This document shows, one piece after another, positions 1-55,425 of a stretch of 55,425 nt of DNA. A program made the position numbers and the translations under genes. The stretch lies in the IMG/VR virus record IMGVR_UViG_3300047089_000323, positions 1-55,425 of that record. The stretch is one strand, 5' to 3'. A model generated the notes under the pieces. It worked only from the letters and a program-made list of their open reading frames with translations, had not been told where the DNA came from and did not search any database. Positions within the stretch are counted from its first letter, which is position 1. Each line of letters begins with the position of its first letter. The DNA comes from a virus (taxonomy: Duplodnaviria > Caudoviricetes).

Positions 1-17
1 GTTAACGCGGAGTCGGT

Positions 18-130
18 TCGTTTTCCTCGCGCGCTCCGCCGCGAAAACGCGGAGACAACGTGGCTGCGCGCTCCGGAGGCAGACAATGACGTCGTTTTCA
101 TCGCGCGCTCCGCCGCGAAAACGCGGAGAC
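18..130. repeat. two copies of a 39-bp hairpin-forming direct repeat (18-56, 92-130), 74-bp period
   Basis: tcgttttc(c/a)tcgcgcgctccgccgcgaaaacgcggagac occurs twice with one mismatch; internal CTCCGC/GCGGAG stem. Confidence 0.8.
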
Positions 131-150
131 GGGCAACGTCGGCGCGAACT

Positions 151-933
151 ATGATCCTCGCCTATGATTGCGGCGTCGGCGATCCCGGCTATGACTTCCT
201 GGTCTGGCTGGTCGAGGCCAAGATGTATTGCAAACGGTCCTCGCTGCAGGTGCGGTTCGAGCATGCCGATCGCCTCGACGAGGCCGGACGGCGCTGGTTG
301 ACGAATGTGTGGCGTCCGCTCCTGCCTATGCTCGACTGCGGCGAATGCCGTGACTTTGAAGAGGAGCCTGTCCGGCGGCCGCGCGCCCTCTCCTACGAGC
401 ACTTGTTCGATGCGATCGTGCAGGCGGCCTCGCGTGGCGAGGCCGTGCCGCGTCTGCGGTCGGATGGGGGTGGTTGGGTGCGGGCTTGGCTGCAAATGAC
501 GGACGCCCTGTGGCCAGTCGTGATCACACTGCGCGAGTGCGATTACAGCACTCACCGGAACAGCAAGCTGGATGCCTGGCTGCTATTTGCCGAGAGCCTG
601 CAGGCTGCCGGGGAGCGTGTGATCTTTGTCCGGGATACCGCCAAAGCCAGCGAGCCGCTCGAGGGCTTCCTTACGTACTCGCCAGCGTCATACGACGTCC
701 ATCGGCGTATGGTGCTGTACGAGCAGGCGAAGATGAATTTCTTCGTCTCGAACGGCCCGGTGATGCTGGCGGCGTTCAGCGACGTGCCGTATTGCTACCT
801 GATGACCCAGTATGCCGGCAGCCAGGGGCCGGTGCGCTATCCTTGGGCCAGCGACAACCAGCGCATTTTCTATCTGGCCGATACGGCGGCGAATCTGACG
901 AAGGTCTGGGACGAGATTAAGTTCGCGGCTTGA
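151..933 (+). CDS. hypothetical protein, glycosyltransferase (GT-B)-like C-terminal half
   Basis: 260-aa ORF; VITLR...HRNS and LYEQAKMNFFVSNGP resemble motifs of GT-B fold putative glycosyltransferases. Confidence 0.5.
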   Translation: MILAYDCGVGDPGYDFLVWLVEAKMYCKRSSLQVRFEHADRLDEAGRRWLTNVWRPLLPMLDCGECRDFEEEPVRRPRALSYEHLFDAIVQAASRGEAVPRLRSDGGGWVRAWLQMTDALWPVVITLRECDYSTHRNSKLDAWLLFAESLQAAGERVIFVRDTAKASEPLEGFLTYSPASYDVHRRMVLYEQAKMNFFVSNGPVMLAAFSDVPYCYLMTQYAGSQGPVRYPWASDNQRIFYLADTAANLTKVWDEIKFAA

Positions 934-1132
934 TCGCCTTCAGCGATTTGTCGCCAGTGGTCTTGGCCATCTCGCCGCCGGGGGATTTCTTGTTGTAGTC
1001 GTTCCGCTCGATATCGGTGCGGAAGGGATCCTGCTCCTTCATGAAGCGCGAGCGCGAGGTGACGACCTCCGGGCCGCCGACGGCAAACGACGCCGCAACT
1101 GGGCCGGTGCCTTTATAGAGAGCCTTCAGCAT
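917..1132 (-). CDS. small phage protein
   Basis: 71 aa; TAATG coupling to the upstream ORF; FAVGG motif. Confidence 0.65.
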   Translation of the reverse strand: MLKALYKGTGPVAASFAVGGPEVVTSRSRFMKEQDPFRTDIERNDYNKKSPGGEMAKTTGDKSLKAIKPRT

Positions 1133-1284
1133 TATCGTTTTCCTTTCTTCATGCGCTTGCCGCCGGAGCGGCGGGCGGTTTCGAGTGAAGCTGCTACCGC
1201 TTGTTTCTGTGGATAGCCTGAGTGCTTCATTTCGCGGATATTAGACGCGATGGTCTTTTTACTCGTTCCTTTTTTCAATGGCAT
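1132..1284 (-). CDS. small basic phage protein (MPLKKGTSKKTIASNIREMKHSGYPQKQAVAAS...)
   Basis: 50-aa ORF below the track cutoff, translated by hand; AGGA SD; resembles a widespread small phage protein. Confidence 0.75.
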   Translation of the reverse strand: MPLKKGTSKKTIASNIREMKHSGYPQKQAVAASLETARRSGGKRMKKGKR

Positions 1285-1301
1285 GCGTCATCCTTTCCTG
1301 C

Positions 1302-4300
1302 TCACTGCGGCACCTGCTCACGTTCGCGTGGATCATAAACCCGTTCACGCGCGTATTTGGCCCGTTCTGTCTTGTCGTGCTGTTGCTTGGCTTTCCATTC
1401 TTTCTCGGTTTTTGCCTGCATCCAGTTATCGAGATGGACTGGATCCTGGATGTCGACGCCTGGAGCGCGGAAGCCAAGTGCAGTTTCCACGGGGCTGATG
1501 CCCGAGGTCTCGGGCTGTCCTTTGATCATGCTCCGGGCGCCGATCGGTCCCAACCGGCTGAACAGATGCGCCGCGCGCTGTTGCAGCTGCTCGAGCGGAT
1601 TAGCGCCGCGCTTTGTGATGGGATCGCCGCGCCAGTCTTCGTTGTTAATTTGCTCAAGTGCTGTCGTCGGCAAGCCGCCGAGCTTGGCGTAGCCCTCGCG
1701 CAGCGGATGTGTGAGCCAGCCATACACGTCCTTTTGGAAGCCTGGCATCAAGGCATGCTCCTTGACCTGGCCCTTGCCGCCGAGACCTGGGACGGTGCCG
1801 CCGGTGCGCGGGGCGTACAAGTCGCGCCAGTCTTGCGGGGCTTCGCCGGCTCTGAGGTACTGGTAGATGCCTGATATGGTTGAAACCACGAACGGAAAGG
1901 CAATGGCATAGGAAATGCGTGGATCAAATTCCGGGTGCGCCATGCTGAACCGGTTCTCACGGTTCTTGAGCGACAACGCTCCTGCTTTGCCGGCGGCGTA
2001 GGTGCCACCGGCTATTTCGCGCATGGCGCCTATCGTCCATGAGAACGAACGCATGGAGACCATTGCGGCCTGCCGGAGGCTCTGGTTCATGAACAGATTG
2101 TCGTGAATCATCTCGCCGAAGCGATTGTCGGTGCTGTCGACGATCTTCTTGGCGGCGTCCACCGCCGCCCGTCGCCCCTCCGGGGTGCTGATATCGACAT
2201 GTGGATTGGCTTTTAACCAGGCCTCCATTTGACTATGGACGGCGCCGGCCTTGAGCGCCGGAATATATTTGTCAAACAGCGGAGCGCCAACGGTCTGCAG
2301 AGCTCGGGACGCCTGTTTGAAGGGATACATGACCTGTTTGCCGACCGTGTCGGCAAGCCCCCAATCCTGCTTGATATCGTCCCACGCTTGTTTCAATTCG
2401 TAATTGATCTTGTCACGCGACATGCTTTTGATGAACGATCCGCGTGACACGTTTTCGTCACCGGCACTGCCAAGAATGTCGTAGGCATGCCCACGACCGA
2501 TCGGCCGTGCGTTGGCTTCGGCCATGATCGATGCAATCGGATTTGTACTATTCGGATTGAGATAGTCCTGCTGAAACCGTTTGCCTTCAATGTAGATGAT
2601 GCGGGGGGCGCGCGGCGCCTTGGCGATGGATAGAGCGCCCTCCTTGAACTGGCCGGAGAAGATCTGATTAAGGCCTTTGGCCACATCCGAAATGATCGCC
2701 TCGTTGGCCATGGTGAAAAAGTGATACGCGTTCAGCCCGAGCTCCATCTGGGTCCAGGCGGCATTCGAATTGCGCAAGGCATTATAGATGGGTTTGTGCA
2801 ATCCGCCCCCCATGCCCTGGTTGTAGAATGTGTTGTACTTGTCGGCAAAATCCTCTGGCGCATAGGCCTCCAGGAATGGTCCTTTTGGCGGAGCGTTGAG
2901 CTTCTTCCAGCCGGGAGGCGGGCCGCCAACCTGTTGCGGCTCAGGGGAACCAGTGGCGCCGACGGATTTCCCCGACCTGAAGTATCCAATCACTCCGGTC
3001 TCGACGCCACGCTCGAGCGCATCATTAGCCGCGATGAAATTTGTCATCGACAGGCCATAGCGCGTCGCAATTTCTACCGGATTGTCAGTAAGAGGTTCGA
3101 GTCCCGCGTCTTTGGCGTCCTCGTAAGTCGCATAAGTTCGCTTCTTGGTGCTGCCGGCGCCGCCGCGCCCACGGCCAAAGCTATTGAAAAACTCTGCTGC
3201 CTGGGCCGGATTTTTGTACATGTGCGCCGCATAGTCAGCGACGAACTTCATCTGTGCCGTACGATCGAGCTTGCTAAACTCAGTTTTCCATAAATCCATC
3301 GCGGGCTTGTGGTCGTCAATCAGCCGCTGCTGCTCAGGTGTCGGCTTCCAGTCCGGGAAATGATCGCCCCCCTCGATCCTGTTCATCATAGCTGCCCTAT
3401 CTTCTGCGTTCATGGGCAGAACAGTTTGTTGATGGGGATTGAGCAAATCGATGGTCTGCTCGAATACCCGTTTGGCTTTGCCGTAGGACCCGCGAATGAT
3501 GTGTTCCGCCTCCCGGCCGTGTGGCCCAATGTCGGACCCGACCAGCAGCTTCATCGACCGCCACAAATTGCTCAAGTTCGAGCGTTTCTGCGGCGGCGCA
3601 TAGGCCATGCTGGTCGGGCCAGGAGGCGGCGTTCCTCCCGCTGCGGCTGCCGCTTGGCCGACCGTGGGGGGCTTCGGCGGCTGACCGGCGCCCTCCTCCG
3701 GTCCCTGCCGCGCTTCCGCTTGCCGCAATGGCGGGACTGGCTCATCCGGTGCTCTTCCGGCCGCTACCTTGGCGGCGCCTCTTTCCAGGATCGCCTGCTC
3801 GGCGCCAATAGGGAGAGGTGCGGTTTCGATCGGCCGGCCGGAGCGTCCACGCACGATCGCTTGCCGCCGAATTGCATCAGGCTCCGCGGCGATCTGGTTG
3901 GCGCGCGCAGCCATCTCGCGGATGCGCGCAGATCGTGGCGTCACGGCATTGAGCTTCGTTTCGATTGATTGCTTGACAACATCAGCCGCCTTGCGGGTCT
4001 TGTAGCGCCCGCCGACTGGTTGGTCGGTATCGTTGCGCACCAGGTAAAATTCGCCGTTCTTATGTTGGAAACTGCTGACCGTGATCGGTTTGCGTGCGGG
4101 TGGCTCCGGTGCGGCAGGTTCCGGTTCTCGCGCTTGCTGCTGTCGGGCTTGCTCTTTGGCTTTGAGTTGTTCGCCGACGGTGGGCTTGGCCGCGGGCCTT
4201 CCCGCAAGCAGGTCACCTTGCAAATGGGTGTCCCCGAAAATCCCCTCGTCCATTGGACGTTGCGGTGCCGAAGGCCGAAGCCGTTCGTCGGTGCGCCGTT

Positions 4301-6395
4301 GCGCGAGTCGAGCATCGGAGATGCGTCCGGTGCCGGGAATTACGAGCTGGGGTTTGCCTTCTGCGCCTCTCTCTTCCGTGCCGCTCGCGCCAGCGCTGCG
4401 TGGGAGCGCGCCAGGTTCGCCCGCCACTGCGCCAGGTGAGGGTTGTCCGGGTCCGGCTTGGCGTAAACCGCCGCCATCTTCGCGTGCTGCTCCGACGTCA
4501 TGAGCATCCCATCCTGGGATGTCGCCGACGGTGTCTTGGCGTTCGCGCTTGCGGGCGGCTTGTTCATGGCGATCGGCATCTTCCATCACTGCTCGTTCGT
4601 AGGCAATATCCGGGTCGTTAACGCCTTCCCGCTCCATGATCTGTATGGTGCGGGCATGCAGCTTCGGGTCGATCTCGTTGAGCCCGGATTCCTCGACGAA
4701 ACCGTCGACGGCGCGTTCGATCGCCACGCGATTGAACTCAGCAGCGCGTTCACGCTCTGCTGCCGTGGTCGTGCCTTCATAGCCGATCTGGTATTGCTTG
4801 GTGCCGCGCGCTTCTTCCTCGATTAGCCGCAGGAGGTCGGGGACACCTGTTTTAGCCTCGCGGCCGGCACGATCGCTGGCGTCATTGATGTACGAAGCAT
4901 CGCGTGTCGCGGCTTCCCACGCGCTGTCCAGCGACTTGCCGGTTTTGCGGATCAGTCTGCCAAAGCCAGGGATGAAGGGATTGCCATCCAAGATGGTCTG
5001 CAATTCCGGCGATGGGCGGAGTCCGCCGCGAGAAGCAAGATATTCGAGCAGGCTATAGGTTCCGGGATCGCGCCCGCGCGGCCCGCGGTTTTTAACCGGG
5101 GCCACGACTTCAGGCGGTTCCTTCGGTAGCGGCTGCGCGGGGGCTGTTTGAGTTTCTGGCTCGGGCGGTGGCTCACCCCGCAACGGGCGCGCTTGCGCTT
5201 CGGCATTCGGTATCGCCGGAAATTCGGTCTCCAGCTTGCGGCCGTATTCGGTTGGCTCTTCGACTGGGGTCACCCGGGGCGGTTCAGGCGCAGGAGGTGC
5301 AACGTCGGCTTCCGGCGCCTCGGTCACTCTCGGCTTCAACTTTGCCTGCAGGGCGGCATCGAGTGTCGGATCGCTCACCCGCGGTGCTTCTGGCGGTGTC
5401 GCAGGAGCTGCAGCTTCCTCGCCCGGCGGCACCTGTGCTGTCGGCTCCTCCTTGGCATAGCGCTCGTCGACCCTCGGCTGCTGCTTGGCGGGATCCGTCG
5501 GTGGCGGGGCCCGCTCCTCGGCGGTGCCGGCGGCGGCTTGGGCGCCCGGTGTGCCGTGCGGCGCTACCCGTCCGGCCAGTGCCTCTCCGCGTTGCTCCAG
5601 CCCGCTCACCCAGCCGCGGTTGCCAGGGAGTGCCGCGCCGGCTACTGCGCTGGTCACCAATTGCGCGGGATCGAATTCGCCTTGGGCGAGCTGCGTGCCA
5701 CCTTCAACGCCGCCAGCGACCGCGCCCGAGAGCAGGCGCTGTCCGATCGGGGATTCCAGGAATTTGGCTCCGACGCGGGGGGCAGCAGCCGTGGGTGACA
5801 GACTCAAAGCATAAGGCACAACGGTTCCGGCGGCCGCCGACCATGGATTGGTTTTGGCATCGACTGCCTGCTGAATACTGTCGTCGTAACCTAAAAGTTC
5901 TTTGCCTGCGGAGACGATCTTCTCGCCCAAATAACCGCCAGCAATACCACCGCCGATCCACCCTGCGGCTGCGCCGGCTGGCCCGCCGAGCCAGCCCCCA
6001 GCACCACCGATGGCGCGGCCAGCGATGCCGCCCAGGATGCGCCCGGCCCCGCCCGCCACTGCGCCGGTGGCAAAGCCCGAGGTCGCTGGAATGACGGCAT
6101 CCCGCGCTTTGCGGGCGAAGGTCGCGAGCATGCCTTCGGCTTCCGGTTCATGCGGCCGGTAGCCTTCCCGTTCTGCGGTCGACTGATCCATGATCAGATG
6201 CGCCGGCGGCTTATCGTCCTCGGTCGGCAGGGGACGATAACCGCCGCGCTCCGCTGTCGGCTGATCCATGATCAGTTCGGGTGGTGGACCCGATGGTGGA
6301 CTGGAGTCGTAAGGATGATAACCGTCGCGCTCCGCCATCGACTGATCCATGATCAGTTCGGACGGTGGACCTTCCTCTTCATCGTCATCGGCCAC
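1302..6395 (-). CDS. large internal virion / DNA ejection protein
   Basis: 1697 aa, last large gene of the structural arm; Gly/Ala-rich hydrophobic N-region, Pro-rich linkers, helical C-terminal domain. Confidence 0.7.
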   Translation of the reverse strand: MADDDEEEGPPSELIMDQSMAERDGYHPYDSSPPSGPPPELIMDQPTAERGGYRPLPTEDDKPPAHLIMDQSTAEREGYRPHEPEAEGMLATFARKARDAVIPATSGFATGAVAGGAGRILGGIAGRAIGGAGGWLGGPAGAAAGWIGGGIAGGYLGEKIVSAGKELLGYDDSIQQAVDAKTNPWSAAAGTVVPYALSLSPTAAAPRVGAKFLESPIGQRLLSGAVAGGVEGGTQLAQGEFDPAQLVTSAVAGAALPGNRGWVSGLEQRGEALAGRVAPHGTPGAQAAAGTAEERAPPPTDPAKQQPRVDERYAKEEPTAQVPPGEEAAAPATPPEAPRVSDPTLDAALQAKLKPRVTEAPEADVAPPAPEPPRVTPVEEPTEYGRKLETEFPAIPNAEAQARPLRGEPPPEPETQTAPAQPLPKEPPEVVAPVKNRGPRGRDPGTYSLLEYLASRGGLRPSPELQTILDGNPFIPGFGRLIRKTGKSLDSAWEAATRDASYINDASDRAGREAKTGVPDLLRLIEEEARGTKQYQIGYEGTTTAAERERAAEFNRVAIERAVDGFVEESGLNEIDPKLHARTIQIMEREGVNDPDIAYERAVMEDADRHEQAARKRERQDTVGDIPGWDAHDVGAAREDGGGLRQAGPGQPSPGAVAGEPGALPRSAGASGTEERGAEGKPQLVIPGTGRISDARLAQRRTDERLRPSAPQRPMDEGIFGDTHLQGDLLAGRPAAKPTVGEQLKAKEQARQQQAREPEPAAPEPPARKPITVSSFQHKNGEFYLVRNDTDQPVGGRYKTRKAADVVKQSIETKLNAVTPRSARIREMAARANQIAAEPDAIRRQAIVRGRSGRPIETAPLPIGAEQAILERGAAKVAAGRAPDEPVPPLRQAEARQGPEEGAGQPPKPPTVGQAAAAAGGTPPPGPTSMAYAPPQKRSNLSNLWRSMKLLVGSDIGPHGREAEHIIRGSYGKAKRVFEQTIDLLNPHQQTVLPMNAEDRAAMMNRIEGGDHFPDWKPTPEQQRLIDDHKPAMDLWKTEFSKLDRTAQMKFVADYAAHMYKNPAQAAEFFNSFGRGRGGAGSTKKRTYATYEDAKDAGLEPLTDNPVEIATRYGLSMTNFIAANDALERGVETGVIGYFRSGKSVGATGSPEPQQVGGPPPGWKKLNAPPKGPFLEAYAPEDFADKYNTFYNQGMGGGLHKPIYNALRNSNAAWTQMELGLNAYHFFTMANEAIISDVAKGLNQIFSGQFKEGALSIAKAPRAPRIIYIEGKRFQQDYLNPNSTNPIASIMAEANARPIGRGHAYDILGSAGDENVSRGSFIKSMSRDKINYELKQAWDDIKQDWGLADTVGKQVMYPFKQASRALQTVGAPLFDKYIPALKAGAVHSQMEAWLKANPHVDISTPEGRRAAVDAAKKIVDSTDNRFGEMIHDNLFMNQSLRQAAMVSMRSFSWTIGAMREIAGGTYAAGKAGALSLKNRENRFSMAHPEFDPRISYAIAFPFVVSTISGIYQYLRAGEAPQDWRDLYAPRTGGTVPGLGGKGQVKEHALMPGFQKDVYGWLTHPLREGYAKLGGLPTTALEQINNEDWRGDPITKRGANPLEQLQQRAAHLFSRLGPIGARSMIKGQPETSGISPVETALGFRAPGVDIQDPVHLDNWMQAKTEKEWKAKQQHDKTERAKYARERVYDPREREQVPQ
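6155..6362 (-). repeat. three intragenic repeats LIMDQ(S/P)xAERxGY
   Basis: ELIMDQSMAERDGY / ELIMDQPTAERGGY / HLIMDQSTAEREGY; DNA ctgatccatgatcag x3. Confidence 0.85.
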
Positions 6396-6399
6396 GGAT

Positions 6400-8982
6400 T
6401 CACTGTGCCAATCGTTTGATGTACTTCACGGTGCCGTTGGCATTAATGAAAGCTTGAAAGCCCGGATATTGTCGCACGGCTGGCGCCTGGCTTTGCGGCT
6501 GCGCGGCGGCCTGTACCGTCTGAGCGGCTGCGGGCTGTTGGGCTGCTTGCTGAATCGGCCCGCGCTGGAACACGCTTTCCGGCAGGGGCTGATCGGCACG
6601 ATTGTGCCAGCCCGGCCGCTCCCATGGCGCTGGACCGTATTCCTTCAGAGCTTGTGCGGCAGTTGCCTGTCGCCGGATCGCTTCAGCGTTCCAGGCTCCC
6701 GCGTTGACGACATCAGCCTCTTGCTGCCGCCGGTTCGCTTCCATTTGCGCTTGGTTGGATTGGGCCGGCATGCCGGGGATCGGATGCGGCGTTACCGAGG
6801 ACGAGGCGCTACCCTTGCCGATCGAACGTGAAGACCCCCAAGCCACCGATGGCGCAATACGAGGATCGGTGCTGACAAATTGAGTATTAGCGCGGACGAT
6901 AGCGGGTGAAACGGGTTCGGCGGCCTTCTGCAGCGCATGATAATCTTCCACCAGTTTCGCTCGACGTGCGCCCCATTCGGTCCTTTGTTCCCTAGTCGGT
7001 TGCGGACCCATATTCTCCGGTCCGACTAACGTAGTCAGGCGTTGCCGTTGGGCCGCCGATTCCGAATCCTGCGGCGTCAGTTGAGCGCGAGCCGCATCGA
7101 GTTGCCGCGGGGTCAATTTGTCGACGGGAGTCAGTCGATCGACCGGTGGCGGCGGCGGCAGTGGAGCCCCGGTTGCCGGTTGCCCGGATTGGTAGGGTGC
7201 GGCATCGGCGTTGATGTAACCGACCCGCGCCCCGGCCGGCAAAGTCGAACGGCTATCAGGGGCTGGTGGCGCTGCGGCTGCGGGTGGAGCTATTCGTAAG
7301 GCGGCTCGCGCCAATGCCGTCCGTCCGACATCGGATGTATTGGCGATATCATGGTCGCCGCTTTCAACCGCCCGGACGACGGCCTCACGGCCCGCCTGGG
7401 TATTGAGATAACCGGTCGGTAAAAATTTCTCCAGACCGGCGATTTGCGGTTCCATTCGCCGATAGGTGTCGGCAACGGATGCCGCCGGGGCATGCGGATC
7501 GGATAACAACTGCAAATCACGGGTAGCGTTGCCGCCGCCAGACGCAATCGTCAGGTTTTTACCGGTGCCGTTTTCGGCGATGTGATCGAACTGGCTCGCC
7601 GGTCCGGCCAGGAAACTATGCATCTGCGCCGGCGTCAGCGCAAATTTGGTAGGCTCGCCCCCACTATGCGGGGTCAGTGTTGCGACAAACAAATTGCGTG
7701 CGTGATCGAACCCGGTCGTCAAAGTCGTGTCGGTCGGCACGATGTTGTGCGAGTAGTCGATGGCCTTGAGCGTGGCGTCGGTAATCTGCCCCTTCTCCAC
7801 CGCCAGTGTCGCCAACGCTTGCGCTTTTTGCTGCGGCTCCCGCAATGCCTGCACGAACTGGTGCCCCGCTTCCATGCCGTGGTTCTTCACAGTGTCTTCG
7901 AAGGTCTGGCGGATGTTCTGGCTGTAGTCGTAAGTCGGGTTTGATTTTGCGGTTTCCGCCATGCGAGCGGTCAATTGTTCCGGCGACATGGCGTGCTCGC
8001 CGTTGAGATAATCCGCCAACTTGTTCTTCATCGTATCCCAGGCGCCGCCGGTCCAACTGTTGCCGGATACTTGCTGGTTATATTCACGCTGGGCGTCGAC
8101 ATCATGGTACGGCTTGGTGAGAGCCTGCCAGCCTTGTTGCAGGATATTGTCGCTGCCCGATACCGTCGGCGATTGTTGAGACGGCCTGGTGAGCCAGCCG
8201 GGCTTCAGGATAGTGTCGCGATCCGCTCCCGTCGGCGATTGATCGGTCTGCAGCCGGATACGGGGAGTGCCCGACTCTGAAATAACGGGAGCGTGTGGAT
8301 CCGGAGCAGGAGGGGCCGTTCCTCGATCGGCATCTCTGTTGTCATCGGTATTCGTTGCGGAAGCCGCAACCGGTGGAGTCTTGGCATCGGGTGGCGCTTC
8401 TTCGGCATTCGCTTGCGAAATTCCCAACAAGTTACGACCGTAATCCAGCACCTCGTGCAACAGATCCCGCTTGGGGGTCGGTTCTGCGCGGGTTGAATCC
8501 TGGAATCCAGTCGATGGTGTTGTTTCGGATGTGCCCGTGTCCGGCTGTTGGTATCCGGTTGGAGCTGCGACAGAATCAGTTCTGGCAACGACAGGAGCAG
8601 CCGGTTGGCTAGGCGCTTGGACTTCTGCTAGCTCGCGCTTGCGTTTACGTTTCTCTTCTGAATCACCACCGCTTCCACTATCTCCTCCATCTCCGCTATC
8701 TCCTCCATCTCCGCTATCTCCGCCACCATCTCCTCCACCACTGTCTTCAACATCACCTCCGTCGGCATAGCCGGTCCGTCGCACCGGACCACCTTGTGCA
8801 TAGTCCTGATCGCCTTTCAGCTTCAATGCGGACGCATACGATCCGGCGGTCCAGGCCGGCGTGGTCGAGGGGTAGACGGTGTCGTCATCGCTGGGACTGC
8901 GGTCGCGGGGTTCAACCGGGCCTCCCCGCGCATAACCGGTGTAGGCGTTGGGGGAGCGCTGCCGAGCGTGAGCCAAAGCCAT
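6400..8982 (-). CDS. internal virion / ejection protein
   Basis: Long ORF; likely start ATG 8982 with GGAG SD just after the upstream stop; three YAxGGxV motifs and GGDSGD repeats. Confidence 0.65.
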   Translation of the reverse strand: MALAHARQRSPNAYTGYARGGPVEPRDRSPSDDDTVYPSTTPAWTAGSYASALKLKGDQDYAQGGPVRRTGYADGGDVEDSGGGDGGGDSGDGGDSGDGGDSGSGGDSEEKRKRKRELAEVQAPSQPAAPVVARTDSVAAPTGYQQPDTGTSETTPSTGFQDSTRAEPTPKRDLLHEVLDYGRNLLGISQANAEEAPPDAKTPPVAASATNTDDNRDADRGTAPPAPDPHAPVISESGTPRIRLQTDQSPTGADRDTILKPGWLTRPSQQSPTVSGSDNILQQGWQALTKPYHDVDAQREYNQQVSGNSWTGGAWDTMKNKLADYLNGEHAMSPEQLTARMAETAKSNPTYDYSQNIRQTFEDTVKNHGMEAGHQFVQALREPQQKAQALATLAVEKGQITDATLKAIDYSHNIVPTDTTLTTGFDHARNLFVATLTPHSGGEPTKFALTPAQMHSFLAGPASQFDHIAENGTGKNLTIASGGGNATRDLQLLSDPHAPAASVADTYRRMEPQIAGLEKFLPTGYLNTQAGREAVVRAVESGDHDIANTSDVGRTALARAALRIAPPAAAAPPAPDSRSTLPAGARVGYINADAAPYQSGQPATGAPLPPPPPVDRLTPVDKLTPRQLDAARAQLTPQDSESAAQRQRLTTLVGPENMGPQPTREQRTEWGARRAKLVEDYHALQKAAEPVSPAIVRANTQFVSTDPRIAPSVAWGSSRSIGKGSASSSVTPHPIPGMPAQSNQAQMEANRRQQEADVVNAGAWNAEAIRRQATAAQALKEYGPAPWERPGWHNRADQPLPESVFQRGPIQQAAQQPAAAQTVQAAAQPQSQAPAVRQYPGFQAFINANGTVKYIKRLAQ

Positions 8983-8983
8983 G

Positions 8984-10051
8984 TCATGCCGCTCCATAGC
9001 CGACGGAAGGAGCGCTGTTGCTACCGGCCATCGCACGATCTTTCCGAGATTTAGCCATCAATTCATAAAAGAATTTTTGGCCCTGCCAAGAGGCTACGTC
9101 TTTGGGGATAACGAACTCACCGGCATTCAGGCTGGCGTTCACGTCATCCGTCTGTGCGCCGCGCGAGGGGCTGAGTTCCGGAGGCACATCGCCGCCGGGC
9201 TGAAATTCGACTGGGCCACCGCGCGCCATGGTGAAGCCATATCCAGATCCGACATAGCGATTATTAGTGGCCGCGGGAGCGTTGGCGCCGGCGGCGCTGT
9301 TACTGAACCCTGAGCTCTCGCCGGTCGACTGGCCGGTGGATGAACCGGATGAGACGGTTCCCAGTGGCGAGTACGGCAGCGACATGCCGGTCTTGGCGAA
9401 GTCGTTGGCGGCATTGGTTGTCGCCACCCCCTGTCCGACATTCTGCAGGCTGCTGGAGATTGCCTGGTTCTGCATGGCGTTGCCTTGGGCAATATCGGCC
9501 ATGCGTTGTTGGTTGCCGGCTCCGGCGGCAGAGGCCCCGGTCATTACCCGGTTGGCCTGATCGAGTCCGGCATAGCGCCCGGCCGACGGGTCGATGCCGT
9601 AGCTTTGCAAATCCTGAATCGCTGCCTGCCGTCCAGCCTCGGCGCCTTGTTGCACACCGGCTTCCGCCTGCCCCACGTCGGTGGCGATGCGCTGCGGACT
9701 GGCATAGGACAGCGCGTTGCGCATCAGGGCATCGATATTGCCTTGGTTTTTATTGAATTGGTCCATGCCCCATTGGTAAACTTGGGGCGCCATGCTGGCG
9801 GAATATTTGGCGATCTGCTCGAGGATCGGGGTCTGCGAATAATCCGGGATGTAGGAATTGGACTGTTGTTGGCTCTGCTGGGTCGACTGTTGCGCTGATT
9901 GGTTGACGGAGGTGGCGGCCTTGCCGCCCGGCGACATGTACATCATGGTCGCCGCATCGGCCATTTGCGGCGACTGAAAACCAAAACCTTGACCAACCGA
10001 CGGAGCGTACACCATTTTAAGTGCGGTCCCGAAATGGCACAGATGAAGCAA
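8984..10051 (-). CDS. ejection / pilot-like virion protein (true start probably internal)
   Basis: Gln/Ala/Ser-rich; C-terminal MARGGPV...TDDVNASLNAGEFVIP motif typical of phage tape-measure/pilot proteins. Confidence 0.65.
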   Translation of the reverse strand: MLHLCHFGTALKMVYAPSVGQGFGFQSPQMADAATMMYMSPGGKAATSVNQSAQQSTQQSQQQSNSYIPDYSQTPILEQIAKYSASMAPQVYQWGMDQFNKNQGNIDALMRNALSYASPQRIATDVGQAEAGVQQGAEAGRQAAIQDLQSYGIDPSAGRYAGLDQANRVMTGASAAGAGNQQRMADIAQGNAMQNQAISSSLQNVGQGVATTNAANDFAKTGMSLPYSPLGTVSSGSSTGQSTGESSGFSNSAAGANAPAATNNRYVGSGYGFTMARGGPVEFQPGGDVPPELSPSRGAQTDDVNASLNAGEFVIPKDVASWQGQKFFYELMAKSRKDRAMAGSNSAPSVGYGAA

Positions 10052-10096
10052 AGAGCAGGGGGCAGAAAACTCCTAATTTGGAGTTAACAGACAATT

Positions 10097-10112
10097 GTTA
10101 AGGAATGCTTAA
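10097..10112 (-). promoter_or_regulatory. CtrA box TTAA-N7-TTAAC
   Basis: Minus strand reads TTAA GCATTCC TTAAC, upstream of the ejection genes. Confidence 0.7.
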
Positions 10113-11137
10113 AACGACGATCCTATGATAGACGTCACCCCGATCGGTGTGTTGGTCAGAACCTGCCAAGTTTCGCCGCCGTCCAACGAGAATGCGATCG
10201 CGCCAGGACCGTCCGTGTCTTCCGTGGCCCAGCCTCCAGCTACCAACACACCACCGGAGCCCGCTATGCCGGTGAGGGTATAGATACCAGGAATGGAAAC
10301 TTCCGTTGTTGTTCCTATGGCTGCTTGTACAATTTCGGCGGCGTTCTCACCAAAATAGTAAACGATAGAACCACCGTAATCGACAGCCGGCGGATGTGCC
10401 GGTCGCACCACAATTTCATTGACGTTATCTTGCCATATAACGCCGTCCGGTACGGACTGCCCTAATGCGTCAGTACAGTTGTTATGCGAACAATAAAGTG
10501 AAGGGAACTTGGAGCTGCCATGGCCAAGATCCGTAACGCTGGTAGCACTCCACGAAAATCCGTCCAGCGAACCAAACACCTGTTCTTGTTGAATAACGTT
10601 GGGGCCACGACGATCTATAGAAACGTAAGCCTGCGAATAATGGAATTCTCGTAAACTCGGTGTCCATACGATGGCACTCGCTTGCAACAGCTGATTAAGG
10701 TAACTAACAGCTATAGCTTTTTGCTCAAATACATTCTGCCAGTTCAGGCCGTCGCGTGAAGCGTAAACTATAACGTAGTAATTATGGTCTGTAAAAACGT
10801 TTCCATTATCGTCGGAAATATCTACAGGAACTTCTCTACTGCCCAACAACAAAAATACCGGTCTATTTTCATCCTTCATTACGATTATGTTTCTTATGCT
10901 GGCAAAAGAAGCTCCCTGGACCCCAAAGTTAGGCGAATCACCAAATGCCAATGCCGGCTCGTTAGGCAGAACGACGTATTGTATTTCTGGACTTTGATCA
11001 GCGCTGTTTTTAAATTTTACATAAACAACTTCGTTTCCAATTGCCATACCAAAAACAAACACCGCTCCGGTTACACCCTTGTCACGCCAATGCACCCCAA
11101 CAATGCGCTGCAGCCAGTCTTCGCCGTAGTCGGCCAC
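10109..11137 (-). CDS. putative receptor-binding/tail protein with Asp-box (BNR)-like repeats
   Basis: 342 aa; YASRDGLNW, FGSLDGFSW, FSLDGGETW; visibly lower GC than neighbours. Confidence 0.55.
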   Translation of the reverse strand: MADYGEDWLQRIVGVHWRDKGVTGAVFVFGMAIGNEVVYVKFKNSADQSPEIQYVVLPNEPALAFGDSPNFGVQGASFASIRNIIVMKDENRPVFLLLGSREVPVDISDDNGNVFTDHNYYVIVYASRDGLNWQNVFEQKAIAVSYLNQLLQASAIVWTPSLREFHYSQAYVSIDRRGPNVIQQEQVFGSLDGFSWSATSVTDLGHGSSKFPSLYCSHNNCTDALGQSVPDGVIWQDNVNEIVVRPAHPPAVDYGGSIVYYFGENAAEIVQAAIGTTTEVSIPGIYTLTGIAGSGGVLVAGGWATEDTDGPGAIAFSLDGGETWQVLTNTPIGVTSIIGSSF

Positions 11138-11138
11138 G

Positions 11139-11486
11139 CTAGTAGGTCCACTGCCACAGGCCGCCGGTGCTGTCGTCGGCGAATGTCAGGCTGTTGATCC
11201 GCTCCACATCGACCCATTGCTGATTGTCGTTCGGATTGTAGATTCGCACTTTCTGAGTGGTGCGGTTTTGCTCGACCCATTGCGGCATCGGGTCCAGATA
11301 GTTGTTGATGTTGATCAGTTGGTTGATGGCGCGAAGGGCCGACGGCAGGTCGGTCGCGGGCGGGATTGCCGAAGGCTTGGTCGGCGGCTGGCCGGGAATC
11401 GGCTGGCTGCGCACGATCGGGCAGGTCGGCGCGACGCTGCCGTTCATCTGCACAGGACGCACCGGCGGACGGATCATGCGTAACAT
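11139..11486 (-). CDS. virion protein, hypothetical
   Basis: 115 aa; AAAGGAGGAG SD; within the tail operon. Confidence 0.7.
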   Translation of the reverse strand: MLRMIRPPVRPVQMNGSVAPTCPIVRSQPIPGQPPTKPSAIPPATDLPSALRAINQLININNYLDPMPQWVEQNRTTQKVRIYNPNDNQQWVDVERINSLTFADDSTGGLWQWTY

Positions 11487-11498
11487 CTGGCTCCTCCT

Positions 11499-13760
11499 TT
11501 AGACCAGCCCAAGCTCACGTACGCTCGTGGCGATCTGCGCGTTGCTGATCGAGATGCGGCCTTCGATTTCTATTTGCAGCGTTTCATATTTGCCGCCTGA
11601 ATAGATGCGCAGCAGCTCGCCGCTTTTCCGGATTTCCCTCGTGGTGAAAAGCTGGTCGTCGGCGAACACGCGTACAATCCCGAACTGGTTGTCGCCCAGT
11701 GCCGGTTGTGGCTCGGCCGTGTTTCGATCTATCTGCGGCGGCGTGGTGGACGGCACATCGAACCAGACTTTCATCGCGGAAAAGTTTTTGGCTGATTGCG
11801 ATTGGAATTTTTTCGATCTCCACTTATACGGAACGATTACTGGGTTTTGATCGGTGAAGTCATAGTACCAAATCCCGCCGTTTTGTATCAGTAGCCCGGT
11901 CCCGGTCCAGGGGTCCAACAACACATTGTCGATTGCGTAACCGTTTGGGCTGCTGAGTTCTGAAAACCCAAGTCGGTGGCCGCCGGCTTGGGGCCAAATC
12001 GTAAAGCTGGTCTGGTCTTGTGACGAAAGTTCGACAGTGAAGCCCTGATGTGCGACTGATGTATCCGCGCCGGATGTTGTCCCAAAGCCGTAGTAGCTCG
12101 TCGCAAGTTTTACTGACCTTACGTATTGGTGTGGCGTCAATGCCTGCCATTTCTCGCGTGAAATCCAGCCCTCGGTGACGTTTGATCCGGCGCCGGACTG
12201 GCTGATCTGCACCAGCCCGTTCTGCGACACGTAAAGCACCGTTGTGTCGGTCGCGACGATGCTGCCTCTATGGAGACACGGCTCCGGCAGGTTGATCTTG
12301 ATGATCGACATCGCCGACGGATTGATGCCGGTGATGACGTAGGGTGTGCCTTGCGTACACACCACGATCGCCTGTCCGCAGACGCCCAGCCCGACCACCG
12401 GATACTCGGTCGCCAGCACGTAGTTCGGCGGCCAGGCGTGCGGCCGGTAGGGCTCGCTGAACCAGATTTCGTTCGATTGCCAGCCGACGGTGATGCCATT
12501 GGGGAATGTCACCAAACCCTGCAGGTCGCTCGGTGGTGGAAACCAGTACAACGATTGCAGTTGTGCATTGAGCGCCACTACGTCATCGCCGATCGTGTCT
12601 TCGTAGATTTCCTGGGTGACCGGGATCTCGGCGACGAAGAAATAGGTGCCCTGCCCGGATTGGTTGGTGATGCTGCGGTAGATGCGGGTATGGGTGATGT
12701 TGCGGTCGACGCCCATGTTCTCGGGCTCGGGCTGGAATACCGATACGGTCCAGGTGGCGTTCGACCAGCCGTTGACCACGGCGGGAGGCGATGGCGGGCC
12801 TTCTTCGCCGTACTCTGTCACCCAGGTGTAGACGTAGGCGCGTGCCGTGAACACTGACGCACCGAGAAGATCGCTCCAGAGCTGCCAGGTCGGCTGTCCG
12901 CCGTCCGCCACGATCGGATCGGGCGGCCCGTTGGAGAACGTGTTGAATGCCATGGCGCCAGGATTGGCGCGGGTGTCGGCGACCGTCACCTCCATGGCGT
13001 TGTCGTGGGCGATGCCGATCCAGTAGGTGACATCGCTGATTACCGAGACGCCGTTGGTGATCGTGCTGATGGCGGTCGTACCGGCCGAAACGCCGGTGAC
13101 GATGTTGCCGATGCCCAAAAGCTGATCCGGCGCGCCGCTGGCGTCGCTGTAGACCACGGCCTGGAACTGCAGCGTGCCGTCGGTCGACGCCGGCATGAAG
13201 CTCACCGACTGCACGATCAGCGTGCCGTCGGGGATGACCGGGATGAGAAAGACCGAGTTGCCCGGCCGGAAGTCGGAGGCGCCGGCGCCGGGAAACACTG
13301 TCGAATCGCCGACCTGGATGGTGTCGCCTCCGCCGGTGACGGTTACCCCTGGGTTGCAGCCGGACGCTGGCACGCCGAGCAGCCAGGGCGGATCGCCGTT
13401 CAAGATGCGATCATAGGTGTTGTACGACGGGGGCGTGGAGGGAGAGGCCCAATAGTATCTTTGAAAGCTATCATCCACGACTGGCGACTTGATGACCAGT
13501 GTATCTGCGTCTTCAAATTCCATGAAGAACGAATTAGGGGCGGTGATCGAGGTGTCGTTGGGGGCCTCATTGAGAATGCGATAGACATATTTAGCAGCGG
13601 AGTTTTTCAGGGCGCGAAGTAATTTTGGCTGACGCCAGCCAATCAGATTGCCGCCTATGAGGTAGCAGTTGATGGATAGATCAGCCTGGGTCGGCGGAAG
13701 TAGCCGGCTGTCCCACGCGGGGATCATCCCGCCGAAACTATCGATCTTGATGGCGGACAT
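11499..13760 (-). CDS. tail tubular/nozzle (stabilisation) protein
   Basis: Start MSAIKIDSFGGMIP; RAYVYTWVTEYGEEGPPS, EIWFSEPYRPHAWP and YKWRSKKF match podovirus-type nozzle proteins. Confidence 0.75.
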   Translation of the reverse strand: MSAIKIDSFGGMIPAWDSRLLPPTQADLSINCYLIGGNLIGWRQPKLLRALKNSAAKYVYRILNEAPNDTSITAPNSFFMEFEDADTLVIKSPVVDDSFQRYYWASPSTPPSYNTYDRILNGDPPWLLGVPASGCNPGVTVTGGGDTIQVGDSTVFPGAGASDFRPGNSVFLIPVIPDGTLIVQSVSFMPASTDGTLQFQAVVYSDASGAPDQLLGIGNIVTGVSAGTTAISTITNGVSVISDVTYWIGIAHDNAMEVTVADTRANPGAMAFNTFSNGPPDPIVADGGQPTWQLWSDLLGASVFTARAYVYTWVTEYGEEGPPSPPAVVNGWSNATWTVSVFQPEPENMGVDRNITHTRIYRSITNQSGQGTYFFVAEIPVTQEIYEDTIGDDVVALNAQLQSLYWFPPPSDLQGLVTFPNGITVGWQSNEIWFSEPYRPHAWPPNYVLATEYPVVGLGVCGQAIVVCTQGTPYVITGINPSAMSIIKINLPEPCLHRGSIVATDTTVLYVSQNGLVQISQSGAGSNVTEGWISREKWQALTPHQYVRSVKLATSYYGFGTTSGADTSVAHQGFTVELSSQDQTSFTIWPQAGGHRLGFSELSSPNGYAIDNVLLDPWTGTGLLIQNGGIWYYDFTDQNPVIVPYKWRSKKFQSQSAKNFSAMKVWFDVPSTTPPQIDRNTAEPQPALGDNQFGIVRVFADDQLFTTREIRKSGELLRIYSGGKYETLQIEIEGRISISNAQIATSVRELGLV

Positions 13761-13860
13761 GGTTACACCCGAATGCAAGGCGCAGCGGGATCAACGCTCT
13801 CCGGCGCCGATCCCGCCACTTGGCTTCGAACTGGTGGTAGCAGTGCGAGGCCCGGTCGAC

Positions 13861-14358
13861 TCATTGCCGCTTTCCCAAGGTTGCGCCGCTGGCGGGATAG
13901 ACTTCATTTTGCCCAGGGTTCGGGTGATGAACAGCTTGCATCGTTCCCAACCGCTCCCGCTCATCGGCTTCGATCTTCGCCGCGTTGGCGCGATTGCGCT
14001 CGCGCTCGGCTTCGGCCTTGGCAACCGCGGCGCGGCCGGCTTCCTGCTCCGCATTCAACTCCTGGATCATCCGCTCCGTGCGATGCGCGACCGGGGCGAT
14101 CTCGACCGGCTTTTCCTCGCGCATGCGCCGGATTTCACCCAGCAGTTGCTCGCGGCTTTCCAGCTCGGAAATGGAAGCCGCCGCCCGGCTCAGGTCTTCG
14201 TCGGTCTGCTTGCGCGCCTCCGCCTCTTGCTTGGCGCGGTGGGCTTTCTGGTGCTCGGCCGCCTCCTCCTGCTCGCGCTCGATGCGCGCGGACTCCTCGC
14301 GGATCATGGCGGCACGAGCTTGCGCGGATACGATCGAGTCGGAAGGCTTCTCGGTCAC
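13861..14358 (-). CDS. coiled-coil hypothetical protein
   Basis: GTG start at 14358 with AAGGAG SD; Glu/Arg/Ala-rich. Confidence 0.65.
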   Translation of the reverse strand: MTEKPSDSIVSAQARAAMIREESARIEREQEEAAEHQKAHRAKQEAEARKQTDEDLSRAAASISELESREQLLGEIRRMREEKPVEIAPVAHRTERMIQELNAEQEAGRAAVAKAEAERERNRANAAKIEADERERLGTMQAVHHPNPGQNEVYPASGATLGKRQ

Positions 14359-14371
14359 AGCGATCTCCTTC

Positions 14372-14656
14372 TCACGGCGCGACAACGGTATAGGATATCG
14401 AGTCATTTTTGATGTTCCCGAATGAGTCTTCCATCACGATCGACGCCATCAGCGTTTCACCCGCCTCGCCGCCGCTCAGGAAGAAAACCACCTCCCGCCC
14501 GAGCACGGTGACGGACGCCGGGTCGATTGTGCAAGTGACCGATGGCGTCGTGATCTCCGCGCTGACGATGGTGGCGGCGTTGTCGAGCCAGCGGGTGTAG
14601 TCCAGCGTCCAGCGGGTGGTGTTGCCGGCGGTGTGAGTCTTACTGGCCAAAATCAT
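14372..14656 (-). CDS. small beta-rich virion (fibre-adaptor-like) protein
   Basis: 94 aa; WTLDYTRWL...VVFFLSGG pattern common in phage tail regions. Confidence 0.6.
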   Translation of the reverse strand: MILASKTHTAGNTTRWTLDYTRWLDNAATIVSAEITTPSVTCTIDPASVTVLGREVVFFLSGGEAGETLMASIVMEDSFGNIKNDSISYTVVAP

Positions 14657-14768
14657 CGCCGTGTACCTCCACTATTCGCACCTCGCCCGGCACGACAATC
14701 ACGAAGTCCTCGTCCGGCAGGATGATCACGCGGATTTCTTCCGGCACGATGATTTTGTCCTCGGTCAT
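14640..14768 (-). CDS. small acidic/hydrophobic peptide
   Basis: 42 aa translated by hand ([35 protein letters not shown]...); ATGA coupling; GGAGG SD. Confidence 0.5.
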   Translation of the reverse strand: MTEDKIIVPEEIRVIILPDEDFVIVVPGEVRIVEVHGDDFGQ

Positions 14769-14932
14769 CGTAGTTTTTCCTCCAACGCCGCTACCCGTGC
14801 GGTCAGTACCTGCACGGCTTCTTGCAAAGCCGCCAGCGTCACCATTGAAGCCGCCGGCCCGGTCGGCCCGGTCATGCCGGCGACGACTACCGGAAACGCC
14901 TTGACGGGTGCGGCGGGGATCACGTTAGCCAT
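14765..14932 (-). CDS. short fibre-related protein with PVVV motif and GPT triplets
   Basis: 55 aa translated by hand: [29 protein letters not shown]...LEEKLR. Confidence 0.6.
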
Positions 14933-15650
14933 TAGAAATCTCGACCACGGAAAATTGCACGTCCTTGATTGTCGCTCCGCCGCCGGTCACCGCGACAATG
15001 GATAGATCGAACCAGGTCACAGCGCCGACCGTCAGCCCGAATATCACTCCGTGTAGGCAGAAGCCCTGCTGTCCGGCCGTGGTCGAGGCCACGAAATGCT
15101 GCGGAACGCTGAAGGCGGTGCCGAGACCGGAGGTGTCGCCATTGGCGGGCGGCGTTCCGGCGCCGTGGCGGCCAGTAATGGTTACGCCGTCCCCAGCCGC
15201 CGACGAATTGAGCGCCACCCCGGACATCAGCACCAGCACCACGCCGGTATTGACCGGACTGATAGAGAAGCTTGAACCGAGCCCCATGGCCTTCTCGGTC
15301 GTGGACACGTTGCCCGCCGGGCTGGTGGCCTGGGCATCGTTCCAGGTGAGGGCCGACGCTCCGGCTCCGGCCGGTCCGGTTGGTCCGGTCACGCCGGTTG
15401 CGCCTGGGCCGACAGAGCCCGGCGGTCCGGTCATTCCGGTCGGTCCGGTGAACGCGCCGGCGCCGGTGGCTCCGGTGTGACCCGTTGGTCCGAGGGGGCC
15501 GGTAGGGCCAGCAATTCCGGTCGGGCCGGTTACGGACGGGCCTGTTGCTCCGCTCGGGCCTGTGGGGCCGCCGCTGGGACCAGTATGCCCAGTAATGACC
15601 ACGACTGGCTGAGCCATAACTGGGGCTGGGGTATTGCTTTGTGTTGCCAT
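14925..15650 (-). CDS. collagen-like (G-X-T) fibre protein
   Basis: GPT/GAT triplet run followed by a beta-rich C-terminal domain. Confidence 0.8.
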
Positions 15651-15654
15651 GGCG

Positions 15655-17472
15655 TTAGCTCAGCTGCACTGATGGATCGATGTAAACTGTCATCGAAGGC
15701 TTCGCGGCCCGCACCCGCGCGTGCAGGTAGCCGGCGAGGCCGGGCTGCGGCGACGACAGCACGGCCACGAGCTTGAACGGCGACCAGCCGGCGCCCGAAC
15801 CGCCGCTATTCCATGTCGACCCGTCCGAGGCGACCGCCGCGTTCGCCGCCAGTAAGTTGGTCTTGGTCGTAGACAAAATCGTGCCCAGCGGCGACGTGGC
15901 CGAGCCGAGGTATTCAACTTCAAGCCAGATATCATCGTTGTTCGGCAATGTCCCCGCGTTGATGGTGCCGCACACCGTCACCGTGACGTTGGCGCCGGCG
16001 GTCGGGTTCCAGATCGCGTAGGGTTCGGCCTTGAACGGCCGCAGCCATTGCGCGTTGGCGGTGGTCACGATCTTGCGCGACTGCGCCTGCCCGGTCGGAT
16101 CGGAAGCGCCGCCGACGCGGGTGATCGATGTCTCGGTGGTCTCGGCGCCCTCGTATTGATAGCGCGCAGACTTGTAGCCGGTGGCGCCGCTGTCGGATCG
16201 GACAATCTGCACGGTCTGGCCGTTGTTTGAGGCAACCGAAACCGCGGCGGTGGCATTCAGTTTGCAATCCTTGATCAAAACATTGCCGACAGAGGTCGAC
16301 GCGCTATTGGAAAATATGTTGCCGGTAATCTGGCTGAGATCGAGCGCTTCCAATGCGATACTCAATAGATTGGCAACCGAACTTGCCAGCGAGATCAGCG
16401 TGGTCGGCACCGACGAGCCGCTCGCCAACACCGATCCGGTGCTGCCCCAGTAAAAAACCGCGACATTGACGCCCATCGCTTGCGCGGCATTGCCGAAGCT
16501 GACCGTCGTTGCAATCAACGTGATGACGGCGCCTTGGCTGGTCGATCCCAGTGAAATGCTCACGCCAAGCGCGGCTGATGTGCTGGCACAACGCAGAGAA
16601 CAACCGGCAAAAATCACCGAGGCGCCCGCCGAAGTTGTAACCGCTATGCTTCCCGCCCCAGAAGAGCCGACGCCGGCAATGAAACTCAGGCCGTAAAAGT
16701 ATGTGGTCCCGACCGGGATCGTCAGCCCGAGGTTGACAGCGGCTGTCGTCGAAACCGATGCCCCGGTGGCCAAGTCACTCGCCGTCGGCGGGTAACTGCC
16801 GGAATGATTATGACAGATGATCTTGGCAACCGCCGTCGCGGTGCCGGCGGCACTGATGTTAATGGCCGTCGCCTGCGTCTCGGCGTGGTTGTCGCCGACA
16901 TAGACGGTGTTGCCTGCTGCGAACCAGGTGCCGGCGCAGGCATTGGCCAGCCGCGCGTGCGGGGCCTGCCCGCCGGTGAAGTTCCCCACTGCCCCCAGGC
17001 AGGTCCACGTCACCGTGCTGTCGGTCTGCGTCGTGCCGGCCGTGTTGTTCGACCATGCCGGTTCGGACGCCCCTGTGCTGCCGGCCGTCGAGCATATCCA
17101 ATAGCTCGCGCCATTATTGCGCTGGATGATCGCTCCGAGCGTGACTGCTGAACTGATCGCCTTGAAGCCGCTCCATGTCGGCGTATTCGTTAGATCGCCA
17201 TTGACCGCGGACGCCCCGGTGCATTCCTGAAACGTCACCGTGCCGGACGTGTTCTTGGCCCCACGCGTCACCGTCCACGATGGCTCGGTGCTGGAAGTAC
17301 CGGCGACGATAACGACGAACACCCGTTCGTTGCCGACCGTCGGTGCGGTGAGCTGGCGAACTAATTGTCCGGCGGAATAGGCGGTGGATGCGGCGAACTT
17401 CGCTACTGCGTAGTGACCTGTCGTGCTTTGGTCGCCCGCGTTGGCGTACCAAGTGGTGTCGGCGAAGGCCAT
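15655..17472 (-). CDS. tail fibre/spike protein
   Basis: 605 aa, Thr/Ser/Ala/Gly-rich; two N-terminal repeats ([10 protein letters not shown] / [11 protein letters not shown]) and a beta-helix-like centre. Confidence 0.7.
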
Positions 17473-17943
17473 CTAAAACAATCCTCCGGCGATTATAACC
17501 GTAGAGTAGGGTCCGGTCATTCCCATCGCCCCAGTCGCGCCCGTCACACCAGCACTGCCCACCGCTCCCGTTGGCCCAGTCGCGCCAGCGCTGCCTACTC
17601 CGCCGACGCTACCAGCCAATCCCGTTGGTCCCGTTGCACCGGCTGATCCAGGCGTGCCGGGCGTTCCTGCCGATCCTTGGGCGCCAGTCGGTCCAGTGGC
17701 TCCTGCACTCCCTGCTCCACCTGCTGATCCTGCACTTCCCGTCGGCCCGGTCGAACCATCACTTCCCGCGGCACCCGATGCTCCGGTCGGTCCAGTCGGT
17801 CCGGTGTCGCCCGCGCCACCCGTTCCGCCACCGCCTCCACCAGCCACCAGCCACACGCCCTGCGCCGAGAACACGTAGGTCACGCCGCCATACGTGTAGG
17901 TCTGGCCGGTCGTAGGGCTTGATGGGAAGTCGATGCCGGCCAT
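17473..17943 (-). CDS. collagen-like fibre protein
   Basis: Start [20 protein letters not shown] (TGATG coupling), then G-X-T/G-X-A triplets. Confidence 0.75.
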   Translation of the reverse strand: MAGIDFPSSPTTGQTYTYGGVTYVFSAQGVWLVAGGGGGGTGGAGDTGPTGPTGASGAAGSDGSTGPTGSAGSAGGAGSAGATGPTGAQGSAGTPGTPGSAGATGPTGLAGSVGGVGSAGATGPTGAVGSAGVTGATGAMGMTGPYSTVIIAGGLF

Positions 17944-18629
17944 CACCATGGCCCTCCGGGGTAGAGCAGCGTCACCGCAGCAGTCACGACGATCGAGCCG
18001 CCGCCTCCACCCGGTGCCACCTGCACCCACTGCGAGGAGGTGCCGTCATTGACGTAGATCGCCAGCACGCCGGTCGAGAGGTCGTACCAGAGCGCGCCCG
18101 GCACCGGGGACGAGGGCGGTGTTGCCGACTCCGTGTAGCTGCCGGCCCCCACCGGACCGGTTGCTCCGGTTGCGCCTGATCCCGTCGGGCCGGTCGGTCC
18201 GACGCCCCATGGCCCGGTAGGACCAACGGGACCGCCGGCGCCCGTCGCACCAAAACCCGTCGGGCCAGTGGGGCCGAGCAGTCCCTGTGCGCCTGTGGGT
18301 CCGGTCGCGCCGAAGCCGGTCGCGCCGGTGCCGCCGACGGCTCCGGTCGAGCCTGTGGGGCCGCTGCTTGGCCCCGTGGCGCCTGTGGGTCCGGTTATTC
18401 CGCTCGGCGGGCCACTCGGCCCCGTGGGGCCTGCTGGCCCTAGCGGTGCACCTGGACCCGTTGGACCAGTCGCACCACTTGGGCCGATAACGGCGGCACC
18501 TGTCGGTCCAGTTGCAGCCGGCCCCGGCGGCCCAGATGGACCGGTCGGGCCGCCAATCGTTACGCCCTCTTTAACAACGACAACAGGTCGTGTGGCGATT
18601 GGCGCGGGATCGCTGTCGATGATCGGCAT
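17943..18629 (-). CDS. collagen-like (G-X-T) fibre protein
   Basis: Long GPT/GAT run; C-terminal [13 protein letters not shown]...WVQV module. Confidence 0.8.
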
Positions 18630-19028
18630 CTAACCGACCGCGGGAAATGTCACGCCTCGCACAACAAAAAGCGACCCGTGCATAAGCGGGACGCGTGTGT
18701 CGGAGGCGTCGACCATCACGAGGTCGTAGAGATATGCCCCAGGCTTCAGACTGCCCTGGATGTCCTCCGGCGTGACGTTGAAGTGAATGACCCTCTGCAC
18801 GGAGTCGTCGATGATGATCCGGCTGTTGTCGGTAGTGAGAGAAAGCAGCGGCACGGCGTCATAGCGGTTGAGTTGGACATCCATCTCGAACTTCTGTCCG
18901 TCGAGCGTCCAGGTCTCGTCTGCGTCGGTTGGATCGCCAAACTGAAACGCGTCTTGCCATGTCCCATTATCGTCGATCCGCAGATCGACCCGCGCCGAGG
19001 TGACGCTGTGGGCGTCCTCCCATTTCAT
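18630..19028 (-). CDS. virion protein, BppU-N-like fibre attachment domain
   Basis: ATGA-coupled start MKWEDAH; ...GAYLYDLVMVD...VPLMHG pattern. Confidence 0.6.
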   Translation of the reverse strand: MKWEDAHSVTSARVDLRIDDNGTWQDAFQFGDPTDADETWTLDGQKFEMDVQLNRYDAVPLLSLTTDNSRIIIDDSVQRVIHFNVTPEDIQGSLKPGAYLYDLVMVDASDTRVPLMHGSLFVVRGVTFPAVG

Positions 19029-19672
19029 CGCAGCGTCCTCGGATTGAGGTTGAAGGTGCTCACCCCGCCGCGCTGGCCGGTGACGCGGAACTGCTGCGGA
19101 TACGCCCACGCTTGCGAGCCGATGGTGTTGGCGCGAGTGGCGGCAATTCTGGCCTTGGCGATCGCGTCACGGAATTTCGCCAGATGGAATTGAGCCAGCG
19201 CCTGGTTGGAATAACTCTGCCCCGGCTGCAGCATCATGCCGCCGAGCAGGCCATGCAAAATCCCGAGCCCGTGCGCCGGCAGTACCCATTCCGGGATATG
19301 CGGCGGAGAGCAGAGAAACGGATCGGTCACCGTCTTGACGATGGAGGCCGTCATCGGCTGGGTGTTGGTGTACGGATAGAGGAACTGCACCGTGCCGATC
19401 GTCGGCATCACCGCCGGCTGCGCCACGTTGTTCTGATCGATGACGCCGTTGAGCCGCAGAATGCGGCCGGTGACGGGAATAAGCTGGTAGGTCTGCGTGT
19501 CCGGCACCACCACGAAATCGATCGCCTCACGCCAGCAGTTCGAGCCGTCGAAGAACTCCTCCAGCGTGTCGAAGAGCTGGGCCCTGATGGCGGCGTCCGA
19601 TGCGCCGGTCAGCGACACCTGTACCTGTGCGATCACTTTGGCCCAATACCGGTCGCCGTCGTGCCTGCTCAT
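19025..19672 (-). CDS. head-tail adaptor / tail tubular protein A-like
   Basis: 215 aa; EFFDGSNCWRE...LMLQPGQSYSN pattern; position after the capsid gene. Confidence 0.65.
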   Translation of the reverse strand: MSRHDGDRYWAKVIAQVQVSLTGASDAAIRAQLFDTLEEFFDGSNCWREAIDFVVVPDTQTYQLIPVTGRILRLNGVIDQNNVAQPAVMPTIGTVQFLYPYTNTQPMTASIVKTVTDPFLCSPPHIPEWVLPAHGLGILHGLLGGMMLQPGQSYSNQALAQFHLAKFRDAIAKARIAATRANTIGSQAWAYPQQFRVTGQRGGVSTFNLNPRTLR

Positions 19673-20130
19673 TGTCCCTGACCTTGCTGGTCACGCCCAG
19701 GCCCGGAACCGCCGGCAAGCCCCGGCAGCGCGCGCCCGACCAGCCCGATCGAGAACAGGTTCAGGTAGCTGGTGGCGAGCTGGTTCATGACGTCTTCCTG
19801 ATCGCGCTCGAGCGCGTGCGCGCACAAGCCGTGCAGGATCGCCAGCCGGAACTGCGGCTCCATCTCCACATAGGTGTCGTCGACCGCGGTGAAGGCCTGG
19901 GTCTGTCCGTGCGCCGCCAGGTTGAACACGAACAGGTCGGCGCGCAGCCGGCGCGCTTCCAGCAGCGTGATGTTGAGCGCGGTCAGCAGCGACGGGTCGT
20001 CGTAGCGATAGGGCGGGATGATGTCCTGCAGCAGCGTGCGGGCGTCGGCGATGTAGTCCGCCACCGAGTTCAGCGTCGGCTGGTCCTTGTTACTGTAATT
20101 GCCGAAGTAACTGGCGCTGATAGCCATCAC
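19669..20130 (-). CDS. head-tail connector (adaptor) protein
   Basis: VADYIADARTLLQD...RYDDPSLLTALN...RRLRADLF resembles phage adaptor N-termini. Confidence 0.65.
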   Translation of the reverse strand: MMAISASYFGNYSNKDQPTLNSVADYIADARTLLQDIIPPYRYDDPSLLTALNITLLEARRLRADLFVFNLAAHGQTQAFTAVDDTYVEMEPQFRLAILHGLCAHALERDQEDVMNQLATSYLNLFSIGLVGRALPGLAGGSGPGRDQQGQGQ

Positions 20131-20171
20131 GCTCGCTCCGCCGGGTGCCGGCGAAAGCCTAATGGGGAAAT

Positions 20172-20187
20172 GTTAAGGAATGCTTAA
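20172..20187 (-). promoter_or_regulatory. CtrA box TTAA-N7-TTAAC
   Basis: TTAA GCATTCC TTAAC on the minus strand, identical to the box at 10097-10112. Confidence 0.7.
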
Positions 20188-20450
20188 GGGGTGTCTTCGA
20201 GCTTACGCAGTCGATCCTGCACGCCGACCATCCAACGGTGGATCGCCTGCAATTCGGTTAGGACGTCGGTCAGCGTGTGATCGACCCGCATGGCCAGGGA
20301 CGAGGACACCCGCATGTCGTCGTTCAATCGCTGCACGTCGCGTTGCAGGACGGTGATGCCTTTGGCAAGCACCGGAATGCCTTCCACCAAAGGAAGTATG
20401 GCGTCGAGCTTGCGATTGATGGCGTCGAGATCGACCGGGGTGTCAGGCAT
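20184..20450 (-). CDS. coiled-coil hypothetical protein
   Basis: 88 aa with heptad pattern; similar to 38072-38395. Confidence 0.7.
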   Translation of the reverse strand: MPDTPVDLDAINRKLDAILPLVEGIPVLAKGITVLQRDVQRLNDDMRVSSSLAMRVDHTLTDVLTELQAIHRWMVGVQDRLRKLEDTP

Positions 20451-21291
20451 GGGCGGTTCTCTTAGGTCGTCCGATTTGTTTTTTTGAGGAACGTAAAAAT
20501 CCGCAATAACGACAGCCCTGCCCCCGATACATTAGTCTTTGGACTGTGGGTGTTCCCGTATAATCGTGCTTCGAACAATACACCGTCACACGCCCATCCA
20601 CGGCTCCTGGCTTGCTAGGTGGTCCAATCTCCTGGCATTCCCAGCCAAGTTCTTTGGTTTTGGCGCGGATGTTTTCAGGCGTATTTTTACGACCACGCCG
20701 ATCCCAAATCTGATTTGTTATTTCACTCTGACGCTTTCCCGCTCCGGGTTTACTCCAACGCACCGTGCGTGCGGTTTCACCGTTGTCGATTCCTTTCATC
20801 TTTGCTGATTGCTCAGCGCGTTTCTCAGATGTCCATGCCTTACGCATGGAATTTACCCGCTCCGCTTTTTTTACTGGATCGGCCCAATTCGCCTTGGACC
20901 CTTCGGCGATACGCGCGATTTGTGCTGCACGTAGATCAGGGTTAGCGGCAAGATACTGTCTTACAGATACGGAATGCGCAGCACGCTCTTCTTTGGTTTT
21001 TCGCAGTCCTTTATTCGTATCGGCGCGAAGCCGAATATTGTAGCGAGGTTTGAGGAAATCTATCCAAAATTGTTCACGTGCTTCGAGAAGCTCCGGAGAG
21101 CACTCTTCAAGAATGCCAGACGTGAATCCTACGCCGTCGTATTTTGCCCACGCTTGCGAAAGCCGCAAGGAATGGTGGCGCTTCTTACGAAGGTGGGAAA
21201 AATGAACCCGCTGCCGCAGTTCGATCTTTTCTGAAGATCCAACATACAGTTTGCCACTGGGGCTTTTGATGAAATAGATGCCACACGTCAT
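20443..21291 (-). CDS. free-standing GIY-YIG homing endonuclease
   Basis: MTCGIYFIKSPSGKLYVGSS...R...H...E.E motifs, NUMOD3-like basic repeats, C-terminal CSKH...GQGCRYC zinc module. Confidence 0.9.
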   Translation of the reverse strand: MTCGIYFIKSPSGKLYVGSSEKIELRQRVHFSHLRKKRHHSLRLSQAWAKYDGVGFTSGILEECSPELLEAREQFWIDFLKPRYNIRLRADTNKGLRKTKEERAAHSVSVRQYLAANPDLRAAQIARIAEGSKANWADPVKKAERVNSMRKAWTSEKRAEQSAKMKGIDNGETARTVRWSKPGAGKRQSEITNQIWDRRGRKNTPENIRAKTKELGWECQEIGPPSKPGAVDGRVTVYCSKHDYTGTPTVQRLMYRGQGCRYCGFLRSSKKQIGRPKRTAHA

Positions 21292-21348
21292 ACTCGGGGT
21301 TCCTTACTTGGAGGCCCCGAGTATGTTACCTAGTGTTACTTATGTCAA
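21289..21348 (-). promoter_or_regulatory. promoter TTGACA-N17-CATACT overlapping an RBS-sequestering hairpin of the endonuclease gene
   Basis: -35 at 21343-21348, -10 at 21320-21325; 11-bp perfect inverted repeat 21289-21299/21315-21325 includes the ATG. Confidence 0.65.
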
Positions 21349-21370
21349 GTCTGGCTAACTTATTGAGTTC

Positions 21371-22964
21371 TCAGCCAGAAATCACTTGACTTTGGACGAG
21401 CGCGGTCCCGTCGACTACCTGGTATCCGTAGACTTGTACCGAATGTTATCTAGCCGGCTCTTTATCCGGCCTTCTGCAAATTTCTTTGCAGCGCAGACTA
21501 TATCTTCCTGCTTGCGCAGGCTCCGCGCTCGTGGGCCGTTCATCCGGTCTGGATTACTAGACCTAGTCGTTGAACCTTCTTCCTGTTCCCAGGAAGCTTG
21601 GCTGCTGATTACCCAATCCGAAATGTTTTCCAACCATCGCATCTGTCGTTACCAACTACGCTGTGGTCACTTCGGCTCTCAGGGCGTTCCAGCAATTCAC
21701 GGAGTTTAACGAGAGCCTTAATGTAGAGTTGTCGACCCTCGCAGGATTTGGCCGAATGTTAGTTCGGATCTGAGCGTCTCCAATTTTGAAATCTGACTGG
21801 CAAAAGTGATCCCGTGAGCATGGCCAGCGAAGATCGGCTGCTCGCCGGCCGCGAAGTTAGTCGAGTCCGACGTGTTCGAGGGCAGCAGGTTGCTGATATA
21901 CAAAGTGAACCTGTCCACCATTCCGAGCCTGCCATTGCGCAGCATCGATACCGAATCGCCGGACAAGTAAGCCTGCCGCAGTTCCGACTGCTTGAGCATG
22001 CGTCCCGCCCACGATGGCATGACGATCCAGCGTCCAACCTCTGGGATGTTGGTCTCATCGAGACACTGGCCCATGCGCAGGATCAGGTCGATCAGGTTGA
22101 CCTGTCCTGTCGTTGCGCCCTGCCCGACCACCGTGACCGGCGTGCCTTTGACGCCCAGGTTCAAGTTGGCCGAGATCGCACCGGCGGTCGCTCCTTTATT
22201 TGCGGCGTTGGCTTGGCCGACGATGCCGCCGAGCACGTCCTTGTCGACGGTGATCTTGAGCTGCTGGGCAGCATCATCACTCCACATGCTCAGGATGTTC
22301 AGATCAGACTGCACCTCCATGACGTCATCGAGGATCAGGCTGAAATACTTTCCGTTGCCGATAAACAACTCGACAGAACCGCCAGTTGGCCGGTCGAGTC
22401 CGAGAAGGCCATCGGCCTTGTAGTCACGGATCGTGATCGAAGGCTTCGTGCGAATTCGCACACGATCGCCCATGTTTTGGATTTCCAATTTCTTCGCCGA
22501 TAGGGCTCTTTATCCCTACCTTCCTGCAAGTTTCCTTGCAGATGAGACTATCTCATCACCCTTTGCGGGGCCGGGCGCTCGTGGGCGGCTTATCGTTTCC
22601 TCACCGCCTAGTCGTTGAACCTTCCATCGCCCTGGGGCTCTCGCCTTACATCGATGGCTTGGCTGCTGATTGTCTCCGCCACACTCGGTCAGAGGTCCCA
22701 GCAATTCACCCGGTTTAACGAAGGCTAATCCGTCAACCCTCGTAGTCGGTATTGCTGATCGCGCTGAGCACTGTCGAAGCGTAAAATTTCTCGATCAGTT
22801 TCGCTGACCAGATCTCCATTCAACACCGACTCACATCCCCAAGATCACCACTTGGCAGGGATGAACCCCGTCGTTTGGAGGTTGTTCGGCGTGCTGCCGA
22901 CCGGCGTGAGGACTGGTACTGATCCGGACGTTGCGCCCGGAAAACCTGCACTAGGGATAGGCAT
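21371..22964 (-). CDS. major capsid protein, spliced: join of 22964-22857, 22816-22736, 22485-21735, 21438-21371 (335 aa)
   Basis: Exons total 1008 nt and give one frame: ...GFIP|EIWSAKLIEKFY...DYEG|EIQNMGDRVRIR...QILRG L|QVYGYQVVD...; these are recognisable HK97/P22-type coat motifs; follows the scaffold gene; AGAGGGA SD. Confidence 0.9.
21439..21734 (-). ncRNA. group I intron (296 nt, no ORF), capsid intron 3
   Basis: 5' exon ends in U; IGS GCUCUCG pairs CGAGGGU; P GAAUUGCUGGAA, Q AAUCAGCAG, R GUUCAACGACUAG, S AAGAUAUAGUC; P3 CUCCG/CGGAG; GAAA-loop P9; ends in G. Confidence 0.92.
22486..22735 (-). ncRNA. group I intron (250 nt, no ORF), capsid intron 2
   Basis: Exon ACGAGGGU pairs IGS GCCUUCGU; P GAAUUGCUGGGA, Q AAUCAGCAG, R GUUCAACGACUAG, S GAGAUAGUC; P3 CCGGG/CCCGG; ends in G. 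Confidence 0.92.
22817..22856 (-). other. 40-nt core-less group I-like mini-intron, capsid intron 1
   Basis: GCCAAGUGGUGAUCUUGGGGAUGUGAGUCGGUGUUGAAUG sits between CCU and GAG; carries an in-frame stop and a frameshift; P1 and P10 pairings; terminal G. Confidence 0.75.
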
Positions 22965-23019
22965 TGGACGTAGTCCCTCTCGAGGGGGCATTCGTCCATG
23001 CAGGATCGACGCCCCCGGT

Positions 23020-24096
23020 CTAACGGTAGCGCCCCTCTCGCTGCGCCGCGAACATATCGGCTTCCAAGCGAGCCCATTCGGCCTCTCGGCCGACATAGGC
23101 GCCCTTCCGATGCTGCTCGTAGAGCTGCTTGACTTGGGCGCGCGAATAGATGGGTTTGTCGGGCGGCATCGAGGCATCGCCTCCGGTTGCCGGCCTGGCC
23201 CGTCCAGGGGCCGCCAACGAAGCCAGGGAGACCGCCGGCTCTCTAGGCGGCGCTGCCGGCTGAGAGTAGGGCGCTGGCTCGAGGTGGCCCGTGGCCTGCT
23301 CTTCATGCAGGAAACCACGAAAGAACGAGATGACTCTAGGGGCGTCGGCCGCTGAGATGGCCTCGTTCAGGAATGTTTGTCTAACACGTCCCGACAGAAC
23401 GTCAACTCCGAGCAGCCATTTGTGCCAGCGCGGGTCGCGGTCGATCTCGCGGTAGTTCGGGATCGCGAGTTCGACGCGCTGGTCGAGGCCGCGGCGGGCT
23501 TCGCGCGCCAGGCGTTCGCGCAGGTCGGCGTTCTGCTGTTCGATTTGCGCGACCGTCGGGGCGAGCGCGTCGGCGGCGGCGCGGCGGGTGAAGTCGACCA
23601 GGTCGGTGCCGTAGTTCTGCACGTCCTGCTCGGTGAGATAGGACTTCGGCGGCGGTGGCGGCTGGCGGGTCTGGGTGACGGTGCGCTGCACTTGCAGGAG
23701 CTCGTTGCCGAGCTGGGTCATCTGTTCCTGCATTTCGCCGATGGTCTTCTGCGAGGCGTCGTAGCGGCCCTTCATCGCCAGATAGCGATGCTCCCAGTTG
23801 GCGTCCTTCTCGGGCGGCGGCGGCGTCTGGTCCGCAGCCGCCGGCTGGGATGTCAGGGGCTGTGTGGTCGCCTCGACAGGCGCCGGCGGCTGCGGTGCTC
23901 GAGCCTCCGGGAGGATTGCCGGTGGAGGCTCTGGCGATGGCGGCGCCGGCGGCGGTTCTGCAGCTTGGCCGTCCGCGCCGTTTTTGGCATAGAGCGCATC
24001 GACCGCGGCGGCGCGTTTGCGCACCGCTTCCGGGATGGTATCGGGGTCGAACGGCAGTTTCGCCATTGGTTTTGCGTCGACGGTGATATCCGCCAT
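23020..24096 (-). CDS. capsid scaffolding protein
   Basis: 358 aa, Pro-rich N-terminus, WEHRYLAMKGRYD coiled coil, C-terminal AAQREGR; immediately upstream of the capsid gene. Confidence 0.8.
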   Translation of the reverse strand: MADITVDAKPMAKLPFDPDTIPEAVRKRAAAVDALYAKNGADGQAAEPPPAPPSPEPPPAILPEARAPQPPAPVEATTQPLTSQPAAADQTPPPPEKDANWEHRYLAMKGRYDASQKTIGEMQEQMTQLGNELLQVQRTVTQTRQPPPPPKSYLTEQDVQNYGTDLVDFTRRAAADALAPTVAQIEQQNADLRERLAREARRGLDQRVELAIPNYREIDRDPRWHKWLLGVDVLSGRVRQTFLNEAISAADAPRVISFFRGFLHEEQATGHLEPAPYSQPAAPPREPAVSLASLAAPGRARPATGGDASMPPDKPIYSRAQVKQLYEQHRKGAYVGREAEWARLEADMFAAQREGRYR

Positions 24097-24104
24097 GTCT
24101 CACC

Positions 24105-24317
24105 TCATGTTCGCGCGGCCTCGAGCGCCTGCAACAGCTTCATCGCCAACTGCGCGTGGCCCTGCGCCACCTGCAGGTTCTCGGTGGTCTGGATGAGGTT
24201 GGCGGTCATCTGGGCCGCATAGTCGGCAAACGCAGCAAAGAATTTGTCATAGGCCTGGGGCGAGGCGTTGCGCAGGAAGCGCGCCTGGTCGGTCAGATCC
24301 TTGGTGCTGGTGCTCAC
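24105..24317 (-). CDS. small helical head-module protein
   Basis: GTG start, GTGA coupling; ...LQVAQGHAQ motif typical of the small gene before scaffolds. Confidence 0.65.
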   Translation of the reverse strand: MSTSTKDLTDQARFLRNASPQAYDKFFAAFADYAAQMTANLIQTTENLQVAQGHAQLAMKLLQALEAART

Positions 24318-24598
24318 GCAGTATCGTCGGGTGGCGGCGGCCCCATGGGCGGAGGTCCTGCCGGCGGTGTCGAGCCGAGTGGCGGCCCGCCCATGGGCGG
24401 CGCGGCGGTTGGCGGCGCGACCGGCTGCGGGGCCGTGGGATAGCGGTTCATGGCGCGATCGAGCGGATCGCCGCCGGTGAGGTCCTCGCGCTCGCCGGGC
24501 GACGGGCGCTGCATGGTCGAGCCCTTGCCCTGGTGCTTGATCACGCGGCCGTGTTTGGAGAGCGGGGTGAGGTGCTTTTTGAAAACCATGAATTTCAC
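24314..24598 (-). CDS. small Pro-rich protein
   Basis: 94 aa in a chain of coupled ORFs. Confidence 0.6.
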   Translation of the reverse strand: MKFMVFKKHLTPLSKHGRVIKHQGKGSTMQRPSPGEREDLTGGDPLDRAMNRYPTAPQPVAPPTAAPPMGGPPLGSTPPAGPPPMGPPPPDDTA

Positions 24599-24798
24599 CC
24601 GAAGGGTTTGGGGCCGCCGTAGCCGATGCCGGCCCCGCGCACGCCCAGGTCGGGAGCGCTACCGAGTGGCGTGCCGCCCTTGCCGTATTCACGCGTCGAG
24701 ATCGGCTTGAGCCGCGGCGGCGCGAACACCGCCTTGGCGGGATCGAGCGGCTTGGGTGCGCGTGGCGGCCTGGGCGGCTGGGGAATGGTGCGGGCCAT
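24595..24798 (-). CDS. small basic protein (MARTIPQPPRPP...)
   Basis: TAATG coupling to 24798-24983. Confidence 0.55.
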   Translation of the reverse strand: MARTIPQPPRPPRAPKPLDPAKAVFAPPRLKPISTREYGKGGTPLGSAPDLGVRGAGIGYGGPKPFG

Positions 24799-24983
24799 TA
24801 TTGCGGACTCGTTCTGCCGGGCTTGGCCCGGTGTTGCGTGATGACGCGGGGCGGCAAATCCTTGGCCCCGAATTTGGTCTTGCGTGGTTGCGTTGCCGCC
24901 GGATGCTGGCGCTGCCACTTCCTGACCGGCGTGTCGGCCTTTGGCTTCGGCTGTTCCAGCTCGCGGTTGCGCGGCGCCATCAC
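24798..24983 (-). CDS. small basic protein
   Basis: 61 aa, coupled on both sides. Confidence 0.55.
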   Translation of the reverse strand: MMAPRNRELEQPKPKADTPVRKWQRQHPAATQPRKTKFGAKDLPPRVITQHRAKPGRTSPQ

Positions 24984-25204
24984 CGGGCGCCAGTTTGCCC
25001 GGCCGTGGCAGGCACAGCGGGAGAGAAGCCGAACATCTTGCCTTTTCCGCCCGCAGCGAATTTAGCCCCGGGCGCGGAGCTCTGATCCTTCCCGGTGTCG
25101 CCGGGCTTATCGGGGCCGGCCGCCTGGGGACCGAACATGTGACCCGATCCACCTTCGGCGAATTCCACGTTCTTCGAGGTTTCGAGCTTGGACTTCGGTG
25201 TCAT
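24980..25204 (-). CDS. small protein with two FAxGGxGxMFG repeats
   Basis: EFAEGGSGHMFG / KFAAGGKGKMFG; AGGAG SD. Confidence 0.7.
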   Translation of the reverse strand: MTPKSKLETSKNVEFAEGGSGHMFGPQAAGPDKPGDTGKDQSSAPGAKFAAGGKGKMFGFSPAVPATAGQTGAR

Positions 25205-25224
25205 GACAGACTCCTGCTGGCCTG

Positions 25225-25240
25225 TGTTTCACGTGAAACT
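25225..25240. promoter_or_regulatory. parS: parS-like palindrome
   Basis: TGTTTCACGTGAAACT, 15/16 match to bacterial chromosomal parS TGTTTCACGTGAAACA; intergenic. Confidence 0.7.
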
Positions 25241-25252
25241 TATCGCTAGACT

Positions 25253-25269
25253 GTTAAGACTTTATTAAC
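25253..25269. promoter_or_regulatory. CtrA box TTAA-N7-TTAAC (both strands)
   Basis: GTTAA GACTTTA TTAAC upstream of the scaffold/capsid operon. Confidence 0.7.
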
Positions 25270-25273
25270 TAAC

Positions 25274-26350
25274 TCACCGCACCCGCCGCGCGGCGATTCG
25301 CCCGGTACCGGTCACCGAGCCGCCGCCGAACGTCGTCTGCGCCACCAGGTAGACGCTGGTTTGTGCGTTGACGTTGATCCGGCACGTCCCGGTCGGCAAA
25401 ATCTGCTCCTTGTTCGATGTCAGTGCGCTCGACCAGACTTGCGCGATGGCGCCGGAGCCGTTGATCACCTGCGTGTCGGTCGGCAATGTCGCCGGCACGG
25501 TGCTGACGCCCGCCGCGATCGAATTCGGTCCGGTGGTTGCCGGCGTGAAAATGACGAACCCGCCCACGCTCCAGTCCCCCGGCGGCAGCGTCAGGGTGGT
25601 GATGTTGAGCGCGACGGCGGTGGTGAAGCCGATGCCGCCAAGGTTCACCGCTGCCAGCACCTCGCCGACATTGCCGGCCGCTGCGTCGTCGGCCGCGATG
25701 GTGCCCTTGAGGCTGGCGGTCCCGGTGGGACCGGTGGGGCCGGCAGATCCGGCAGGGCCTGTCGTGCCGGTCGGGCCAACGTTGCCGAGCGCGCCGGGCG
25801 TACCGGGCAGGCCTTGCGCACCGGTTGGGCCGACGATGCCGGTGGATCCTGGTGTGCCGGGTGTGCCCTGAAGCCCGGTCGGACCGGTCGCGCCGATCGT
25901 CCCGGAAACACCCTGCACCCCAGACGGCCCGGTTGGACCAGTAGCCCCGGGCGGGCCCATCGGGCCTTCCGGGCCACCGGACACGGCTGCATCGGACAGT
26001 TCCAGCACCAGCCCGAACGTCCGGTCCGCCGCTTGCGGAACTGGCACGGCATGGGTCCCGGAGCGCAGGCGCACCCAGGAGATCGATGTGCCCATTGCTG
26101 GCGGCAGCAGCACGGATGCTCCCGGCGTCACGCTCGGCACGATCACCTCGTACAGACCGAAAGACCCGCCTGTGGTGTGATAGAGATTGTGCCAATTCAC
26201 GCCGTCGGGCGACAACTGGAACGTCACCGGCGCCGGGGTCCAGTCGTCGGGCAGGATCAAGCGCGTCACTTGGTTGCCGTCGCAGTTGACGGCTTGCGAC
26301 ATCGTCTCGCCCTGCAAAATGGTCAGGCCCGACAGCGTGCGCGGTTGCAT
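25274..26350 (-). CDS. collagen-like fibre protein with jelly-roll-like N-domain
   Basis: N-domain paralogous to 26366-26806; G-X-T triplets; beta-rich C-domain. Confidence 0.75.
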
Positions 26351-26365
26351 TGAAGTCTCTTTCGA

Positions 26366-26806
26366 CTAGCGCTTATGCTTGGGATAGTGGCGGCTGTCCT
26401 GTGTGGTTACCGCCTCGGCTGACGCCGCCATGGCGCCGCCGTCGGGTACGTCGACCGCGATCGCGAACTCGCGCTCTTCCGGCTGCACCACCGGCACGCC
26501 TTTGGTGCCGGAGCGGATCTTGAGCCAGACAATGCCGCGGCCGAAGCTTTCCGGCAGCACCAGGCCAATGCCGGGCTCGACGCGGGTCAACTGCACCGGA
26601 AACCCGGCGAACGACTCGGGGTTGCCGACGACGTGATAGAGCTCGTTGTACATGGCGCCGTCGGTCGAGAACTGGAACGTGAGCGGGGCGGTCGTCCAGT
26701 TGCCCGGCATGGTCAGGCGCACGATCTCGCCGGCCGAGCAGTCGATCGGCTCCGACAGTGACTCGCCCGCGCGGATGAACGGGCCATTGATGACTTCTAG
26801 CGCCAC
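26366..26806 (-). CDS. virion decoration-like protein
   Basis: GTG start with AAGGAG SD; GESLSEPIDC...WTTAPLTFQFSTDG matches the N-domain of the next gene. Confidence 0.7.
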   Translation of the reverse strand: MALEVINGPFIRAGESLSEPIDCSAGEIVRLTMPGNWTTAPLTFQFSTDGAMYNELYHVVGNPESFAGFPVQLTRVEPGIGLVLPESFGRGIVWLKIRSGTKGVPVVQPEEREFAIAVDVPDGGAMAASAEAVTTQDSRHYPKHKR

Positions 26807-26822
26807 GACAGTCTCCTTCGAG

Positions 26823-27035
26823 TTAGTGCAGGCTGGGCAGATGGATGCCGCCGCCCCCGGCAAACTGCAATAGCAATCCGATCAAGACAAAAACGCCGAT
26901 CGCCACCAGCACGATGATCGCAATCTTCTGCAGCGGCTCAGGCAGCGGCACCTGCTGCATGAGCCAGTAGAGAAAGATCACCACGATGACAAGGACGACC
27001 AGATAAACGAGTAGCGTGACCATGTCCGCCTCCAC
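26823..27035 (-). CDS. small two-TM membrane protein (holin candidate)
   Basis: Two hydrophobic helices; downstream of the endolysin. Confidence 0.55.
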   Translation of the reverse strand: MEADMVTLLVYLVVLVIVVIFLYWLMQQVPLPEPLQKIAIIVLVAIGVFVLIGLLLQFAGGGGIHLPSLH

Positions 27036-27105
27036 CGTATGCGATAATAGTTGCGCCCTTGCGCCCAGTGCCGCGACCGGTCGTAGCGGTCTCGACGCGG
27101 GCGGC

Positions 27106-27363
27106 TCATTTTGTCAGCTTATCCACCATCCGCTCGATTCTTTCCTTGTTCGACATGGTTTGGTTCTCCAGCACGGTCAGCCGGTTTTCGATCACTGCCA
27201 AGTGCGGGGAACCGCGTACTTCCAAGGTACTGACGCGGGTTTCGAGCTGCACCGAGTAAGCGATAATGCTGATGGCGGCCGCGCCGAGCACGCTCGCCTG
27301 CGCTGCCAGGAAATAAACCAGAGTCTGGTTGTCGGAAAGCCATGAGCGCACCCTGTCGATCAT
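27106..27363 (-). CDS. TM + coiled-coil lysis-module protein
   Basis: One TM then heptads; coupled to the amidase stop. Confidence 0.6.
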   Translation of the reverse strand: MIDRVRSWLSDNQTLVYFLAAQASVLGAAAISIIAYSVQLETRVSTLEVRGSPHLAVIENRLTVLENQTMSNKERIERMVDKLTK

Positions 27364-28328
27364 CAGCCGCTCCGGAACGGGAAGACGACTTCCACGACAT
27401 CGTCGGTGCCGATGCCGAGGTCCTGCATCAGGCCGGGCGACAGGTCGGCGACACGGCCGGTGTTTTCGTTGGGGCCCCAGTCGGCCGGAAACGCGGTGAG
27501 CGCGATGCCGGTGTCGGGCGCGCGCACCAGCGCGATTTCGCCGCCCTTGAGCATGTCTTTCGAGGTCACGGAATAATCCCAGCGGCAGGCGACGTAGTGG
27601 ACGTACGGGTTGAGCCGGCGCGCGAGCCCGCTGGTGCCGCTCGGCTGATATGGCAGGAACAGGTGCGGCGCCTCGGCGATCTCATGGATGAAGGCTAAAT
27701 CCTCATCCGGCGACACGCCTTCGTCCTCGGGGCCGCCGAAGGTCGAGCAATTGCCGGCGGCCTCGAACAGCGCCTCCGATGCCGGTGGCGGCGCTTCCAC
27801 TTCGCTGCCGCCGCCGAGCACGTTGGCGATGGCCAGGCAGATTTCGTCGAATTGATCTTCGTAGCATTCGCAATCGGCTTCCGAGTCCACGAAACAGACC
27901 TCGATCAGAATCGCCGGCATCTCGGTGTTGTTGAGGAAGAACAGGTCGGTGCGCTTCTTGCCGCCACGATTGATGAAGCCGCCGGCCTCGGCGATCGCCG
28001 CCGACATCTGACCGGCGAGCGCGCTCTGCGTGACGTAGAGCACCTCGACGCCCATCGGCTTCTCGACTTGCTCGTAGCAATTGAAATGAATCGAGCAGTC
28101 GAGATCGCGGGTCTGCGCGTTGTGATAGTCTACGATAGTATTGAGGTTCTCATTCTGGCTGTCGCTGGTGTCGTCGTGAAACACTTTTACGTCCACGCCG
28201 CGTTTGCGCAACTCATCGGCCACGCACTCGACTACGTTGCGCGCTTCATCGACTTCATCGATGATGCCGCTGGCTCCACGCACGAACTTCCCGTGGCCGC
28301 TCGAGATGACGACACGCTCGTAACTCAT
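27363..28328 (-). CDS. endolysin: N-acetylmuramoyl-L-alanine amidase (Amidase_3) with a C-terminal RlpA/DPBB-like domain
   Basis: VVISSGHG...E...SIHFN...AILIEVCFVD zinc-amidase motifs; DWGP...RVADLS motif. Confidence 0.88.
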   Translation of the reverse strand: MSYERVVISSGHGKFVRGASGIIDEVDEARNVVECVADELRKRGVDVKVFHDDTSDSQNENLNTIVDYHNAQTRDLDCSIHFNCYEQVEKPMGVEVLYVTQSALAGQMSAAIAEAGGFINRGGKKRTDLFFLNNTEMPAILIEVCFVDSEADCECYEDQFDEICLAIANVLGGGSEVEAPPPASEALFEAAGNCSTFGGPEDEGVSPDEDLAFIHEIAEAPHLFLPYQPSGTSGLARRLNPYVHYVACRWDYSVTSKDMLKGGEIALVRAPDTGIALTAFPADWGPNENTGRVADLSPGLMQDLGIGTDDVVEVVFPFRSG

Positions 28329-28477
28329 TTCTTGCGCCCCAGCGCCTTCTGGCCCTTGCGGTCCTCGGCCTTGTCCTGCGCGGTTTGCTCGTAAGCCTTG
28401 AGTGGGACGCCGAGCTTCTTGGCGCCCTTGCGGTCCTCGGCGAGGTCGCGCTTTGAGCCTTCGTACTTCTTGGCCAT
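28325..28477 (-). CDS. small basic protein (MAKKYEGSKRDLAEDRKGAKK...)
   Basis: 50 aa, TGATG and ATGA coupling; internal AEDRKG repeat. Confidence 0.65.
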   Translation of the reverse strand: MAKKYEGSKRDLAEDRKGAKKLGVPLKAYEQTAQDKAEDRKGQKALGRKK

Positions 28478-30453
28478 CAGAGTGCTCCCTGCTCGATGAA
28501 TTTCAGGACTTCGTCGAGATCCATCCAGGCCAGCCAGGCCTCGCGGTCCATGACGCCGTACGACGCGAGCAACCGACGCTTGGCCGGGAAGTAGGCGAGC
28601 CCGGCGGCGAATTCGATCTGGCGCTCGGAAAACACGAACGGCGGGGACACCCCGAGCACGGCGCCGGCCGGTCCCAGACGCACGAAGCGGTGGGAGTAGA
28701 ACCGGTTGGACTTGCCCGGGATGGCGCCGGCTTCGTGCGCCAGGGCGAGGTAATGACCGTCGGCTTCGATGACCTGGCTGCCGCCGCTCAGATGCTCGAC
28801 CGCCAGCGTGGGATCGTGGCGGGCGGCGAACGCGCCGGTGCAATCGACCATGGCGCCGAGGCGATAGACGAATTGCAGGTCGTCCGCGCGCACGAATGGC
28901 TGCCAGTTTTTTTCATGGGCGCGTTGTTTTGGCTGCATCCGGCGCCAGCCGTCTCCGATGCCGTCGGAGGAGACCGGCGCCAGTACCATCTCGCAGATGC
29001 CATCGGTATTGAATTCGCGCACGGTGGCGCTGACCCATAGCTGCTCGTTCCATTCGAACAGCCGGCAGTCCTCGAGCCCGCGCACCTGGCTGTATTGCGG
29101 CGGGTCGGGCCAGTTGTCCGGCAGCGCGAGCTCGCTCACGAAGTCGGCCCGCCCGTCGGGGTCGATGTCGACCAGGAAATTGCGGGTGCGGATCGCGCTG
29201 TCGCCGCCCATGTCATACGCCCCGGTGGGCGTGATGCGATAATTGACGGCGCGGGCGAGCGTGACCGGCCGGCCGCGCCAGTTGACCACGGATGGATTGG
29301 TGAAGACGTAGCCGGCGGGCGGGTCGAGGTGCAGCCGCGTGGGCCGGAACGACGGTATGTGCGAAGCGAGCGGCGCCAGGTACCAGTAGAGGTTGGCGCG
29401 AGCCTGCGCGCGGGTGCCGGCGGGGATCGAGCGATCGAGCGCGAGCGCGTTGCAGATGGCGGCGCCGCGGGCGCGCCGGGCCGGGTCGTAGTAGGCGCAG
29501 ACGCTGAACTCGGAACGGGCGCCGGCGGAATAGACGAAGTCGTTCACGAACAGCTGGTCGTCCTGCGGGTAGGGCGTGCGCATCGCAGCCTCCGAGAACA
29601 GCAGCGAGGTGAAATTCTCCCCGCGCTCGCGATAGTCCTTGGCGAGATCGTAGAGGGTCTCGGCGCGTTGCGGGCGCAGCTCGTAGGCCTTGAGCAACTC
29701 GTGCACGAACCCGGCCTGGTTACCGAGGTTGCCCAGGCAGTGCGCGACGTGAAGCTGGCTGTTCCATACCTCCTCCGCATAACCGCCGAGAGTGACGCGT
29801 TTGCGATAGTGAATGAGCGCATTGGTCCAGTCACCGAGGTCGAAGAACGATTGCCCCAGGTAGAAATGATACCTCTGTATGAGTCCTGGATCGGTTTCTG
29901 TTCGCAGCGCCTCCTCGAGCAGGGCGATGTCGCGGGCGAACTTTTCCGGCCGGTTGGCGCCGTCGGCGTGATCGATGAATTCGGCGCCGTCCAGGACGCC
30001 GGCGGTCGGCACGGCCAGGAATTCGTGGGTCACCCCTCTGTATTCGGCAGGAGCATTGCGATGCAGCAGACGGCGATTGTAATAACTGACAGTTCCGGCC
30101 GTTTGCTTAATATCGAAGGCTTGCCCGCGATGACCGTTGATCCAGCCGGGCGTGTGGACGCGGAGCTCCATGTCCGCGTCGCTGAGCAGGAGCCATTCGA
30201 AGGCGAGCGGGCTCGAACGCGCGATCGCTAGCGCATCATTGCGTGCCTGCGCGAAGTTAACGAACGGAGCGTGCGCGATCTCCACCGGCTTGCCGGCGGC
30301 GGCGAACATTTCCCGGATCAGATCGGGGGTTTTGTCCGTGGATCCGGTGTCCACCACGACGGCGCAATCGACGTGCGGCATGAGGCTCGCGATGCAGCGT
30401 GGCAGCACCGCGGCCTCGTTACGAACGATCGCATGCCAGGCGAGCTTCGCCAT
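28477..30453 (-). CDS. GT2 glycosyltransferase with TPR region and C-terminal beta-propeller glycoside-hydrolase-like domain
   Basis: IVRNEA...VVVDTGSTD...NFAQARN...DAD...VTHE; TPR-like helices; GLEDCRLF, EKNW, SGGSQ motifs. Confidence 0.85.
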   Translation of the reverse strand: MAKLAWHAIVRNEAAVLPRCIASLMPHVDCAVVVDTGSTDKTPDLIREMFAAAGKPVEIAHAPFVNFAQARNDALAIARSSPLAFEWLLLSDADMELRVHTPGWINGHRGQAFDIKQTAGTVSYYNRRLLHRNAPAEYRGVTHEFLAVPTAGVLDGAEFIDHADGANRPEKFARDIALLEEALRTETDPGLIQRYHFYLGQSFFDLGDWTNALIHYRKRVTLGGYAEEVWNSQLHVAHCLGNLGNQAGFVHELLKAYELRPQRAETLYDLAKDYRERGENFTSLLFSEAAMRTPYPQDDQLFVNDFVYSAGARSEFSVCAYYDPARRARGAAICNALALDRSIPAGTRAQARANLYWYLAPLASHIPSFRPTRLHLDPPAGYVFTNPSVVNWRGRPVTLARAVNYRITPTGAYDMGGDSAIRTRNFLVDIDPDGRADFVSELALPDNWPDPPQYSQVRGLEDCRLFEWNEQLWVSATVREFNTDGICEMVLAPVSSDGIGDGWRRMQPKQRAHEKNWQPFVRADDLQFVYRLGAMVDCTGAFAARHDPTLAVEHLSGGSQVIEADGHYLALAHEAGAIPGKSNRFYSHRFVRLGPAGAVLGVSPPFVFSERQIEFAAGLAYFPAKRRLLASYGVMDREAWLAWMDLDEVLKFIEQGAL

Positions 30454-30458
30454 CGGGT

Positions 30459-30842
30459 CTACTTGTGATGATGAAGAATAGCTTCGACGATGTCGGACTT
30501 GGTCCAGCTATGATTGACGTCGACGCCTTCCGCCTCTGCTTCCGATATCAATTCCTCTTTCGTCATCTCATTGAGCTGTGCCCGGGTTGCCCGGGCCCCG
30601 CGAGCCGCGCCGCTGGCCCCGGTGGTGCCGGTCGTGCCGGTCGTGCCGGTCGTGCCGGTGGTTCCGGTCGTGCCGGTGGCGCCACCGCCGGTCGGCCCTT
30701 CCTGCACCTGCATGACGTCGAACTCCTCGCCCGGCGCGGCCATGGCCGTGATCTGCGCGATCGCCTCTTCGCGGGTTTCGGCCTCGACGGTCCCGGTGAG
30801 GACTTCGGAGGTCTTGCGGCCCTTGTAGCTGAACGTCGGCAT
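30459..30842 (-). CDS. small protein with a GTT-repeat linker and C-terminal Rho-N/HeH-like domain
   Basis: GAT(GTT)6GAS; LNEMTKEELISEA...TKSDIVEAIL. Confidence 0.7.
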   Translation of the reverse strand: MPTFSYKGRKTSEVLTGTVEAETREEAIAQITAMAAPGEEFDVMQVQEGPTGGGATGTTGTTGTTGTTGTTGTTGASGAARGARATRAQLNEMTKEELISEAEAEGVDVNHSWTKSDIVEAILHHHK

Positions 30843-30866
30843 CGGCTTTGCTCCCTTGGTTGAGAT

Positions 30867-33158
30867 CTATCCCGGCCCGCCTTGCGGCACTGGTGGCCGT
30901 GGCGCCGGCTGATTGCCGGCCACATTGCCCAGATTGCCCGCGGGCGAGTTGTTGCCCGGTGACGGTTGGTTGCCCTGTGCGAGCTTGGCGGCTTGCGCCA
31001 TGCCGCCGGCGGGCGGTGGCGGCATTCCCGGCGGTCCGTTCGGCGGCGGGGGCCCCATGCCCGGCTGACCACCGGGCGGTGGTGCGCCCATGCCTGGAGC
31101 TTGCGACGCGAGTAATCCGGCGGTCAGTTCGCTGGCAATTTTTTGGACGCCTAATTCCACGCCCATCTGCACGCCCTGCTCCACGCGCTGGTTCAAGGCT
31201 TGTTGCTCGGCGCCCTGCTGTTGCGCCTGTTGCTGCTTATCGAGTTCATCGTCACTAGGAACAATCTCGTCACCATCGAGCCCGATTGTTTTTGAAACAC
31301 TGCGCAATACCGCACCGCGGCCCTTCAAACCCATTATGCCCTGGTCAACCGGGTTCATCGTATGTTGCAGGAATTCAAGCTGTCGTTGACGTTGTGTTTC
31401 GCGCTGGATCGCGACGTTGACGCCCTGCACGCTTACGTTCTCCTCGCCGGTGAGAAGGCCGGTAGTGTCGGAAAGCAGGATCAGATCGACGAGCTGCAGC
31501 ATCGCCACTTCGAATACATCGCGATCGATCGAGGCCGCTACCGTCTGCAAAATTTTGCTTGCGTTGCCCATCAGCATCGCCAGGCCGGATGCTGTTCTTC
31601 CCGCACCTCCGCCCGGCTGCCCGCCGATGTATTTGGGGATGGCGCTGATATCGTCCGACAAGTCCACGAACGCCTTGAAGACCGTCAGCAGGTCTTGTGA
31701 GTTTGATTGTGGCTGGAAGAACTCGATCGGCGGCTTGGCGTTGTTGCCGACCGGATCGGTGCGGACATGAAAACGTTTCCAAGGATACAGCTCTTCGCCG
31801 TTCTCTTCCGGCGCCAGACGATCATCATTTATTACCACCATCGGTCCGGAACTAATCGAAAGATTGTTCACCAGCGACCGCAGCGTGGCGTTGGCGACGT
31901 CCTGCAGGTCGGCGATCATGTCGACCAGGCCGTTGCCGACCGGGGTGCCAGGCACTTTCTCGAAGCTGGTTATGTAATACGGGTGTCTTGCGCGCGGTGA
32001 TGGCGACAGGTTGGCTTTGATGACGTGCGAGCCGATGACATAGGCGTCGATACGATAGTCGCGCAGCTCGTCGGCGATGCCGGGCATCCCGTAGTCCTGC
32101 AGCAGCCGGCCCTGGACGTTGCCGTGGAATTCCATTTGGGTGATCAGGCCGGAGCGGTTCCAGGCCGGGTTCTCGCGGGACTCCAGCACCGCGCGCTCGG
32201 CATCTGTCGTATCCCATGAGTCGTACAGACCGCCGCGGCCGTATTCGTCGAGCACGGCGCGGACTTCGTCCTGATTGAAGCCGGGGAGGTCGAGCAGATC
32301 GTTGAGCTCGGCGCGGGTGAGGCGGGATTTCTCGATGACGTTCGCCGACTCGATGTCGCCGACGCCGGGCGTCCACCACAGGTCGAAGGGCGACACTCGC
32401 GTCCACACCATTTTGGGGACTTGCTGGACGATCGGCTGGCCGTTGTTCCAGCGCACTTCCGGCATGATCTTGACGGTCGGCCCTTTGATGCAGGCGAACG
32501 GGAAGATCGGGAGGTCGACCAGGAACTCGGCGAGGGCGTGATAGAAATTACCCTCGCGCAGGAATTCCTCGATCTTGTCTTCGGCGATCTGGGCCTGGTC
32601 GGCGGCTTTCTTCTTGGCGGCGTCGCGCGCGGACTCCAGGAGGGCGGCGCGGCGCTTGCCGGTGTCGGCCGGATCGGGTTGCTGGCCGGTGGTCTGCATG
32701 ACCATCTGCTGCTCGTGCGCCATCAGCGCGTCGATCTTCTGGACGATTTCGGGCGGCACGTCGGGATCGGCGGGCGCGCGGATCGACCAGGGCTTGTCGG
32801 AGCCGAGATAGATGTCGCGCAGCAGCGAGGAGGCGGCGCGGCACTTTTGCGCGGTCAGGCGGGCGTAGACCTGTGAGCCGCCGAATTTGACGACTTCCTG
32901 GAATTTGGTCGGGGAGTACTGGCCGTTGAAGGTGCGCAGCGCTTCCAGCAGGCGGTTCGACCAGCCCGATGCGGTGTTGCGGTGATTGCGGAATACCTCG
33001 AATTGATTCCTAATAAAATTTGCCAGCGCCGGCGGTGCTGGTTCTGGTGGTGGTGCAGCCGCTTGCGAACGCTCCAATTGTTGTTGGCGTAAGTGAGCTT
33101 CGAGGGCGGCCGGTGGTACGACCTGAAGCACACTTGACTGGCCTAATGGATTAGCCAT
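30867..33158 (-). CDS. portal protein
   Basis: Likely start MANPLGQ at 33158; RVSPFDLWW, PGTPVGNG, GAGRTASGLAMLM are podovirus portal motifs; Gln/Pro-rich tail. Confidence 0.88.
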   Translation of the reverse strand: MANPLGQSSVLQVVPPAALEAHLRQQQLERSQAAAPPPEPAPPALANFIRNQFEVFRNHRNTASGWSNRLLEALRTFNGQYSPTKFQEVVKFGGSQVYARLTAQKCRAASSLLRDIYLGSDKPWSIRAPADPDVPPEIVQKIDALMAHEQQMVMQTTGQQPDPADTGKRRAALLESARDAAKKKAADQAQIAEDKIEEFLREGNFYHALAEFLVDLPIFPFACIKGPTVKIMPEVRWNNGQPIVQQVPKMVWTRVSPFDLWWTPGVGDIESANVIEKSRLTRAELNDLLDLPGFNQDEVRAVLDEYGRGGLYDSWDTTDAERAVLESRENPAWNRSGLITQMEFHGNVQGRLLQDYGMPGIADELRDYRIDAYVIGSHVIKANLSPSPRARHPYYITSFEKVPGTPVGNGLVDMIADLQDVANATLRSLVNNLSISSGPMVVINDDRLAPEENGEELYPWKRFHVRTDPVGNNAKPPIEFFQPQSNSQDLLTVFKAFVDLSDDISAIPKYIGGQPGGGAGRTASGLAMLMGNASKILQTVAASIDRDVFEVAMLQLVDLILLSDTTGLLTGEENVSVQGVNVAIQRETQRQRQLEFLQHTMNPVDQGIMGLKGRGAVLRSVSKTIGLDGDEIVPSDDELDKQQQAQQQGAEQQALNQRVEQGVQMGVELGVQKIASELTAGLLASQAPGMGAPPPGGQPGMGPPPPNGPPGMPPPPAGGMAQAAKLAQGNQPSPGNNSPAGNLGNVAGNQPAPRPPVPQGGPG

Positions 33159-33160
33159 TT

Positions 33161-33937
33161 TCAAACTCTGGCAACGCGGCGGGCCGCGCTCGCGCAAGTG
33201 CGGCTACAATATTTTGCTTGGCTAAGCATGGCTTGATTCACATAGCGCGCCTTACCACAAACGTTACACGCGATCTCTGCTCCCGATCGCGATAATCCAC
33301 GGGTGCGATCTCCTTGTCGCGATTTACCAGAGCATTCGAGGCTACAAAACTTTGCTTTGGCAAAATGTACTGGCGACACGTATCTCAATTTGCCACATAC
33401 AGCACAGGCGATTTCTTTGCCGGAAGGGACAATGGTCCGTCCGATATTTGTGCATTTGCGACTACAATATTTTGCTACGGCAAACTCAAAGGGCTGCTTA
33501 TAGCTCGGCTTGCCGCAGACAAGACAGACGAAGGCTTTGCCGGTTCGAATTTGCGGCCTTGTCACAAGGTTGTGGATTTCAGGGTGTTCAAGCGCATGGC
33601 ATGGAGCGCAAAGCACCATGATATTCGAAGGATCGAGCCTCCGTTCAGGTGCACTGGCGTGAGATTCAACGTGGTGGCCGTGTAGCTTTTCCGTAGCTGC
33701 ACAGCGCTGACAATGCGCAACCTCTCGGACTATTGCGCGCACCATAGCCCTCTCAGCGCTATTGCGTTGAGCAATTCCGCCTTTCCATCCAGGGTGATTG
33801 GTTTTGTCGCCTTGAAGCCGGCCTTTTATGTAGCATTCACGCGAGCAAAACAGCATTTTTGTTTTGCCGTGCCTGCGTTGAAAAGTTGCTCCGCAATGCT
33901 GGCAAACACCACTATCCAAAGGTTTTCGAGCGTTCAT
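33161..33937 (-). CDS. HNH endonuclease with multiple CxxC...(Y/F)CSxxC zinc-finger repeats
   Basis: HPGWKGG; CQRC...HGHH...NIMVLCAPCHALEH; lower GC; likely start ATG 33937. Confidence 0.85.
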   Translation of the reverse strand: MNARKPLDSGVCQHCGATFQRRHGKTKMLFCSRECYIKGRLQGDKTNHPGWKGGIAQRNSAERAMVRAIVREVAHCQRCAATEKLHGHHVESHASAPERRLDPSNIMVLCAPCHALEHPEIHNLVTRPQIRTGKAFVCLVCGKPSYKQPFEFAVAKYCSRKCTNIGRTIVPSGKEIACAVCGKLRYVSPVHFAKAKFCSLECSGKSRQGDRTRGLSRSGAEIACNVCGKARYVNQAMLSQAKYCSRTCASAARRVARV

Positions 33938-33971
33938 GCTTGCTTCCCTGGTAGATGTATAGAACACAACT

Positions 33972-33987
33972 GTTAACTATTCCTTAA
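33972..33987. promoter_or_regulatory. CtrA box in the divergent portal/terminase control region
   Basis: Minus strand reads TTAA GGAATAG TTAAC. Confidence 0.7.
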
Positions 33988-34056
33988 GGAATTTGGCGAT
34001 AAGATATCCGGCGCCTCGGGCGCGGGGCAAGGACGGGGCGCAGCGCAGGAGCATGC

Positions 34057-34620
34057 ATGGCGGACATCCCCGACGGCTTCGACGAAGCCAAGATGAACAA
34101 GCTGGCGCGCGAGGAAGTGATGAACGTGCGGCGCTGGCCGGACGTGCTGGAGGACTTCGGCATCTCGGCGGCGGAGTTCTATCAAATCTCGAAAGACCCC
34201 ATTTACCGGCGGGCCAAGGCGGCGTTCGCGCTCGACTGGAACGCCACCACCGCCGCGCCGGAGCGGGTCAAGGCGATCGCGGCCATCCTGCTCGAGCGCG
34301 GGCTGCCGATCATCGACCGCCGCATGCACGACGCTGGCGAGCCGTTCAACTCGGTGATCGAGGCCTATAAGAACCTGGCGCGGTCGGCCGGCATCGGCGA
34401 GGCCAAGGCCGAACCGCGGTCGAGCGAACGTTTCCAGATCACGATCAACCTTGGTGACGACGACATCAAGACCTACGACAAGGCGATCGCGGGCGCGGTC
34501 GACGACGCGGCCGGCGACACCGAAGTAATCGACGCGCCGCGGGTGATCGAAACGAAGCCCGCGAGCCCGCCGGTATCACCCTTCAAGCGCGGACGCGGGA
34601 GGCCGAAGAAACATGGCTAA
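34057..34620 (+). CDS. terS: terminase small subunit (putative)
   Basis: 187 aa, HTH-like N-terminus, FQITINLG; upstream of terL; AGGAG SD. Confidence 0.65.
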   Translation: MADIPDGFDEAKMNKLAREEVMNVRRWPDVLEDFGISAAEFYQISKDPIYRRAKAAFALDWNATTAAPERVKAIAAILLERGLPIIDRRMHDAGEPFNSVIEAYKNLARSAGIGEAKAEPRSSERFQITINLGDDDIKTYDKAIAGAVDDAAGDTEVIDAPRVIETKPASPPVSPFKRGRGRPKKHG

Positions 34621-34798
34621 GAAAAACTGGATGGCTGGCGCGGTGAAGAAGCCCGGCGCTTTGCACCGCTCACTTGGAGTCTCGGAAGGCGAGAAAATCC
34701 CGGCGGCGAAGATCGAGGCGGCCTCGCATTCGGACAATCCGACGCTGCGGAAGCGGGCGACGCTGGCGAAGACGTTTGCCAAGCATCGGCCTAAATGA
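34613..34798 (+). CDS. small basic phage protein
   Basis: KNWMAGAVKKPGALHRSLGV...KIP...RATLAKT, a familiar small phage protein. Confidence 0.75.
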   Translation: MAKKNWMAGAVKKPGALHRSLGVSEGEKIPAAKIEAASHSDNPTLRKRATLAKTFAKHRPK

Positions 34799-35370
34799 CA
34801 GCGCCTCACTGGCTGTATGAGGTCTTGGATCCCGACTTTGACGAGTTGGGCGGAGAACTCGCGCCCGCGCAACTGACGAGTCCGACGCCAGAACCTTACG
34901 GAAACCCCCGCACCCGTCACAGCCTGCAACGAGAATCTCTCCGCCGGACGACGGCGGTAGCCGTTGATGTAGACACCACAGTTTTCAAGCCTAGACGCAC
35001 GATCAAACCCAAGCGTGAGGTCCCTGCGACGCGTCCTGCCGCGCTTGTTACGCCAATGGTGGCACCCGGACGCCCGGGCCGGCAGTATTACCAGGACTAT
35101 GATCTTCGGGCGGAGTGGGAAGCGCGTTGGCTGCGAGAAAGGGCGCAAGCCGAAGCCAAGGAGGCGGCCCGCAGGGCTGCATGGCCGACAGAGACCTTGT
35201 GCTGGAACATCGACGGTCAGGCTTTCGTGTTTCCCAAGCCGAGCTTCGGCATTCCTCTTGGCACTGGTCGTTGGTTCTTCGTCCGCAACTGCGATGTTGC
35301 ACTTATGACGGGACGAGGCTGGATCGAAAAAGCCCGTCTCGAAGACGTTGTTTGTTTCGGCAGTGGATAG
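34795..35370 (+). CDS. hypothetical protein
   Basis: 191 aa filling the gap to terL. Confidence 0.5.
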   Translation: MTAPHWLYEVLDPDFDELGGELAPAQLTSPTPEPYGNPRTRHSLQRESLRRTTAVAVDVDTTVFKPRRTIKPKREVPATRPAALVTPMVAPGRPGRQYYQDYDLRAEWEARWLRERAQAEAKEAARRAAWPTETLCWNIDGQAFVFPKPSFGIPLGTGRWFFVRNCDVALMTGRGWIEKARLEDVVCFGSG

Positions 35371-35373
35371 CAA

Positions 35374-36834
35374 ATGTCACTAACTTACACCGCGCCGCCG
35401 GCTTGCGGACGCTTCATGCGAAGCAATGCTTTTGGTCGCGTGATTGCCGGCCCTGTCGGGAGCGGGAAGACGACTGCATGTATCGTCGAGCTGCTGCGCC
35501 GGGCGATGGAGCAGGCGCCGGCTCCGGATGGCTACAGGTACACCAGAGTTGCCGTCATTCGCCAAACGCTGCGGCAATTGCGCGATACTGTTCTGAATGA
35601 CGCGCGAGCGTGGCTTGCAGGGCTCGGCGAGTGGAAGGTCAGCGAGAATACTTTTCATCTCAATTTCGGCGACGTGCGTTCGGAGTGGGTTTTCATCCCG
35701 CTCGAAGACGCGGCTGATCAGGCACGGCTACTGAGCATGCAACTTTCCATGGCATGGATCAGCGAGGCTATCGAGTGCAATTTCGACGTCGTGGCGCCGA
35801 TCAGCGGACGCATCGGGCGCTATCCATCAGCTAATAGAGGGACACCATCGTTCCATGGAATAATTGCCGATACCAACATGCCGACTGAAGGGACGCCGTG
35901 GCAGAAATTCATGGTGGAACCGCCGCCCAATTGGCAGGTGTTCATTCAACCATCCGGCATGGCTCCGAATGCGGAGAACTTGAATTATTTGCTGCAAACG
36001 GAGGAGACCATCAAACTTCCAATCAATCATTCATCGCGTCTTGCGCAGGGACGCCGATATTACGAACGCTTCATCGAGATGTACGGCAGCGAGGATCATC
36101 CGTGGATTAAGCGTTATGTTTATGCGGAATACGGCGAGGATCCTTCAGGCGAGGCGGTGTTCCGGGCGACGTTCAATCGGGGTTTCCATGTGGTTCCGGA
36201 CACCTTAGTGGTGCCTGGGTACCCCCTAGTCGTAGGGATCGACTTCGGCAGAAATCCATGGGCCTTGATCTGCCAGGTCGACCATCAGGGGCGATTGTTA
36301 GTTCACGAGGAAGTCCCGGCGGTGAACATCGGGCTGGAAAAGCAGGTCGAGGAGAAACTGCGGCCGCGCCTGTATTCGAACAAATACATCGGCTCGAAAG
36401 TGATATTGGTGGGCGATCCGTCCGGTGTCGCCAGGGGCACGATCGCGGAAGAGACGTCGTTCGACGCGCTCAAGCGCATGGGTCTGCCGGCGTTCCCGGC
36501 GCCGACGAACGACATCGACCCGCGGTTGCGCGCGGTGGAGACGCTGCTCAGCCGGCAGGTCGGCGGCAAGGCGGCGCTGCTGATCTCGGCGGCGGGCTGT
36601 CCGTTTCTCATTCGCGCCATGGCCGGCGGCTATCGTTTCAAAAAGCATCCCGGCGGCGGGCTGCGGGCGATCCCGGAGAAGTTCGACGCCGACGGCTTCT
36701 CGCACGTTTGCGACTGCCTGCAGCAGGTTTGCTTAGTTGTGCATGGCAATCTGGTGAACGAGTTCGCCCGCCGGCTCATTCCGCGCACCCGCAAGCAGGA
36801 GCGGCCGCGGGTGTCGGCGGCGGGGTGGACCTAG
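35374..36834 (+). CDS. terL: terminase large subunit
   Basis: Walker A GPVGSGKT, Walker B AWISE, coupling motif ADTN, nuclease GIDFG and SHVCD. Confidence 0.92.
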   Translation: MSLTYTAPPACGRFMRSNAFGRVIAGPVGSGKTTACIVELLRRAMEQAPAPDGYRYTRVAVIRQTLRQLRDTVLNDARAWLAGLGEWKVSENTFHLNFGDVRSEWVFIPLEDAADQARLLSMQLSMAWISEAIECNFDVVAPISGRIGRYPSANRGTPSFHGIIADTNMPTEGTPWQKFMVEPPPNWQVFIQPSGMAPNAENLNYLLQTEETIKLPINHSSRLAQGRRYYERFIEMYGSEDHPWIKRYVYAEYGEDPSGEAVFRATFNRGFHVVPDTLVVPGYPLVVGIDFGRNPWALICQVDHQGRLLVHEEVPAVNIGLEKQVEEKLRPRLYSNKYIGSKVILVGDPSGVARGTIAEETSFDALKRMGLPAFPAPTNDIDPRLRAVETLLSRQVGGKAALLISAAGCPFLIRAMAGGYRFKKHPGGGLRAIPEKFDADGFSHVCDCLQQVCLVVHGNLVNEFARRLIPRTRKQERPRVSAAGWT

Positions 36835-36856
36835 GGGCCCGGAAGCTGTTTACGGA

Positions 36857-37162
36857 TCAGGCGAAAACCAATCCGAGCGTGACCTCGTAGAGCATTCCGG
36901 ACGGTTTCGGATCGACGGTGACGGTGACGGCAGTGCCGGCGAGCGTGGCTGATCCGGCGCCGTCGATCACCATGACATCGACCGGCGGGGCGCCTTTCTT
37001 GACGTCCGGGTCGGCGAACCAGTTGACGAGGTGACCGCCCGGCCCTTGGGGAGTCTGCTCGCCGACCCAGTAGGGATCGGTCAGCAGATCGAAAGTGAAC
37101 GAGGTAGCGACCCCGTCGGCATGGGCGCGAACCAGGATGCGAATCCGCTTGGTGATGGCCAT
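36857..37162 (-). CDS. hypothetical beta-rich protein
   Basis: Start MAITKRIRILV with GGAG SD; convergent with terL. Confidence 0.55.
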   Translation of the reverse strand: MAITKRIRILVRAHADGVATSFTFDLLTDPYWVGEQTPQGPGGHLVNWFADPDVKKGAPPVDVMVIDGAGSATLAGTAVTVTVDPKPSGMLYEVTLGLVFA

Positions 37163-37167
37163 TGCCT

Positions 37168-37656
37168 TTAAGCTCCCTCGACCCGCGCCAGGATCAGATC
37201 CATGGCTTTGCGGCGATCGCCGTCGGCGAGCTGGTAGCCGTCGCCCCACAGCGTCGCGATGGCTAATCCGAACGGACGCAGGCGGGCGCGCAGGTGATGG
37301 ATGTGGACGCTGCGGAGCGTGCCGCCGCGGCCGATCGCCGGGGTTTGCAGCAGCGCCAGCAGCAGCGCCGTCTCGGTGGTGGTGAGGCGGAACAGCGCGC
37401 GCACCGCGCGGGCGAGGGTGTCGCGGTCGGCGGCGATCAGGCGCGATAATTGCAGCGCCCGCTGATCACGCGGGAAGCCGGGCGGCCAATCGTTGTGCGG
37501 GAGCTCGAGCAGCCGGCCGTCGTCGAGCGCCTGGGCGAGTTGGTCGCGCAGCGTGTCGGAGGGCACTTGGATGGCGCGGGCGATGGCGCGCAACGGCACG
37601 CCCTCGTCGGCGAGACGGACCGCGATGGCGTCATCAGCGGCGGCGGCGGGTGCCAT
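37168..37656 (-). CDS. transcription regulator: HTH plus OmpR/CtrA-type winged helix
   Basis: VPLRAIARAI; VHIHHLRARLRPFGLAIATLWGDGYQL. Confidence 0.75.
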   Translation of the reverse strand: MAPAAAADDAIAVRLADEGVPLRAIARAIQVPSDTLRDQLAQALDDGRLLELPHNDWPPGFPRDQRALQLSRLIAADRDTLARAVRALFRLTTTETALLLALLQTPAIGRGGTLRSVHIHHLRARLRPFGLAIATLWGDGYQLADGDRRKAMDLILARVEGA

Positions 37657-37691
37657 GAGTCAAGTGAAATATGCGATTGCAGCGGGTGCGG

Positions 37692-37952
37692 TCAAGCGGT
37701 GGAGGCGCTGCCACGAGCGGTCGCCGCTGCTTGCTGGCCATTCGCGGCCGGCCGCGGGCGCGTTTCGCTGCGCCAGAGGTCTTCGAGGTAGCGCCGGCGC
37801 GCCGCTACCGGGTCGATTCCGGCCTGGCGGGCGTAGGTGTGCATGGATTGTTGTTTGACGCCGGCGAGGCGGCCCATTTCCGAGACGGTGACGCGGCCTT
37901 GCGCGATGAGTTTCAGGGCCCGCTGTTTTTTGCTATCGGTGATGATTGCCAC
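37692..37952 (-). CDS. small HTH protein
   Basis: GTG start; TVSEMGRLAGVKQQSMHTY. Confidence 0.55.
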   Translation of the reverse strand: MAIITDSKKQRALKLIAQGRVTVSEMGRLAGVKQQSMHTYARQAGIDPVAARRRYLEDLWRSETRPRPAANGQQAAATARGSASTA

Positions 37953-38071
37953 TGGTCCGCCTTCCCGCGTTCGTGGTGAGTTATTACCTTTCGCACCGCG
38001 GACCGGATTGCCCGGCGGTGGCTGGCTGCAGCCAGGTCCTTGGCGTTGTCGCGCCAAGGACCGACTGGCTT

Positions 38072-38395
38072 TCAGCCGCTGCCCGGTCCCTGGTGTTCCT
38101 TGCCTTCGAGCAGCGCCAGCCGGGCCTTGATATCGATCTGATCGTTGGCGAGACGATCGAGCTCGTCATGCAATGCCTCGACTTCGCCGCCTGTAATGCT
38201 GACCCGCGCCATGTCGTTGACCGCGGTTTTGAGCATGCGGGTTTCGCGGCGCAGTTCGCGCACATCGTCGCGTAATTCGTGCAGCGTCGTTGCCATCAAC
38301 GGTATGCCGCTGACTTTGATCTTGATGCTGTCGAGCTCAGCTCGGATGGGCGCGAGTTCCTCGCGCACGATGGCGCGGAAGTCATTATCGCTCAT
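38072..38395 (-). CDS. coiled-coil hypothetical protein
   Basis: 107 aa with heptads; ATGA coupling. Confidence 0.7.
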   Translation of the reverse strand: MSDNDFRAIVREELAPIRAELDSIKIKVSGIPLMATTLHELRDDVRELRRETRMLKTAVNDMARVSITGGEVEALHDELDRLANDQIDIKARLALLEGKEHQGPGSG

Positions 38396-38703
38396 ACCTT
38401 TCCCCGCAGTGCCGACACACCGGCGGCGATCTGCGTTGCGAGGTTGCCGATTGCATCCAGGCTTTCGTCGATGCGCCGGAACTTGAGATCCTGCTGATCC
38501 AGCCGGCTGTCGAGCAATTGCAGGTGAGCATCCACGCTGCCGAGCCGGTTATCCATGGCCGCGAGCTGGGCGTCCAGCGTCCTTAGCTGACCGCTCATGC
38601 CCTTGAGTTGCAGCGGGATGTTCTGCTCGAACGCATTGACGCGATCGAGCACGCGCTGGAGCGTGCGCCCCAGCCATTCGAGGGTAATGACTTCGGTGTC
38701 CAT
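38392..38703 (-). CDS. coiled-coil hypothetical protein
   Basis: 103 aa; preceded by the ACGAAAGGTAA start motif. Confidence 0.7.
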   Translation of the reverse strand: MDTEVITLEWLGRTLQRVLDRVNAFEQNIPLQLKGMSGQLRTLDAQLAAMDNRLGSVDAHLQLLDSRLDQQDLKFRRIDESLDAIGNLATQIAAGVSALRGKV

Positions 38704-38730
38704 TGGCTTACCTTTCGTCTGTCTTGTAAT

Positions 38731-39444
38731 TTAACAAGTGGATGTGGTGCCGTCCAGCCGTGCGCCGTCCAATCTTGCCCGGGCGTTGATGACGGCGCGG
38801 GCGGTCCAGCGGCCGCCGCGGGCGGACGGGAGCTGGCGCGCATTGAGGGCGGCGGCGGTGGCGTTGGCGCTGTGGCCGTGAAACTCGGACAGAATGCGGG
38901 CGAACTGGGCGGCGCGGGCGTCGGCATAGCGGCGGAGCGCGGCGGTGGCCTGCCGGCGGGCGGCATCGTCGAAGGGCTTCGGCGGGCCGTTGGGGCTGCC
39001 GAGCCTGACGCCTCTCGCCTTGGCGGCCGCGAGTGCGGCCTTGGTGCGCTCGGAGATCTTGGCGCGTTCGGCTTCCGCCACCGCGGCGTAGATATGCAGC
39101 ATGAACGGGTCGGCGCGCGGGTGCTCGGTGACGATGAAGGGAATGCCCTTCGCCATGAGCCCGGAAATGAAGTGGACGTCGCGGCTCAGGCGATCGAGCT
39201 TGGCGACCACGACCGGGCAGCGATAGGCGGCGGCGCGTTCCATCGCGGCTTGCAGCTGCGGCCGCCGCTCCAGCGCATCGGCGCCCTTCCCGGTCTCGAT
39301 CTCGATATAGGCCTCGACGGTCTCGTAGCCTTCGGCCACGCAAAAGCGCGCGATCGCGGATTGCTGGCCTTCGAGGCCGAGTCCGGAGGCGCCTTGCTTT
39401 TGCGTCGAGACGCGGCAATAGGCGATGATCGGACGGCGGGACAT
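38731..39444 (-). CDS. serine recombinase (resolvase domain plus short recombinase-type C-terminus)
   Basis: [36 protein letters not shown]. Confidence 0.9.
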
Positions 39445-39518
39445 GGCGGGGCTTTCCGGGAATTGATTGCAGGAGCCGGCCCGGGACTTTGATTGCCCCG
39501 GGCCATCGACGGGCGGCA

Positions 39519-39776
39519 TCAGTACCCGAACAGAAATGAAACCAGCCAGTAGAGCCAGACCAGCGGCCAGATCGCAGACAGCATGACGTTGAGCGTGACG
39601 GTGACCAGCACATTGAGCCAGACCGGGCCGCCGCTGTGCCAGACCGTGATTGTCAGCAGCGCCCAGGTTATGAGCGGCGCATGCTGCAAACCCATCAGTG
39701 GCGGCATTAGAATGTTGCGGATGATGGGCGAGAGCGTTCGCGACGGCGGCGAGGAGGCGTCATTGGAAATCGACAT
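39519..39776 (-). CDS. small membrane protein
   Basis: Hydrophobic 85 aa; GAAAGGTA SD. Confidence 0.55.
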
Positions 39777-39911
39777 GGGTCGTACCTTTCAGGTTTTCCG
39801 GATCGTCGTCGGCGGGATCGCCGATCATGCGCCGCGGGCTCTGTGAGCGGGTGCGGCGCATGGGCTGCGATCGTGGATGCTGTCGACAGTGGGCGTCTTG
39901 TCGGATCGCGC

Positions 39912-40151
39912 CTAGGAATTGTCCGGGCGCGCCAATGACGCCCCATAATTCTGGCCTTCCACGCCGTACAGCTCGCGGGTCTCGGTTTTGATTTGCTCTT
40001 CGGTCAAACCGCGACCGCGATTGCGCTGCTCGGTCCAGTCGACGCAGGACATGCACACGCCGTATCCGGTGTCGCGGTTCCACCATTGCAACCAGCGGCC
40101 GGCGCTTGCGCCGCATACGCAGCATTCCATTTGTCGTGTTCTGTTCGTCAT
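39912..40151 (-). CDS. small Cys-containing early protein
   Basis: CCVCG...QWWNRDTGYGVCMSC; ACGAAAGGTGAC SD. Confidence 0.7.
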   Translation of the reverse strand: MTNRTRQMECCVCGASAGRWLQWWNRDTGYGVCMSCVDWTEQRNRGRGLTEEQIKTETRELYGVEGQNYGASLARPDNS

Positions 40152-40220
40152 TCGTCACCTTTCGTTCCGGGGGAAACCCGAGCCCGTTGTCGCGGGCCGC
40201 GGGTTTCGTTCAGTTCAACT

Positions 40221-40259
40221 GATATAGTGAAGTGATTGTTGGTTGTACAGTTACATTTT
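40221..40259 (-). promoter_or_regulatory. early promoter TGTACA-N17-TATATC with TGTAA-N2-(G)TACA operator
   Basis: Shares AAAATGTAACTnTACAA and ACTTCA with the promoter at 42266-42304. Confidence 0.6.
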
Positions 40260-40283
40260 TTAGACGGGTGCTTTCGTCCTGCT

Positions 40284-41189
40284 TCAAGCCGCGATCGCCT
40301 GCGCGGCCGGCGCCGCGGCTAGTTCCGGCTCGGCCAGTGCCAGGCCGCGCAGATAATCCGCCGCGGCTTGCGCTTTGCTGCACGCGGTGAAGAACGCCCG
40401 CTTGTCGGATTTCAGCAATCCGATCCAGGTCGCGATGTAACCGGCATTGCGCACATCACCGTCAAAGCCGAACTCGGCGGACAGGAACGCGGCCCCGAGC
40501 TCGGCGATCAGTTCTTCCGCGGCATAAGCCCGCTTGCCGAAGCGGCCGCTTAGATCGCGGTCGAGCCGCGGCTTGTGCCCAGTCCAATGCGTCAGTTCGT
40601 GAAACGCCACGTTGTAGAAATGATCGGCGCCCTTGAACGCGGCAAAGGCCGGCATCGAGATGAAGTCGCCCCCCGGCGCGAAGTAAGCTTCGCCATTGCC
40701 TTCGCGGAAATCGGCTCCCGTCGTGGCGATGAACTCATCGGCGAGGCTGTCGCGCGTATCGGGATTGCGCACCCGCATCGGCTTGCCGACCTGGACGCCA
40801 TCGGGAAGCCCGTCGCATTGCGCCACGTTGAACACGGTGTATTCGCGCAGCATGGGAATGATCTTGCCGTCTTCGTCCGCCGGCGCGTTCTTGTCCTTAA
40901 TGTGCAGCTGCTTCACGAAGTAAACCTTGGTCCCATGCTCGCCCTTGCGCACGTTGCCGCCGGCATCGAGCGCCTGCTTGAAGGTGACAAAGCGTGGAGT
41001 TGGCCAGCCGCGTTCGCGCGCCAGCCACAGCAGAATCACGTTGCAGCCGGAATAGGGACGATTGGTCACCGCGTTGCACGGCGTGTTCTGGCCGGCAGTC
41101 GCGGACCATGGCTTGACCCAGGGCAGCGCGCCGCGCTCGAGCTCCTGCAGAATGCGGGCGGAAACTTCAGTGTAAATGTCGCGCTTCAT
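40284..41189 (-). CDS. ardC: ArdC-like antirestriction / ssDNA-binding protein with zincin-like domain
   Basis: PWVKPW, YSGCNVILLW, VRKGEHG, FNVAQC, FHELTHWTGH, YAAEELIAELGAAF. Confidence 0.92.
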   Translation of the reverse strand: MKRDIYTEVSARILQELERGALPWVKPWSATAGQNTPCNAVTNRPYSGCNVILLWLARERGWPTPRFVTFKQALDAGGNVRKGEHGTKVYFVKQLHIKDKNAPADEDGKIIPMLREYTVFNVAQCDGLPDGVQVGKPMRVRNPDTRDSLADEFIATTGADFREGNGEAYFAPGGDFISMPAFAAFKGADHFYNVAFHELTHWTGHKPRLDRDLSGRFGKRAYAAEELIAELGAAFLSAEFGFDGDVRNAGYIATWIGLLKSDKRAFFTACSKAQAAADYLRGLALAEPELAAAPAAQAIAA

Positions 41190-41311
41190 TCTCGTTACCT
41201 TTCGTTGTTCGTGTCCCAAAGGCCGTTGTCGCAGCCGCGGGATCGTCTGGACTCATCAGGCACCGCGTCACGGTGCGACCACGCCACGAAGGCGCGGTTT
41301 CGTCCTGTCTG

Positions 41312-41680
41312 TCAGGCCGGCCGCCAGCCCTTTGCCTTCGTGTACTTTTCCCACCGGCCATTGCGCCATTGGGTTTCAACGCGGCATTTCGGAGGGGCGA
41401 TAGACGTTTGTTCCAAGATGATCGCCTTGGTCGCGCCGCCTTGCGGCAGATCGCCGGCCAACGAATTGCCCTGCCCTAGGTAACAGGACACGCGGCCATC
41501 CGTGCACGTCGCAGGCATGCCGATCGCCTCATCGATACGGCAATAGGAGTAGCCACTAGTGCGAACGCGTTCCATTTCCCACACATGCCGAATGCGAATC
41601 GGTTCGGCATAGTGAGTCGAGATCGATTCAAACCCGTATTTACCGGGAGATAGAAGAATGATCGTGCCGTGCAGTGCCAT
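41312..41680 (-). CDS. hypothetical early protein
   Basis: 122 aa; start motif ACGAAAGGTAA. Confidence 0.55.
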   Translation of the reverse strand: MALHGTIILLSPGKYGFESISTHYAEPIRIRHVWEMERVRTSGYSYCRIDEAIGMPATCTDGRVSCYLGQGNSLAGDLPQGGATKAIILEQTSIAPPKCRVETQWRNGRWEKYTKAKGWRPA

Positions 41681-41749
41681 GGTCGTTTACCTTTCGTTTC
41701 AGGGGAGAGGCGCAAACGTTGTCGCGTTCACGCCGTCGACGATTGAGAA

Positions 41750-41947
41750 TTACTCCGCGTCGTACGTTGGGCCGGGCGCGTACTCGTGTGGTCCAATTCC
41801 GTGGCCTTCGAGATCAAACCAACCATGATGGAACCCATAGTCCAAATCATTCGGTTCAATTCCGCCCTGCGTCCAAAATAGCCACCATGCACGGCATCGC
41901 TCATTGTGTCTGGCAACGGCGATCTCGATTGCCTGTTGACGATCCAT
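41750..41947 (-). CDS. hypothetical early protein
   Basis: 65 aa; start motif AACGAAAGGTAAC. Confidence 0.6.
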   Translation of the reverse strand: MDRQQAIEIAVARHNERCRAWWLFWTQGGIEPNDLDYGFHHGWFDLEGHGIGPHEYAPGPTYDAE

Positions 41948-42005
41948 TGTCAGTTACCTTTCGTTTGGTTGACGCAACCAGTTGTCGCTGGTCGCTTTTT
42001 GGAAA

Positions 42006-42203
42006 CTAGTCCGCGTCAATAAACCCGACGCGAAACAACGGAGCCGCCCCGCCGCCGATCAGCAGCGACTGATTGCACGCAAGCCGAAAGCAAGTCGCAA
42101 TGTCGCTGATCTCCAGCAACGCCTCACGATTGGCGGCGATAAAGGATTTCCATTCGTCCATGTCGGCAATCGGGAGGAAGGTTTCGTTGTCGCTGGCGCT
42201 CAT
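42006..42203 (-). CDS. hypothetical early protein
   Basis: Start MSASDNE after AACGAAAGGTAAC; C-terminal IGGGAAPLF. Confidence 0.65.
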   Translation of the reverse strand: MSASDNETFLPIADMDEWKSFIAANREALLEISDIATCFRLACNQSLLIGGGAAPLFRVGFIDAD

Positions 42204-42265
42204 TGGATTAGTTACCTTTCGTTGGTGTTCGCGTTGGTGTTTGTCACTTCGTTTCAACAATCACC

Positions 42266-42304
42266 AATCTAATGAAGTAAACGAGAATTGTAAAGTTACA
42301 TTTT
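42266..42304 (-). promoter_or_regulatory. early promoter TTTACA-N17-TAGATT with palindrome TGTAA-CT-TTACA
   Basis: -35 at 42289-42294, -10 at 42266-42271. Confidence 0.65.
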
Positions 42305-42401
42305 ATGGACAGCCGATATCATTTTTTGGACAGCGTGATTTAGTTCGCTCGAAGTGAACGAAGGAATGAATTAGCAGCTGATAAATGAAGAAAGGGAAAG
42401 A

Positions 42402-42749
42402 TCAGTCGCGAACTACACGCGGCCTGCCAGGCTCACTGCGCACAAAATCAGGGCCAGGTCTCACCCAACCTCGCGAAAGCGTATTCTGCCAACCGCCAGG
42501 AATAAGCTTGCGAGATAAGATCGGCTGAAAACCAAGTAAACGCATAACGCCAGCAATCTTGCGAGCATTGCCAGTCGTCGCACTTATCCCAAGTAAAACC
42601 GCAATCGTGTTCGTGCTGATGGTCACACCATCAGGCGGTAAACCAGCTCGCTCTAACACTCGTATCCATGGATGCTCATCACGAGCCGCAGCATCAGCAC
42701 GACTGCGATCAAGTCGAGATAGTAAATTCGTGGAGGAAGATGGGGGCAT
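42402..42749 (-). CDS. hypothetical winged-helix-like protein (resembles VapE/primase C-terminal domain)
   Basis: ARKIAGVMRLLGF...RGWVRP. Confidence 0.45.
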   Translation of the reverse strand: MPPSSSTNLLSRLDRSRADAAARDEHPWIRVLERAGLPPDGVTISTNTIAVLLGISATTGNARKIAGVMRLLGFQPILSRKLIPGGWQNTLSRGWVRPGPDFVRSEPGRPRVVRD

Positions 42750-43168
42750 CTCGTTTTCCCATTACAGGCTAGGAACACAAGAGACCTATGTTGCCACAAA
42801 AAAAGCGAGCAAGCATCTCGCCTTACGGAACATTGAGGTTTCAAACAATTGATAACACTAAGGAAGTACGTAACAGATGAACTAAGTTATTGATTTAACT
42901 ACAACTTGCAATCTCTCTCTACGTTCGGATAGAGATTCAACAGGTTTCCACAGGGCCCCCCATCCCCCCACATAGGGTCAGTCAAGCCTCTCCGCTAGGG
43001 GTAGGGCGCCCGACCCCGGGGGGAGGCTGGACAGGCCGTACCCCCTATCATTCTATTATAAGTCCCCCCCGCATATCCATGACCGAAAAACCACTTAGGA
43101 CTTTGTACCTATTCCCTTTAAGTATCGTTGGTGGCGGCAGGGGCCATCTGGCCATGGTGGGATACCCC

Positions 43169-43513
43169 TTATAGGCCCACGGCCTGAAAAGCGCCCCTGT
43201 ATGGCTCCCTGCTAGCGCGCATGGCCTTGCAGGCGTCCTCGGGGAACCACTCGGATAGCGCCAGCAGCGCCGGATGATCGGGATGGCCGGAATAGTGCAG
43301 CACCGCGTCACGCGTACGACAAAAGTACTGACCGTTCCACCGGATGGCACTGACTCGCCTCTGCACGATCCACTGAATGCCGGCGACGCACTCGATCACA
43401 CGGAAACCGTCACCGAAATCGACGACGAGGTAGGGATAATCATTCGCGCTCTCACTAAGCCGCTGCGCGCGAGACTTTGGTAACGATTTATCGGCATTGT
43501 CGTTGATGGGCAT
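43169..43513 (-). CDS. hypothetical phage protein
   Basis: 114 aa; GAGGAGG SD; RVIEC...IQWIVQ...FCRTR. Confidence 0.65.
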   Translation of the reverse strand: MPINDNADKSLPKSRAQRLSESANDYPYLVVDFGDGFRVIECVAGIQWIVQRRVSAIRWNGQYFCRTRDAVLHYSGHPDHPALLALSEWFPEDACKAMRASREPYRGAFQAVGL

Positions 43514-43562
43514 AGCGACCTCCTCACAGGTTGCGGTGTCAAGTGGCGGGCTGGTGACGCAA

Positions 43563-43835
43563 TCACCGGCCCGCTGCGCATTCTAGCGGGGCTGGTGGGG
43601 GTTTGCGAGGTGGTTGGGCGCTGCGGCAGTGATTGTTTGCGGGCGATTCGTGCTGGTGGCGGGAGCTCGCGTTGTGCGGCGCCGGCTGCACGCAGGGGCA
43701 CTCGCATAGCCATGTCATGAGGATGGCCCATTGGCCGTGCGGGGTTCCTTCGAGCGTATCGGCGATGGTCCATCCGAGCCGGGCGTAATCGAGCGCGCGG
43801 GCGTGCGGGACGTAGCGGAACAGGCGGTTCGTCAC
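43563..43835 (-). CDS. hypothetical phage protein
   Basis: FRYVPH...RLGW...HGQWAILMTWLCEC. Confidence 0.6.
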   Translation of the reverse strand: MTNRLFRYVPHARALDYARLGWTIADTLEGTPHGQWAILMTWLCECPCVQPAPHNASSRHQHESPANNHCRSAQPPRKPPPAPLECAAGR

Positions 43836-43842
43836 TGCGCAC

Positions 43843-44211
43843 CTAGAAGGGGATCTCGTCGTTCATGTCGCTGCCGATGCTCTGCTTCGGCTTTGGTTTC
43901 GGCCGCTCGGCCATCGACAGCGCCGGCGAGATCGGGCGCACCAGGACGCTGTCGCGCTGCTCGCCCTGGTACTGGGTCTTGCCGGCGTACATCTCGACTT
44001 CCTTGCCGATCCAGTGATCGGTCTCGGTGCTCCAGGCGTCGGCGAGCTTGCGCAGGTTGGTCTGGTTGAGGCCGAGCTTGCTGCCGTCCTGGAATTCGAT
44101 TTCGAGACCGAAGCGGCCTTGTGCGACGCTGGCGATGACGTCGCGGCGCGGACCGTCGGTGAGATGCTGGACCTTGATGAAGCCGGAGATGATCTGGTCG
44201 GAGATGTCCAT
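43843..44211 (-). CDS. putative single-stranded DNA-binding protein
   Basis: Start MDISDQ with GAAAGGA SD; LNQTN...WIGKEV; acidic C-terminus MNDEIPF. Confidence 0.7.
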   Translation of the reverse strand: MDISDQIISGFIKVQHLTDGPRRDVIASVAQGRFGLEIEFQDGSKLGLNQTNLRKLADAWSTETDHWIGKEVEMYAGKTQYQGEQRDSVLVRPISPALSMAERPKPKPKQSIGSDMNDEIPF

Positions 44212-44321
44212 TTTACGTCCTTTCGCTGTGGGTTTGGTTTGGCGTGGTTTGGGTTGTGGGCTGCCGGAGCGGCGGTCCGAGGGACGGCCCGGTTGCAACC
44301 TGCGTGGGGTGGCCGGAAAAG

Positions 44322-44490
44322 TCCGCGAATGCGAAAGCCTGAGCTGACGCTTAAGAGGCACTCGTGCCCCCGCGTAAGCGGCAGGGGCATTCGCGGCCCT
44401 TCCGCGAATTCCTCTTAAGCGAAGCTCAGGCTGATTATTCGCGGAAAAAATGGTCCGCGAATTCCGCGAGTGGTAAAATGCATTCGCGGA
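44322..44490. repeat. iteron-like TCCGCGAAT/ATTCGCGGA cluster with a long inverted repeat; putative replication origin
   Basis: Copies at 44322, 44389, 44401, 44437, 44454, 44463, 44482; IR about 44336-44358/44411-44432; directly downstream of the helicase. Confidence 0.65.
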
Positions 44491-44534
44491 AGAAGTTCCA
44501 TCGCACAATCGGAAGTTGATGTTGCATTTATGCA

Positions 44535-46058
44535 TCATAGGAAACTCGCTTCCGTCACCACCCCCGGACGCCTCGCATCATGCACTTTGAGGCACTCCCG
44601 ATTGTTGCCCTTGCTGCTCCTGGTCGGGGCCAGATAGACCTCGAGCAGCCCGCTCTCGAGCCATTGCCCGATGATCGTTTTGGCTTCCGCCTCGCTGCAT
44701 TCCATGAGCCGTTGCAGCAGCAGACCGACCCACCGCTTGCTGCCGCCCTTGCGCGATGGCGTGTACGGCTCACCGGTCGGCTCGCCATCGTCGTCGCGCA
44801 GGCCGGCCGCGATCTCGTCGAGCACCGCGTTGATTTTCTCGGCGTCCAGGCCGGCGAGAATGCCGGGCCGCTGCCACGGCACCAGCACGCCGACGTCGTC
44901 CTCCGGCAGGCCATCACCCGCGTTGCCGAGCCCGATCGTCTGCTTGAAGAACCAGCGCGCCGACGAAGTGATCAGCGAGAGATTGGCCTTGGCGTCGTCG
45001 AAGCGGATGAAGCGCCCGCGTTCGGCCGCCTTCGGAAACGCCTTCTTGATATCCGCCTGGCAGCGCTCGAACTCGGGCTCGGTCATTGGAAACAAGGTCG
45101 CCACGATGCGGGCGACACCGGCCAGCGAGCCGCCGCCGCGCGCCGCATCCATGTCGCCGGCCATGTTGCTGGCGTACTTCTTGGCGTGGTGCACAAGCAC
45201 AACGGCGACATTGGTCGAGCGTGCGATATCGCGCCACAGCACGCCCGCCCACTTCAATTCGGAATTGGAATTCTCGTCGCCGGCAAAGGTCTCGGCAAAC
45301 GGATCGACGATCACGATGTCGATCGCAAGGTCGATAATGGTCTGCACGATCTGGTCGCGCATCGGCGTCGCCGTGACGGTCTTGGTGCGGCTGTCGGCGC
45401 GCGCCACGACGATCGAACCCGCGTTGGCCAGAAAGATCCCGGACAGGTCGGCCTGCGCGATATTCATGATCTTGTGCGCCCCGAACAGCCGCCGCTCCAT
45501 CTCGGTCTGGTCTTCCTCGACATTGATCACCAGCGAGCGGTAGCGCCCGCGCGGCCGCCAGCCGCCCCATTCGGCCAGGCCGCCGGCGCAGACCATGGCC
45601 AGCTGCAGCGTGAGCAGGCTCTTGCCCGAACCCGGCGGCGCCACCAGCAGCGTTACCTGGCCGCGCAGCAGCAGCCCGGGAACCAGCCAGGCCCGCCGCG
45701 GCAGCTTCGATCCATCGATCGGGAACGGGCAAATGGCCGACAGCGCGGCGCCATGGCCGTTCGCCTTGCGATCGGCTCCGCGCGCCCCACCCGCTGCATC
45801 GAGATCCTTGAAGGCCTCGGCTATGTCGGCCTGGATGGCGTCGGCGCCGAACGCCGCGACCAACCCATGCGCCTGCGCTATTTCCCACAGTCCATCGGCC
45901 GCCAGCGCCTTCGCCAGCCCCCTGGCGACATAGCCGGCGACATCGACCGCGGCATTGCCGAAAATCTCCCGCCGCGCCTCCGGATCGATGCCCACGGTGC
46001 CGGCCAGCACCTTCTGCCACGACGCAAAGCCCTCCGCGTAGATGCCCAGACCCATCAT
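44535..46058 (-). CDS. RepA-like AAA (AAA_25) replicative helicase
   Basis: Walker A APPGSGKS, NVEED, Walker B IVIVDP, VLVHH, ARGGGSL, KANL. Confidence 0.88.
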   Translation of the reverse strand: MMGLGIYAEGFASWQKVLAGTVGIDPEARREIFGNAAVDVAGYVARGLAKALAADGLWEIAQAHGLVAAFGADAIQADIAEAFKDLDAAGGARGADRKANGHGAALSAICPFPIDGSKLPRRAWLVPGLLLRGQVTLLVAPPGSGKSLLTLQLAMVCAGGLAEWGGWRPRGRYRSLVINVEEDQTEMERRLFGAHKIMNIAQADLSGIFLANAGSIVVARADSRTKTVTATPMRDQIVQTIIDLAIDIVIVDPFAETFAGDENSNSELKWAGVLWRDIARSTNVAVVLVHHAKKYASNMAGDMDAARGGGSLAGVARIVATLFPMTEPEFERCQADIKKAFPKAAERGRFIRFDDAKANLSLITSSARWFFKQTIGLGNAGDGLPEDDVGVLVPWQRPGILAGLDAEKINAVLDEIAAGLRDDDGEPTGEPYTPSRKGGSKRWVGLLLQRLMECSEAEAKTIIGQWLESGLLEVYLAPTRSSKGNNRECLKVHDARRPGVVTEASFL

Positions 46059-46258
46059 GGCCCGGCGACCTCGGTGAACGCCGACCTGATGATTGCCGCC
46101 ACCGCGCCGGTCCCCGGCTTGTCCAGCAGCCCGCTCGCGGCCGCGAATGCATGCAGCGGCTCCAGCGCATCGAATAGATCGAATTCGCCGGCGGCGCAGA
46201 GCATGGCGCGCGCTTCGGCGCGGGCCTGTAAAATCAGGAGGGGCGAGAGCTTCGCCAT
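46055..46258 (-). CDS. hypothetical protein
   Basis: ARAEARA.L...GEFDL.DA..PL...A...GL; coupled to the helicase. Confidence 0.65.
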   Translation of the reverse strand: MAKLSPLLILQARAEARAMLCAAGEFDLFDALEPLHAFAAASGLLDKPGTGAVAAIIRSAFTEVAGP

Positions 46259-46270
46259 GCGGCCGCGCTT

Positions 46271-46495
46271 TCATTTGTTCAGTTCGCCGTTCCGCATCAG
46301 GGTGCGGTATTCTTCGACAGCGCGGTCGTGCTCGGCCCAGGCCGCCGGCGGGATCAAGTGATAGCCGCCGAAGCGCCGCACCAGTTCCTGCAGGTCGGGC
46401 GGGTGGATGTGCAGCCCGGTGACTTCCTTCGCCGGCTCGGCCAGCTTGCGCCAGCGCCGCGTGAACAGGTCGCGTTGCCGCACAACGGCATTCAT
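46271..46495 (-). CDS. hypothetical protein
   Basis: 74 aa; PDLQELVRRFGGYHLIPPAAW; N-terminus shared with the VRR-NUC gene. Confidence 0.7.
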   Translation of the reverse strand: MNAVVRQRDLFTRRWRKLAEPAKEVTGLHIHPPDLQELVRRFGGYHLIPPAAWAEHDRAVEEYRTLMRNGELNK

Positions 46496-47967
46496 TCGGC
46501 GGCCTCGCCCCAGAGGTCGCCCTGCGCACGCGGCAGCGGCGGCAAGTCTGGCATCTCTTGAATTAGCTTCATTCCGGCATGCTGCGGATCAGTGACACCA
46601 ATGAGGTTCGGCTTCTGATAGACCTTGCAACCGGCAGCGCGTGCTTGCTCGGTCAGCCGCGCTACCCATTCAAATGGTGGCGCAAATTCGGCCACTCGAC
46701 CTATTTCCGGCTGCTCAGTGGCGCTTTGCGAGCCAATCACGACGAAATCAAACATCGATAAATCGGTGAATTCGAGCGGCGCCAAAAGCGGCTCTAGCGA
46801 CAGCCACTTCACCCTCACACCACTGATCTTGCGGAATGCCTCCTCGGCAATCTTCACGCGATACTGCTCATCGATTGTGGTACCTATCCACGCGGTTGAT
46901 GGTAAGTCGAGCCCAACATACCGCTGCGGAAATTTGGTAAGAAACAGGTATTCCCAATTAGGGCTCTTATGAGCCGCCGCGAAAACCCTTTCGATCCATT
47001 CTTGCGGCACCCATTTGCCGAATAGGTCGCCCATAGAAGTAACAAACACGCGCCCGAGCCGTGCGTCGTTAACGACTTCCTCTGGCACTTTGCTGTTGGC
47101 GGGAGCCTCCAAACGGTAATCGTAAAAAGTCGGCGTGAAGCCAAATGGATAGAACGGGCGAAGGTTCTCGTTCAGCACCGCGCCTTCGCGCGCATAGCAG
47201 TATTGGCAATTATGCAGGCAGCCGGTGACGGGATTCCAGGTGAATGCCGCCCACGAGACTTGATCATTGGTGGCGTTAAATTTTGCCTTGCCTTTCGGCA
47301 GTTGATATTCCTTCTGCTGACCATCGTGTGTGTAAACGGTGGTTGTAGTCCGGCTCGACGATGTCTCTTTCTCTGCGACGACTTGCGAGGCGGCTTCGGC
47401 TTTCCGTACTTGCTTGTGGGCGTCGTTCAGGCTGAGCTTGCCGGCGGCGACATCAGCAGCAAGCGCGGGTGATGCCGCCTTGACCTTCTTCGCCTTGCTG
47501 ATGGTGCCATGCGCGACACCGGCCGCCTTTCCGACTTGGCGATTAACTCGGCCGGCCGATTTCACTCGGCCCACTTTTGGGCCAAGTGATTTCTGCCCCG
47601 GTGCAGTCTTGCCATGTTCCCGCTGCCGCGCCTTCGCCTCCGCTTCCAGATATGGCGCAATCGCCAGGCCGATCATTGCCTTCTGCCCAGCCGACAGATC
47701 GCGCCGGCGCATGTTCGCGCTAATGATGAAGTTGATGATGTCCAGCTCGGTAGTCGACTTTGGCAGATTCCGGAATTTAGGTTCCACTCCCGCTTCCTTG
47801 CACGCCTTGTGGCGATTAATACCGTCGACGATCGTTGTGCCGTCCGGCGTCAGCACGATCGGTTGATGTAGCCCGTTGCTGTTGATATCCGCGGCCAGCA
47901 ATTGGAATTCGGCGTCATCGATTGGCGGGAATAGGGCTGCAACCGGGTGTATTTTTAATTTAATCAT
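46492..47967 (-). CDS. ParB-like domain fused to DUF5131 (phage Gp37/Gp68, radical SAM-like) domain
   Basis: HPVAALFP...IVDGINRHKAC...SANMRRRDL; WNPVTGCLHNCQYCYA, VFVTSMGDLF, LTK.P, WIGTT, WLSLEPLL. Confidence 0.85.
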   Translation of the reverse strand: MIKLKIHPVAALFPPIDDAEFQLLAADINSNGLHQPIVLTPDGTTIVDGINRHKACKEAGVEPKFRNLPKSTTELDIINFIISANMRRRDLSAGQKAMIGLAIAPYLEAEAKARQREHGKTAPGQKSLGPKVGRVKSAGRVNRQVGKAAGVAHGTISKAKKVKAASPALAADVAAGKLSLNDAHKQVRKAEAASQVVAEKETSSSRTTTTVYTHDGQQKEYQLPKGKAKFNATNDQVSWAAFTWNPVTGCLHNCQYCYAREGAVLNENLRPFYPFGFTPTFYDYRLEAPANSKVPEEVVNDARLGRVFVTSMGDLFGKWVPQEWIERVFAAAHKSPNWEYLFLTKFPQRYVGLDLPSTAWIGTTIDEQYRVKIAEEAFRKISGVRVKWLSLEPLLAPLEFTDLSMFDFVVIGSQSATEQPEIGRVAEFAPPFEWVARLTEQARAAGCKVYQKPNLIGVTDPQHAGMKLIQEMPDLPPLPRAQGDLWGEAAE

Positions 47968-48194
47968 TTTCCATGCTCCTTGCAGTGGCAGGCATGACAG
48001 ATCGGTTTTAGTTGCGATGGCACGTCGAACATTCCCCACCGTGGATGGCCGTTCCAGTGATGGACTTCGGTCGCCAGCGCGCCGCATTGACACTTCCCGC
48101 CCGCGCGCCGCATCGCGACAGCACGCGCTGCGCGATAAACCGGATGCTGAAGATAGGCATCATAATTTTCATACCGCGCGGTCCAGGAAGTCAC
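47964..48194 (-). CDS. small HNH endonuclease
   Basis: KCQCG..ATEVHH...LKPICHACHCKEH. Confidence 0.7.
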   Translation of the reverse strand: MTSWTARYENYDAYLQHPVYRAARAVAMRRAGGKCQCGALATEVHHWNGHPRWGMFDVPSQLKPICHACHCKEHGK

Positions 48195-48963
48195 CCTGTT
48201 GTCCTCCTTCAGCTTTCAGCATGACCGCGTGCCCCTCGACGCTGTCGAGTTTGTGGAAGCCAAGCTTGCGATGATCGCCAGTCGCCATGTTGCGACCGAC
48301 AGCCAAGAGCCAGCTATCGCCGCCGTGTTGTGTTTGTCGAACTAACCAATTCGTTTTGTTTAGGCTGGCGAGCACTTCGGTTGGTGGGAGAACTTCGTGA
48401 CCCCGACTGCGCTGCAAGCGATAAGTTCGCGTATTCAGATTTAGCACGATATCGATGCGTGGAAATGCAGCAGCAAATCGCAACAGCCCCGAGATGGGCG
48501 GCCCCATTCCGTTGCCATTGCGATACCAATAGCCGTTTGGGTCAACAATGACGCTCCCAATGGCATACTGCGGTCGTTCACCCGAACTGCGAATGCATTC
48601 CGCAAATACTTCGAGGCCTTCCTCATTGTCGCGCGGCAGTAGATATGACGAGGATTTCCACGCTGGTGTCAGGCGGATCGCCAGTTCATCTAGCTGCCTC
48701 TGATCGCAATCAGAAAAGAAGGCTCTTCGTTGCATGCCATTGAGGCACGCGTCGGCAGCAACGTGAAATACAACAGGACTTCCCGGCACATCGCAGGTGC
48801 GGTTGTGGCCGCAGCCGGCGTTGGCGTCGAAATGCCAATAGCTGAACCCCCTGCCGCTAAACTTGCTCGCGATCTTCATTCCGATTGTTAGCGCCGAGCC
48901 GAGGCAGCGCTCTTTATCGATCGTTGCTTCGAAGCTCTGACCTTGCCCACCCGTTGCTGTCAT
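48169..48963 (-). CDS. three-Cys-motif partner (TcmP)-like SAM-dependent methyltransferase-fold protein
   Basis: HFDANAGCG, GSP, IVDPNG motifs; typical neighbour of DUF5131. Confidence 0.65.
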   Translation of the reverse strand: MTATGGQGQSFEATIDKERCLGSALTIGMKIASKFSGRGFSYWHFDANAGCGHNRTCDVPGSPVVFHVAADACLNGMQRRAFFSDCDQRQLDELAIRLTPAWKSSSYLLPRDNEEGLEVFAECIRSSGERPQYAIGSVIVDPNGYWYRNGNGMGPPISGLLRFAAAFPRIDIVLNLNTRTYRLQRSRGHEVLPPTEVLASLNKTNWLVRQTQHGGDSWLLAVGRNMATGDHRKLGFHKLDSVEGHAVMLKAEGGQQGDFLDRAV

Positions 48964-48969
48964 GATCCG

Positions 48970-49209
48970 TTAGTCCAGCTTGAATAGCGCGCTCTGCGCC
49001 TTGTCTTCCGACGCAAATTGATGCTCGGCGACATCAAGCTCACGTCGCATCGCTTCGAATATCTTGCTTATTTGCTCGGGCGTGTACTCGTAACTTGAAC
49101 GGCGAGAGAGTTTTCCAATCCGCCTGATGGTCCGCAGAACGTTGGACACTCGCTGTTCGGCCAACGCCCGAAACTTCAAGGCCTTCAAATTTCCGACTCG
49201 CTGTTCCAT
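48970..49209 (-). CDS. small helical hypothetical protein
   Basis: FRALAEQRV...IGKLS...YEYTPEQISKIF. Confidence 0.75.
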   Translation of the reverse strand: MEQRVGNLKALKFRALAEQRVSNVLRTIRRIGKLSRRSSYEYTPEQISKIFEAMRRELDVAEHQFASEDKAQSALFKLD

Positions 49210-49227
49210 CTGCCCTTTCCTCCCTTT

Positions 49228-50052
49228 TCACGCACTAGCGCCCACAGCGCCGGCCACTGCATCCTCGCCGGTATCGGCTTCCGCAGCATCGCGGACCCCC
49301 TGGCCGGCAAATTGATCGAGCGCCGCCGCCGCGCCGACCACCCGCGGAATATCGACGACCGCCGGCGCGATCGCCGGCGCTTCGAAGGCGTCGATATCGT
49401 CGTCCGGCAAATCGCCCTCCGACGGCAGCACCTTGGACAGCCGGCGCAACGCGGTCTTCTTCGCCATTTCGCCGAACCACATGCGCCACGGCGAATCCTC
49501 GCGCGTGGCTTTCGACATGGCTTTGATTTTATTCACCTCGGCGATCGGCATCACCGTGACGAACACGCCGCCGTCCTTGGTCGTCGCCATCGCATAGATT
49601 TTCACGATCGGTGCGTCGATCGAGTCGCCCGGAACGTGCCGGATGTGCTCGCCGTGCTCGTCGATGAAATGATGAAACTCCTCGCCCTGGCGCACGATGT
49701 CGGCCTTGATCCAGCGGAATTGCCCGCTGCGCCGGAAGCGTTTCAGCAGTCCCTGATACATTGGAATCCAGGTCGCCTGGCCCTTGAACGGCACGATCGC
49801 CCCCTCGCGGCCATCGGGAAGCAATCCGTCGCGGCAGGCGCGCATGCAGGCCAGCCAGAGCGATTGCCACTGGCAGGCGAGAATGTCCGGATTGATTTGG
49901 GTCGAAGTGATGATCGAGCGAATGAACCGATCCGGCGAAATATCGCTCGGCAGCGCATTCTTCAGCTCGTCGCGGCGCGCTTCCAGCCGCTCGCGCAGGA
50001 CGATGACCGGTGACCGGTTGACGGGGGTGGTGGCTATTTCTGTGTTGGTCAT
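49228..50052 (-). CDS. recT: RecT-family ssDNA annealing protein
   Basis: SPDRFIR, GLLPDGREGAIVPF, PMYQGL, SPW...EMAKKTALRRLSK.LP. Confidence 0.92.
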   Translation of the reverse strand: MTNTEIATTPVNRSPVIVLRERLEARRDELKNALPSDISPDRFIRSIITSTQINPDILACQWQSLWLACMRACRDGLLPDGREGAIVPFKGQATWIPMYQGLLKRFRRSGQFRWIKADIVRQGEEFHHFIDEHGEHIRHVPGDSIDAPIVKIYAMATTKDGGVFVTVMPIAEVNKIKAMSKATREDSPWRMWFGEMAKKTALRRLSKVLPSEGDLPDDDIDAFEAPAIAPAVVDIPRVVGAAAALDQFAGQGVRDAAEADTGEDAVAGAVGASA

Positions 50053-50080
50053 TGTGTTTGGTGTCCTTCGGTTGTGAAAT

Positions 50081-51034
50081 TCATGCCGCCTCCTCTTCGC
50101 CGCCGGGCCGCTCGGCCGCCGGCCGCTTGTCGGTGATGCGAAGCGACCGGACGGTGCGGGCGGCGACCGTGTACGCCTTGTAATCCGTCGGCTTGAAGGT
50201 GACGCGCCAGCCCGGCAGGTTCTCGATCGCTTCGGCGTCGCCGAGCAGATATTTGATCTCGTTCTCGATCTCGGCGCAGCGCGCCTCGTCGTCCTTGATC
50301 CGGGCTTTGAGCCCGGCACGCTGCGCCAGGATCGCCGGCAGACCGTTGTGGCCACTGGCGTCGAACGCCTTGCCGGCCGTCGCCGCCGCCGTCATCGCCC
50401 TGATCGCATCGGTGTCGCGCGCATAGTCGGGCGTGGGCTCGCGCTCCGCGGCGACATCGTCCCAGAACGCCCGCACCGCCAGCGCAATCCGCGTCTCGGT
50501 GGCGGCATGCCGCGGTACATCGAGCACGTGCACGTCCATGTCGAACGGATCCACCACGAGCCCCGCAATGGCCCCGAAGTCGGCCCCGGCGAGCATCATC
50601 TCGGTGATGGTCTGCAAGGTGATCCAGAACGGCGGCTCACGGCCGCCATCCCACTCGCGCTCGAACACCGACGGCGCCACGGTCTTGGTCTGCAGCACCC
50701 CCAGCCCGCGCGGATCGCCATGAATGAAAAAGTCGGGCGTGGCGCCGAGCCGCAGATCGGGATCGCGCAGATAGACGCCGGCAGGCTCCAGCTTCCATTC
50801 CGGACGCTTCTCCATGACCGCCTTGGCTACCGCCGGCTCCAGCCACCGCCCGCGCCGCAGCACGCGGTCGTCCGGCTTGGAAAACTCGATCCCGCGCTTC
50901 TCCAGGTGCAGCTTGAGCGCCGTGGCGTACGGATGCTGCCCGAACAGCGCGGCGACGGAACTGGCGGTCACGTCCTGCTTGCGCCATTCGAGCCATTCCT
51001 GCTCGGAGGTGATTTCACGCCGCTCGATCATCAT
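50081..51034 (-). CDS. YqaJ-like (RecE/lambda-type) exonuclease
   Basis: EWLEWRKQDVTAS, GRWLEP, GATPD, LQTKT; adjacent to recT. Confidence 0.88.
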   Translation of the reverse strand: MMIERREITSEQEWLEWRKQDVTASSVAALFGQHPYATALKLHLEKRGIEFSKPDDRVLRRGRWLEPAVAKAVMEKRPEWKLEPAGVYLRDPDLRLGATPDFFIHGDPRGLGVLQTKTVAPSVFEREWDGGREPPFWITLQTITEMMLAGADFGAIAGLVVDPFDMDVHVLDVPRHAATETRIALAVRAFWDDVAAEREPTPDYARDTDAIRAMTAAATAGKAFDASGHNGLPAILAQRAGLKARIKDDEARCAEIENEIKYLLGDAEAIENLPGWRVTFKPTDYKAYTVAARTVRSLRITDKRPAAERPGGEEEAA

Positions 51035-51411
51035 CGCCTCGCAATCTGCAGGTGGTGGGGACAGTACGGCCGCCGCGCGTCGGTGACCGGAGCGCCGCAG
51101 AACAGGAATTCTCCGACGTCGACCACCCAGCGGCATTGGTTGTCGGCGAGATCGAACAGCGGACGGTTCACCGGCTTGCAACACGCCGGCACCGGCGCGG
51201 GCGCCGGGCGCAGTTTCGGCACGCGGCGATGCTCGGGCCTTGGCTTGCGCGCCTCCCGCATGACCCTGCGGCGGCCGAGCCCGAGCCGGTGAACTTTTCC
51301 GATCACGGCGTTGCGGGTGGTGTCGCCGAGGTCGCTGGCGATCTGCGCCGCCGAGAGCCCGGCGTCCCAGGAAGTTTTAAGGGTTTCGATCCGGGCCTGC
51401 GTCCACGGCAT
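51031..51411 (-). CDS. gcrA: GcrA-family cell-cycle regulator
   Basis: WT.ARIETLK..W..GLSAAQIA..LG..TRNAVIGKVHRLGL; CRW...FCG...PYCPHH. Confidence 0.92.
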   Translation of the reverse strand: MPWTQARIETLKTSWDAGLSAAQIASDLGDTTRNAVIGKVHRLGLGRRRVMREARKPRPEHRRVPKLRPAPAPVPACCKPVNRPLFDLADNQCRWVVDVGEFLFCGAPVTDARRPYCPHHLQIARR

Positions 51412-52053
51412 TTATCCTCGCCCCTCGTCATCGGTGGCGTGCCGTTCGGTCAGGACATTATTTGACGCTCGCATCCAGCCTCTGGGCGACAGCAGGGTTG
51501 ACGGATTCGATTTCTGATAAGCGATAACGGGTCGGCGATGTGTGCGCCCGGCGGAGCCGCGTTGCTGCGCGCGCATGACCATCGCCAAATGTTTTAGTCC
51601 TTCGGCTGATTTTGCCAAGCCACCCGCGGCCGCGTGCAGTGGTTTACGCAGTTGAACTAAATCTTACGTGATTGACATATGGTGGAACCGGCTTTGTCAG
51701 TCCGTTCGAACTAATCGTCGCGCAAAGCTTCTGAAAGTCGATCAAACATTTGATGCTATAGCGGACACCCGGACGGCCGCGTCATGGGGTGTTACATATT
51801 CGCACTAAATTCGTCACAAAATGCCGGAAAAATTCCAATAGAATCAATATCGGGTTTCGCCAATTTTGGGCCGGTTGCGGCGCATCGGCGGGTTGTTGCA
51901 ACCATAACCGGCGTCTTTCATTATTCCTCCTTGACCGTGCCATCTTGAAGCACGGCAAAACCTCCTGCGTCGGTAGCGGGCCGCGGCCGCATCCGTTGAA
52001 GAGTCTGACTGTTGGTAACGCGCATCTCTACGCGCACGAGAGAGTATTGTCTC

Positions 52054-52458
52054 ATGCCCACCGTTGAACCCAAAACGCGCGTATACAAAACCAATACTTC
52101 GACTAGGTATCGGAATACGGGGGGGGGGGGGGGTGAAAGTGGACTCAAGCCTGCACGCGAATACCGGCGACGGGTCGAACTAAAAACGGGCAGGTTTCCC
52201 GCACTTCTGTCCATTGACGAGGTGGTCGAGATCGTCGGTATATCGCGGCCGACGATCTACCGGCGCATCCGGAACGGTGAATTTCCAAGCGGTTTTTATC
52301 TGTTCGGTCATCGCGGGCCAATCCGTTGGGACCCCGCTGAAATCAAGAAGTGGTATCGCCAGCAAAAAACCGACGCCCGTCTGGACAAGATGCCAGTCCG
52401 GCCACGCCGGCGAATGACCGCAGCCAGCAAAAAAAAAGCTCGCGTCGGGAGGCGTTGA
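52054..52458 (+). CDS. AlpA-family HTH regulator / excisionase-like
   Basis: LSIDEVVEIVGISRPTIYRRIRNGEFP...RW; start uncertain. Confidence 0.75.
   Translation: MPTVEPKTRVYKTNTSTRYRNTGGGGGESGLKPAREYRRRVELKTGRFPALLSIDEVVEIVGISRPTIYRRIRNGEFPSGFYLFGHRGPIRWDPAEIKKWYRQQKTDARLDKMPVRPRRRMTAASKKKARVGRR
52119..52133. repeat. G15 homopolymer
   Basis: 15 consecutive G counted in the sequence. Confidence 0.85.
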
Positions 52459-52560
52459 ATGCGCGCCTTCCTCAACACCGAAAGCTCTCTGCTCCTCACC
52501 GTCATCACGCTCGGCCTGGTGATCTGGGCCGTCTGCATGCTGTGCGCGGTCGCGTCGTGA
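52459..52560 (+). CDS. small single-TM peptide
   Basis: MRAFLNTESSLLLTVITLGLVIWAVCMLCAVAS; GGAGG SD; TGATG coupling. Confidence 0.55.
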   Translation: MRAFLNTESSLLLTVITLGLVIWAVCMLCAVAS

Positions 52561-53138
52561 TGGGCGGTCTTGCCTCTGGAACCGGCAATAAGCGCGCCCC
52601 GCTCGATCAGCGCGGCGACGATCTGTACGAGACTCCGGTCGAGGCGGTTACTGCGCTGTTGCGGGCGGAGATGCTGCCGCCGGTGATCTGGGAGCCGGCC
52701 TGCGGTCCTGGTGTAATCGTTCGCAGGCTGCGCGCCGCCGGGCATCAGGTCTACGCCACCGATCTGGTCGACTACGCCTCGCCCGACCAGGACTGCGCCG
52801 GCTGGGATTTTTTGATGGAGCGCCAGCTTCCGCTTGGCGTCACGGCGATCGTCACCAATCCGCCATTCAAGAACGCCGGCGAGTTTGTCGCACACGCGCT
52901 GTCGCTATGCCCGAAGGTCGTGATGCTGTTGCGACTGGCGTTTCTAGAAAGCGAACGGCGCTCGGCAATTCTCGATAACGCCCATTTGGCGCGCGTGTAT
53001 GTGTTTCGCAAACGCCTGCCGATGATGCACCGGCACGGCTGGAAAAGAAACTACTCCAACAGCGGCATGGCCTTCGCCTGGTTTGTCTGGGACGCCGGGC
53101 ACAAAGGGCCGACCGAGCTGCATCGGATGTCGTGGTGA
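52560..53138 (+). CDS. phage DNA adenine (amino) methyltransferase
   Basis: DDLYETP, IWEPACGPG (motif I), IVTNPPF (motif IV), FAWFVW. Confidence 0.85.
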   Translation: MGGLASGTGNKRAPLDQRGDDLYETPVEAVTALLRAEMLPPVIWEPACGPGVIVRRLRAAGHQVYATDLVDYASPDQDCAGWDFLMERQLPLGVTAIVTNPPFKNAGEFVAHALSLCPKVVMLLRLAFLESERRSAILDNAHLARVYVFRKRLPMMHRHGWKRNYSNSGMAFAWFVWDAGHKGPTELHRMSW

Positions 53139-53221
53139 AATAATTCCCCTGCAACAGCGGCCCCACGGCGTACGCGCCATGGGTTGGAAGTGTGAATTCA
53201 CAAACATCGAGGTAACACCAA

Positions 53222-53914
53222 ATGAAGAAGTTCTTGTTAGCGAGCGCCCTCGCCTTCGCGGTCAGTTCGCCCGCCCTGGCCGACACGTTCCAAGCCGACT
53301 CGTTCTCGCAGCCGAACGGCTTCCAGGACGTCACTGTCACGCTCGGCGCACTCACTGAGACCGTGCGAGCCGGAGAGATCGACCTGCACCAGAACATTCC
53401 GGCTGCCGACTTGCTGGTCTGGTGCCTCGATCTGAACGACATCCTGCACGTGCCGTACACGTTCCAGGAACACACGCTGACGGCCGGTCAGACCCTGCCC
53501 GGTCTGCCTGCCGGTGGTCTGGACGGCGGCCAGCTCCGGCAGATCGCCTCGCTGATGCTGCGTGGCCTCACGCTGGGCGGCACCGATGCCCTGCAGGATG
53601 ACGCCGCCACCCAGCTCGCCATCTGGAGCGTACTGTACGGCGGCGCATTCTCCTCCAACGCCAGCGGCGCTCTCCTCACTCGCGTTAACCTGGAGCTCGC
53701 CGACTCGCAGGCCGGCGGCATTCTCGACTGCCCGACCTGCACGCTGACGGCGCTGACCGATGCCATTAGTGCGCCAAATCAAGCCCTCGGCTTCGCGTCG
53801 GTGCCCGTCCCCGGACCCATGGCGGGCGCCGGACTGCCGGGGCTACTCGCCGCCTGCCTCGGCATCTGGGGTCTCAATCGTCGCCGGCGTAACGCGACTA
53901 ACGCGACGGCGTAA
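53222..53914 (+). CDS. secreted protein with PEP-CTERM/VPLPA-like sorting tail
   Basis: Signal peptide MKKFLLASALAFAVSSPALA; WCLD and QLAIW motifs; C-terminal VPGPMAGAGLPGL-TM-RRRR. Confidence 0.8.
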   Translation: MKKFLLASALAFAVSSPALADTFQADSFSQPNGFQDVTVTLGALTETVRAGEIDLHQNIPAADLLVWCLDLNDILHVPYTFQEHTLTAGQTLPGLPAGGLDGGQLRQIASLMLRGLTLGGTDALQDDAATQLAIWSVLYGGAFSSNASGALLTRVNLELADSQAGGILDCPTCTLTALTDAISAPNQALGFASVPVPGPMAGAGLPGLLAACLGIWGLNRRRRNATNATA

Positions 53915-53966
53915 CGCGGTTTGTCGATGACGGCCTAACCCCTCCGGTCAGGTCCATCGGCAACGG

Positions 53967-54006
53967 CTCGCCGGGAATTGGTTACGCGTTCCCGGCGAGT
54001 TCTTTC
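53967..54006 (+). terminator. intrinsic terminator-like hairpin
   Basis: CTCGCCGGGAA/TTCCCGGCGAG 11-bp stem followed by TTCTTT. Confidence 0.5.
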
Positions 54007-54020
54007 AAAAGGACCTTCAG

Positions 54021-54284
54021 ATGAAGATTCCTATTCCGCGCACGATCGCCCATTGGTGGGACGTTTTCGTCGACTGGGGCGACGTCGATGTCATGGGGCC
54101 CATAGCCCGCGAAGACGGGCGTAACCGCCCTGGTGTCCGCCGCATCGATGTCCTGCTCGCCGCCGGCGGCATTTTCTGCGTCGGATATTACGGAATGCTT
54201 TACGGCTGGATGGGCGCGTTGCAGGGCGGGTCGCTGTATCTGCTGGTGATGATCAGCGCGCTTGGAATGCGTCAACATGACTGA
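54021..54284 (+). CDS. small two-TM membrane protein
   Basis: 87 aa; AAGGA SD. Confidence 0.6.
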   Translation: MKIPIPRTIAHWWDVFVDWGDVDVMGPIAREDGRNRPGVRRIDVLLAAGGIFCVGYYGMLYGWMGALQGGSLYLLVMISALGMRQHD

Positions 54285-54717
54285 ACATCAGGCGCATCTC
54301 TTCACCAACCGCTGGCGCAAGCTCGTCGAGCCGCAGAAGGAAGTCACGTCACTGCATATTCCGCTGGTCTCGACATTGCGCTGGTGCCTGCGGCCGGATG
54401 TAGTTTGGAGGCACGTCCCCAACGGCGAGCACCGCGATCCGCGCACCGCGGCCAAGCTCAAGGCGATGGGAGTTCTCGCGGGCAGCGCCGACCTGGAATT
54501 CTTCTACCGCAACACCGCCGGTACGCCGTGCCTGCTGTTTCTCGAACTGAAACTTCCCGGCCGCAAATGCAGTGAAGCTCAGATGGGTTTTGCGCTCGCG
54601 GTAAAACTGCTCGGCGCCGAATACGAAGTCGCCTGCTCGATCGACGAGGCCATCGGCGTCATCGGCAAGCGCGGGCTCATACGATCGAATGTCGAAGTGT
54701 GCGGGAGGCGGTGGTGA
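54277..54717 (+). CDS. VRR-NUC family nuclease
   Basis: HVPNG...KLKAMGVLAGSADL...FLELK..G.CSEAQ. Confidence 0.85.
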   Translation: MTEHQAHLFTNRWRKLVEPQKEVTSLHIPLVSTLRWCLRPDVVWRHVPNGEHRDPRTAAKLKAMGVLAGSADLEFFYRNTAGTPCLLFLELKLPGRKCSEAQMGFALAVKLLGAEYEVACSIDEAIGVIGKRGLIRSNVEVCGRRW

Positions 54718-54743
54718 CTTGGAAACAGTAAAGGAAACAGCAA

Positions 54744-55022
54744 ATGAGCGAACAAGCCGTTGTAGTGACTACTAAGCATCGTGGGGTTTTCTTTGGTTAC
54801 GCCACCGAGATCGATGGCGAAATTATCAATCTTCGCGCCGCCCGGAATTGCCTGTCATGGTCATCCGAGATCAAAGGATTCATGGGGCTCGCAGCGACTG
54901 GACCGAACAAAAACTGCCGCGTTGGACCCAGTGCCGACATTTCGCTTCGCGATATCACCAGTGTCCTCAAATGCTCACCGGACGCAATTGTGGCGTGGGA
55001 GGAAGCGCCATGGAAAAAGTAA
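54744..55022 (+). CDS. conserved phage protein (DUF6948-like)
   Basis: VVVTT.HRGVFFG...ARNCL.W...GFMGLAATGP. Confidence 0.75.
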   Translation: MSEQAVVVTTKHRGVFFGYATEIDGEIINLRAARNCLSWSSEIKGFMGLAATGPNKNCRVGPSADISLRDITSVLKCSPDAIVAWEEAPWKK

Positions 55023-55425
55023 TTCTGCGGGGCGAAATTCCGAAGGTGGAGAACTTTAGCTCCGGCTACGGCAACGGTTACGGCAACGGCTACGGCTCCG
55101 GCTACGGCGACGGCGACGGCTACGGCTACGGCAACGGCTACGGCGACGGCTCCGGCTACGGCGACGGCGACGGCTACGGCTACGGCAACGGCTACGGCGA
55201 CGGCGACGGCTACGGCAACGGCTACGGCGACGGCTCCGGCAACGGCTACGGCGACGGCTCCGGCTCCGGCGACGGCTTGAAAGAATATTGGTTTGCTTCC
55301 ATTCCGTACTTCAAAAAAAAGTGGCCCGCTACCCAACAGCAACGACTCGCCAAATTAATTGAAACCGGAACGGTGATTGCTTTTTGGTGCTCGCATCACA
55401 ACGGCTTGCCGGCAAATGGTGGAAG
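55010..55425 (+). CDS. Gly-X repeat phage protein, truncated by the window end
   Basis: ATG 55010 with GGAGG SD; MEKVILRGEIP...(GY/GN/GD/GS)n...LKEYWF; open to the edge. Confidence 0.7.
   Translation, partial: MEKVILRGEIPKVENFSSGYGNGYGNGYGSGYGDGDGYGYGNGYGDGSGYGDGDGYGYGNGYGDGDGYGNGYGDGSGNGYGDGSGSGDGLKEYWFASIPYFKKKWPATQQQRLAKLIETGTVIAFWCSHHNGLPANGG
55061..55276 (+). repeat. hexamer repeat (NNC GGC)n encoding Gly-Tyr/Asn/Asp/Ser
   Basis: Runs of tacggc/aacggc/gacggc/tccggc. Confidence 0.9.

Follow-up and report, generated by a model that had tools for sequence, protein, structure and literature searches.

Introduction

Self-splicing group I introns are known in phages from the td, nrdB and sunY genes of T4 and from orf142 of Staphylococcus phage Twort, which has three introns and is a natural case of tandem group I introns separated by a short exon, with exon skipping. 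In organelles, split group I introns are spliced in trans, as in the example of the fern mitochondrial rRNA intron. Docking of the helix P1 relies on backbone contacts and a G.U wobble. At the level of translation, programmed bypass is known for the 50-nt gap in T4 gene 60 and for the mitochondrial byp elements. To our knowledge, no group I ribozyme is known to process a second intron in nature, and none was found in the literature either. In the literature searched, no phage gene with a core-less mini-intron is described, and PMC11878797 gave nothing relevant for the terms sought.

Strongly reduced group I introns are described for fungal nuclear SSU rDNA. In the excerpt of PMC3160393, the degenerate introns of Phialophora (PaSSU), Porpidia and Arthonia measure 56-81 nt. 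The PaSSU type comprises P1, P7, P10 and a pairing of the intron middle with the 3' exon, and one such intron is reported to self-splice. Tandem group I introns have been engineered from Tetrahymena, and the excerpt of PMC10136302 describes a short middle exon and exon skipping for them. Cluster J mycobacteriophages do not provide a 35-bp intron as a parallel, since theirs measure 820 and 265 bp (PMC3706429).

The locus described here lies in the window, by which we mean the whole stretch of 55,425 nt of viral DNA that was analyzed. A 40-nt insert interrupts the capsid gene upstream of a complete group I intron. Similar to phage group I introns, the insert has a U.G guide at its 5' site, a P10, a terminal G and a conserved site in an essential gene. 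Unlike them, it lacks the P3-P9 core, the guanosine site and an ORF, it belongs to a group of inserts of only 34-41 nt, and it forms an extra helix with exon 2 beside the P1 of another intron. The first-pass annotation of this DNA had compared the insert with short degenerate inserts in fungal rRNA genes, and rightly so: both are drastically reduced, keep P1 and P10 and pair the intron middle with the 3' exon (PMC3160393). The introns of fungi reside in rRNA genes, have about double the length and reportedly retain P7, whereas the phage inserts lie in the mRNA of a protein gene, have no P7 and are always located just upstream of a complete intron.

Tandem introns and the insert with its neighbour share two sets of splice sites a short exon apart in one transcript; in tandem introns one core can use splice-site elements of the other, as is proposed here. 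In tandem introns both cores are complete and the cross-reaction is an exon-losing side product; here, in contrast, one partner is core-less and the cross-reaction would be the productive path. Split organelle introns are comparable in that catalysis depends on RNA pieces outside one contiguous intron. Their two halves, however, rebuild one core, while the phage insert would use the core of a different, complete intron. Bypass also concerns a short non-coding gap with a stop in an essential phage gene, and the window even has a matched UGG. Unlike bypass, the insert family has no consistent matched codons, and its conserved features are splice-site pairings.

Results

Position and reality of the insert

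On the minus strand of the window, 40 nt separate GFIP from EIWS in comparison to uninterrupted homologues (Table 1). The insert sequence has a single match in the window, at its own position, and 0 of 100 shuffles match. Upstream of the insert, the capsid frame reads ...TTGFIP, continues with AKW and then reaches a stop. The length of the insert is 3n+1, and since TGA is present in each of its three frames, a frameshift path across it is impossible. The base before the insert is U and its last base is G.

Table 1. Coordinates of the capsid gene pieces, the candidate mini-intron and its pairing partners in the window
Feature	Position	Strand	Remarks
Capsid exon 1	22857..22964	-	36 codons MPIP...TTGFIP; matches residues 1-36 of relative P0003
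Exon strand of mini-intron P1, CAUCCCU	22863-22857	-	last 7 nt of exon 1
Candidate 40-nt core-less mini-intron	22817..22856	-	CM R1 match 22797-22868, 22.2 bits, E 0.011
Mini-intron loop L1	22856-22847	-	10 nt, 5' end of insert
Mini-intron P10 strand GAUCUU	22846-22841	-	abuts internal guide
Mini-intron internal guide GGGGAUG	22840-22834	-	followed by 2-nt joiner
Mini-intron tether strand AGUCGGUGUUG	22831-22821	-	11 nt
Mini-intron tail, AAU + terminal G	22820-22817	-	4 nt
Capsid exon 2	22736..22816	-	81 nt, EIWSAKLIEKFYASTVLSAISNTDYEG
P10 partner GAGAUC	22816-22811	-	start of exon 2
Tether partner CAAUACCGACU	22754-22744	-	in exon 2
Exon strand of neighbour's P1, ACGAGGGU	22743-22736	-	end of exon 2
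Full group I intron 1	22486..22735	-	250 nt, no ORF; RF00028 72.6 bits, E 1.6e-17
Capsid exon 3	21735..22485	-	Pfam PF25209 Phage_capsid_4, E 1.8e-7
Full group I intron 2	21439..21734	-	296 nt; RF00028 72.5 bits; sibling of intron 1
Capsid exon 4	21371..21438	-	..LQVYGYQVVDGTALVQSQVISG, stop; matches residues 312-335 of P0003

The insert is present in the DNA itself. Three out of four soil runs (X1, X2, X3) yield Logan DNA contigs that run through it without any joint or difference; in the fourth run (X5), the contig begins 5 nt before the insert and does not span it. No RNA run was among those listed for the capsid stretch. The identical 40 nt are found in a second, separate 5-kb IMG/VR contig (L003/L083). 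That the gene is simply broken, through decay of a defective phage genome or imprecise intron loss, is highly improbable. In favour of this explanation, the source is a metagenome contig with an estimated completeness of 88%. Against it stand the identical insert in the contigs of three runs and in the second IMG/VR contig, the intact and conserved state of the rest of the capsid gene, and at least 19 diverged inserts that preserve their pairings via compensatory changes.

The contig has one capsid gene only, in four pieces. Exon 3 is 90% identical to residues 63-314 of the nearest uninterrupted relative, P0003, a protein of 335 aa whose N-terminal 36 residues are identical to exon 1. When proteins were searched with exon 3, P0003 showed 91% identity, and none of full length was identical to the capsid of the window. 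The boundaries of intron 1 were set from the homologue reading frame together with the preceding U and the terminal G, and core motifs are located in this intron. The two full introns are the only Rfam matches within 19000-25000 (gathering score of RF00028, 50). A free-standing GIY-YIG gene is located at 20443-21291.

Splice-site pairings without a catalytic core

The insert pairs with both flanking exons. Its internal guide and the last bases of exon 1 form a P1 of 7 bp whose junction pair is U.G, and the abutting strand forms a P10 of 6 bp with the start of exon 2. Both strands together are a contiguous 13-nt guide spanning the ligated junction, which 59 of 200000 insert shuffles produce. 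Loop (10 nt), guide (13 nt), joiner (2 nt), tether (11 nt) and tail (4 nt) use up all 40 nt. The group I catalytic core (P3-P8, P4-P6 and the P7 guanosine site) is absent, as is an endonuclease ORF, a trait of homing introns, for which 40 nt leave no room.

The first-pass annotation had placed an exact 40-nt break of GFIP-EIWS at 22817-22856, with a 7-bp P1 carrying U.G at the junction, a 6-bp GAUCUU:GAGAUC P10, a preceding U, a terminal G and a full group I intron beginning 81 nt downstream. Its coordinates, sequence and pairings agree with ours, and the intron is recognized by RF00028. The part-by-part count bears out its statement that a P3-P9 core cannot fit in 40 nt. It had looked to raw reads lacking the insert as contrary evidence; the DNA contigs of three soil runs contain it.

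A family of mini-inserts at one capsid site

In pattern scans for the site, at least 19 different inserts, each 34-41 nt long, were found to interrupt the capsid gene at this one position; they come from two phage clades and 20 sequence contexts. These counts are lower bounds taken from the matches listed, and the mini-insert patterns set no requirement for a downstream intron. Among the matches listed, those of the genome-contig scan include no true mini-insert and those of a looser P1 pattern no capsid instance; the pattern for an ATTCCT exon end found 9 stretches, none in a capsid gene.

Every listed mini-insert is preceded by U, contains an in-frame stop and ends in G, the terminal G being present in all of the at least 19 distinct inserts. 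The lengths are distributed over the three mod-3 classes with 6, 3 and 11 of 20 contexts. A P10 of 5-6 bp is formed in 20/20 variants listed, and U.G is at the junction in 16/16 aligned variants. The outermost P1 pair in the aligned variants is CG in 7, UA in 5 and UG in 4, the outermost P10 pair AU in 6, GC in 6 and GU in 2. The inner six pairs of P1 are invariant and the inner pairs of P10 also never vary, but this is uninformative, being due in part to the search patterns, which fixed these pairs.

The site is uninterrupted in most relatives. F[IV]PEIWS is unbroken in 73/80 related IMG/VR loci, and the residues E-I are invariant in 73/73 uninterrupted relatives of one locus set and in 53/53 of a second. 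The nearest isolates of the window, Rhizobium phages, have no insert, and the capsid of Rhizobium phage RHph_TM3_14A reads AAGFIPEIWSGKLIEKFY unbroken. In both clades, the identical site is also occupied by full-length introns, of 302, 686 and 687 nt in loci L004, L011-13 and L015 and of 592 nt in L485 and L538. The last 60 nt of such an intron are common to ten further loci of the AT clade. Full-length relatives at the site encode ORFs of LAGLIDADG type. The guide GGGGAU(G) of the mini-inserts is also present in the full-length introns, and P10 fits the respective exon 2: GAUUUU:GAAAUC and AAUUUU:GAAAUU in full-length introns and GAUCUU:GAGAUC in the window, matching GAA in full-length carriers and GAG in mini-carriers. 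A blastn search of an AT-clade region comprising mini-insert and intron against GenBank phages gave matches only to intron-core segments. By eye, about 9 of 12 bases of the mini-insert tail agree with the P9 region of the full-length intron of L004; we discarded this likeness as evidence because it is too weak.

The family allows judging two translational explanations. In ribosome hopping of the T4 gene 60 type, the ribosome would take off at UGG and land on UGG 40 nt downstream to give ...GFIPAKWSAKL.... The window does offer such a pair of UGG codons, placed at equal offsets; the take-off codon is followed directly by UGA, in the loop of a surrounding CCAAG/CUUGG hairpin. The product, however, would replace the invariant E-I. 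The UGG/UGG match occurs in the window only, 7/20 variants are without any matched pair, and the commonest match, AUC/AUC in 9/20 variants, would delete P and E. No matched codon pair is common to the family. Hopping also leaves the U.G/P10 guide, the covariation described below and the neighbouring intron unexplained, and we regard it as exceedingly improbable.

If translation restarted at the ATG with which the insert ends, the protein would begin with MEIWS..., and the first 36 residues would be lost or made as a separate peptide. In the window, AAUG at the end of the insert is followed by GAG in frame with exon 2, and the upstream frame stops 25 nt earlier, but no clear Shine-Dalgarno sequence precedes the ATG. 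Of the variants, only 4/20 end in ATG; 5 end in TTG and 3 in TAG, which is a stop. In 17/20 variants exon 2 is a micro-exon of 21-24 nt that needs joining on both sides. Exon 1 differs between the window and the mini-carrier L249 by 10 synonymous and 1 non-synonymous codons of 36; by this codon comparison, purifying selection acts on exon 1 among the mini-carriers, which speaks against restart as well. Restart is thus a most unlikely explanation. None of the three readings, hopping, restart at the insert ATG or a dead gene, agrees with the insert family.

The downstream neighbour intron

A group I-type intron is located 21-81 nt downstream of the mini-insert in 20/20 contexts listed. In relatives without mini-insert, an intron at this downstream position is found in 2/73 and 0/65 loci of two locus sets, and loci with a full-length intron at the capsid site have no downstream intron (5/5 and 12/12 in two locus sets). 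The Rfam gathering score is reached by 5 of the neighbours, and that of the window reaches it too. The neighbours are of two different intron types. The introns that we call family A, namely the full-length introns at the site and the neighbours in L125, L126, L212 and L331, are not recognized by RF00028, either at the gathering score or with E raised to 10; we class them as group I-type only by helices read by hand and by P7/J8-7-like motifs. An Rfam alignment of L245 that started inside the mini-insert pairs unrelated bases and was discarded. The linkage between mini-insert and neighbour could come merely from joint co-conversion by homing.

The tether helix and its covariation

Beyond P1 and P10, the 3' part of the insert pairs with exon 2 over 11 bp, directly adjoining the P1 of the neighbour intron. 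We call this helix the tether. In 16 aligned short-exon variants, 312/312 cells pair and six pairs are altered on both sides. Changes in the tether hexamer make up for each of the six Ser codons. Covariation scores 0.255 compared to 0.104 in shuffles, with 0/500 shuffles reaching 0.255, and in slid controls only 29-55% of cells pair; these values come from a covariance-model alignment that was fitted to P1 and the tether, without P10, and leans towards those helices. It was used instead of plain MAFFT, which put the tether strand out of register.

The three long-exon variants, the window among them, have a tether of 10-11 bp directly next to the P1 of the neighbour, each in a register of its own, with the neighbour intron inserted after NTD, after NTDY and after NTDYEG. 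In the window, the position of the tether differs from that in the short-exon variants. An equally long and close helix arises in 0, 2 and 1 of 3000 shuffles. As read from these sequences, the tether moves with the position of the neighbour intron. Individual tethers of short-exon variants are not significant in 16/17 variants (6-9 bp against an exon of 21-24 nt, shuffle fractions 0.02-0.62); for L213 the shuffle fraction is 0.0015. Support for the tether is therefore provided only by the covariation and the long-exon variants, not by individual short-exon helices. Both the tether and the P1 hairpin next to it appear in the minimum-energy fold of the window (z -2.84), in which the CCAAG/CUUGG hairpin rivals P10/P1.

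The tether also invites comparison with PaSSU, the 67-nt intron of Phialophora: insert and exon sequence could form a minimal self-splicing ribozyme that needs no neighbour. The phage inserts likewise have a helix from the intron to the 3' exon, and of the features of the PaSSU type in the excerpt of PMC3160393, P1, P10 and this helix are present, while the length (34-41 nt), P7 and the rRNA gene context differ. Subtracting P10, guide and tether from 34-41 nt leaves 6 nt and a loop of 4-10 nt, with no P7 or guanosine pocket. The constant downstream intron and a tether that follows this intron would remain unexplained. We consider a minimal ribozyme very unlikely, if less so than the translational explanations.

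Discussion

The 40 nt are probably a non-autonomous group I derivative that is excised by the core of the neighbouring intron. The insert would be the remnant of a group I intron homing to the conserved FIP-EIW site of phage capsid genes. It would retain the substrate side only, namely the terminal G and the guide that pairs with the last bases of exon 1 as P1 and with the first bases of exon 2 as P10, the whole P3-P9 core of a full-length ancestor having been lost, presumably by deletion. In the first step, the tether would set P1 and P10 of the mini-intron at the hinge where the neighbour's P1 enters the core. The neighbour ribozyme would then carry out both transesterifications on the mini-intron and remove itself afterwards, or in alternation. 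In the predicted ligated product, ...UUCAUCCCU is joined to GAGAUCUGG and reads GFIPEIWS. Several points speak against this reading. The neighbour core would need to accept a foreign P1 that competes with its own, the neighbours are of two intron types, one of them without an RF00028 match, and in the window a hairpin rivals P10/P1 and the tether position differs from that of the short-exon variants. We infer splicing of the RNA, the neighbour core as catalyst, the order of events and descent by deletion from the sequences.

The first-pass annotation had likewise proposed a non-autonomous intron, spliced either by the downstream core or by an excised intron in trans. It had called for an alignment of related capsid genes, and uninterrupted alleles, full introns at the site and covarying mini-inserts were all found. 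Comparative evidence now favours the neighbouring core, with a family of at least 19 inserts, a downstream intron in 20/20 contexts, full introns at the same site and a covarying tether. The alternative in trans is less favoured because the tether binds the pre-mRNA next to a neighbour that is still unspliced. Its catalyst would be an intron RNA excised earlier, or whichever group I ribozyme the infected cell contains, such as intron 2 or introns of other genes. The two sibling full introns in the window would suit this, as would the two types of neighbours, which make P1 recognition look generic. For a free ribozyme, however, a tether beside the P1 of the unspliced neighbour, kept in three registers, is purposeless, and the presence of a full intron within 81 nt in 20/20 contexts listed argues against it too. 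Beside the P1 of intron 2, no partner for the tether strand was found. Splicing in trans is unlikely, though it is the strongest of the rivals. Removal of the folded insert by a protein enzyme system, an RNA endonuclease and ligase of host or phage, deserves barely any credence. Nothing specific speaks for it, and the conserved features follow group I splice-site rules (U.G, P10, terminal G) and are common to the full introns at the same site.

For the broader proposal of one ribozyme for two introns, we see an even chance. A substrate-only cassette of 34-41 nt would dock into the hinge of the neighbour and be excised there. As the cassette would work with at least two types of neighbour introns, it would be an RNA-level parasite of another intron. 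At the DNA level, it would probably also hitch-hike on the homing of the neighbour. Its presence at FIP-EIW may further give the capsid gene immunity against the full-length intron that bears a LAGLIDADG ORF and has this site as its target.

If excision by the neighbour core is true, there is in nature a group I ribozyme that takes on a second splice-site helix foreign to it, a case of intron-on-intron parasitism. It would extend ribozyme modularity, so far mainly known from engineered trans-acting constructs, and would point to an evolutionary route by which a whole catalytic core can be lost without killing an essential gene. RNA engineering would also gain a tool, an excisable cassette of 34-41 nt with a defined docking helix. 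Through compensatory mutations in the tether helix, the idea of a borrowed core is directly testable. Apparent frameshifts and stops in metagenomic phage capsid genes could then be real and functional; gene callers break the capsid gene of the window into fragments.

Insertion in the capsid gene

The first-pass annotation described a capsid motif, GFIP/EIWS, broken by exactly 40 nt, and on reading the sequence we find the same. Exon 1 comprises 36 codons up to ...TTGFIP, and after the insert coding continues in a different frame as EIWSAKLIEKFY... The insert is preceded by U and its terminal base is G, as had been noted. It contains TGA in all three frames, and therefore no frameshift path leads across it. 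Both proposed exon pairings are present, GGGGAUG with the final seven bases of exon 1 including a U.G pair at the junction (P1), and the adjoining GAUCUU with the initial six bases of exon 2 (P10). Shuffling the insert 200000 times yielded such a 13-nt guide, spanning the ligated junction, in 59 cases. The next interruption is indeed a full group I intron, 81 nt downstream, and a sibling full intron lies further downstream. The contig, a virus record of IMG/VR estimated to be 88% complete, holds one capsid gene only, in four pieces.

The closest isolates are Rhizobium phages, for example RHph_TM3_14A, and in these GFIPEIWS is unbroken, as it is in 73 of the best 80 IMG/VR loci. As for independent assemblies, Logan contigs from three of four soil runs bridge the insert without difference or joint (the fourth gave no bridge), and a second IMG/VR contig carries the identical insert. 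The 40 nt are real DNA, and an insertion relative to the homologues. One related capsid protein from a Logan assembly, P0003, is uninterrupted (335 aa) and its N-terminal 36 residues are identical to exon 1 of the window; it derives from an intron-less allele or else from a transcript that had been spliced.

A 5-bp hairpin within the insert, CCAAG/CUUGG, overlaps the P10 and P1 strands with its 3' arm and replaces P1 in the minimum-energy fold of the window. It is absent from all other 18 distinct inserts compared and may be a folding switch or simply a competitor.

Coordinates of features in the window and in related capsid-gene loci (L-numbers)
Locus	Feature	Position	Details
Window	Capsid gene start	22964	minus strand
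Window	Last exon 1 codon, CCU	22859-22857	minus strand
Window	Insert	22856-22817	minus strand
Window	Hairpin CCAAG/CUUGG	22856-22836	minus strand
Window	Intron 1 (neighbour)	22735-22486	RF00028, 72.6 bits
Window	Intron 2 (sibling)	21734-21439	RF00028, 72.5 bits
Window	GIY-YIG endonuclease gene	20443-21291	minus strand; PF01541, E 2.4e-8
Window	Tether, 11 bp	exon 2 nt 63-73	P1 start 74; neighbour after NTDYEG
L245	Tether, 10 bp	exon 2 nt 59-68	P1 start 69; neighbour after NTDY
L249	Tether, 11 bp	exon 2 nt 55-65	P1 start 65; neighbour after NTD
L004	Intron with P7/J8-7-like motifs and splice sites by group I rules	2618-2919	manually read
L011	As for L004	947-1632	manually read
L125	As for L004	about 3308-3470	manually read
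L125	Capsid gene	3245-5760	at least five interruptions

A family of mini-inserts

Viral and metagenome contigs were scanned with patterns that fixed the exon ends and GGGGAU and left the downstream sequence unconstrained. At the same capsid site we find at least 19 distinct mini-inserts of 34-41 nt in at least 20 sequence contexts; the 20 listed comprise eight from a GC-rich clade, the window included, and 12 from an AT-rich one. The P10 strand adjoins the guide in every capsid-context match listed, ascertainment by the patterns having fixed P1 and part of P10, and no match was discarded for want of P10. Across these 20 contexts, insert lengths cover every class modulo 3, and an in-frame stop lies at most three codons into every insert.

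Ribosome hopping across the gap could draw on matched UGG codons in the window, but these are unique to it among the 20 contexts, seven of which have no matched codon pair, and the window product would swap out the invariant E-I. Restart of translation at the end of the insert meets the difficulty that ATG forms the last three bases of only four of 20 inserts, and TAG those of three, and that a micro-exon of 7-8 codons needs joining on both sides regardless. For these reasons both are unlikely for the family.

The covarying mini-inserts sought in related capsid genes exist. For 16 variants with a short exon 2, we aligned the sequences to a covariance model comprising P1 and a third helix, the tether, between the 3' part of the insert and exon 2, with P10 left out. 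Standard pairs occupy 312 of 312 cells, and six pairs are changed on both sides; the inner P1 pairs are uninformative because they are invariant in the variants compared. The covariation score of 0.255, against 0.104 in shuffles, was reached by none of 500 shuffles, and pairing falls to 29-55% when the partners are slid by 1-3 columns. In the tether, 6-7 nt from the 3' part of the insert pair with exon 2 positions 7/8-13/14, spanning the Trp-Ser codons, and its compensation covers all six serine codons (TCG, TCA, TCC, TCT, AGT, AGC). Such compensatory changes, which keep the pairings across variants, together with exon 1 differences of 10 synonymous and one non-synonymous codon between the window and the carrier L249, make a dead gene unlikely for the family.

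Full-length introns at the same site

Full introns at the mini-insert site were found in relatives, in five of the best 80 loci, with 302, 686 or 687 nt placed exactly between CCU and GAA. The capsid sequence of the second phage clade, the AT-rich one, is ..DKFIP/EIWSDEI.., and there an intron occupies the site in 12 of 70 loci with the site visible; two were read completely (592 nt), and the last 60 nt are common to the remaining 10. At their 5' end the site introns have a loop and then (G/A)AUUUU-GGGGAUG, a guide identical to that of the mini-insert. The P10 strand of each matches its own exon 2 (GAAAUC or GAAAUU), as GAUCUU matches GAGAUC in the window. The ORF that these introns carry has a LAGLIDADG-like motif. 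For introns of the L004, L011 and L125 type, allowing E values up to 10 still gave no match to Rfam RF00028, and they probably represent a subgroup missed by the model; we call the full-length site introns group I because of their splice-site rules and manually read core motifs, Rfam failing to recognise the type.

Neighbouring introns and the position of the tether

A group I-type intron lies downstream of the mini-insert in all 20 contexts, 16 with td-like core motifs and four of another type. The Rfam gathering score is reached by the neighbours of L213, L245, L249, L339, L126 (long match) and the window; neighbours that carry ORFs mostly fall below it. Among relatives lacking the mini-insert, the corresponding stretch holds an intron in 2 of 73 and 0 of 65, and wherever a full-length intron occupies the mini-insert site, the downstream stretch has none. 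Because there are two types of neighbour, at a minimum of five positions, the association has either arisen or been retained on several occasions. The exon 1 sequences of L125 and L213 are identical, with none of the 36 codons differing, and their inserts start with 17 identical nt, but insert tails, exon 2 codons and neighbour types all differ; this implies a recombination break within the mini-insert, and the comparison of these sequences suggests that tail, micro-exon and neighbour travel as a single module. The capsid gene of L125 contains the mini-insert, a 23-nt micro-exon, a compact intron of ~165 nt, an ORF-bearing intron and two further Rfam-positive introns.

A micro-exon of 21-24 nt forms exon 2 in 17 of 20 contexts, and nearly all of it is paired, in order, in P10, the tether and the P1 of the following intron, of which it supplies the exon strand. 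In the three long-exon contexts the tether lies away from the Trp-Ser codons, 55-63 nt further on, abutting the neighbour's P1. When the tails of the window, L245 and L249 were shuffled, a helix equally long and no more than 1 nt from P1 appeared in 0, 2 and 1 of 3000 shuffles, respectively. The minimum-energy fold of the window contains both the tether and, next to it, the neighbour's P1 hairpin (z -2.84). The position of the tether follows that of the neighbour.

Proposed mechanism

The preferred reading is a non-autonomous group I derivative, probably excised by the neighbour's core. In the variants compared, the tether strand begins 1-5 nt past the guide on the insert strand, and on the exon strand the neighbour's P1 begins 0-2 nt past the tether or overlaps it by a few nucleotides. 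From this adjacency we infer that the P1/P10 helix of the mini-intron would be held at the hinge between the neighbour's own P1 and its core. The helix could then dock there in place of the neighbour's P1, and guanosine attack and exon ligation would proceed as in other group I introns. Three loci (L126, L331 and L213) show an overlap between the neighbour's P1 exon strand and either the tether or an alternative pairing of the tail. The neighbour could thereby be held back from its own first step until the mini-intron has been removed; such competition may order the two splicing events.

The closest described elements are the degenerate group I introns (56-81 nt) known from fungal rDNA, which likewise pair with the 3' exon (PMC3160393). 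Next come group I introns arranged in tandem, which can cross-react over the short exon between them (PMC10136302). A full-text literature search covering main articles found no description of a core-less mini-intron in a phage gene.

Neither full intron of the window's capsid gene contains an ORF. A free-standing GIY-YIG endonuclease gene begins 80 nt past the capsid stop, and its product may mobilise the intron-laden capsid region.

What the first reader, a model, noticed from the sequence alone, without database searches (positions are those of the whole stretch)
22742..22834. Mini-intron 3' half is a tether that docks next to the P1 of intron 2
Seen: mini-intron AGUCGGUGUUG (22831-22821) is complementary to exon 2 CAAUACCGACU (22754-22744), an 11-bp helix with one G.U that extends to 13 bp with a bulge. 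The target directly abuts ACGAGGGU, the exon strand of intron 2's P1. With the IGS, the CCAAG/CUUGG hairpin and the terminal AAUG, almost all 40 nt have an assignable pairing role. Inference: the tether loops out exon 2 and presents the mini-intron's P1 and terminal G to intron 2's active site. That argues for a selected cis mechanism rather than deletion debris and predicts ordered splicing (mini first).
Basis: partly seen in the sequence, partly recalled or inferred. Interest (0 to 1): 0.85.

Follow-up and report, generated by a model that had tools for sequence, protein, structure and literature searches.

The report
Tethered core-less mini-intron in capsid gene
A 40-base remnant of a self-splicing intron in a phage capsid gene keeps only its splice-site helices plus a short guide that pairs right beside the first helix of the next complete intron, and related phages keep this layout even when the neighbour sits elsewhere, so it probably borrows its neighbour's ribozyme.

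Summary
The 11-bp helix (22831-22821 with 22754-22744, one G.U) exists, ends exactly where the exon strand of intron 2's P1 begins, and forms in the MFE and centroid folds.

Comparative data support the interpretation. I found 26 distinct capsid-gene loci with a 34-43-nt insert at the same FIP|EIW site. All have P1 with a U.G wobble, a P10 strand and a terminal G. None has room for a catalytic core, and all have a full intron 21-81 nt downstream.

In 23 loci a 6-bp core helix onto a 21-24-nt micro-exon shows double compensatory changes. In all 3 loci with a long exon 2, the downstream intron sits at a different site (81, 75 or 72 nt), and a different 10-11-nt guide pairs just before that intron's P1.

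A matched-codon bypass fits only 2 of 26 loci, and an in-frame restart codon only 13 of 26.

The insert descends from a full intron found at this site in relatives. No RNA evidence for splicing was available.

Other sessions of this scan noted similar mini-introns on other DNA. My five literature searches that covered this topic found no description of this arrangement.

The parts
22857..22964 (-). Capsid exon 1 (36 codons, ends ..TTGFIP)
   Evidence: Translation. Colinear with residues 1-31 of the intact capsid protein of Rhizobium phage RHph_TM3_14A. Open reading frame kept with pS above pN among insert-bearing relatives.
22857..22863 (-). P1 exon strand of the mini-intron (CAUCCCU, splice after U22857)
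   Evidence: Pairs with 22840-22834. 7 of 7 pairs hold in 22 distinct relatives, and the pair farthest from the splice site (C22863-G22834 here) is CG:11, UA:7, UG:4.
22817..22856 (-). Mini-intron M, 40 nt, no catalytic core
   Evidence: Exact 40-nt insertion relative to intact homologues. Identical copy in a second contig, L002/L096. No Rfam match of its own.
22841..22846 (-). P10 strand of M (GAUCUU), just 5' of the IGS
   Evidence: Pairs with exon 2 bases 22816-22811. The helix is 97.7% paired in relatives, and 2 pairs change on both sides.
22834..22840 (-). Internal guide sequence of M (GGGGAUG)
   Evidence: The same IGS occurs in full-size introns at this site in L010-L014.
22821..22831 (-). 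Tether strand T of M
   Evidence: 11 bp with 22754-22744. Present in MFE and centroid folds.
22817..22817 (-). Terminal G of M (omega-G)
   Evidence: The last base is G in 26 of 26 distinct mini-inserts, and the search pattern did not force this.
22736..22816 (-). Capsid exon 2 (27 codons, EIWS..DYEG)
   Evidence: 24 of 27 residues identical to residues 32-58 of the intact homologue.
22744..22754 (-). Tether target in exon 2
   Evidence: It ends 8 nt before the 5' splice site of intron 2, which is the length of the P1 exon strand.
22736..22743 (-). P1 exon strand of intron 2 (ACGAGGGU)
   Evidence: Pairs with 22725-22718 with a U.G wobble at the splice site. The hairpin forms in all folds.
22486..22735 (-). 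Intron 2 (D), 250-nt ORF-less group I intron, the proposed helper ribozyme
   Evidence: RF00028 at 72.6 bits, E 1.5e-16. Boundaries set by colinearity with the homologue (DYEG|EIQN).
21735..22485 (-). Capsid exon 3
21439..21734 (-). Intron 3, 296-nt group I intron
   Evidence: RF00028 at 72.5 bits. Exon 4 then continues as (L)QVYGYQVV.., matching the homologue's C-terminus.
21371..21438 (-). Capsid exon 4 with stop codon

Best explanation
The 40-nt insert is a non-autonomous (core-less) group I mini-intron. It descends from a full-size, endonuclease-bearing group I intron that relatives still carry at the same FIP|EIW site.

It has kept only the substrate elements:
- P1, with the U.G wobble at the 5' splice site
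- the adjacent P10 strand, which pairs with the first six bases of exon 2
- a terminal G

It has also acquired a 6-11-nt guide (T). T pairs with exon 2 immediately 5' of the P1 exon strand of the next complete group I intron. The result is three consecutive helices, P1(mini) - T - P1(intron 2), with no base between T and P1(intron 2). The mini-intron's P1 therefore hangs at the point where intron 2's own P1 joins its core.

Inferred mechanism: intron 2's core docks the mini-intron's P1 and performs both transesterifications on it, using exogenous G and then the mini-intron's terminal G, with P10 aligning exon 2. It then docks its own P1 and splices itself. The mini-intron must go first, because its helper leaves once intron 2 has spliced.

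Shown: the anatomy, its conservation, covariation in all three helices, retargeting of T to follow the helper's position, and co-occurrence with a helper. Inferred: the chemistry, the use of intron 2's core, and the order.
For: (1) Exact colinearity. An intact homologue reads ..GFIPEIWSGKL... Of 79 informative IMG/VR relatives, 73 have exons 1 and 2 contiguous.

(2) Descent from a full intron. Five relatives carry 302-687-nt inserts at the same site with the same P1. Four of these have the identical IGS GGGGAUG. L003 has GGGGAUA together with a compensating C-to-U change in the exon. One of the large inserts tested (L010) encodes a LAGLIDADG ORF. One mini-insert (L217) matches the first ~42 nt of that intron, by my count at 30 of 35 bases. 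The 302-nt full intron (L003) is a weak RF00028 match at 17.2 bits, E 0.036.

(3) A family. There are 26 distinct mini-inserts of 34-43 nt. Lengths mod 3 are 0 in 8, 1 in 6 and 2 in 12. The exon 1 frame meets a stop 0-9 nt into the insert in 26 of 26. The terminal base is G in 26 of 26.

(4) P1 and P10. 99.0% of 286 cells are paired, 3 pairs change on both sides, and 0 of 500 shuffles reach the covariation score. Sliding the partners gives 26-61% pairing.

(5) Tether in the micro-exon class. 92.9% of cells are paired, and the six core pairs are paired in 100%. The pair opposite the Ser third codon position is CG:7, UA:7, GC:3, AU:2, UG:1. A switch of the Ser codon from TCN to AGY in 3 rows is matched by GA to CT in the insert. 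Covariation is 0.411 against 0.097, with 0 of 500 shuffles as high. Slid controls give 13-45% pairing. Each insert matches its own exon hexamer in 23 of 23 cases, against 10 of 115 for hexamers of other classes.

(6) Retargeting. In the window, L176 and L178 the downstream intron is 81, 75 and 72 nt into exon 2. The guides differ, and the best helix over the whole exon ends exactly at that intron's P1 strand in 3 of 3. Shuffles matched each helix in 65-168 of 20,000. On another locus's exon the same guide would land 2-16 nt from the splice site instead.

(7) Folds. P1(mini) - T - P1(helper) is the MFE and centroid in the window and in 5 of 5 relatives folded.

(8) Co-occurrence. All 26 mini-inserts are followed by an insertion that begins with a P1 hairpin. 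Rfam supports the helper at or above gathering in the window, L111, L176, L178 and L162, and below it in L142, L143 and L172. In IMG/VR, 16 of 16 contigs with an intron 21-24 nt into exon 2 also carry the mini-insert. L018 and L021 carry the same type of intron 75 nt in without a mini-insert, so the helper is autonomous.

(9) Exon 1 stays open and under purifying selection: pS 0.34 against pN 0.013 for the window versus L178, and pooled 0.62 against 0.20 in the second clade.

(10) Feasibility. An engineered Tetrahymena 'spliceozyme' removes a core-less intron from another RNA (PMC4094466, abstract and design section read).
Against: - There is no RNA evidence. No RNA run was listed, and no cultured phage or genome in the collections carries the element, so removal of the insert is inferred only from conservation.
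- Everything comes from metagenome assemblies.
- Four helper introns of the compact second type (L094, L095, L155, L217) have no RF00028 match at E <= 0.01 (also for L094). Their status as ribozymes rests on my reading of their helices, their splice-site rules and a LAGLIDADG ORF in L095.
- In the micro-exon class the tether must abut P1 simply for lack of room, so the positional argument rests on 3 long-exon loci from related phages.
- The last bases before the terminal G of the mini-intron and of its helper show no obvious similarity. A shared P9.0 contact might have produced one.
- The strict co-occurrence could reflect co-conversion or common descent rather than functional dependence.
Confidence: 0.7

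Rival explanations
1. The mini-intron is removed by group I chemistry, but the helix is not a tether to intron 2's core. On this reading it defines the 3' splice site or prevents skipping of exon 2. The catalyst could be any free group I ribozyme in the infected cell, such as intron 3 or excised intron 2, acting in trans.
For: The window has two similar RF00028 introns. Exon skipping between neighbouring phage group I introns is reported for Twort (passage in review PMC3073962). The helix encloses the 3' splice site and the P10 target in its loop.
Against: The helix ends exactly at the helper's P1 in 3 of 3 long-exon loci, although many other exon positions were available. A helix that only marked the 3' splice site would be expected to stay near that site, as in the micro-exon class, rather than move 55-63 nt away.
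Confidence: 0.1
2. The mini-intron splices by itself with help from flanking exon structure, as claimed for the 63-75-nt degenerate group I introns of Phialophora rDNA. [quoted passage not shown]
For: PMC3160393 (abstract, background and discussion read) reports that the 67-nt PaSSU intron has P1, P7, P10 and PM. It spliced in vitro only when about 300 nt of exon was included.
Against: The phage inserts have no P7 or any other helix beyond P1, P10 and T. None of the 26 is found without a full intron within 81 nt, and T follows that intron's P1.
Confidence: 0.07
3. The insert is not removed. Exon 1 gives a separate short peptide and the capsid protein restarts at the ATG at 22819-22817 (termination-reinitiation), so the capsid protein is split or N-terminally shortened.
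For: The window has TGA followed by ATG directly before exon 2. 13 of 26 loci have ATG or TTG at that place.
Against: 13 of 26 loci have no start codon in the exon 2 frame inside the insert. This reading gives no reason for the conserved U.G wobble, terminal G, P10 and covarying tether. The helper intron must still be spliced in any case.
Confidence: 0.06
4. Ribosomes hop over the 40 nt as in T4 gene 60. Take-off would be at UGG 22850-22848, which is followed by UGA, and landing at UGG 22810-22808, giving ..FIPAKWSAKL...
For: The window has matched codons, a stop directly after the take-off codon, and a GGAG shortly before the landing codon. The list of gene 60 signals is recalled, not taken from a call.
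Against: Only 2 of 26 family members have any matched take-off and landing codon. The second (L172) would land two codons before exon 2 begins. Two further UGG triplets, at 22841-22839 and 22818-22816, lie inside the gap. Homologues conserve EIW, not AKW.
Confidence: 0.03
5. The insert is dead debris in a defective phage or an assembly artefact, and the complementarity is chance.
For: All data come from metagenome assemblies. The single helix has a shuffle frequency of only about 0.4%.
Against: There are 26 distinct variants with compensatory changes, intact exon 1 ORFs and pS above pN. An identical copy lies in a second contig.
Confidence: 0.02

Closest known systems
Small 'degenerate' group I introns of fungal SSU rDNA (Phialophora PaSSU, 63-75 nt; Harris and Rogers 2011, PMC3160393; abstract, background and discussion read)
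   Same: They are very short, retain P1 and P10, have lost most of the core, and have a helix (PM) between the intron and the 3' exon. Flanking RNA is needed for activity.
   Different: The fungal introns keep a P7, sit in rRNA, are reported to self-splice in vitro, end in U in PaSSU, and are not linked to a neighbouring intron. The phage inserts are 34-43 nt, have no P7, end in G in 26 of 26, sit in a protein-coding gene, and their exon helix abuts the P1 of a complete intron downstream.
Engineered group I 'spliceozyme' (Amini, Olson and Muller 2014, PMC4094466; abstract and design section read)
   Same: One group I core removes an intron that has no core of its own and joins the flanking exons. 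Base-paired guides recognise the splice sites.
   Different: It is engineered and acts in trans. The guide sequences sit on the ribozyme (P1, P1 extension, P9.2 formed in trans). Here the IGS sits in the mini-intron itself, and a separate guide anchors it in cis beside the helper's P1.
Staphylococcus phage Twort gene with three group I introns and exon skipping (Landthaler and Shub 1999; seen only as a passage and a reference in PMC3073962 and a reference in PMC11878797; the original is not held)
   Same: Several group I introns lie in one phage gene. The splice products imply that one intron's core can use a neighbour's splice site.
   Different: All Twort introns are complete ribozymes, and skipping is a side product. 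Here one partner has no core, and the cross-use would be obligatory.
Full-size group I intron at the same FIP|EIW site in relatives (L003 at 302 nt; L010-L012 at 686 nt; L014 at 687 nt)
   Same: Same insertion site, same P1 exon strand and IGS (with a compensatory C-to-U and G-to-A pair in L003), same P10 logic and terminal G. The first ~42 nt align with mini-insert L217.
   Different: These have a core (weak RF00028 match), and one large insert tested (L010) has a LAGLIDADG ORF. Their 3' ends show no significant exon 2 complementarity: 926-1729 of 5000 shuffles did as well.
T4 gene 60 translational bypass (recalled, no paper read)
   Same: A short untranslated gap inside an essential phage gene. 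The window happens to have matched UGG codons and a stop after the first.
   Different: The bypass signals are not conserved in the family (2 of 26), whereas group I splice-site signals are (26 of 26).

Membership tests
Autonomous group I intron (Rfam RF00028), applied to the 40-nt insert | P1 helix with a U.G wobble at the 5' splice site, formed with an internal guide sequence | tested here: met
   CAUCCCU pairs with GGGGAUG. UG:22 of 22 distinct rows at the splice-site pair, and covariation at the pair farthest from the splice site.
Autonomous group I intron (Rfam RF00028), applied to the 40-nt insert | Terminal G, and P10 between the guide region and the 3' exon | tested here: met
   The last base is G in 26 of 26. 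P10 is 97.7% paired, with 2 pairs changed on both sides.
Autonomous group I intron (Rfam RF00028), applied to the 40-nt insert | Catalytic core P3-P9 with the G-binding site in P7 | tested here: not met
Folds show no further helix. The insert has no Rfam hit of its own. It is therefore not a self-sufficient member.
Group I intron, applied to intron 2 (the proposed helper) | Covariance-model match above the curated threshold, precise colinearity of the flanking exons, a U before the intron and a G at its end | tested here: met
   72.6 bits against gathering 50. DYEG|EIQN matches the intact homologue. U22736 precedes the intron and G22486 ends it.
Group I intron, applied to intron 2 (the proposed helper) | Self-splicing activity, and activity on a second P1 | not testable with these tools
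   No RNA holder was listed. This needs in vitro transcription and splicing.
Gene 60-type programmed translational bypass | Matched take-off and landing codons with a stop directly after take-off (criteria recalled) | tested here: inconclusive
   Met in the window (UGG-UGA ... UGG) but in only 2 of 26 family members. So it is not a conserved property of the element.
Gene 60-type programmed translational bypass | Nascent-peptide signal and take-off hairpin (criteria recalled) | not tested
   No criterion was available in the tools. The window-specific CCAAG/CUUGG hairpin has the take-off codon in its loop.
PaSSU-type degenerate small group I introns | P1, P10 and an intron-to-3'-exon helix (PM) | tested here: met
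   Features as listed in the PMC3160393 abstract.
PaSSU-type degenerate small group I introns | A retained P7 and splicing without a neighbouring intron | tested here: not met
   There is no P7-like helix. 26 of 26 have a full intron within 81 nt. No sequence relation to the fungal introns was tested.

The most novel reading that the evidence does not exclude
These mini-inserts are a distinct, evolving class of 'satellite' introns. A roughly 35-nt cassette of P1, P10, a terminal G and a rewritable ~10-nt guide is processed by whichever complete group I ribozyme lies downstream, and can switch helper by rewriting the guide. At least five helper positions and two helper intron types are seen here.

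On this reading they persist for two reasons. They occupy, and so protect, the target site of the full intron's homing endonuclease. They also make loss of the helper intron lethal. That would make this a natural step from self-splicing introns towards introns served by a shared catalytic RNA.
Probability: 0.25. Interest if true: 0.92.

Novelty: new variant of a known kind. Interest (0 to 1): 0.85.

Why it matters
Group I introns are defined by carrying their own ribozyme. Here a conserved family of intervening sequences in an essential, highly expressed phage gene has only the substrate half of a group I intron. Its guide tracks the first helix of a neighbouring complete intron.

If the neighbour's core really excises them, this would matter in several ways:
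- It would be a natural case of one ribozyme core serving two introns, the arrangement engineered as 'spliceozymes'.
- It would be a living example of an intron that has lost its catalytic core and depends on a shared one. As I recall, this step has long been proposed for group II introns and the spliceosome.
- Gene callers will mis-annotate such capsid genes as truncated or frameshifted.
- The rules read off here (P1, P10, terminal G, and a guide abutting the helper's P1) are simple enough to test directly, and to reuse for designing cis-acting splicing cassettes.

Tried and rejected
- **RNA evidence.** The look-up of sequencing runs on 21300-23100 listed no RNA holder. This says nothing about expression.
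- **Cultured phages.** blastn (distant mode) of the window's insert region and of L146's found no match in the phage collection.
- **Genomes.** The pattern scan of genome contigs gave 12 stretches, and 0 of 12 lie in a capsid context.
- **Bypass.** Matched take-off and landing codons occur in 2 of 26 loci. Rejected as a family property.
- **Restart.** A start codon in the exon 2 frame inside the insert occurs in 13 of 26 loci. Rejected as general.
- **Shared P9.0-like bases.** I compared by eye the last 4-6 bases of the mini-intron and of its helper in 8 loci and saw no similarity. This led nowhere.
- **Automatic P1 and tether finder.** It placed the target within 0-2 nt of the helper's P1 in 23 of 26 loci. 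L176 was a wrong P1 call, corrected by hand and confirmed by fold. In L095 and L186 the ungapped search preferred another 6-bp match, but the anchored alignment shows the same core with a U.G pair.
- **MAFFT alignment A2.** It misaligned the tether strands, so I used A2 only for P1 and P10. I made a second alignment, A3, anchored 5 nt before the GACC/CTCC motif. That anchoring was chosen with the helix in mind, so it leans towards the helix. The slid and shuffled controls and the swap test address this.
- **P1 of the helper.** I did not count it with the pair-counting tool, because the two micro-exon lengths put it in different columns.
- **Rfam on compact helpers.** There was no hit at E <= 0.01, and none at E <= 10 for L094.
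- **Literature.** Six searches. The first five, which covered this topic, found no description of core-less group I mini-introns beside a helper intron in phages. One search was the targeted search that found the fungal paper PMC3160393. Subscription journals and supplements are not covered.
- **Papers not held.** Landthaler and Shub 1999 and Foley et al. 2000 are not held. One search failed because a search term was too short, and I read the sections instead.
Full report
**Setting.**
The window is one linear IMG/VR virus record of 55,425 bases, estimated 88% complete. The major capsid gene lies on the minus strand. Its longest piece matches capsid proteins of 61 phage records, best at 64.8% identity to four Rhizobium phages. 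One of these, RHph_TM3_14A, has an uninterrupted 328-aa gene.

Against that protein the window gene is exactly colinear except for three insertions:
- 40 nt (22856-22817) between ..GFIP and EIWS..
- 250 nt (22735-22486) after ..DYEG
- 296 nt (21734-21439) after ..ILRG

The two long insertions are Rfam group I introns at 72.6 and 72.5 bits, against a gathering score of 50. A GIY-YIG gene follows the capsid stop codon.

**The observation.**
The 11-bp helix is as described. 22831-22821 pairs with 22754-22744, with one G.U. The target is followed with no gap by ACGAGGGU, which pairs with GCCUUCGU (22725-22718) to form P1 of intron 2. A helix this good arose in 80 of 20,000 shuffles of the insert's 3' half and in 65 of 20,000 shuffles of exon 2. 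Taken alone it is only moderately unlikely.

Folding 155, 171 and 391 nt gives the helix followed directly by the P1 hairpin of intron 2, in both MFE and centroid. The z-scores are -3.4 to -3.95. In the 155-nt fold the three helices P1(mini), T and P1(intron 2) stand side by side. The rest of exon 2 forms its own hairpin inside the loop of T.

**What the insert is by descent.**
Of 79 informative relatives among the 80 best IMG/VR loci, 73 have exons 1 and 2 contiguous. One (L002) has the identical 40 nt. Five have inserts of 302, 686 (three loci) or 687 nt at exactly the same site. These follow the same ..AUCCCU. Four have the same GGGGAUG guide. In L003 a C-to-U change in the exon is matched by G-to-A in the guide. 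The large inserts end in G. The one I tested (L010) encodes a LAGLIDADG endonuclease.

The 302-nt form gives a weak full-length RF00028 alignment of 17.2 bits, E 0.036. One mini-insert (L217) aligns with the first ~42 nt of the full intron, by my count at 30 of 35 bases. There its tether strand corresponds to the full intron's P3 5' strand and J3/4.

So the mini-intron is a deletion derivative of a real group I intron. It kept the 5' 25-40 nt and a terminal G.

**A family of such inserts.**
Pattern scans of IMG/VR and of JGI/ENA metagenome contigs yielded 26 distinct capsid loci with an insert of 34-43 nt at this site.
- Lengths mod 3 are 0 in 8 loci, 1 in 6 and 2 in 12.
- The exon 1 frame meets a stop 0-9 nt into every insert.
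- The last base is G in 26 of 26. The pattern did not impose this, although the preceding U was imposed.
- P1 and P10 are 99.0% paired over 286 cells, with compensatory changes at three pairs and 0 of 500 shuffles reaching the score. Sliding the partners gives 26-61% pairing.

P10 uses the six bases just 5' of the guide sequence. That is the conserved role of the window's GAUCUU. The CCAAG/CUUGG hairpin is private to this lineage by my inspection.

Exon 1 stays an intact ORF with pS well above pN: 0.34 against 0.013 for the window versus L178, and 0.62 against 0.20 pooled in the second clade. The L186 comparisons are unreliable because of an indel.

**The tether is conserved and covaries.**
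In 23 of the 26 loci a complete intron starts only 21-24 nt into exon 2. This leaves a micro-exon (EIWSDEI/V, EIWSAKLV or EIWSGKLI) that homologues show to be needed.

In all 23 the insert's 3' half pairs with micro-exon bases 8-13. On an alignment of 20 distinct rows:
- The six core pairs are paired in every cell.
- The pair opposite the third position of the Ser codon takes all four Watson-Crick forms (CG:7, UA:7, GC:3, AU:2, UG:1).
- The three rows that use AGY instead of TCN for Ser have CU instead of GA in the insert.
- Covariation is 0.411 against 0.097 in shuffles, with 0 of 500 as high. Slid controls give 13-45% pairing.

Each insert matches its own exon hexamer in 23 of 23 cases, against 10 of 115 for hexamers of other classes. 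G.U pairs occur in P1, P10 and T, which fits pairing in the sense RNA rather than a DNA repeat. The target abuts the P1 exon strand of the downstream intron. In a 21-24-nt exon this is nearly forced, because P10 target, tether target and P1 strand together fill it.

**The decisive cases.**
Three loci have a long exon 2. The downstream intron starts at nt 81 (window, after DYEG), nt 75 (L176, after TDY) and nt 72 (L178, after NTD). All three introns are RF00028 hits at 72.6, 83.1 and 73.2 bits.

Their tether strands differ in sequence. An unbiased search over the whole exon places each target so that what remains of the exon is exactly the P1 strand: ACGAGGGU, CGACUAU and (A)UACGGAU. Shuffles matched each helix in 65-168 of 20,000. 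Put on another locus's exon, the same strands would end 2-16 nt from the splice site.

MFE and centroid folds of L176, L178 and three micro-exon loci all give P1(mini), a 1-7-nt linker, T, and P1(helper) with no base between the last two. The tether thus follows the helper's P1 rather than the mini-intron's own splice site.

**Dependence.**
Every mini-insert is followed by such an intron.
- Rfam supports the helper at or above gathering in the window, L111, L176, L178 and L162.
- It supports it below gathering (38-41 bits, E <= 3e-6) in L142, L143 and L172.
- Four helpers of a compact second type (L094, L095, L155, L217) have no RF00028 match at E <= 0.01. I read P3-P9 in them by eye, and L095's carries a LAGLIDADG ORF. 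This is inference.

In IMG/VR, all 10 contigs with the SDE micro-exon plus intron, and all 6 with the AKLV/GKLI micro-exon plus intron, carry the mini-insert. L018 and L021 have the same kind of intron at the TDY site (64.4 bits) with exons 1 and 2 contiguous. The helper therefore does not need the mini-intron, while the mini-intron is never seen without a helper. Full-size introns at the FIP|EIW site show no significant 3'-end complementarity to exon 2: 926-1729 of 5000 shuffles did as well.

**Mechanism.**
The insert has every substrate element of a group I intron and no room for a core. The most economical reading is as follows.
1. Intron 2's core docks the mini-intron's P1. The tether holds that P1 at the point where intron 2's own P1 joins the core.
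2. The core carries out both splicing steps on the mini-intron.
3. The core then splices intron 2 itself.

All three steps are inferred. The mini-first order is a logical requirement of the model, not an observation. An engineered spliceozyme shows that a group I core can excise a core-less intron (PMC4094466). The Twort case, as described in PMC3073962, shows that neighbouring phage introns can cross-use splice sites.

**Rivals.**
- Matched-codon bypass fits the window but only 2 of 26 loci.
- Restart at an in-frame start codon is possible in 13 of 26.
- Self-splicing in the manner of the fungal PaSSU introns, which also have an intron-to-3'-exon helix, is the closest natural precedent (PMC3160393). 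Those introns keep a P7 and have no neighbouring intron.
- A trans-acting ribozyme does not explain why the tether tracks the helper's P1.

**Novelty and limits.**
Five literature searches that covered the topic found no description of this arrangement. A sixth found the fungal paper. The library lacks most subscription journals, and supplements were closed.

Other sessions of this scan noted core-less mini-introns beside capsid introns on other DNA. I used them only as a lead to the fungal paper.

All sequences are metagenomic. No RNA run was listed. No cultured phage or genome in the collections carries the element. Splicing itself remains unshown.

Noticed in passing
L094:3309-3468 (oriented as); also the helpers in L095, L155, L186, L217 and the full introns in L003, L010-L014: A second, compact intron type, only about 155-160 nt without an ORF in L094. 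Rfam RF00028 does not detect it at E <= 0.01 (17.2 bits at best for L003). It still obeys exon-U/intron-G and P1 rules and hosts LAGLIDADG genes. It may be an under-modelled small subclass of group I introns.
   Followed up: partly
L094 (7,067 nt) and L095, L178: Capsid genes in this phage group are crowded with introns. L094 shows the mini-insert, a micro-exon, and at least four further insertions in the same gene, two of them RF00028 hits at 80 bits.
   Followed up: partly
window 20443-21291 (minus strand): A free-standing GIY-YIG endonuclease gene (Pfam PF01541, E 2.4e-8) starts about 80 nt after the capsid stop codon, while introns 2 and 3 carry no ORF.
   Followed up: partly
window 22755-22810 (minus strand): The 57 nt of exon 2 looped out by the tether fold into their own hairpin in MFE and centroid. 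This brings the mini-intron's 3' splice site close to the tether, and the same happens in L176 and L178. I did not test whether this coding-sequence hairpin is selected.
   Followed up: no
IMG/VR contigs L142-L173 and L094-L127: An intron 21-24 nt into exon 2 was never found without the mini-insert (16 of 16 contigs). This suggests the pair moves or is inherited as one unit, for example by co-conversion during homing.
   Followed up: partly
window 22736-22743 and 21735-21742; L143-type micro-exons: Related RF00028-type introns sit after similar exon words (ACGAGGGU, GCGAGGGU, ACGAGAUU) at different capsid sites. This is consistent with one intron lineage spreading to sites that fit its guide.
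   Followed up: no

Follow-up and report, generated by a model that had tools for sequence, protein, structure and literature searches.

A soil phage with Rhizobium phages among its relatives has a major capsid gene that is interrupted, in addition to two full-length group I introns, by a 40-nt insert that holds the splice-site-defining parts of a group I intron. The stretch of DNA that was analysed (hereafter the window) is a virus record of 55,425 bases, 88% complete (CheckV), and all carrier sequences come from metagenomes. The parts of this insert are conserved in diverged relatives, and it always lies upstream of a further insertion. We infer that it is spliced, and that the splicing is performed by the core of the neighbouring intron; at a rough probability of 0.55, the mini-insert would thus be a core-less group I mini-intron excised with a borrowed core.

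The major capsid protein (335 aa) is encoded in four pieces on the minus strand, from 22964 to 21371. With an uninterrupted 335-aa homologue (P0002) as query, tblastn returned four colinear minus-strand pieces in the window, and the capsid exons were set at the positions listed in Table 1, leaving inserts of 40, 250 and 296 nt. The joined frame of 1008 nt comprises 335 codons and a stop, with no internal stops, and its product aligns with P0002 without gaps (307/335 identical, 92%), confirming the initial annotation of a four-exon gene whose joined protein would align contiguously with uninterrupted homologues. As had also been predicted there, a gene caller sees exon 3 alone, as a 256-aa ORF (21718..22488). 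Among the 120 best protein homologues of P0002, 93 are full length (334–340 aa), the best 80 of 394 viral capsid loci are all uninterrupted, and the stretch Phe-[Ile/Val]-Pro-Glu-Ile-Trp-Ser is unbroken in 94/94 homologues covering it; in relatives, this gene is interrupted as many as five or six times (L082). Contigs from four soil metagenome runs span positions 22522–23026 or more with zero differences from the window, so the 40-nt insert is present in the DNA and is no assembly slip.

Table 1 Positions in the window of the capsid gene pieces, its three inserts and the adjacent endonuclease gene.
Feature	Positions	Strand	Description and basis
P0002 aa 1–39	22964..22848	-	tblastn
P0002 aa 37–63	22816..22736	-	tblastn
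P0002 aa 64–313	22485..21736	-	tblastn
P0002 aa 314–335	21439..21374	-	tblastn
Capsid exon 1	22857..22964	-	36 codons, Met..Gly-Phe-Ile-Pro; tblastn
Mini-intron (putative)	22817..22856	-	40 nt; guide, anchor strand, terminal G; without core
Mini-intron in-frame TGA	22847–22845	-	in P1 loop
Mini-intron P10 strand	22846–22841	-	GAUCUU
Mini-intron P1 guide	22840–22834	-	GGGGAUG
Mini-intron anchor strand	22831–22821	-	AGUCGGUGUUG
Mini-intron terminal G	22817	-	
Capsid exon 2	22736..22816	-	81 nt, Glu-Ile-Trp..Asp-Tyr-Glu-Gly; tblastn
Group I intron 1	22486..22735	-	250 nt; RF00028, 72.6 bits; junction by homology
Capsid exon 3	21735..22485	-	751 nt; tblastn
Group I intron 2	21439..21734	-	296 nt; RF00028, 72.5 bits; longer P5 region
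Capsid exon 4	21371..21438	-	22 codons + TGA; tblastn
GIY-YIG homing endonuclease gene (predicted)	20443..21291	-	282 aa; Pfam PF01541, PHROG

The product of the interrupted gene is predicted to be an HK97-fold major capsid protein. It matches Pfam PF25209 (Phage_capsid_4; 32.2 bits, cut-off 27), PHROG 267 'major head protein' (6.6e-35) and PDB 8e16 'Major capsid protein, gp6' (E 1.7e-23), in agreement with the identity first proposed. Structure prediction had been expected to return the HK97 fold; the top Foldseek matches were all phage capsids (TM 0.33–0.36), but the AlphaFold2 model of P0002 (58 close homologues) has a mean pLDDT of 55.2, with residues 1–136 below 50, and this poor model makes the fold evidence weak, so that the capsid identity rests on the sequence matches.

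The two larger inserts match RF00028 along the whole model (positions 1–253, E about 1.5e-16) with scores above the Rfam gathering score of 50 bits, and they are the only RF00028 matches in the 55,425-base record. They share six blocks whose order is kept, bearing out the proposal that they are sibling group I introns. Both follow CGAGGGU, as had been noted; the joined coding sequence has exactly two copies of CGAGGGT, each ending at an intron junction. The final 7 nt of exon 2 are the 5' strand of intron 1 P1, formed with the guide GCCUUCG (22725–22719), and the guide GCUCUCG pairs with the same heptamer at intron 2, the terminal U of the 5' exon facing a guide G in both cases. The intron termini, ..AAAUUG and ..AUUCGG, both end in G. 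In each intron P3 starts 5 nt after the IGS, which means that P2 is absent, as the initial annotation had it, and its remaining claim that neither encodes an endonuclease is likewise upheld: no sense ORF longer than 68 codons is present in intron 1 or intron 2, and 0/4 ORFs tested from the introns had a Pfam family at E ≤ 0.01. An in-frame stop lies just inside both introns (intron 1 opens with an in-frame TGA), removal of the introns restores a frame colinear with intron-less homologues, and a related contig in one soil run joins across intron 1. Judged by these features, introns 1 and 2 are probably ordinary self-splicing group I introns, and since group I introns have been published before from structural and late genes of phages, this pair by itself is nothing out of the ordinary.

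An earlier suggestion that these introns spread by reverse splicing is met by mixed evidence. The shared heptamer fits, but introns 1 and 2 are identical at only 139/247 positions, the orthologue of intron 2 in another phage (L120; identical site, 229/288 identical) follows the exon sequence AGAGGGU, and the closest relatives of intron 1 lie at neighbouring but different sites with different guide sequences. The accompanying idea of splicing control over capsid output found no support.

The 40-nt mini-insert contains a 13-nt guide block that spans both exon ends, P10 followed by P1. The last 7 nt of exon 1 (CAUCCCU, 22863–22857) are the 5' strand of its P1, which has a U.G pair at the 5' splice site. 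P10 is formed between the insert and GAGAUC, the 6 nt with which exon 2 begins. A group I guide for the exact exon junction and a terminal G thus justify the label 'mini-intron' that the insert had been given, and a random 40-mer of like composition would contain a splint of this kind with a probability of about 2e-4. Besides the P1 loop, guide block and anchor strand, only about 10 nt of the insert are free, and inserts of 34–40 nt have no room for a catalytic core (P3–P9, with the G-binding P7). The mini-insert is therefore no self-sufficient member of group I, but it may still work with a borrowed core.

Two pattern scans, neither of which included the neighbouring intron in its pattern, located the mini-insert beyond the window at 16 loci (14 sequence variants, 34–40 nt). 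All variants sit between Phe-Ile-Pro and Glu-Ile-Trp, in capsid genes 25–98% identical to P0002, and all 14 have the guide block, the terminal G, the preceding U and an in-frame stop (TGA or TAA) 0–3 codons after Pro. In eight close variants, 56/56 cells of P1 and 47/48 of P10 were paired, compared to 27–61% of cells when the partner was slid as a control. Shuffles of P1/P10 equalled the observed scores in 221–287 of 500 trials; since the exon strands are fixed by coding, the two helices are nearly without covariation, and the support that they provide is one of conservation, not compensation. Infernal aligned the hairpin of the mini-insert as P1 in L085, L090 and L112. Upstream of the insert, exon 1 begins with ATG and keeps an unbroken frame in 13/13 mini-bearing variants examined, and between the L082 group and L091 it differs by 0.5 synonymous changes per site and 0.12 non-synonymous ones, which indicates that exon 1 is under purifying selection.

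The metagenome scan also returned stretches of another kind, 20 of 23 having no guide block and flanking letters that do not continue as this capsid; tblastn of L100, the one of those 20 that was checked, gave no match to the capsid. When the mini region of L117 was compared by blastn with the phages in GenBank, nothing matched, so no cultured carrier is known. Among the 24 runs listed, none was an RNA run with the capsid sequence, and the literature searches turned up no phage for which a group I insert lacking its core had been described.

The tail of the mini-intron pairs with nucleotides 63–73 of exon 2, CAAUACCGACU (22754–22744), in what we call the anchor helix. In the window this duplex has a predicted energy of −17.8 kcal/mol, and 3/1000 shuffled tails were as strong. 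Across the family, the best tail-exon duplex ends 5–9 nt 5' of the 5' splice site of the next intron in 14/14 variants, a placement that stays constant whether exon 2 measures 20–24 or 72–81 nt. For 13 variants, between 1 and 30 of 1000 shuffled tails came up to the observed energy; for L082, whose anchor helix is weak, 79/1000 did so. For each of the five long-exon variants 0/1000 shuffles reproduced both position and energy. When tails and exons were permuted among variants, the pairs matched or beat the true ones in 3 of 20000 permutations. Compensatory changes are seen in L118 (exon GGAGCGA, tail UCGCUCC), L117 (exon GGUCCG, tail CGGACC) and L114 (exon GGUCGG, tail CCGACC). In the minimum free energy (MFE) folds of 5/6 precursors, P1 of the mini-intron, the anchor helix and P1 of the neighbour adjoin; the anchor helix was not formed in the MFE fold of L091. 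An alternative placement of the anchor at exon nt 8–15 in all variants was discarded after a search of the whole exon, which located it at nt 56–73 in the five long-exon variants; in L112, the energy is −4.6 kcal/mol at nt 8–15 and −14.1 kcal/mol beside the P1 of the neighbour.

A further insertion begins 20–81 nt downstream of the mini-insert in 14/14 variants, which are of common ancestry and hence do not amount to 14 independent trials. This neighbour reaches the RF00028 gathering score in 7/14 variants, and in the other 7/14 the immediate neighbour is without Rfam confirmation. Among the latter, that of L113 is sub-threshold (34.5 bits against RF00028), the 161-nt insert of L082 has no Rfam match even at E ≤ 1, and the neighbours in L083, L094 and L115 are of the same Rfam-unrecognised type as that of L082; an Rfam search of L115 and L116 gave nothing at E ≤ 0.01. 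In L116, a 571-nt intron with a LAGLIDADG ORF occupies the site of the mini-insert and has its guide block. This intron, which Rfam does not detect, stands alone, the next 266 codons being unbroken, and it is the single case of a stand-alone full intron at the mini site.

These observations suggest the following model. The capsid gene would be transcribed into one RNA with three interruptions, from which introns 1 and 2 would splice themselves, each with its own 7-bp P1 on CGAGGGU. The 40-nt insert would be a group I intron remnant that has kept only the parts that define its splice sites. Pairing of its tail with exon 2 just upstream of intron 1 P1 would bring the two P1 helices side by side, so that the intron 1 core could dock the P1 of the mini-intron and perform both transesterifications, joining Pro36 to Glu37 before, or besides, the neighbour's own splicing. 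Were the neighbour to splice itself first, the core needed by the mini-intron would be removed. A full intron at this position probably lost its core and so became the mini-intron, which probably spreads by co-conversion during homing of its neighbour or of the adjacent endonuclease gene. We know of no natural group I core that processes a second, core-less intron in cis.

Group I chemistry might also remove the mini-insert without its neighbour, either as a minimal self-splicer or aided in trans by free, excised intron RNA or by a protein cofactor. PMC3160393 describes putative group I introns of 63–75 nt that have P1, P7 and P10 and whose middle part pairs with the 3' exon; a 67-nt fungal intron is stated there to splice in vitro, and the mini-insert likewise has P1, P10 and an intron-exon pairing. 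However, 34–40 nt minus P1, P10 and the anchor strand leave no sequence for P7 or a G-binding site, and an autonomous element would need neither a fixed anchor beside the P1 of its neighbour nor a downstream insertion in 14/14 variants, making removal without the neighbour unlikely in our estimation. If the insert were instead retained, the gene could yield two polypeptides (a 39-aa peptide ending at the TGA and a product restarted at ATG 22819) or the C-terminal part alone. The window has an ATG directly before GAG and a GGAG at the junction, and L082 and L115 (ATG) as well as L114 and L117 (TTG) have a possible start before GAG, yet a canonical start codon is present there in only 5/14 variants; the others read AAG, CAG, TCG or CTG, with the final G alone constant. 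Retention would leave the conserved guide block and anchor helix without a role, and it disagrees with an exon 1 that is intact and apparently under purifying selection and with the contiguous Phe-to-Ser motif of all 94 homologues. We consider this outcome quite improbable.

Ribosomes might also hop the insert, from the UGG at 22850–22848, before the UGA, to the UGG at 22810–22808, with protein length unchanged. The window does have these matched take-off and landing codons, with GGAG 3 nt before the latter and the gap closed in three frames; a stop after the take-off codon is found in 14/14 variants but also in introns 1 and 2, and so does not discriminate. Only 3/14 variants (the window, L085 and L118) have a matched landing codon that is productive, L113 and L114 have a stop right after Pro with no matching codon downstream, and the product in the window would read Ala-Lys-Trp where 94/94 homologues have Glu-Ile-Trp, all of which renders hopping very unlikely. 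Frameshifting was ruled out, as each of the three frames has a stop within the 40 nt of the window's insert. Least credible of all is a broken gene, in which a defective phage or a decaying intron would have left a functionless insert. It is true that only metagenome sequences are available, with no virion or plaque tied to them, and that the record is short of complete, but 14 diverged variants keep the guide block, terminal G and stop in capsid genes of 25–98% identity, the anchor helix is maintained and compensated across them, identical DNA occurs in four soil runs, and none of the four exons has lost its frame, the joined product being 92% identical to an intact homologue.

Behind the capsid gene, 80 nt past its stop and outside the introns, stands a free-standing gene for a predicted GIY-YIG homing endonuclease, with 50% G+C compared to 62% for the window. 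Its product matches PF01541 (34.6 bits, cut-off 22.6; 2.4e-8) as well as PHROG 314 and 7168, both 'homing endonuclease'. Homologues are found behind the capsid gene, at the same position, in L119–L123, and the gene is absent at that position in Rhizobium phage RHph_TM3_14A. As the capsid genes of L122 and L123 are uninterrupted, the endonuclease is not tied to the introns, which weakens the case for 'collaborative homing', in which the GIY-YIG enzyme would mobilise the ORF-less introns.

Group I introns are regarded as self-sufficient, each with its own ribozyme. Excision of the mini-insert by its neighbour, if true, would mean that group I introns spawn non-autonomous derivatives, as transposons and group II introns do, and that a natural group I core can take a P1 other than its own as a substrate in cis. 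The wider proposition, that the 34–40-nt inserts form a non-autonomous group I family in which one core excises two introns and the insert hitch-hikes, as DNA, on the homing of its helper, we hold to be an even bet; such a family would correspond, within group I, to helper-dependent mobile elements. The mini-insert would then be the smallest known intron of any bacterial virus and the smallest natural substrate for studies of P1 docking and 3' splice-site choice. The capsid gene is a marker for phage taxonomy, of which gene callers here give fragments only, and a 40-nt insert closing three frames would pass as a frameshift or pseudogene; with such fragments and up to five or six interruptions per gene, capsid-based soil virome surveys that do not model introns would count too few members of this lineage or cluster them wrongly.

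Staphylococcus phage Twort reportedly has three introns in one gene that undergo exon skipping (said to be described by Landthaler and Shub in 1999), which would mean that the splice site of a neighbour is open to a group I core in a phage. Introns in two late genes are described for Lactobacillus phage JCL1032, and the account of the Jug phages gives terL introns and about 18.5 introns per genome (PMC12880540). Going by these descriptions, introns 1 and 2 resemble other phage late-gene introns in being small and ORF-less, in having a stop just inside, in interrupting an essential late gene and in occurring as several related introns within one gene. They differ from those described in their host gene, which encodes the major capsid protein of a soil relative of Rhizobium phages and has a core-less companion insert.

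T4 gene 60 is said to contain a 50-nt translational bypass that moves with the homing endonuclease gene mobA. It shares with the capsid gene a short non-coding gap in an essential phage gene, an early stop and homing elements close by; unlike gene 60, 11/14 variants lack matched take-off and landing codons and have a group I guide instead. In the same phage, mobE is described as mobilising the defunct I-TevIII intron of nrdB in trans (Wilson and Edgell 2009, PMC2790892). As in that account, a free-standing endonuclease gene is found here beside a gene with ORF-less introns, and gene conversion started by the endonuclease could carry immobile introns along; in contrast to the mobE case as described, the enzyme is of the GIY-YIG type and not tied to the introns.

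Fungal nuclear SSU rDNA has 'degenerate' group I introns of 56–81 nt (Harris and Rogers 2011, PMC3160393), the PaSSU intron of Phialophora americana measuring 67 nt. Like these introns as they are described, the mini-insert is far below ribozyme size, retains P1, P10 and a 3'-exon pairing, and is taken as derived from a full intron. The fungal introns reside in eukaryotic rRNA genes and are said to keep P7 and to self-splice, whereas the phage mini-inserts are half the size, lie in a protein-coding gene without a candidate P7, and are always 20–81 nt upstream of a full-size insertion, paired beside its P1.

Euglena plastids contain group III introns, a streamlined form of group II introns thought to need trans-acting help. 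Although the mini-inserts differ from them in intron class, chemistry and host, and dependence is putative in both, they may offer an analogy, in that both would be introns reduced to the parts that define their splice sites, in genomes crowded by full-size relatives.

The interrupted gene encodes the major capsid protein. A tblastn search with P0002, an uninterrupted 335-aa capsid homologue, returned four colinear pieces (Table), in agreement with the coordinates, strand and four-exon map of the initial annotation. When joined, the exons give 1008 nt with no internal stops, and their product aligns contiguously with P0002, as that annotation had anticipated (307/335 identical, no gap). The protein matches Pfam PF25209, PHROG 267 'major head protein' (6.6e-35) and PDB 8e16 'Major capsid protein, gp6' (E 1.7e-23). 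Foldseek matches are all phage capsids, but they were obtained with a poor AlphaFold2 model (pLDDT 55). From four soil runs, contigs that span at least 22522-23026 show zero differences, so the interruptions are present in the DNA. The record (55,425 bases, CheckV 88%) also carries portal or head-tail adaptor, scaffold-like, internal virion protein and primase-helicase genes. Among named phages it is closest to the RHph_TM3_14A group of Rhizobium phages, in which a single 987-nt ORF makes up the capsid gene. Upstream of the scaffold-like gene, a 358-aa ORF (25274-26350, minus) contains collagen triple-helix repeats (PF01391, 1.4e-13).

Table. Features of the capsid locus and of two related loci
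Feature	Coordinates	Strand	Size	Details
Capsid exon 1	22964-22857	minus		homology to P0002; tblastn piece 22964..22848
Capsid exon 2	22816-22736	minus		homology to P0002; tblastn piece 22816..22736
Capsid exon 3	22485-21735	minus		homology to P0002; tblastn piece 22485..21736
Capsid exon 4	21438-21371	minus		homology to P0002; tblastn piece 21439..21374
Intron 1	22735..22486	minus	250 nt	RF00028, whole model, 72.6 bits
Intron 2	21734..21439	minus	296 nt	RF00028, whole model, 72.5 bits
Mini-insert	22856..22817	minus	40 nt	five parts, as follows (14 variants)
Part 1 (5')				loop of 0-3 codons, then in-frame TGA or TAA
Part 2				(G/A)AUCUY, pairs with first six exon-2 bases GAGAUN (P10)
Part 3				GGGGAUG, abutting part 2, pairs with last seven exon-1 bases CAUCCCU (P1); first G faces final U
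Part 4			17-20 nt	variable tail
Part 5 (3')				final G
GIY-YIG homing endonuclease gene	20443..21291	minus	282 aa	80 nt after capsid stop
L116 intron	L116:5255-5825		571 nt	LAGLIDADG_1 ORF (Pfam 1.6e-8); in a distant capsid gene, at Phe-Ile-Pro|Glu-Ile-Trp; same guide block
L082 interruptions	RF00028 introns 4745-4948, 5546-5760	plus		also mini-insert; 161-nt insert 23 nt later; ~1 kb insert after ..Ala-Ile-Ser-Asn

Both large inserts are group I introns, scoring above the Rfam RF00028 cut-off of 50 bits, and they are the only RF00028 matches in the whole record. The sequence CGAGGGU lies directly 5' of each and forms 7 bp, closing in a U.G wobble, with the guides GCCUUCG (intron 1) and GCUCUCG (intron 2); each guide runs via UUAAA into P3, so P2 is absent, and each intron ends in G. 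The exon frame stops at codon 1 in intron 1 and codon 5 in intron 2, the longest sense ORFs reach at most 68 codons, and a Pfam search with four intron ORFs gave no family at E ≤ 0.01. The description of two siblings lacking both an ORF and P2, placed after the same CGAGGGU and sharing six blocks, is thus upheld, with all six blocks in the same order in both introns and 139 of 247 aligned positions identical. A related contig from one soil run skips intron 1, with a loose end that reads through the Gly-Glu-Ile junction; such presence/absence polymorphism would be expected of a mobile intron. Several group I introns per gene, in phage late genes, have already been published, a known group to which the two full introns add new members.

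The 40-nt mini-insert separates exon 1 from exon 2. Exon 1 ends ..UUC AUC CCU, all three frames are closed in the insert, and coding resumes with GAG AUC UGG; Phe-[Ile/Val]-Pro-Glu-Ile-Trp-Ser is unbroken in all 94 homologues spanning this stretch among the 120 best. Scanning for both exon ends spaced by 25-55 unspecified bases yielded 7 viral loci and 23 metagenome stretches, three of the latter being this capsid; the other 20 have no guide block and no capsid context, L100 alone of them having been checked by tblastn. A second scan, with the 5' exon end and the conserved block, yielded 14 viral loci, 7 of them new. The mini-insert is thus found in the window and 16 further loci, always at one site, as 14 sequence variants of 34-40 nt that share ancestry and are not independent, all the relatives compared being metagenomic. 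Their host capsid genes range from near-identical down to ~25% identity with P0002 (L113, L114, L117 and L118).

Read from sequence, the P10 strand directly 5' of the P1 strand, the U.G at the 5' splice site and the terminal G correspond to the splice-site apparatus of a group I intron, with zero sequence left for a catalytic core. Across the eight close variants, P1 is paired in 56/56 cells and P10 in 47/48, and sliding the partner by 1-3 columns drops pairing to 27-61%; covariation is uninformative here because coding fixes the exon strands. Such a 13-nt splint would arise in a random 40-mer of the same composition with a chance of ~2e-4. The hairpin has the design of the intron 1 P1 (7 bp, ~10-nt loop holding the P10 strand), and Infernal takes it as the downstream intron's P1 in three related loci (L085, L090, L112). 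The term 'mini-intron' used in the initial annotation is apt in that the insert carries a P1/P10 guide for this junction and a terminal G, and it is probably spliceable. Exon 1 keeps an intact ATG-started frame in 13/13 variants examined, with synonymous change at four times the non-synonymous rate, which argues that its product still forms part of the whole protein.

In all 14 (related) variants, a further insertion follows downstream, 20-24 nt away in nine and 72-81 nt in five; among homologous proteins, by comparison, 93 of the best 120 are full length, and the best 80 of 394 viral loci are all uninterrupted. This neighbour reaches the RF00028 gathering score in 7/14 variants and is sub-threshold in L113, and in L114 and L118 it has core blocks in common with the scoring introns. 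The neighbours of L082, L083, L094 and L115, of a second type, are unrecognised by RF00028 and show P1 and P7-like motifs by eye only.

The neighbours of L113, L114, L117 and L118 start 20 nt after the mini-insert and carry a LAGLIDADG-type ORF whose ATG lies just before the conserved core block AAUCAGCAGCCAAG; the frame runs through the block, so coding sequence and ribozyme core overlap. The second-type short insert (L082:3308-3468; also L083, L094, L115) has a P1 pairing, a UUAAAA linker and CAGACUA..UAGUC motifs resembling a small group I core; a 261-base query of the L082 copy gave no RF00028 match at E ≤ 1, and the type may be a group I subtype missed by the Rfam model. The related capsid gene at L082:3143-5859 (plus) has apparently five or six interruptions, and at least seven different insertion sites occur in this capsid gene across relatives.

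The tail of the mini-insert links it to this neighbour. The best duplex between tail and whole exon 2, which we call the anchor helix, stops 5-9 nt short of the 5' splice site of the neighbour in 14/14 variants. The partner of the tail strand AGUCGGUGUUG in the window is exon-2 nt 63-73 of 81; for the remaining long-exon variants the paired positions are 56-64 of 72, 56-64 of 73, 59-68 of 75 and 47-65 of 72. The helix therefore tracks the neighbour's place and not the exon start. Tail shuffles matched the observed energy in 1-30 of 1000 cases in 13 variants and 79 of 1000 in L082; in each long-exon variant, 0/1000 had both that place and that energy. Short-exon anchors change on both strands (GGAGCGA/UCGCUCC, GGUCCG/CGGACC, GGUCGG/CCGACC), and matched tail-exon pairs outscore all but 3 of 20000 permutations. 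Of six precursors folded to minimum energy, five (window, L086, L090, L113, L117) have the mini-intron P1, the anchor helix and the P1 of the neighbour next to one another with gaps of 0-2 nt, and L091 does not. In some variants, such as L086, the anchor helix and the neighbour's P1 strand overlap.

The anatomy, its conservation and the neighbour association are observed; splicing of the mini-insert RNA, the core responsible and the sequence of events are inferences. The mini-insert would be what remained of a group I intron after core loss; its P1, tethered beside that of the next intron, would keep it spliceable, and the neighbour's ribozyme would dock this P1 and perform both steps. The L116 intron, a single case in which the capsid frame continues unbroken for 266 codons after the intron, agrees with the neighbour association and the anchor helix in pointing to a tie between mini-insert and neighbour; it is a likely full-length ancestor form, and Rfam gave no match to it at E ≤ 0.01. 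Lying 20-81 nt from a homing intron, the element would be co-converted with it at the DNA level, which would account for how it reached widely differing capsid genes, each time at a conserved protein motif. An evident problem is that self-splicing of the neighbour might come first and remove it; speculatively, an anchor overlap with the neighbour's P1, as in L086, might delay this.

An autonomous mini-ribozyme, as claimed for degenerate fungal rDNA introns of 56-81 nt (PMC3160393), is hard to fit into 34-40 nt and would leave the anchor helix unexplained. Ribosome hopping is a striking fit to the window, with UGG-UGA, the next UGG 40 nt on and protein length unchanged, but a productive matched codon occurs in only 3/14 variants, and the invariant Glu-Ile would be missing from the product. 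Restart of translation would suit the window, which has an ATG ahead of GAG, yet a start codon stands at that place in only 5/14 variants. Since every frame contains stops, frameshifting is excluded. A decaying remnant is unlikely in view of the insert's conserved and compensated features.

For the full introns, CGAGGGT occurs exactly twice in the joined capsid gene, each copy ending at an intron, which fits the guide-sequence target choice proposed in the initial annotation; guide-directed spread by reverse splicing is plausible. The analysis yielded nothing in favour of the possible splicing control of capsid output raised in the same annotation. L120, which lacks intron 1, has an intron 2 orthologue at the same site (229/288 identical), where the exon reads AGAGGGU, and the closest intron 1 relatives (L085, L090, L091) lie 6-9 nt upstream of its site with guides fitted to those sites. 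These comparisons make the history of the introns older and more tangled than a recent jump inside the capsid gene. In soil runs X1 and X3, contigs over 21455-21603 with 14 differences from the intron 2 core have a depth of 23-36 versus ~5 for the phage itself, indicating more abundant intron 2 relatives elsewhere in those soils.

Behind the capsid gene lies a homing endonuclease gene overlooked in the initial annotation (Pfam PF01541, 2.4e-8; PHROG 'homing endonuclease'), with a G+C content of 50% versus 62% in the window. Homologues of 53-100% identity occupy the same place in five viral contigs (L119-L123), four of which hold the whole capsid gene, uninterrupted in L122 and L123 and interrupted in L120 and in L119, which is of the same type as the window. 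This makes the gene an independent, free-standing mobile element and, judging by these contigs, one not specifically tied to the introns. By analogy with T4 mobE, which mobilises the nrdB intron by gene conversion (PMC2790892), it could carry intron 2 along. A 7-bp G+C-rich hairpin, CUCGGGG..CCCCGAG (21293-21321, minus), with AAGGAA in its 15-nt loop, stops one base short of its ATG and may exert translational or transcriptional control of the endonuclease.

A search of full-text literature, main texts only, found no description of a phage counterpart of such a core-less element. If the borrowed-core step is true, helper-dependent group I introns would form a new category, represented by the mini-insert. 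The degenerate fungal rDNA introns are described as having P1, P10 and intron-exon pairing (PMC3160393), as the mini-insert does. What chiefly sets the mini-insert apart from them is that it is structurally bound to a full intron in a fixed way; it also differs in host and size and has no P7.
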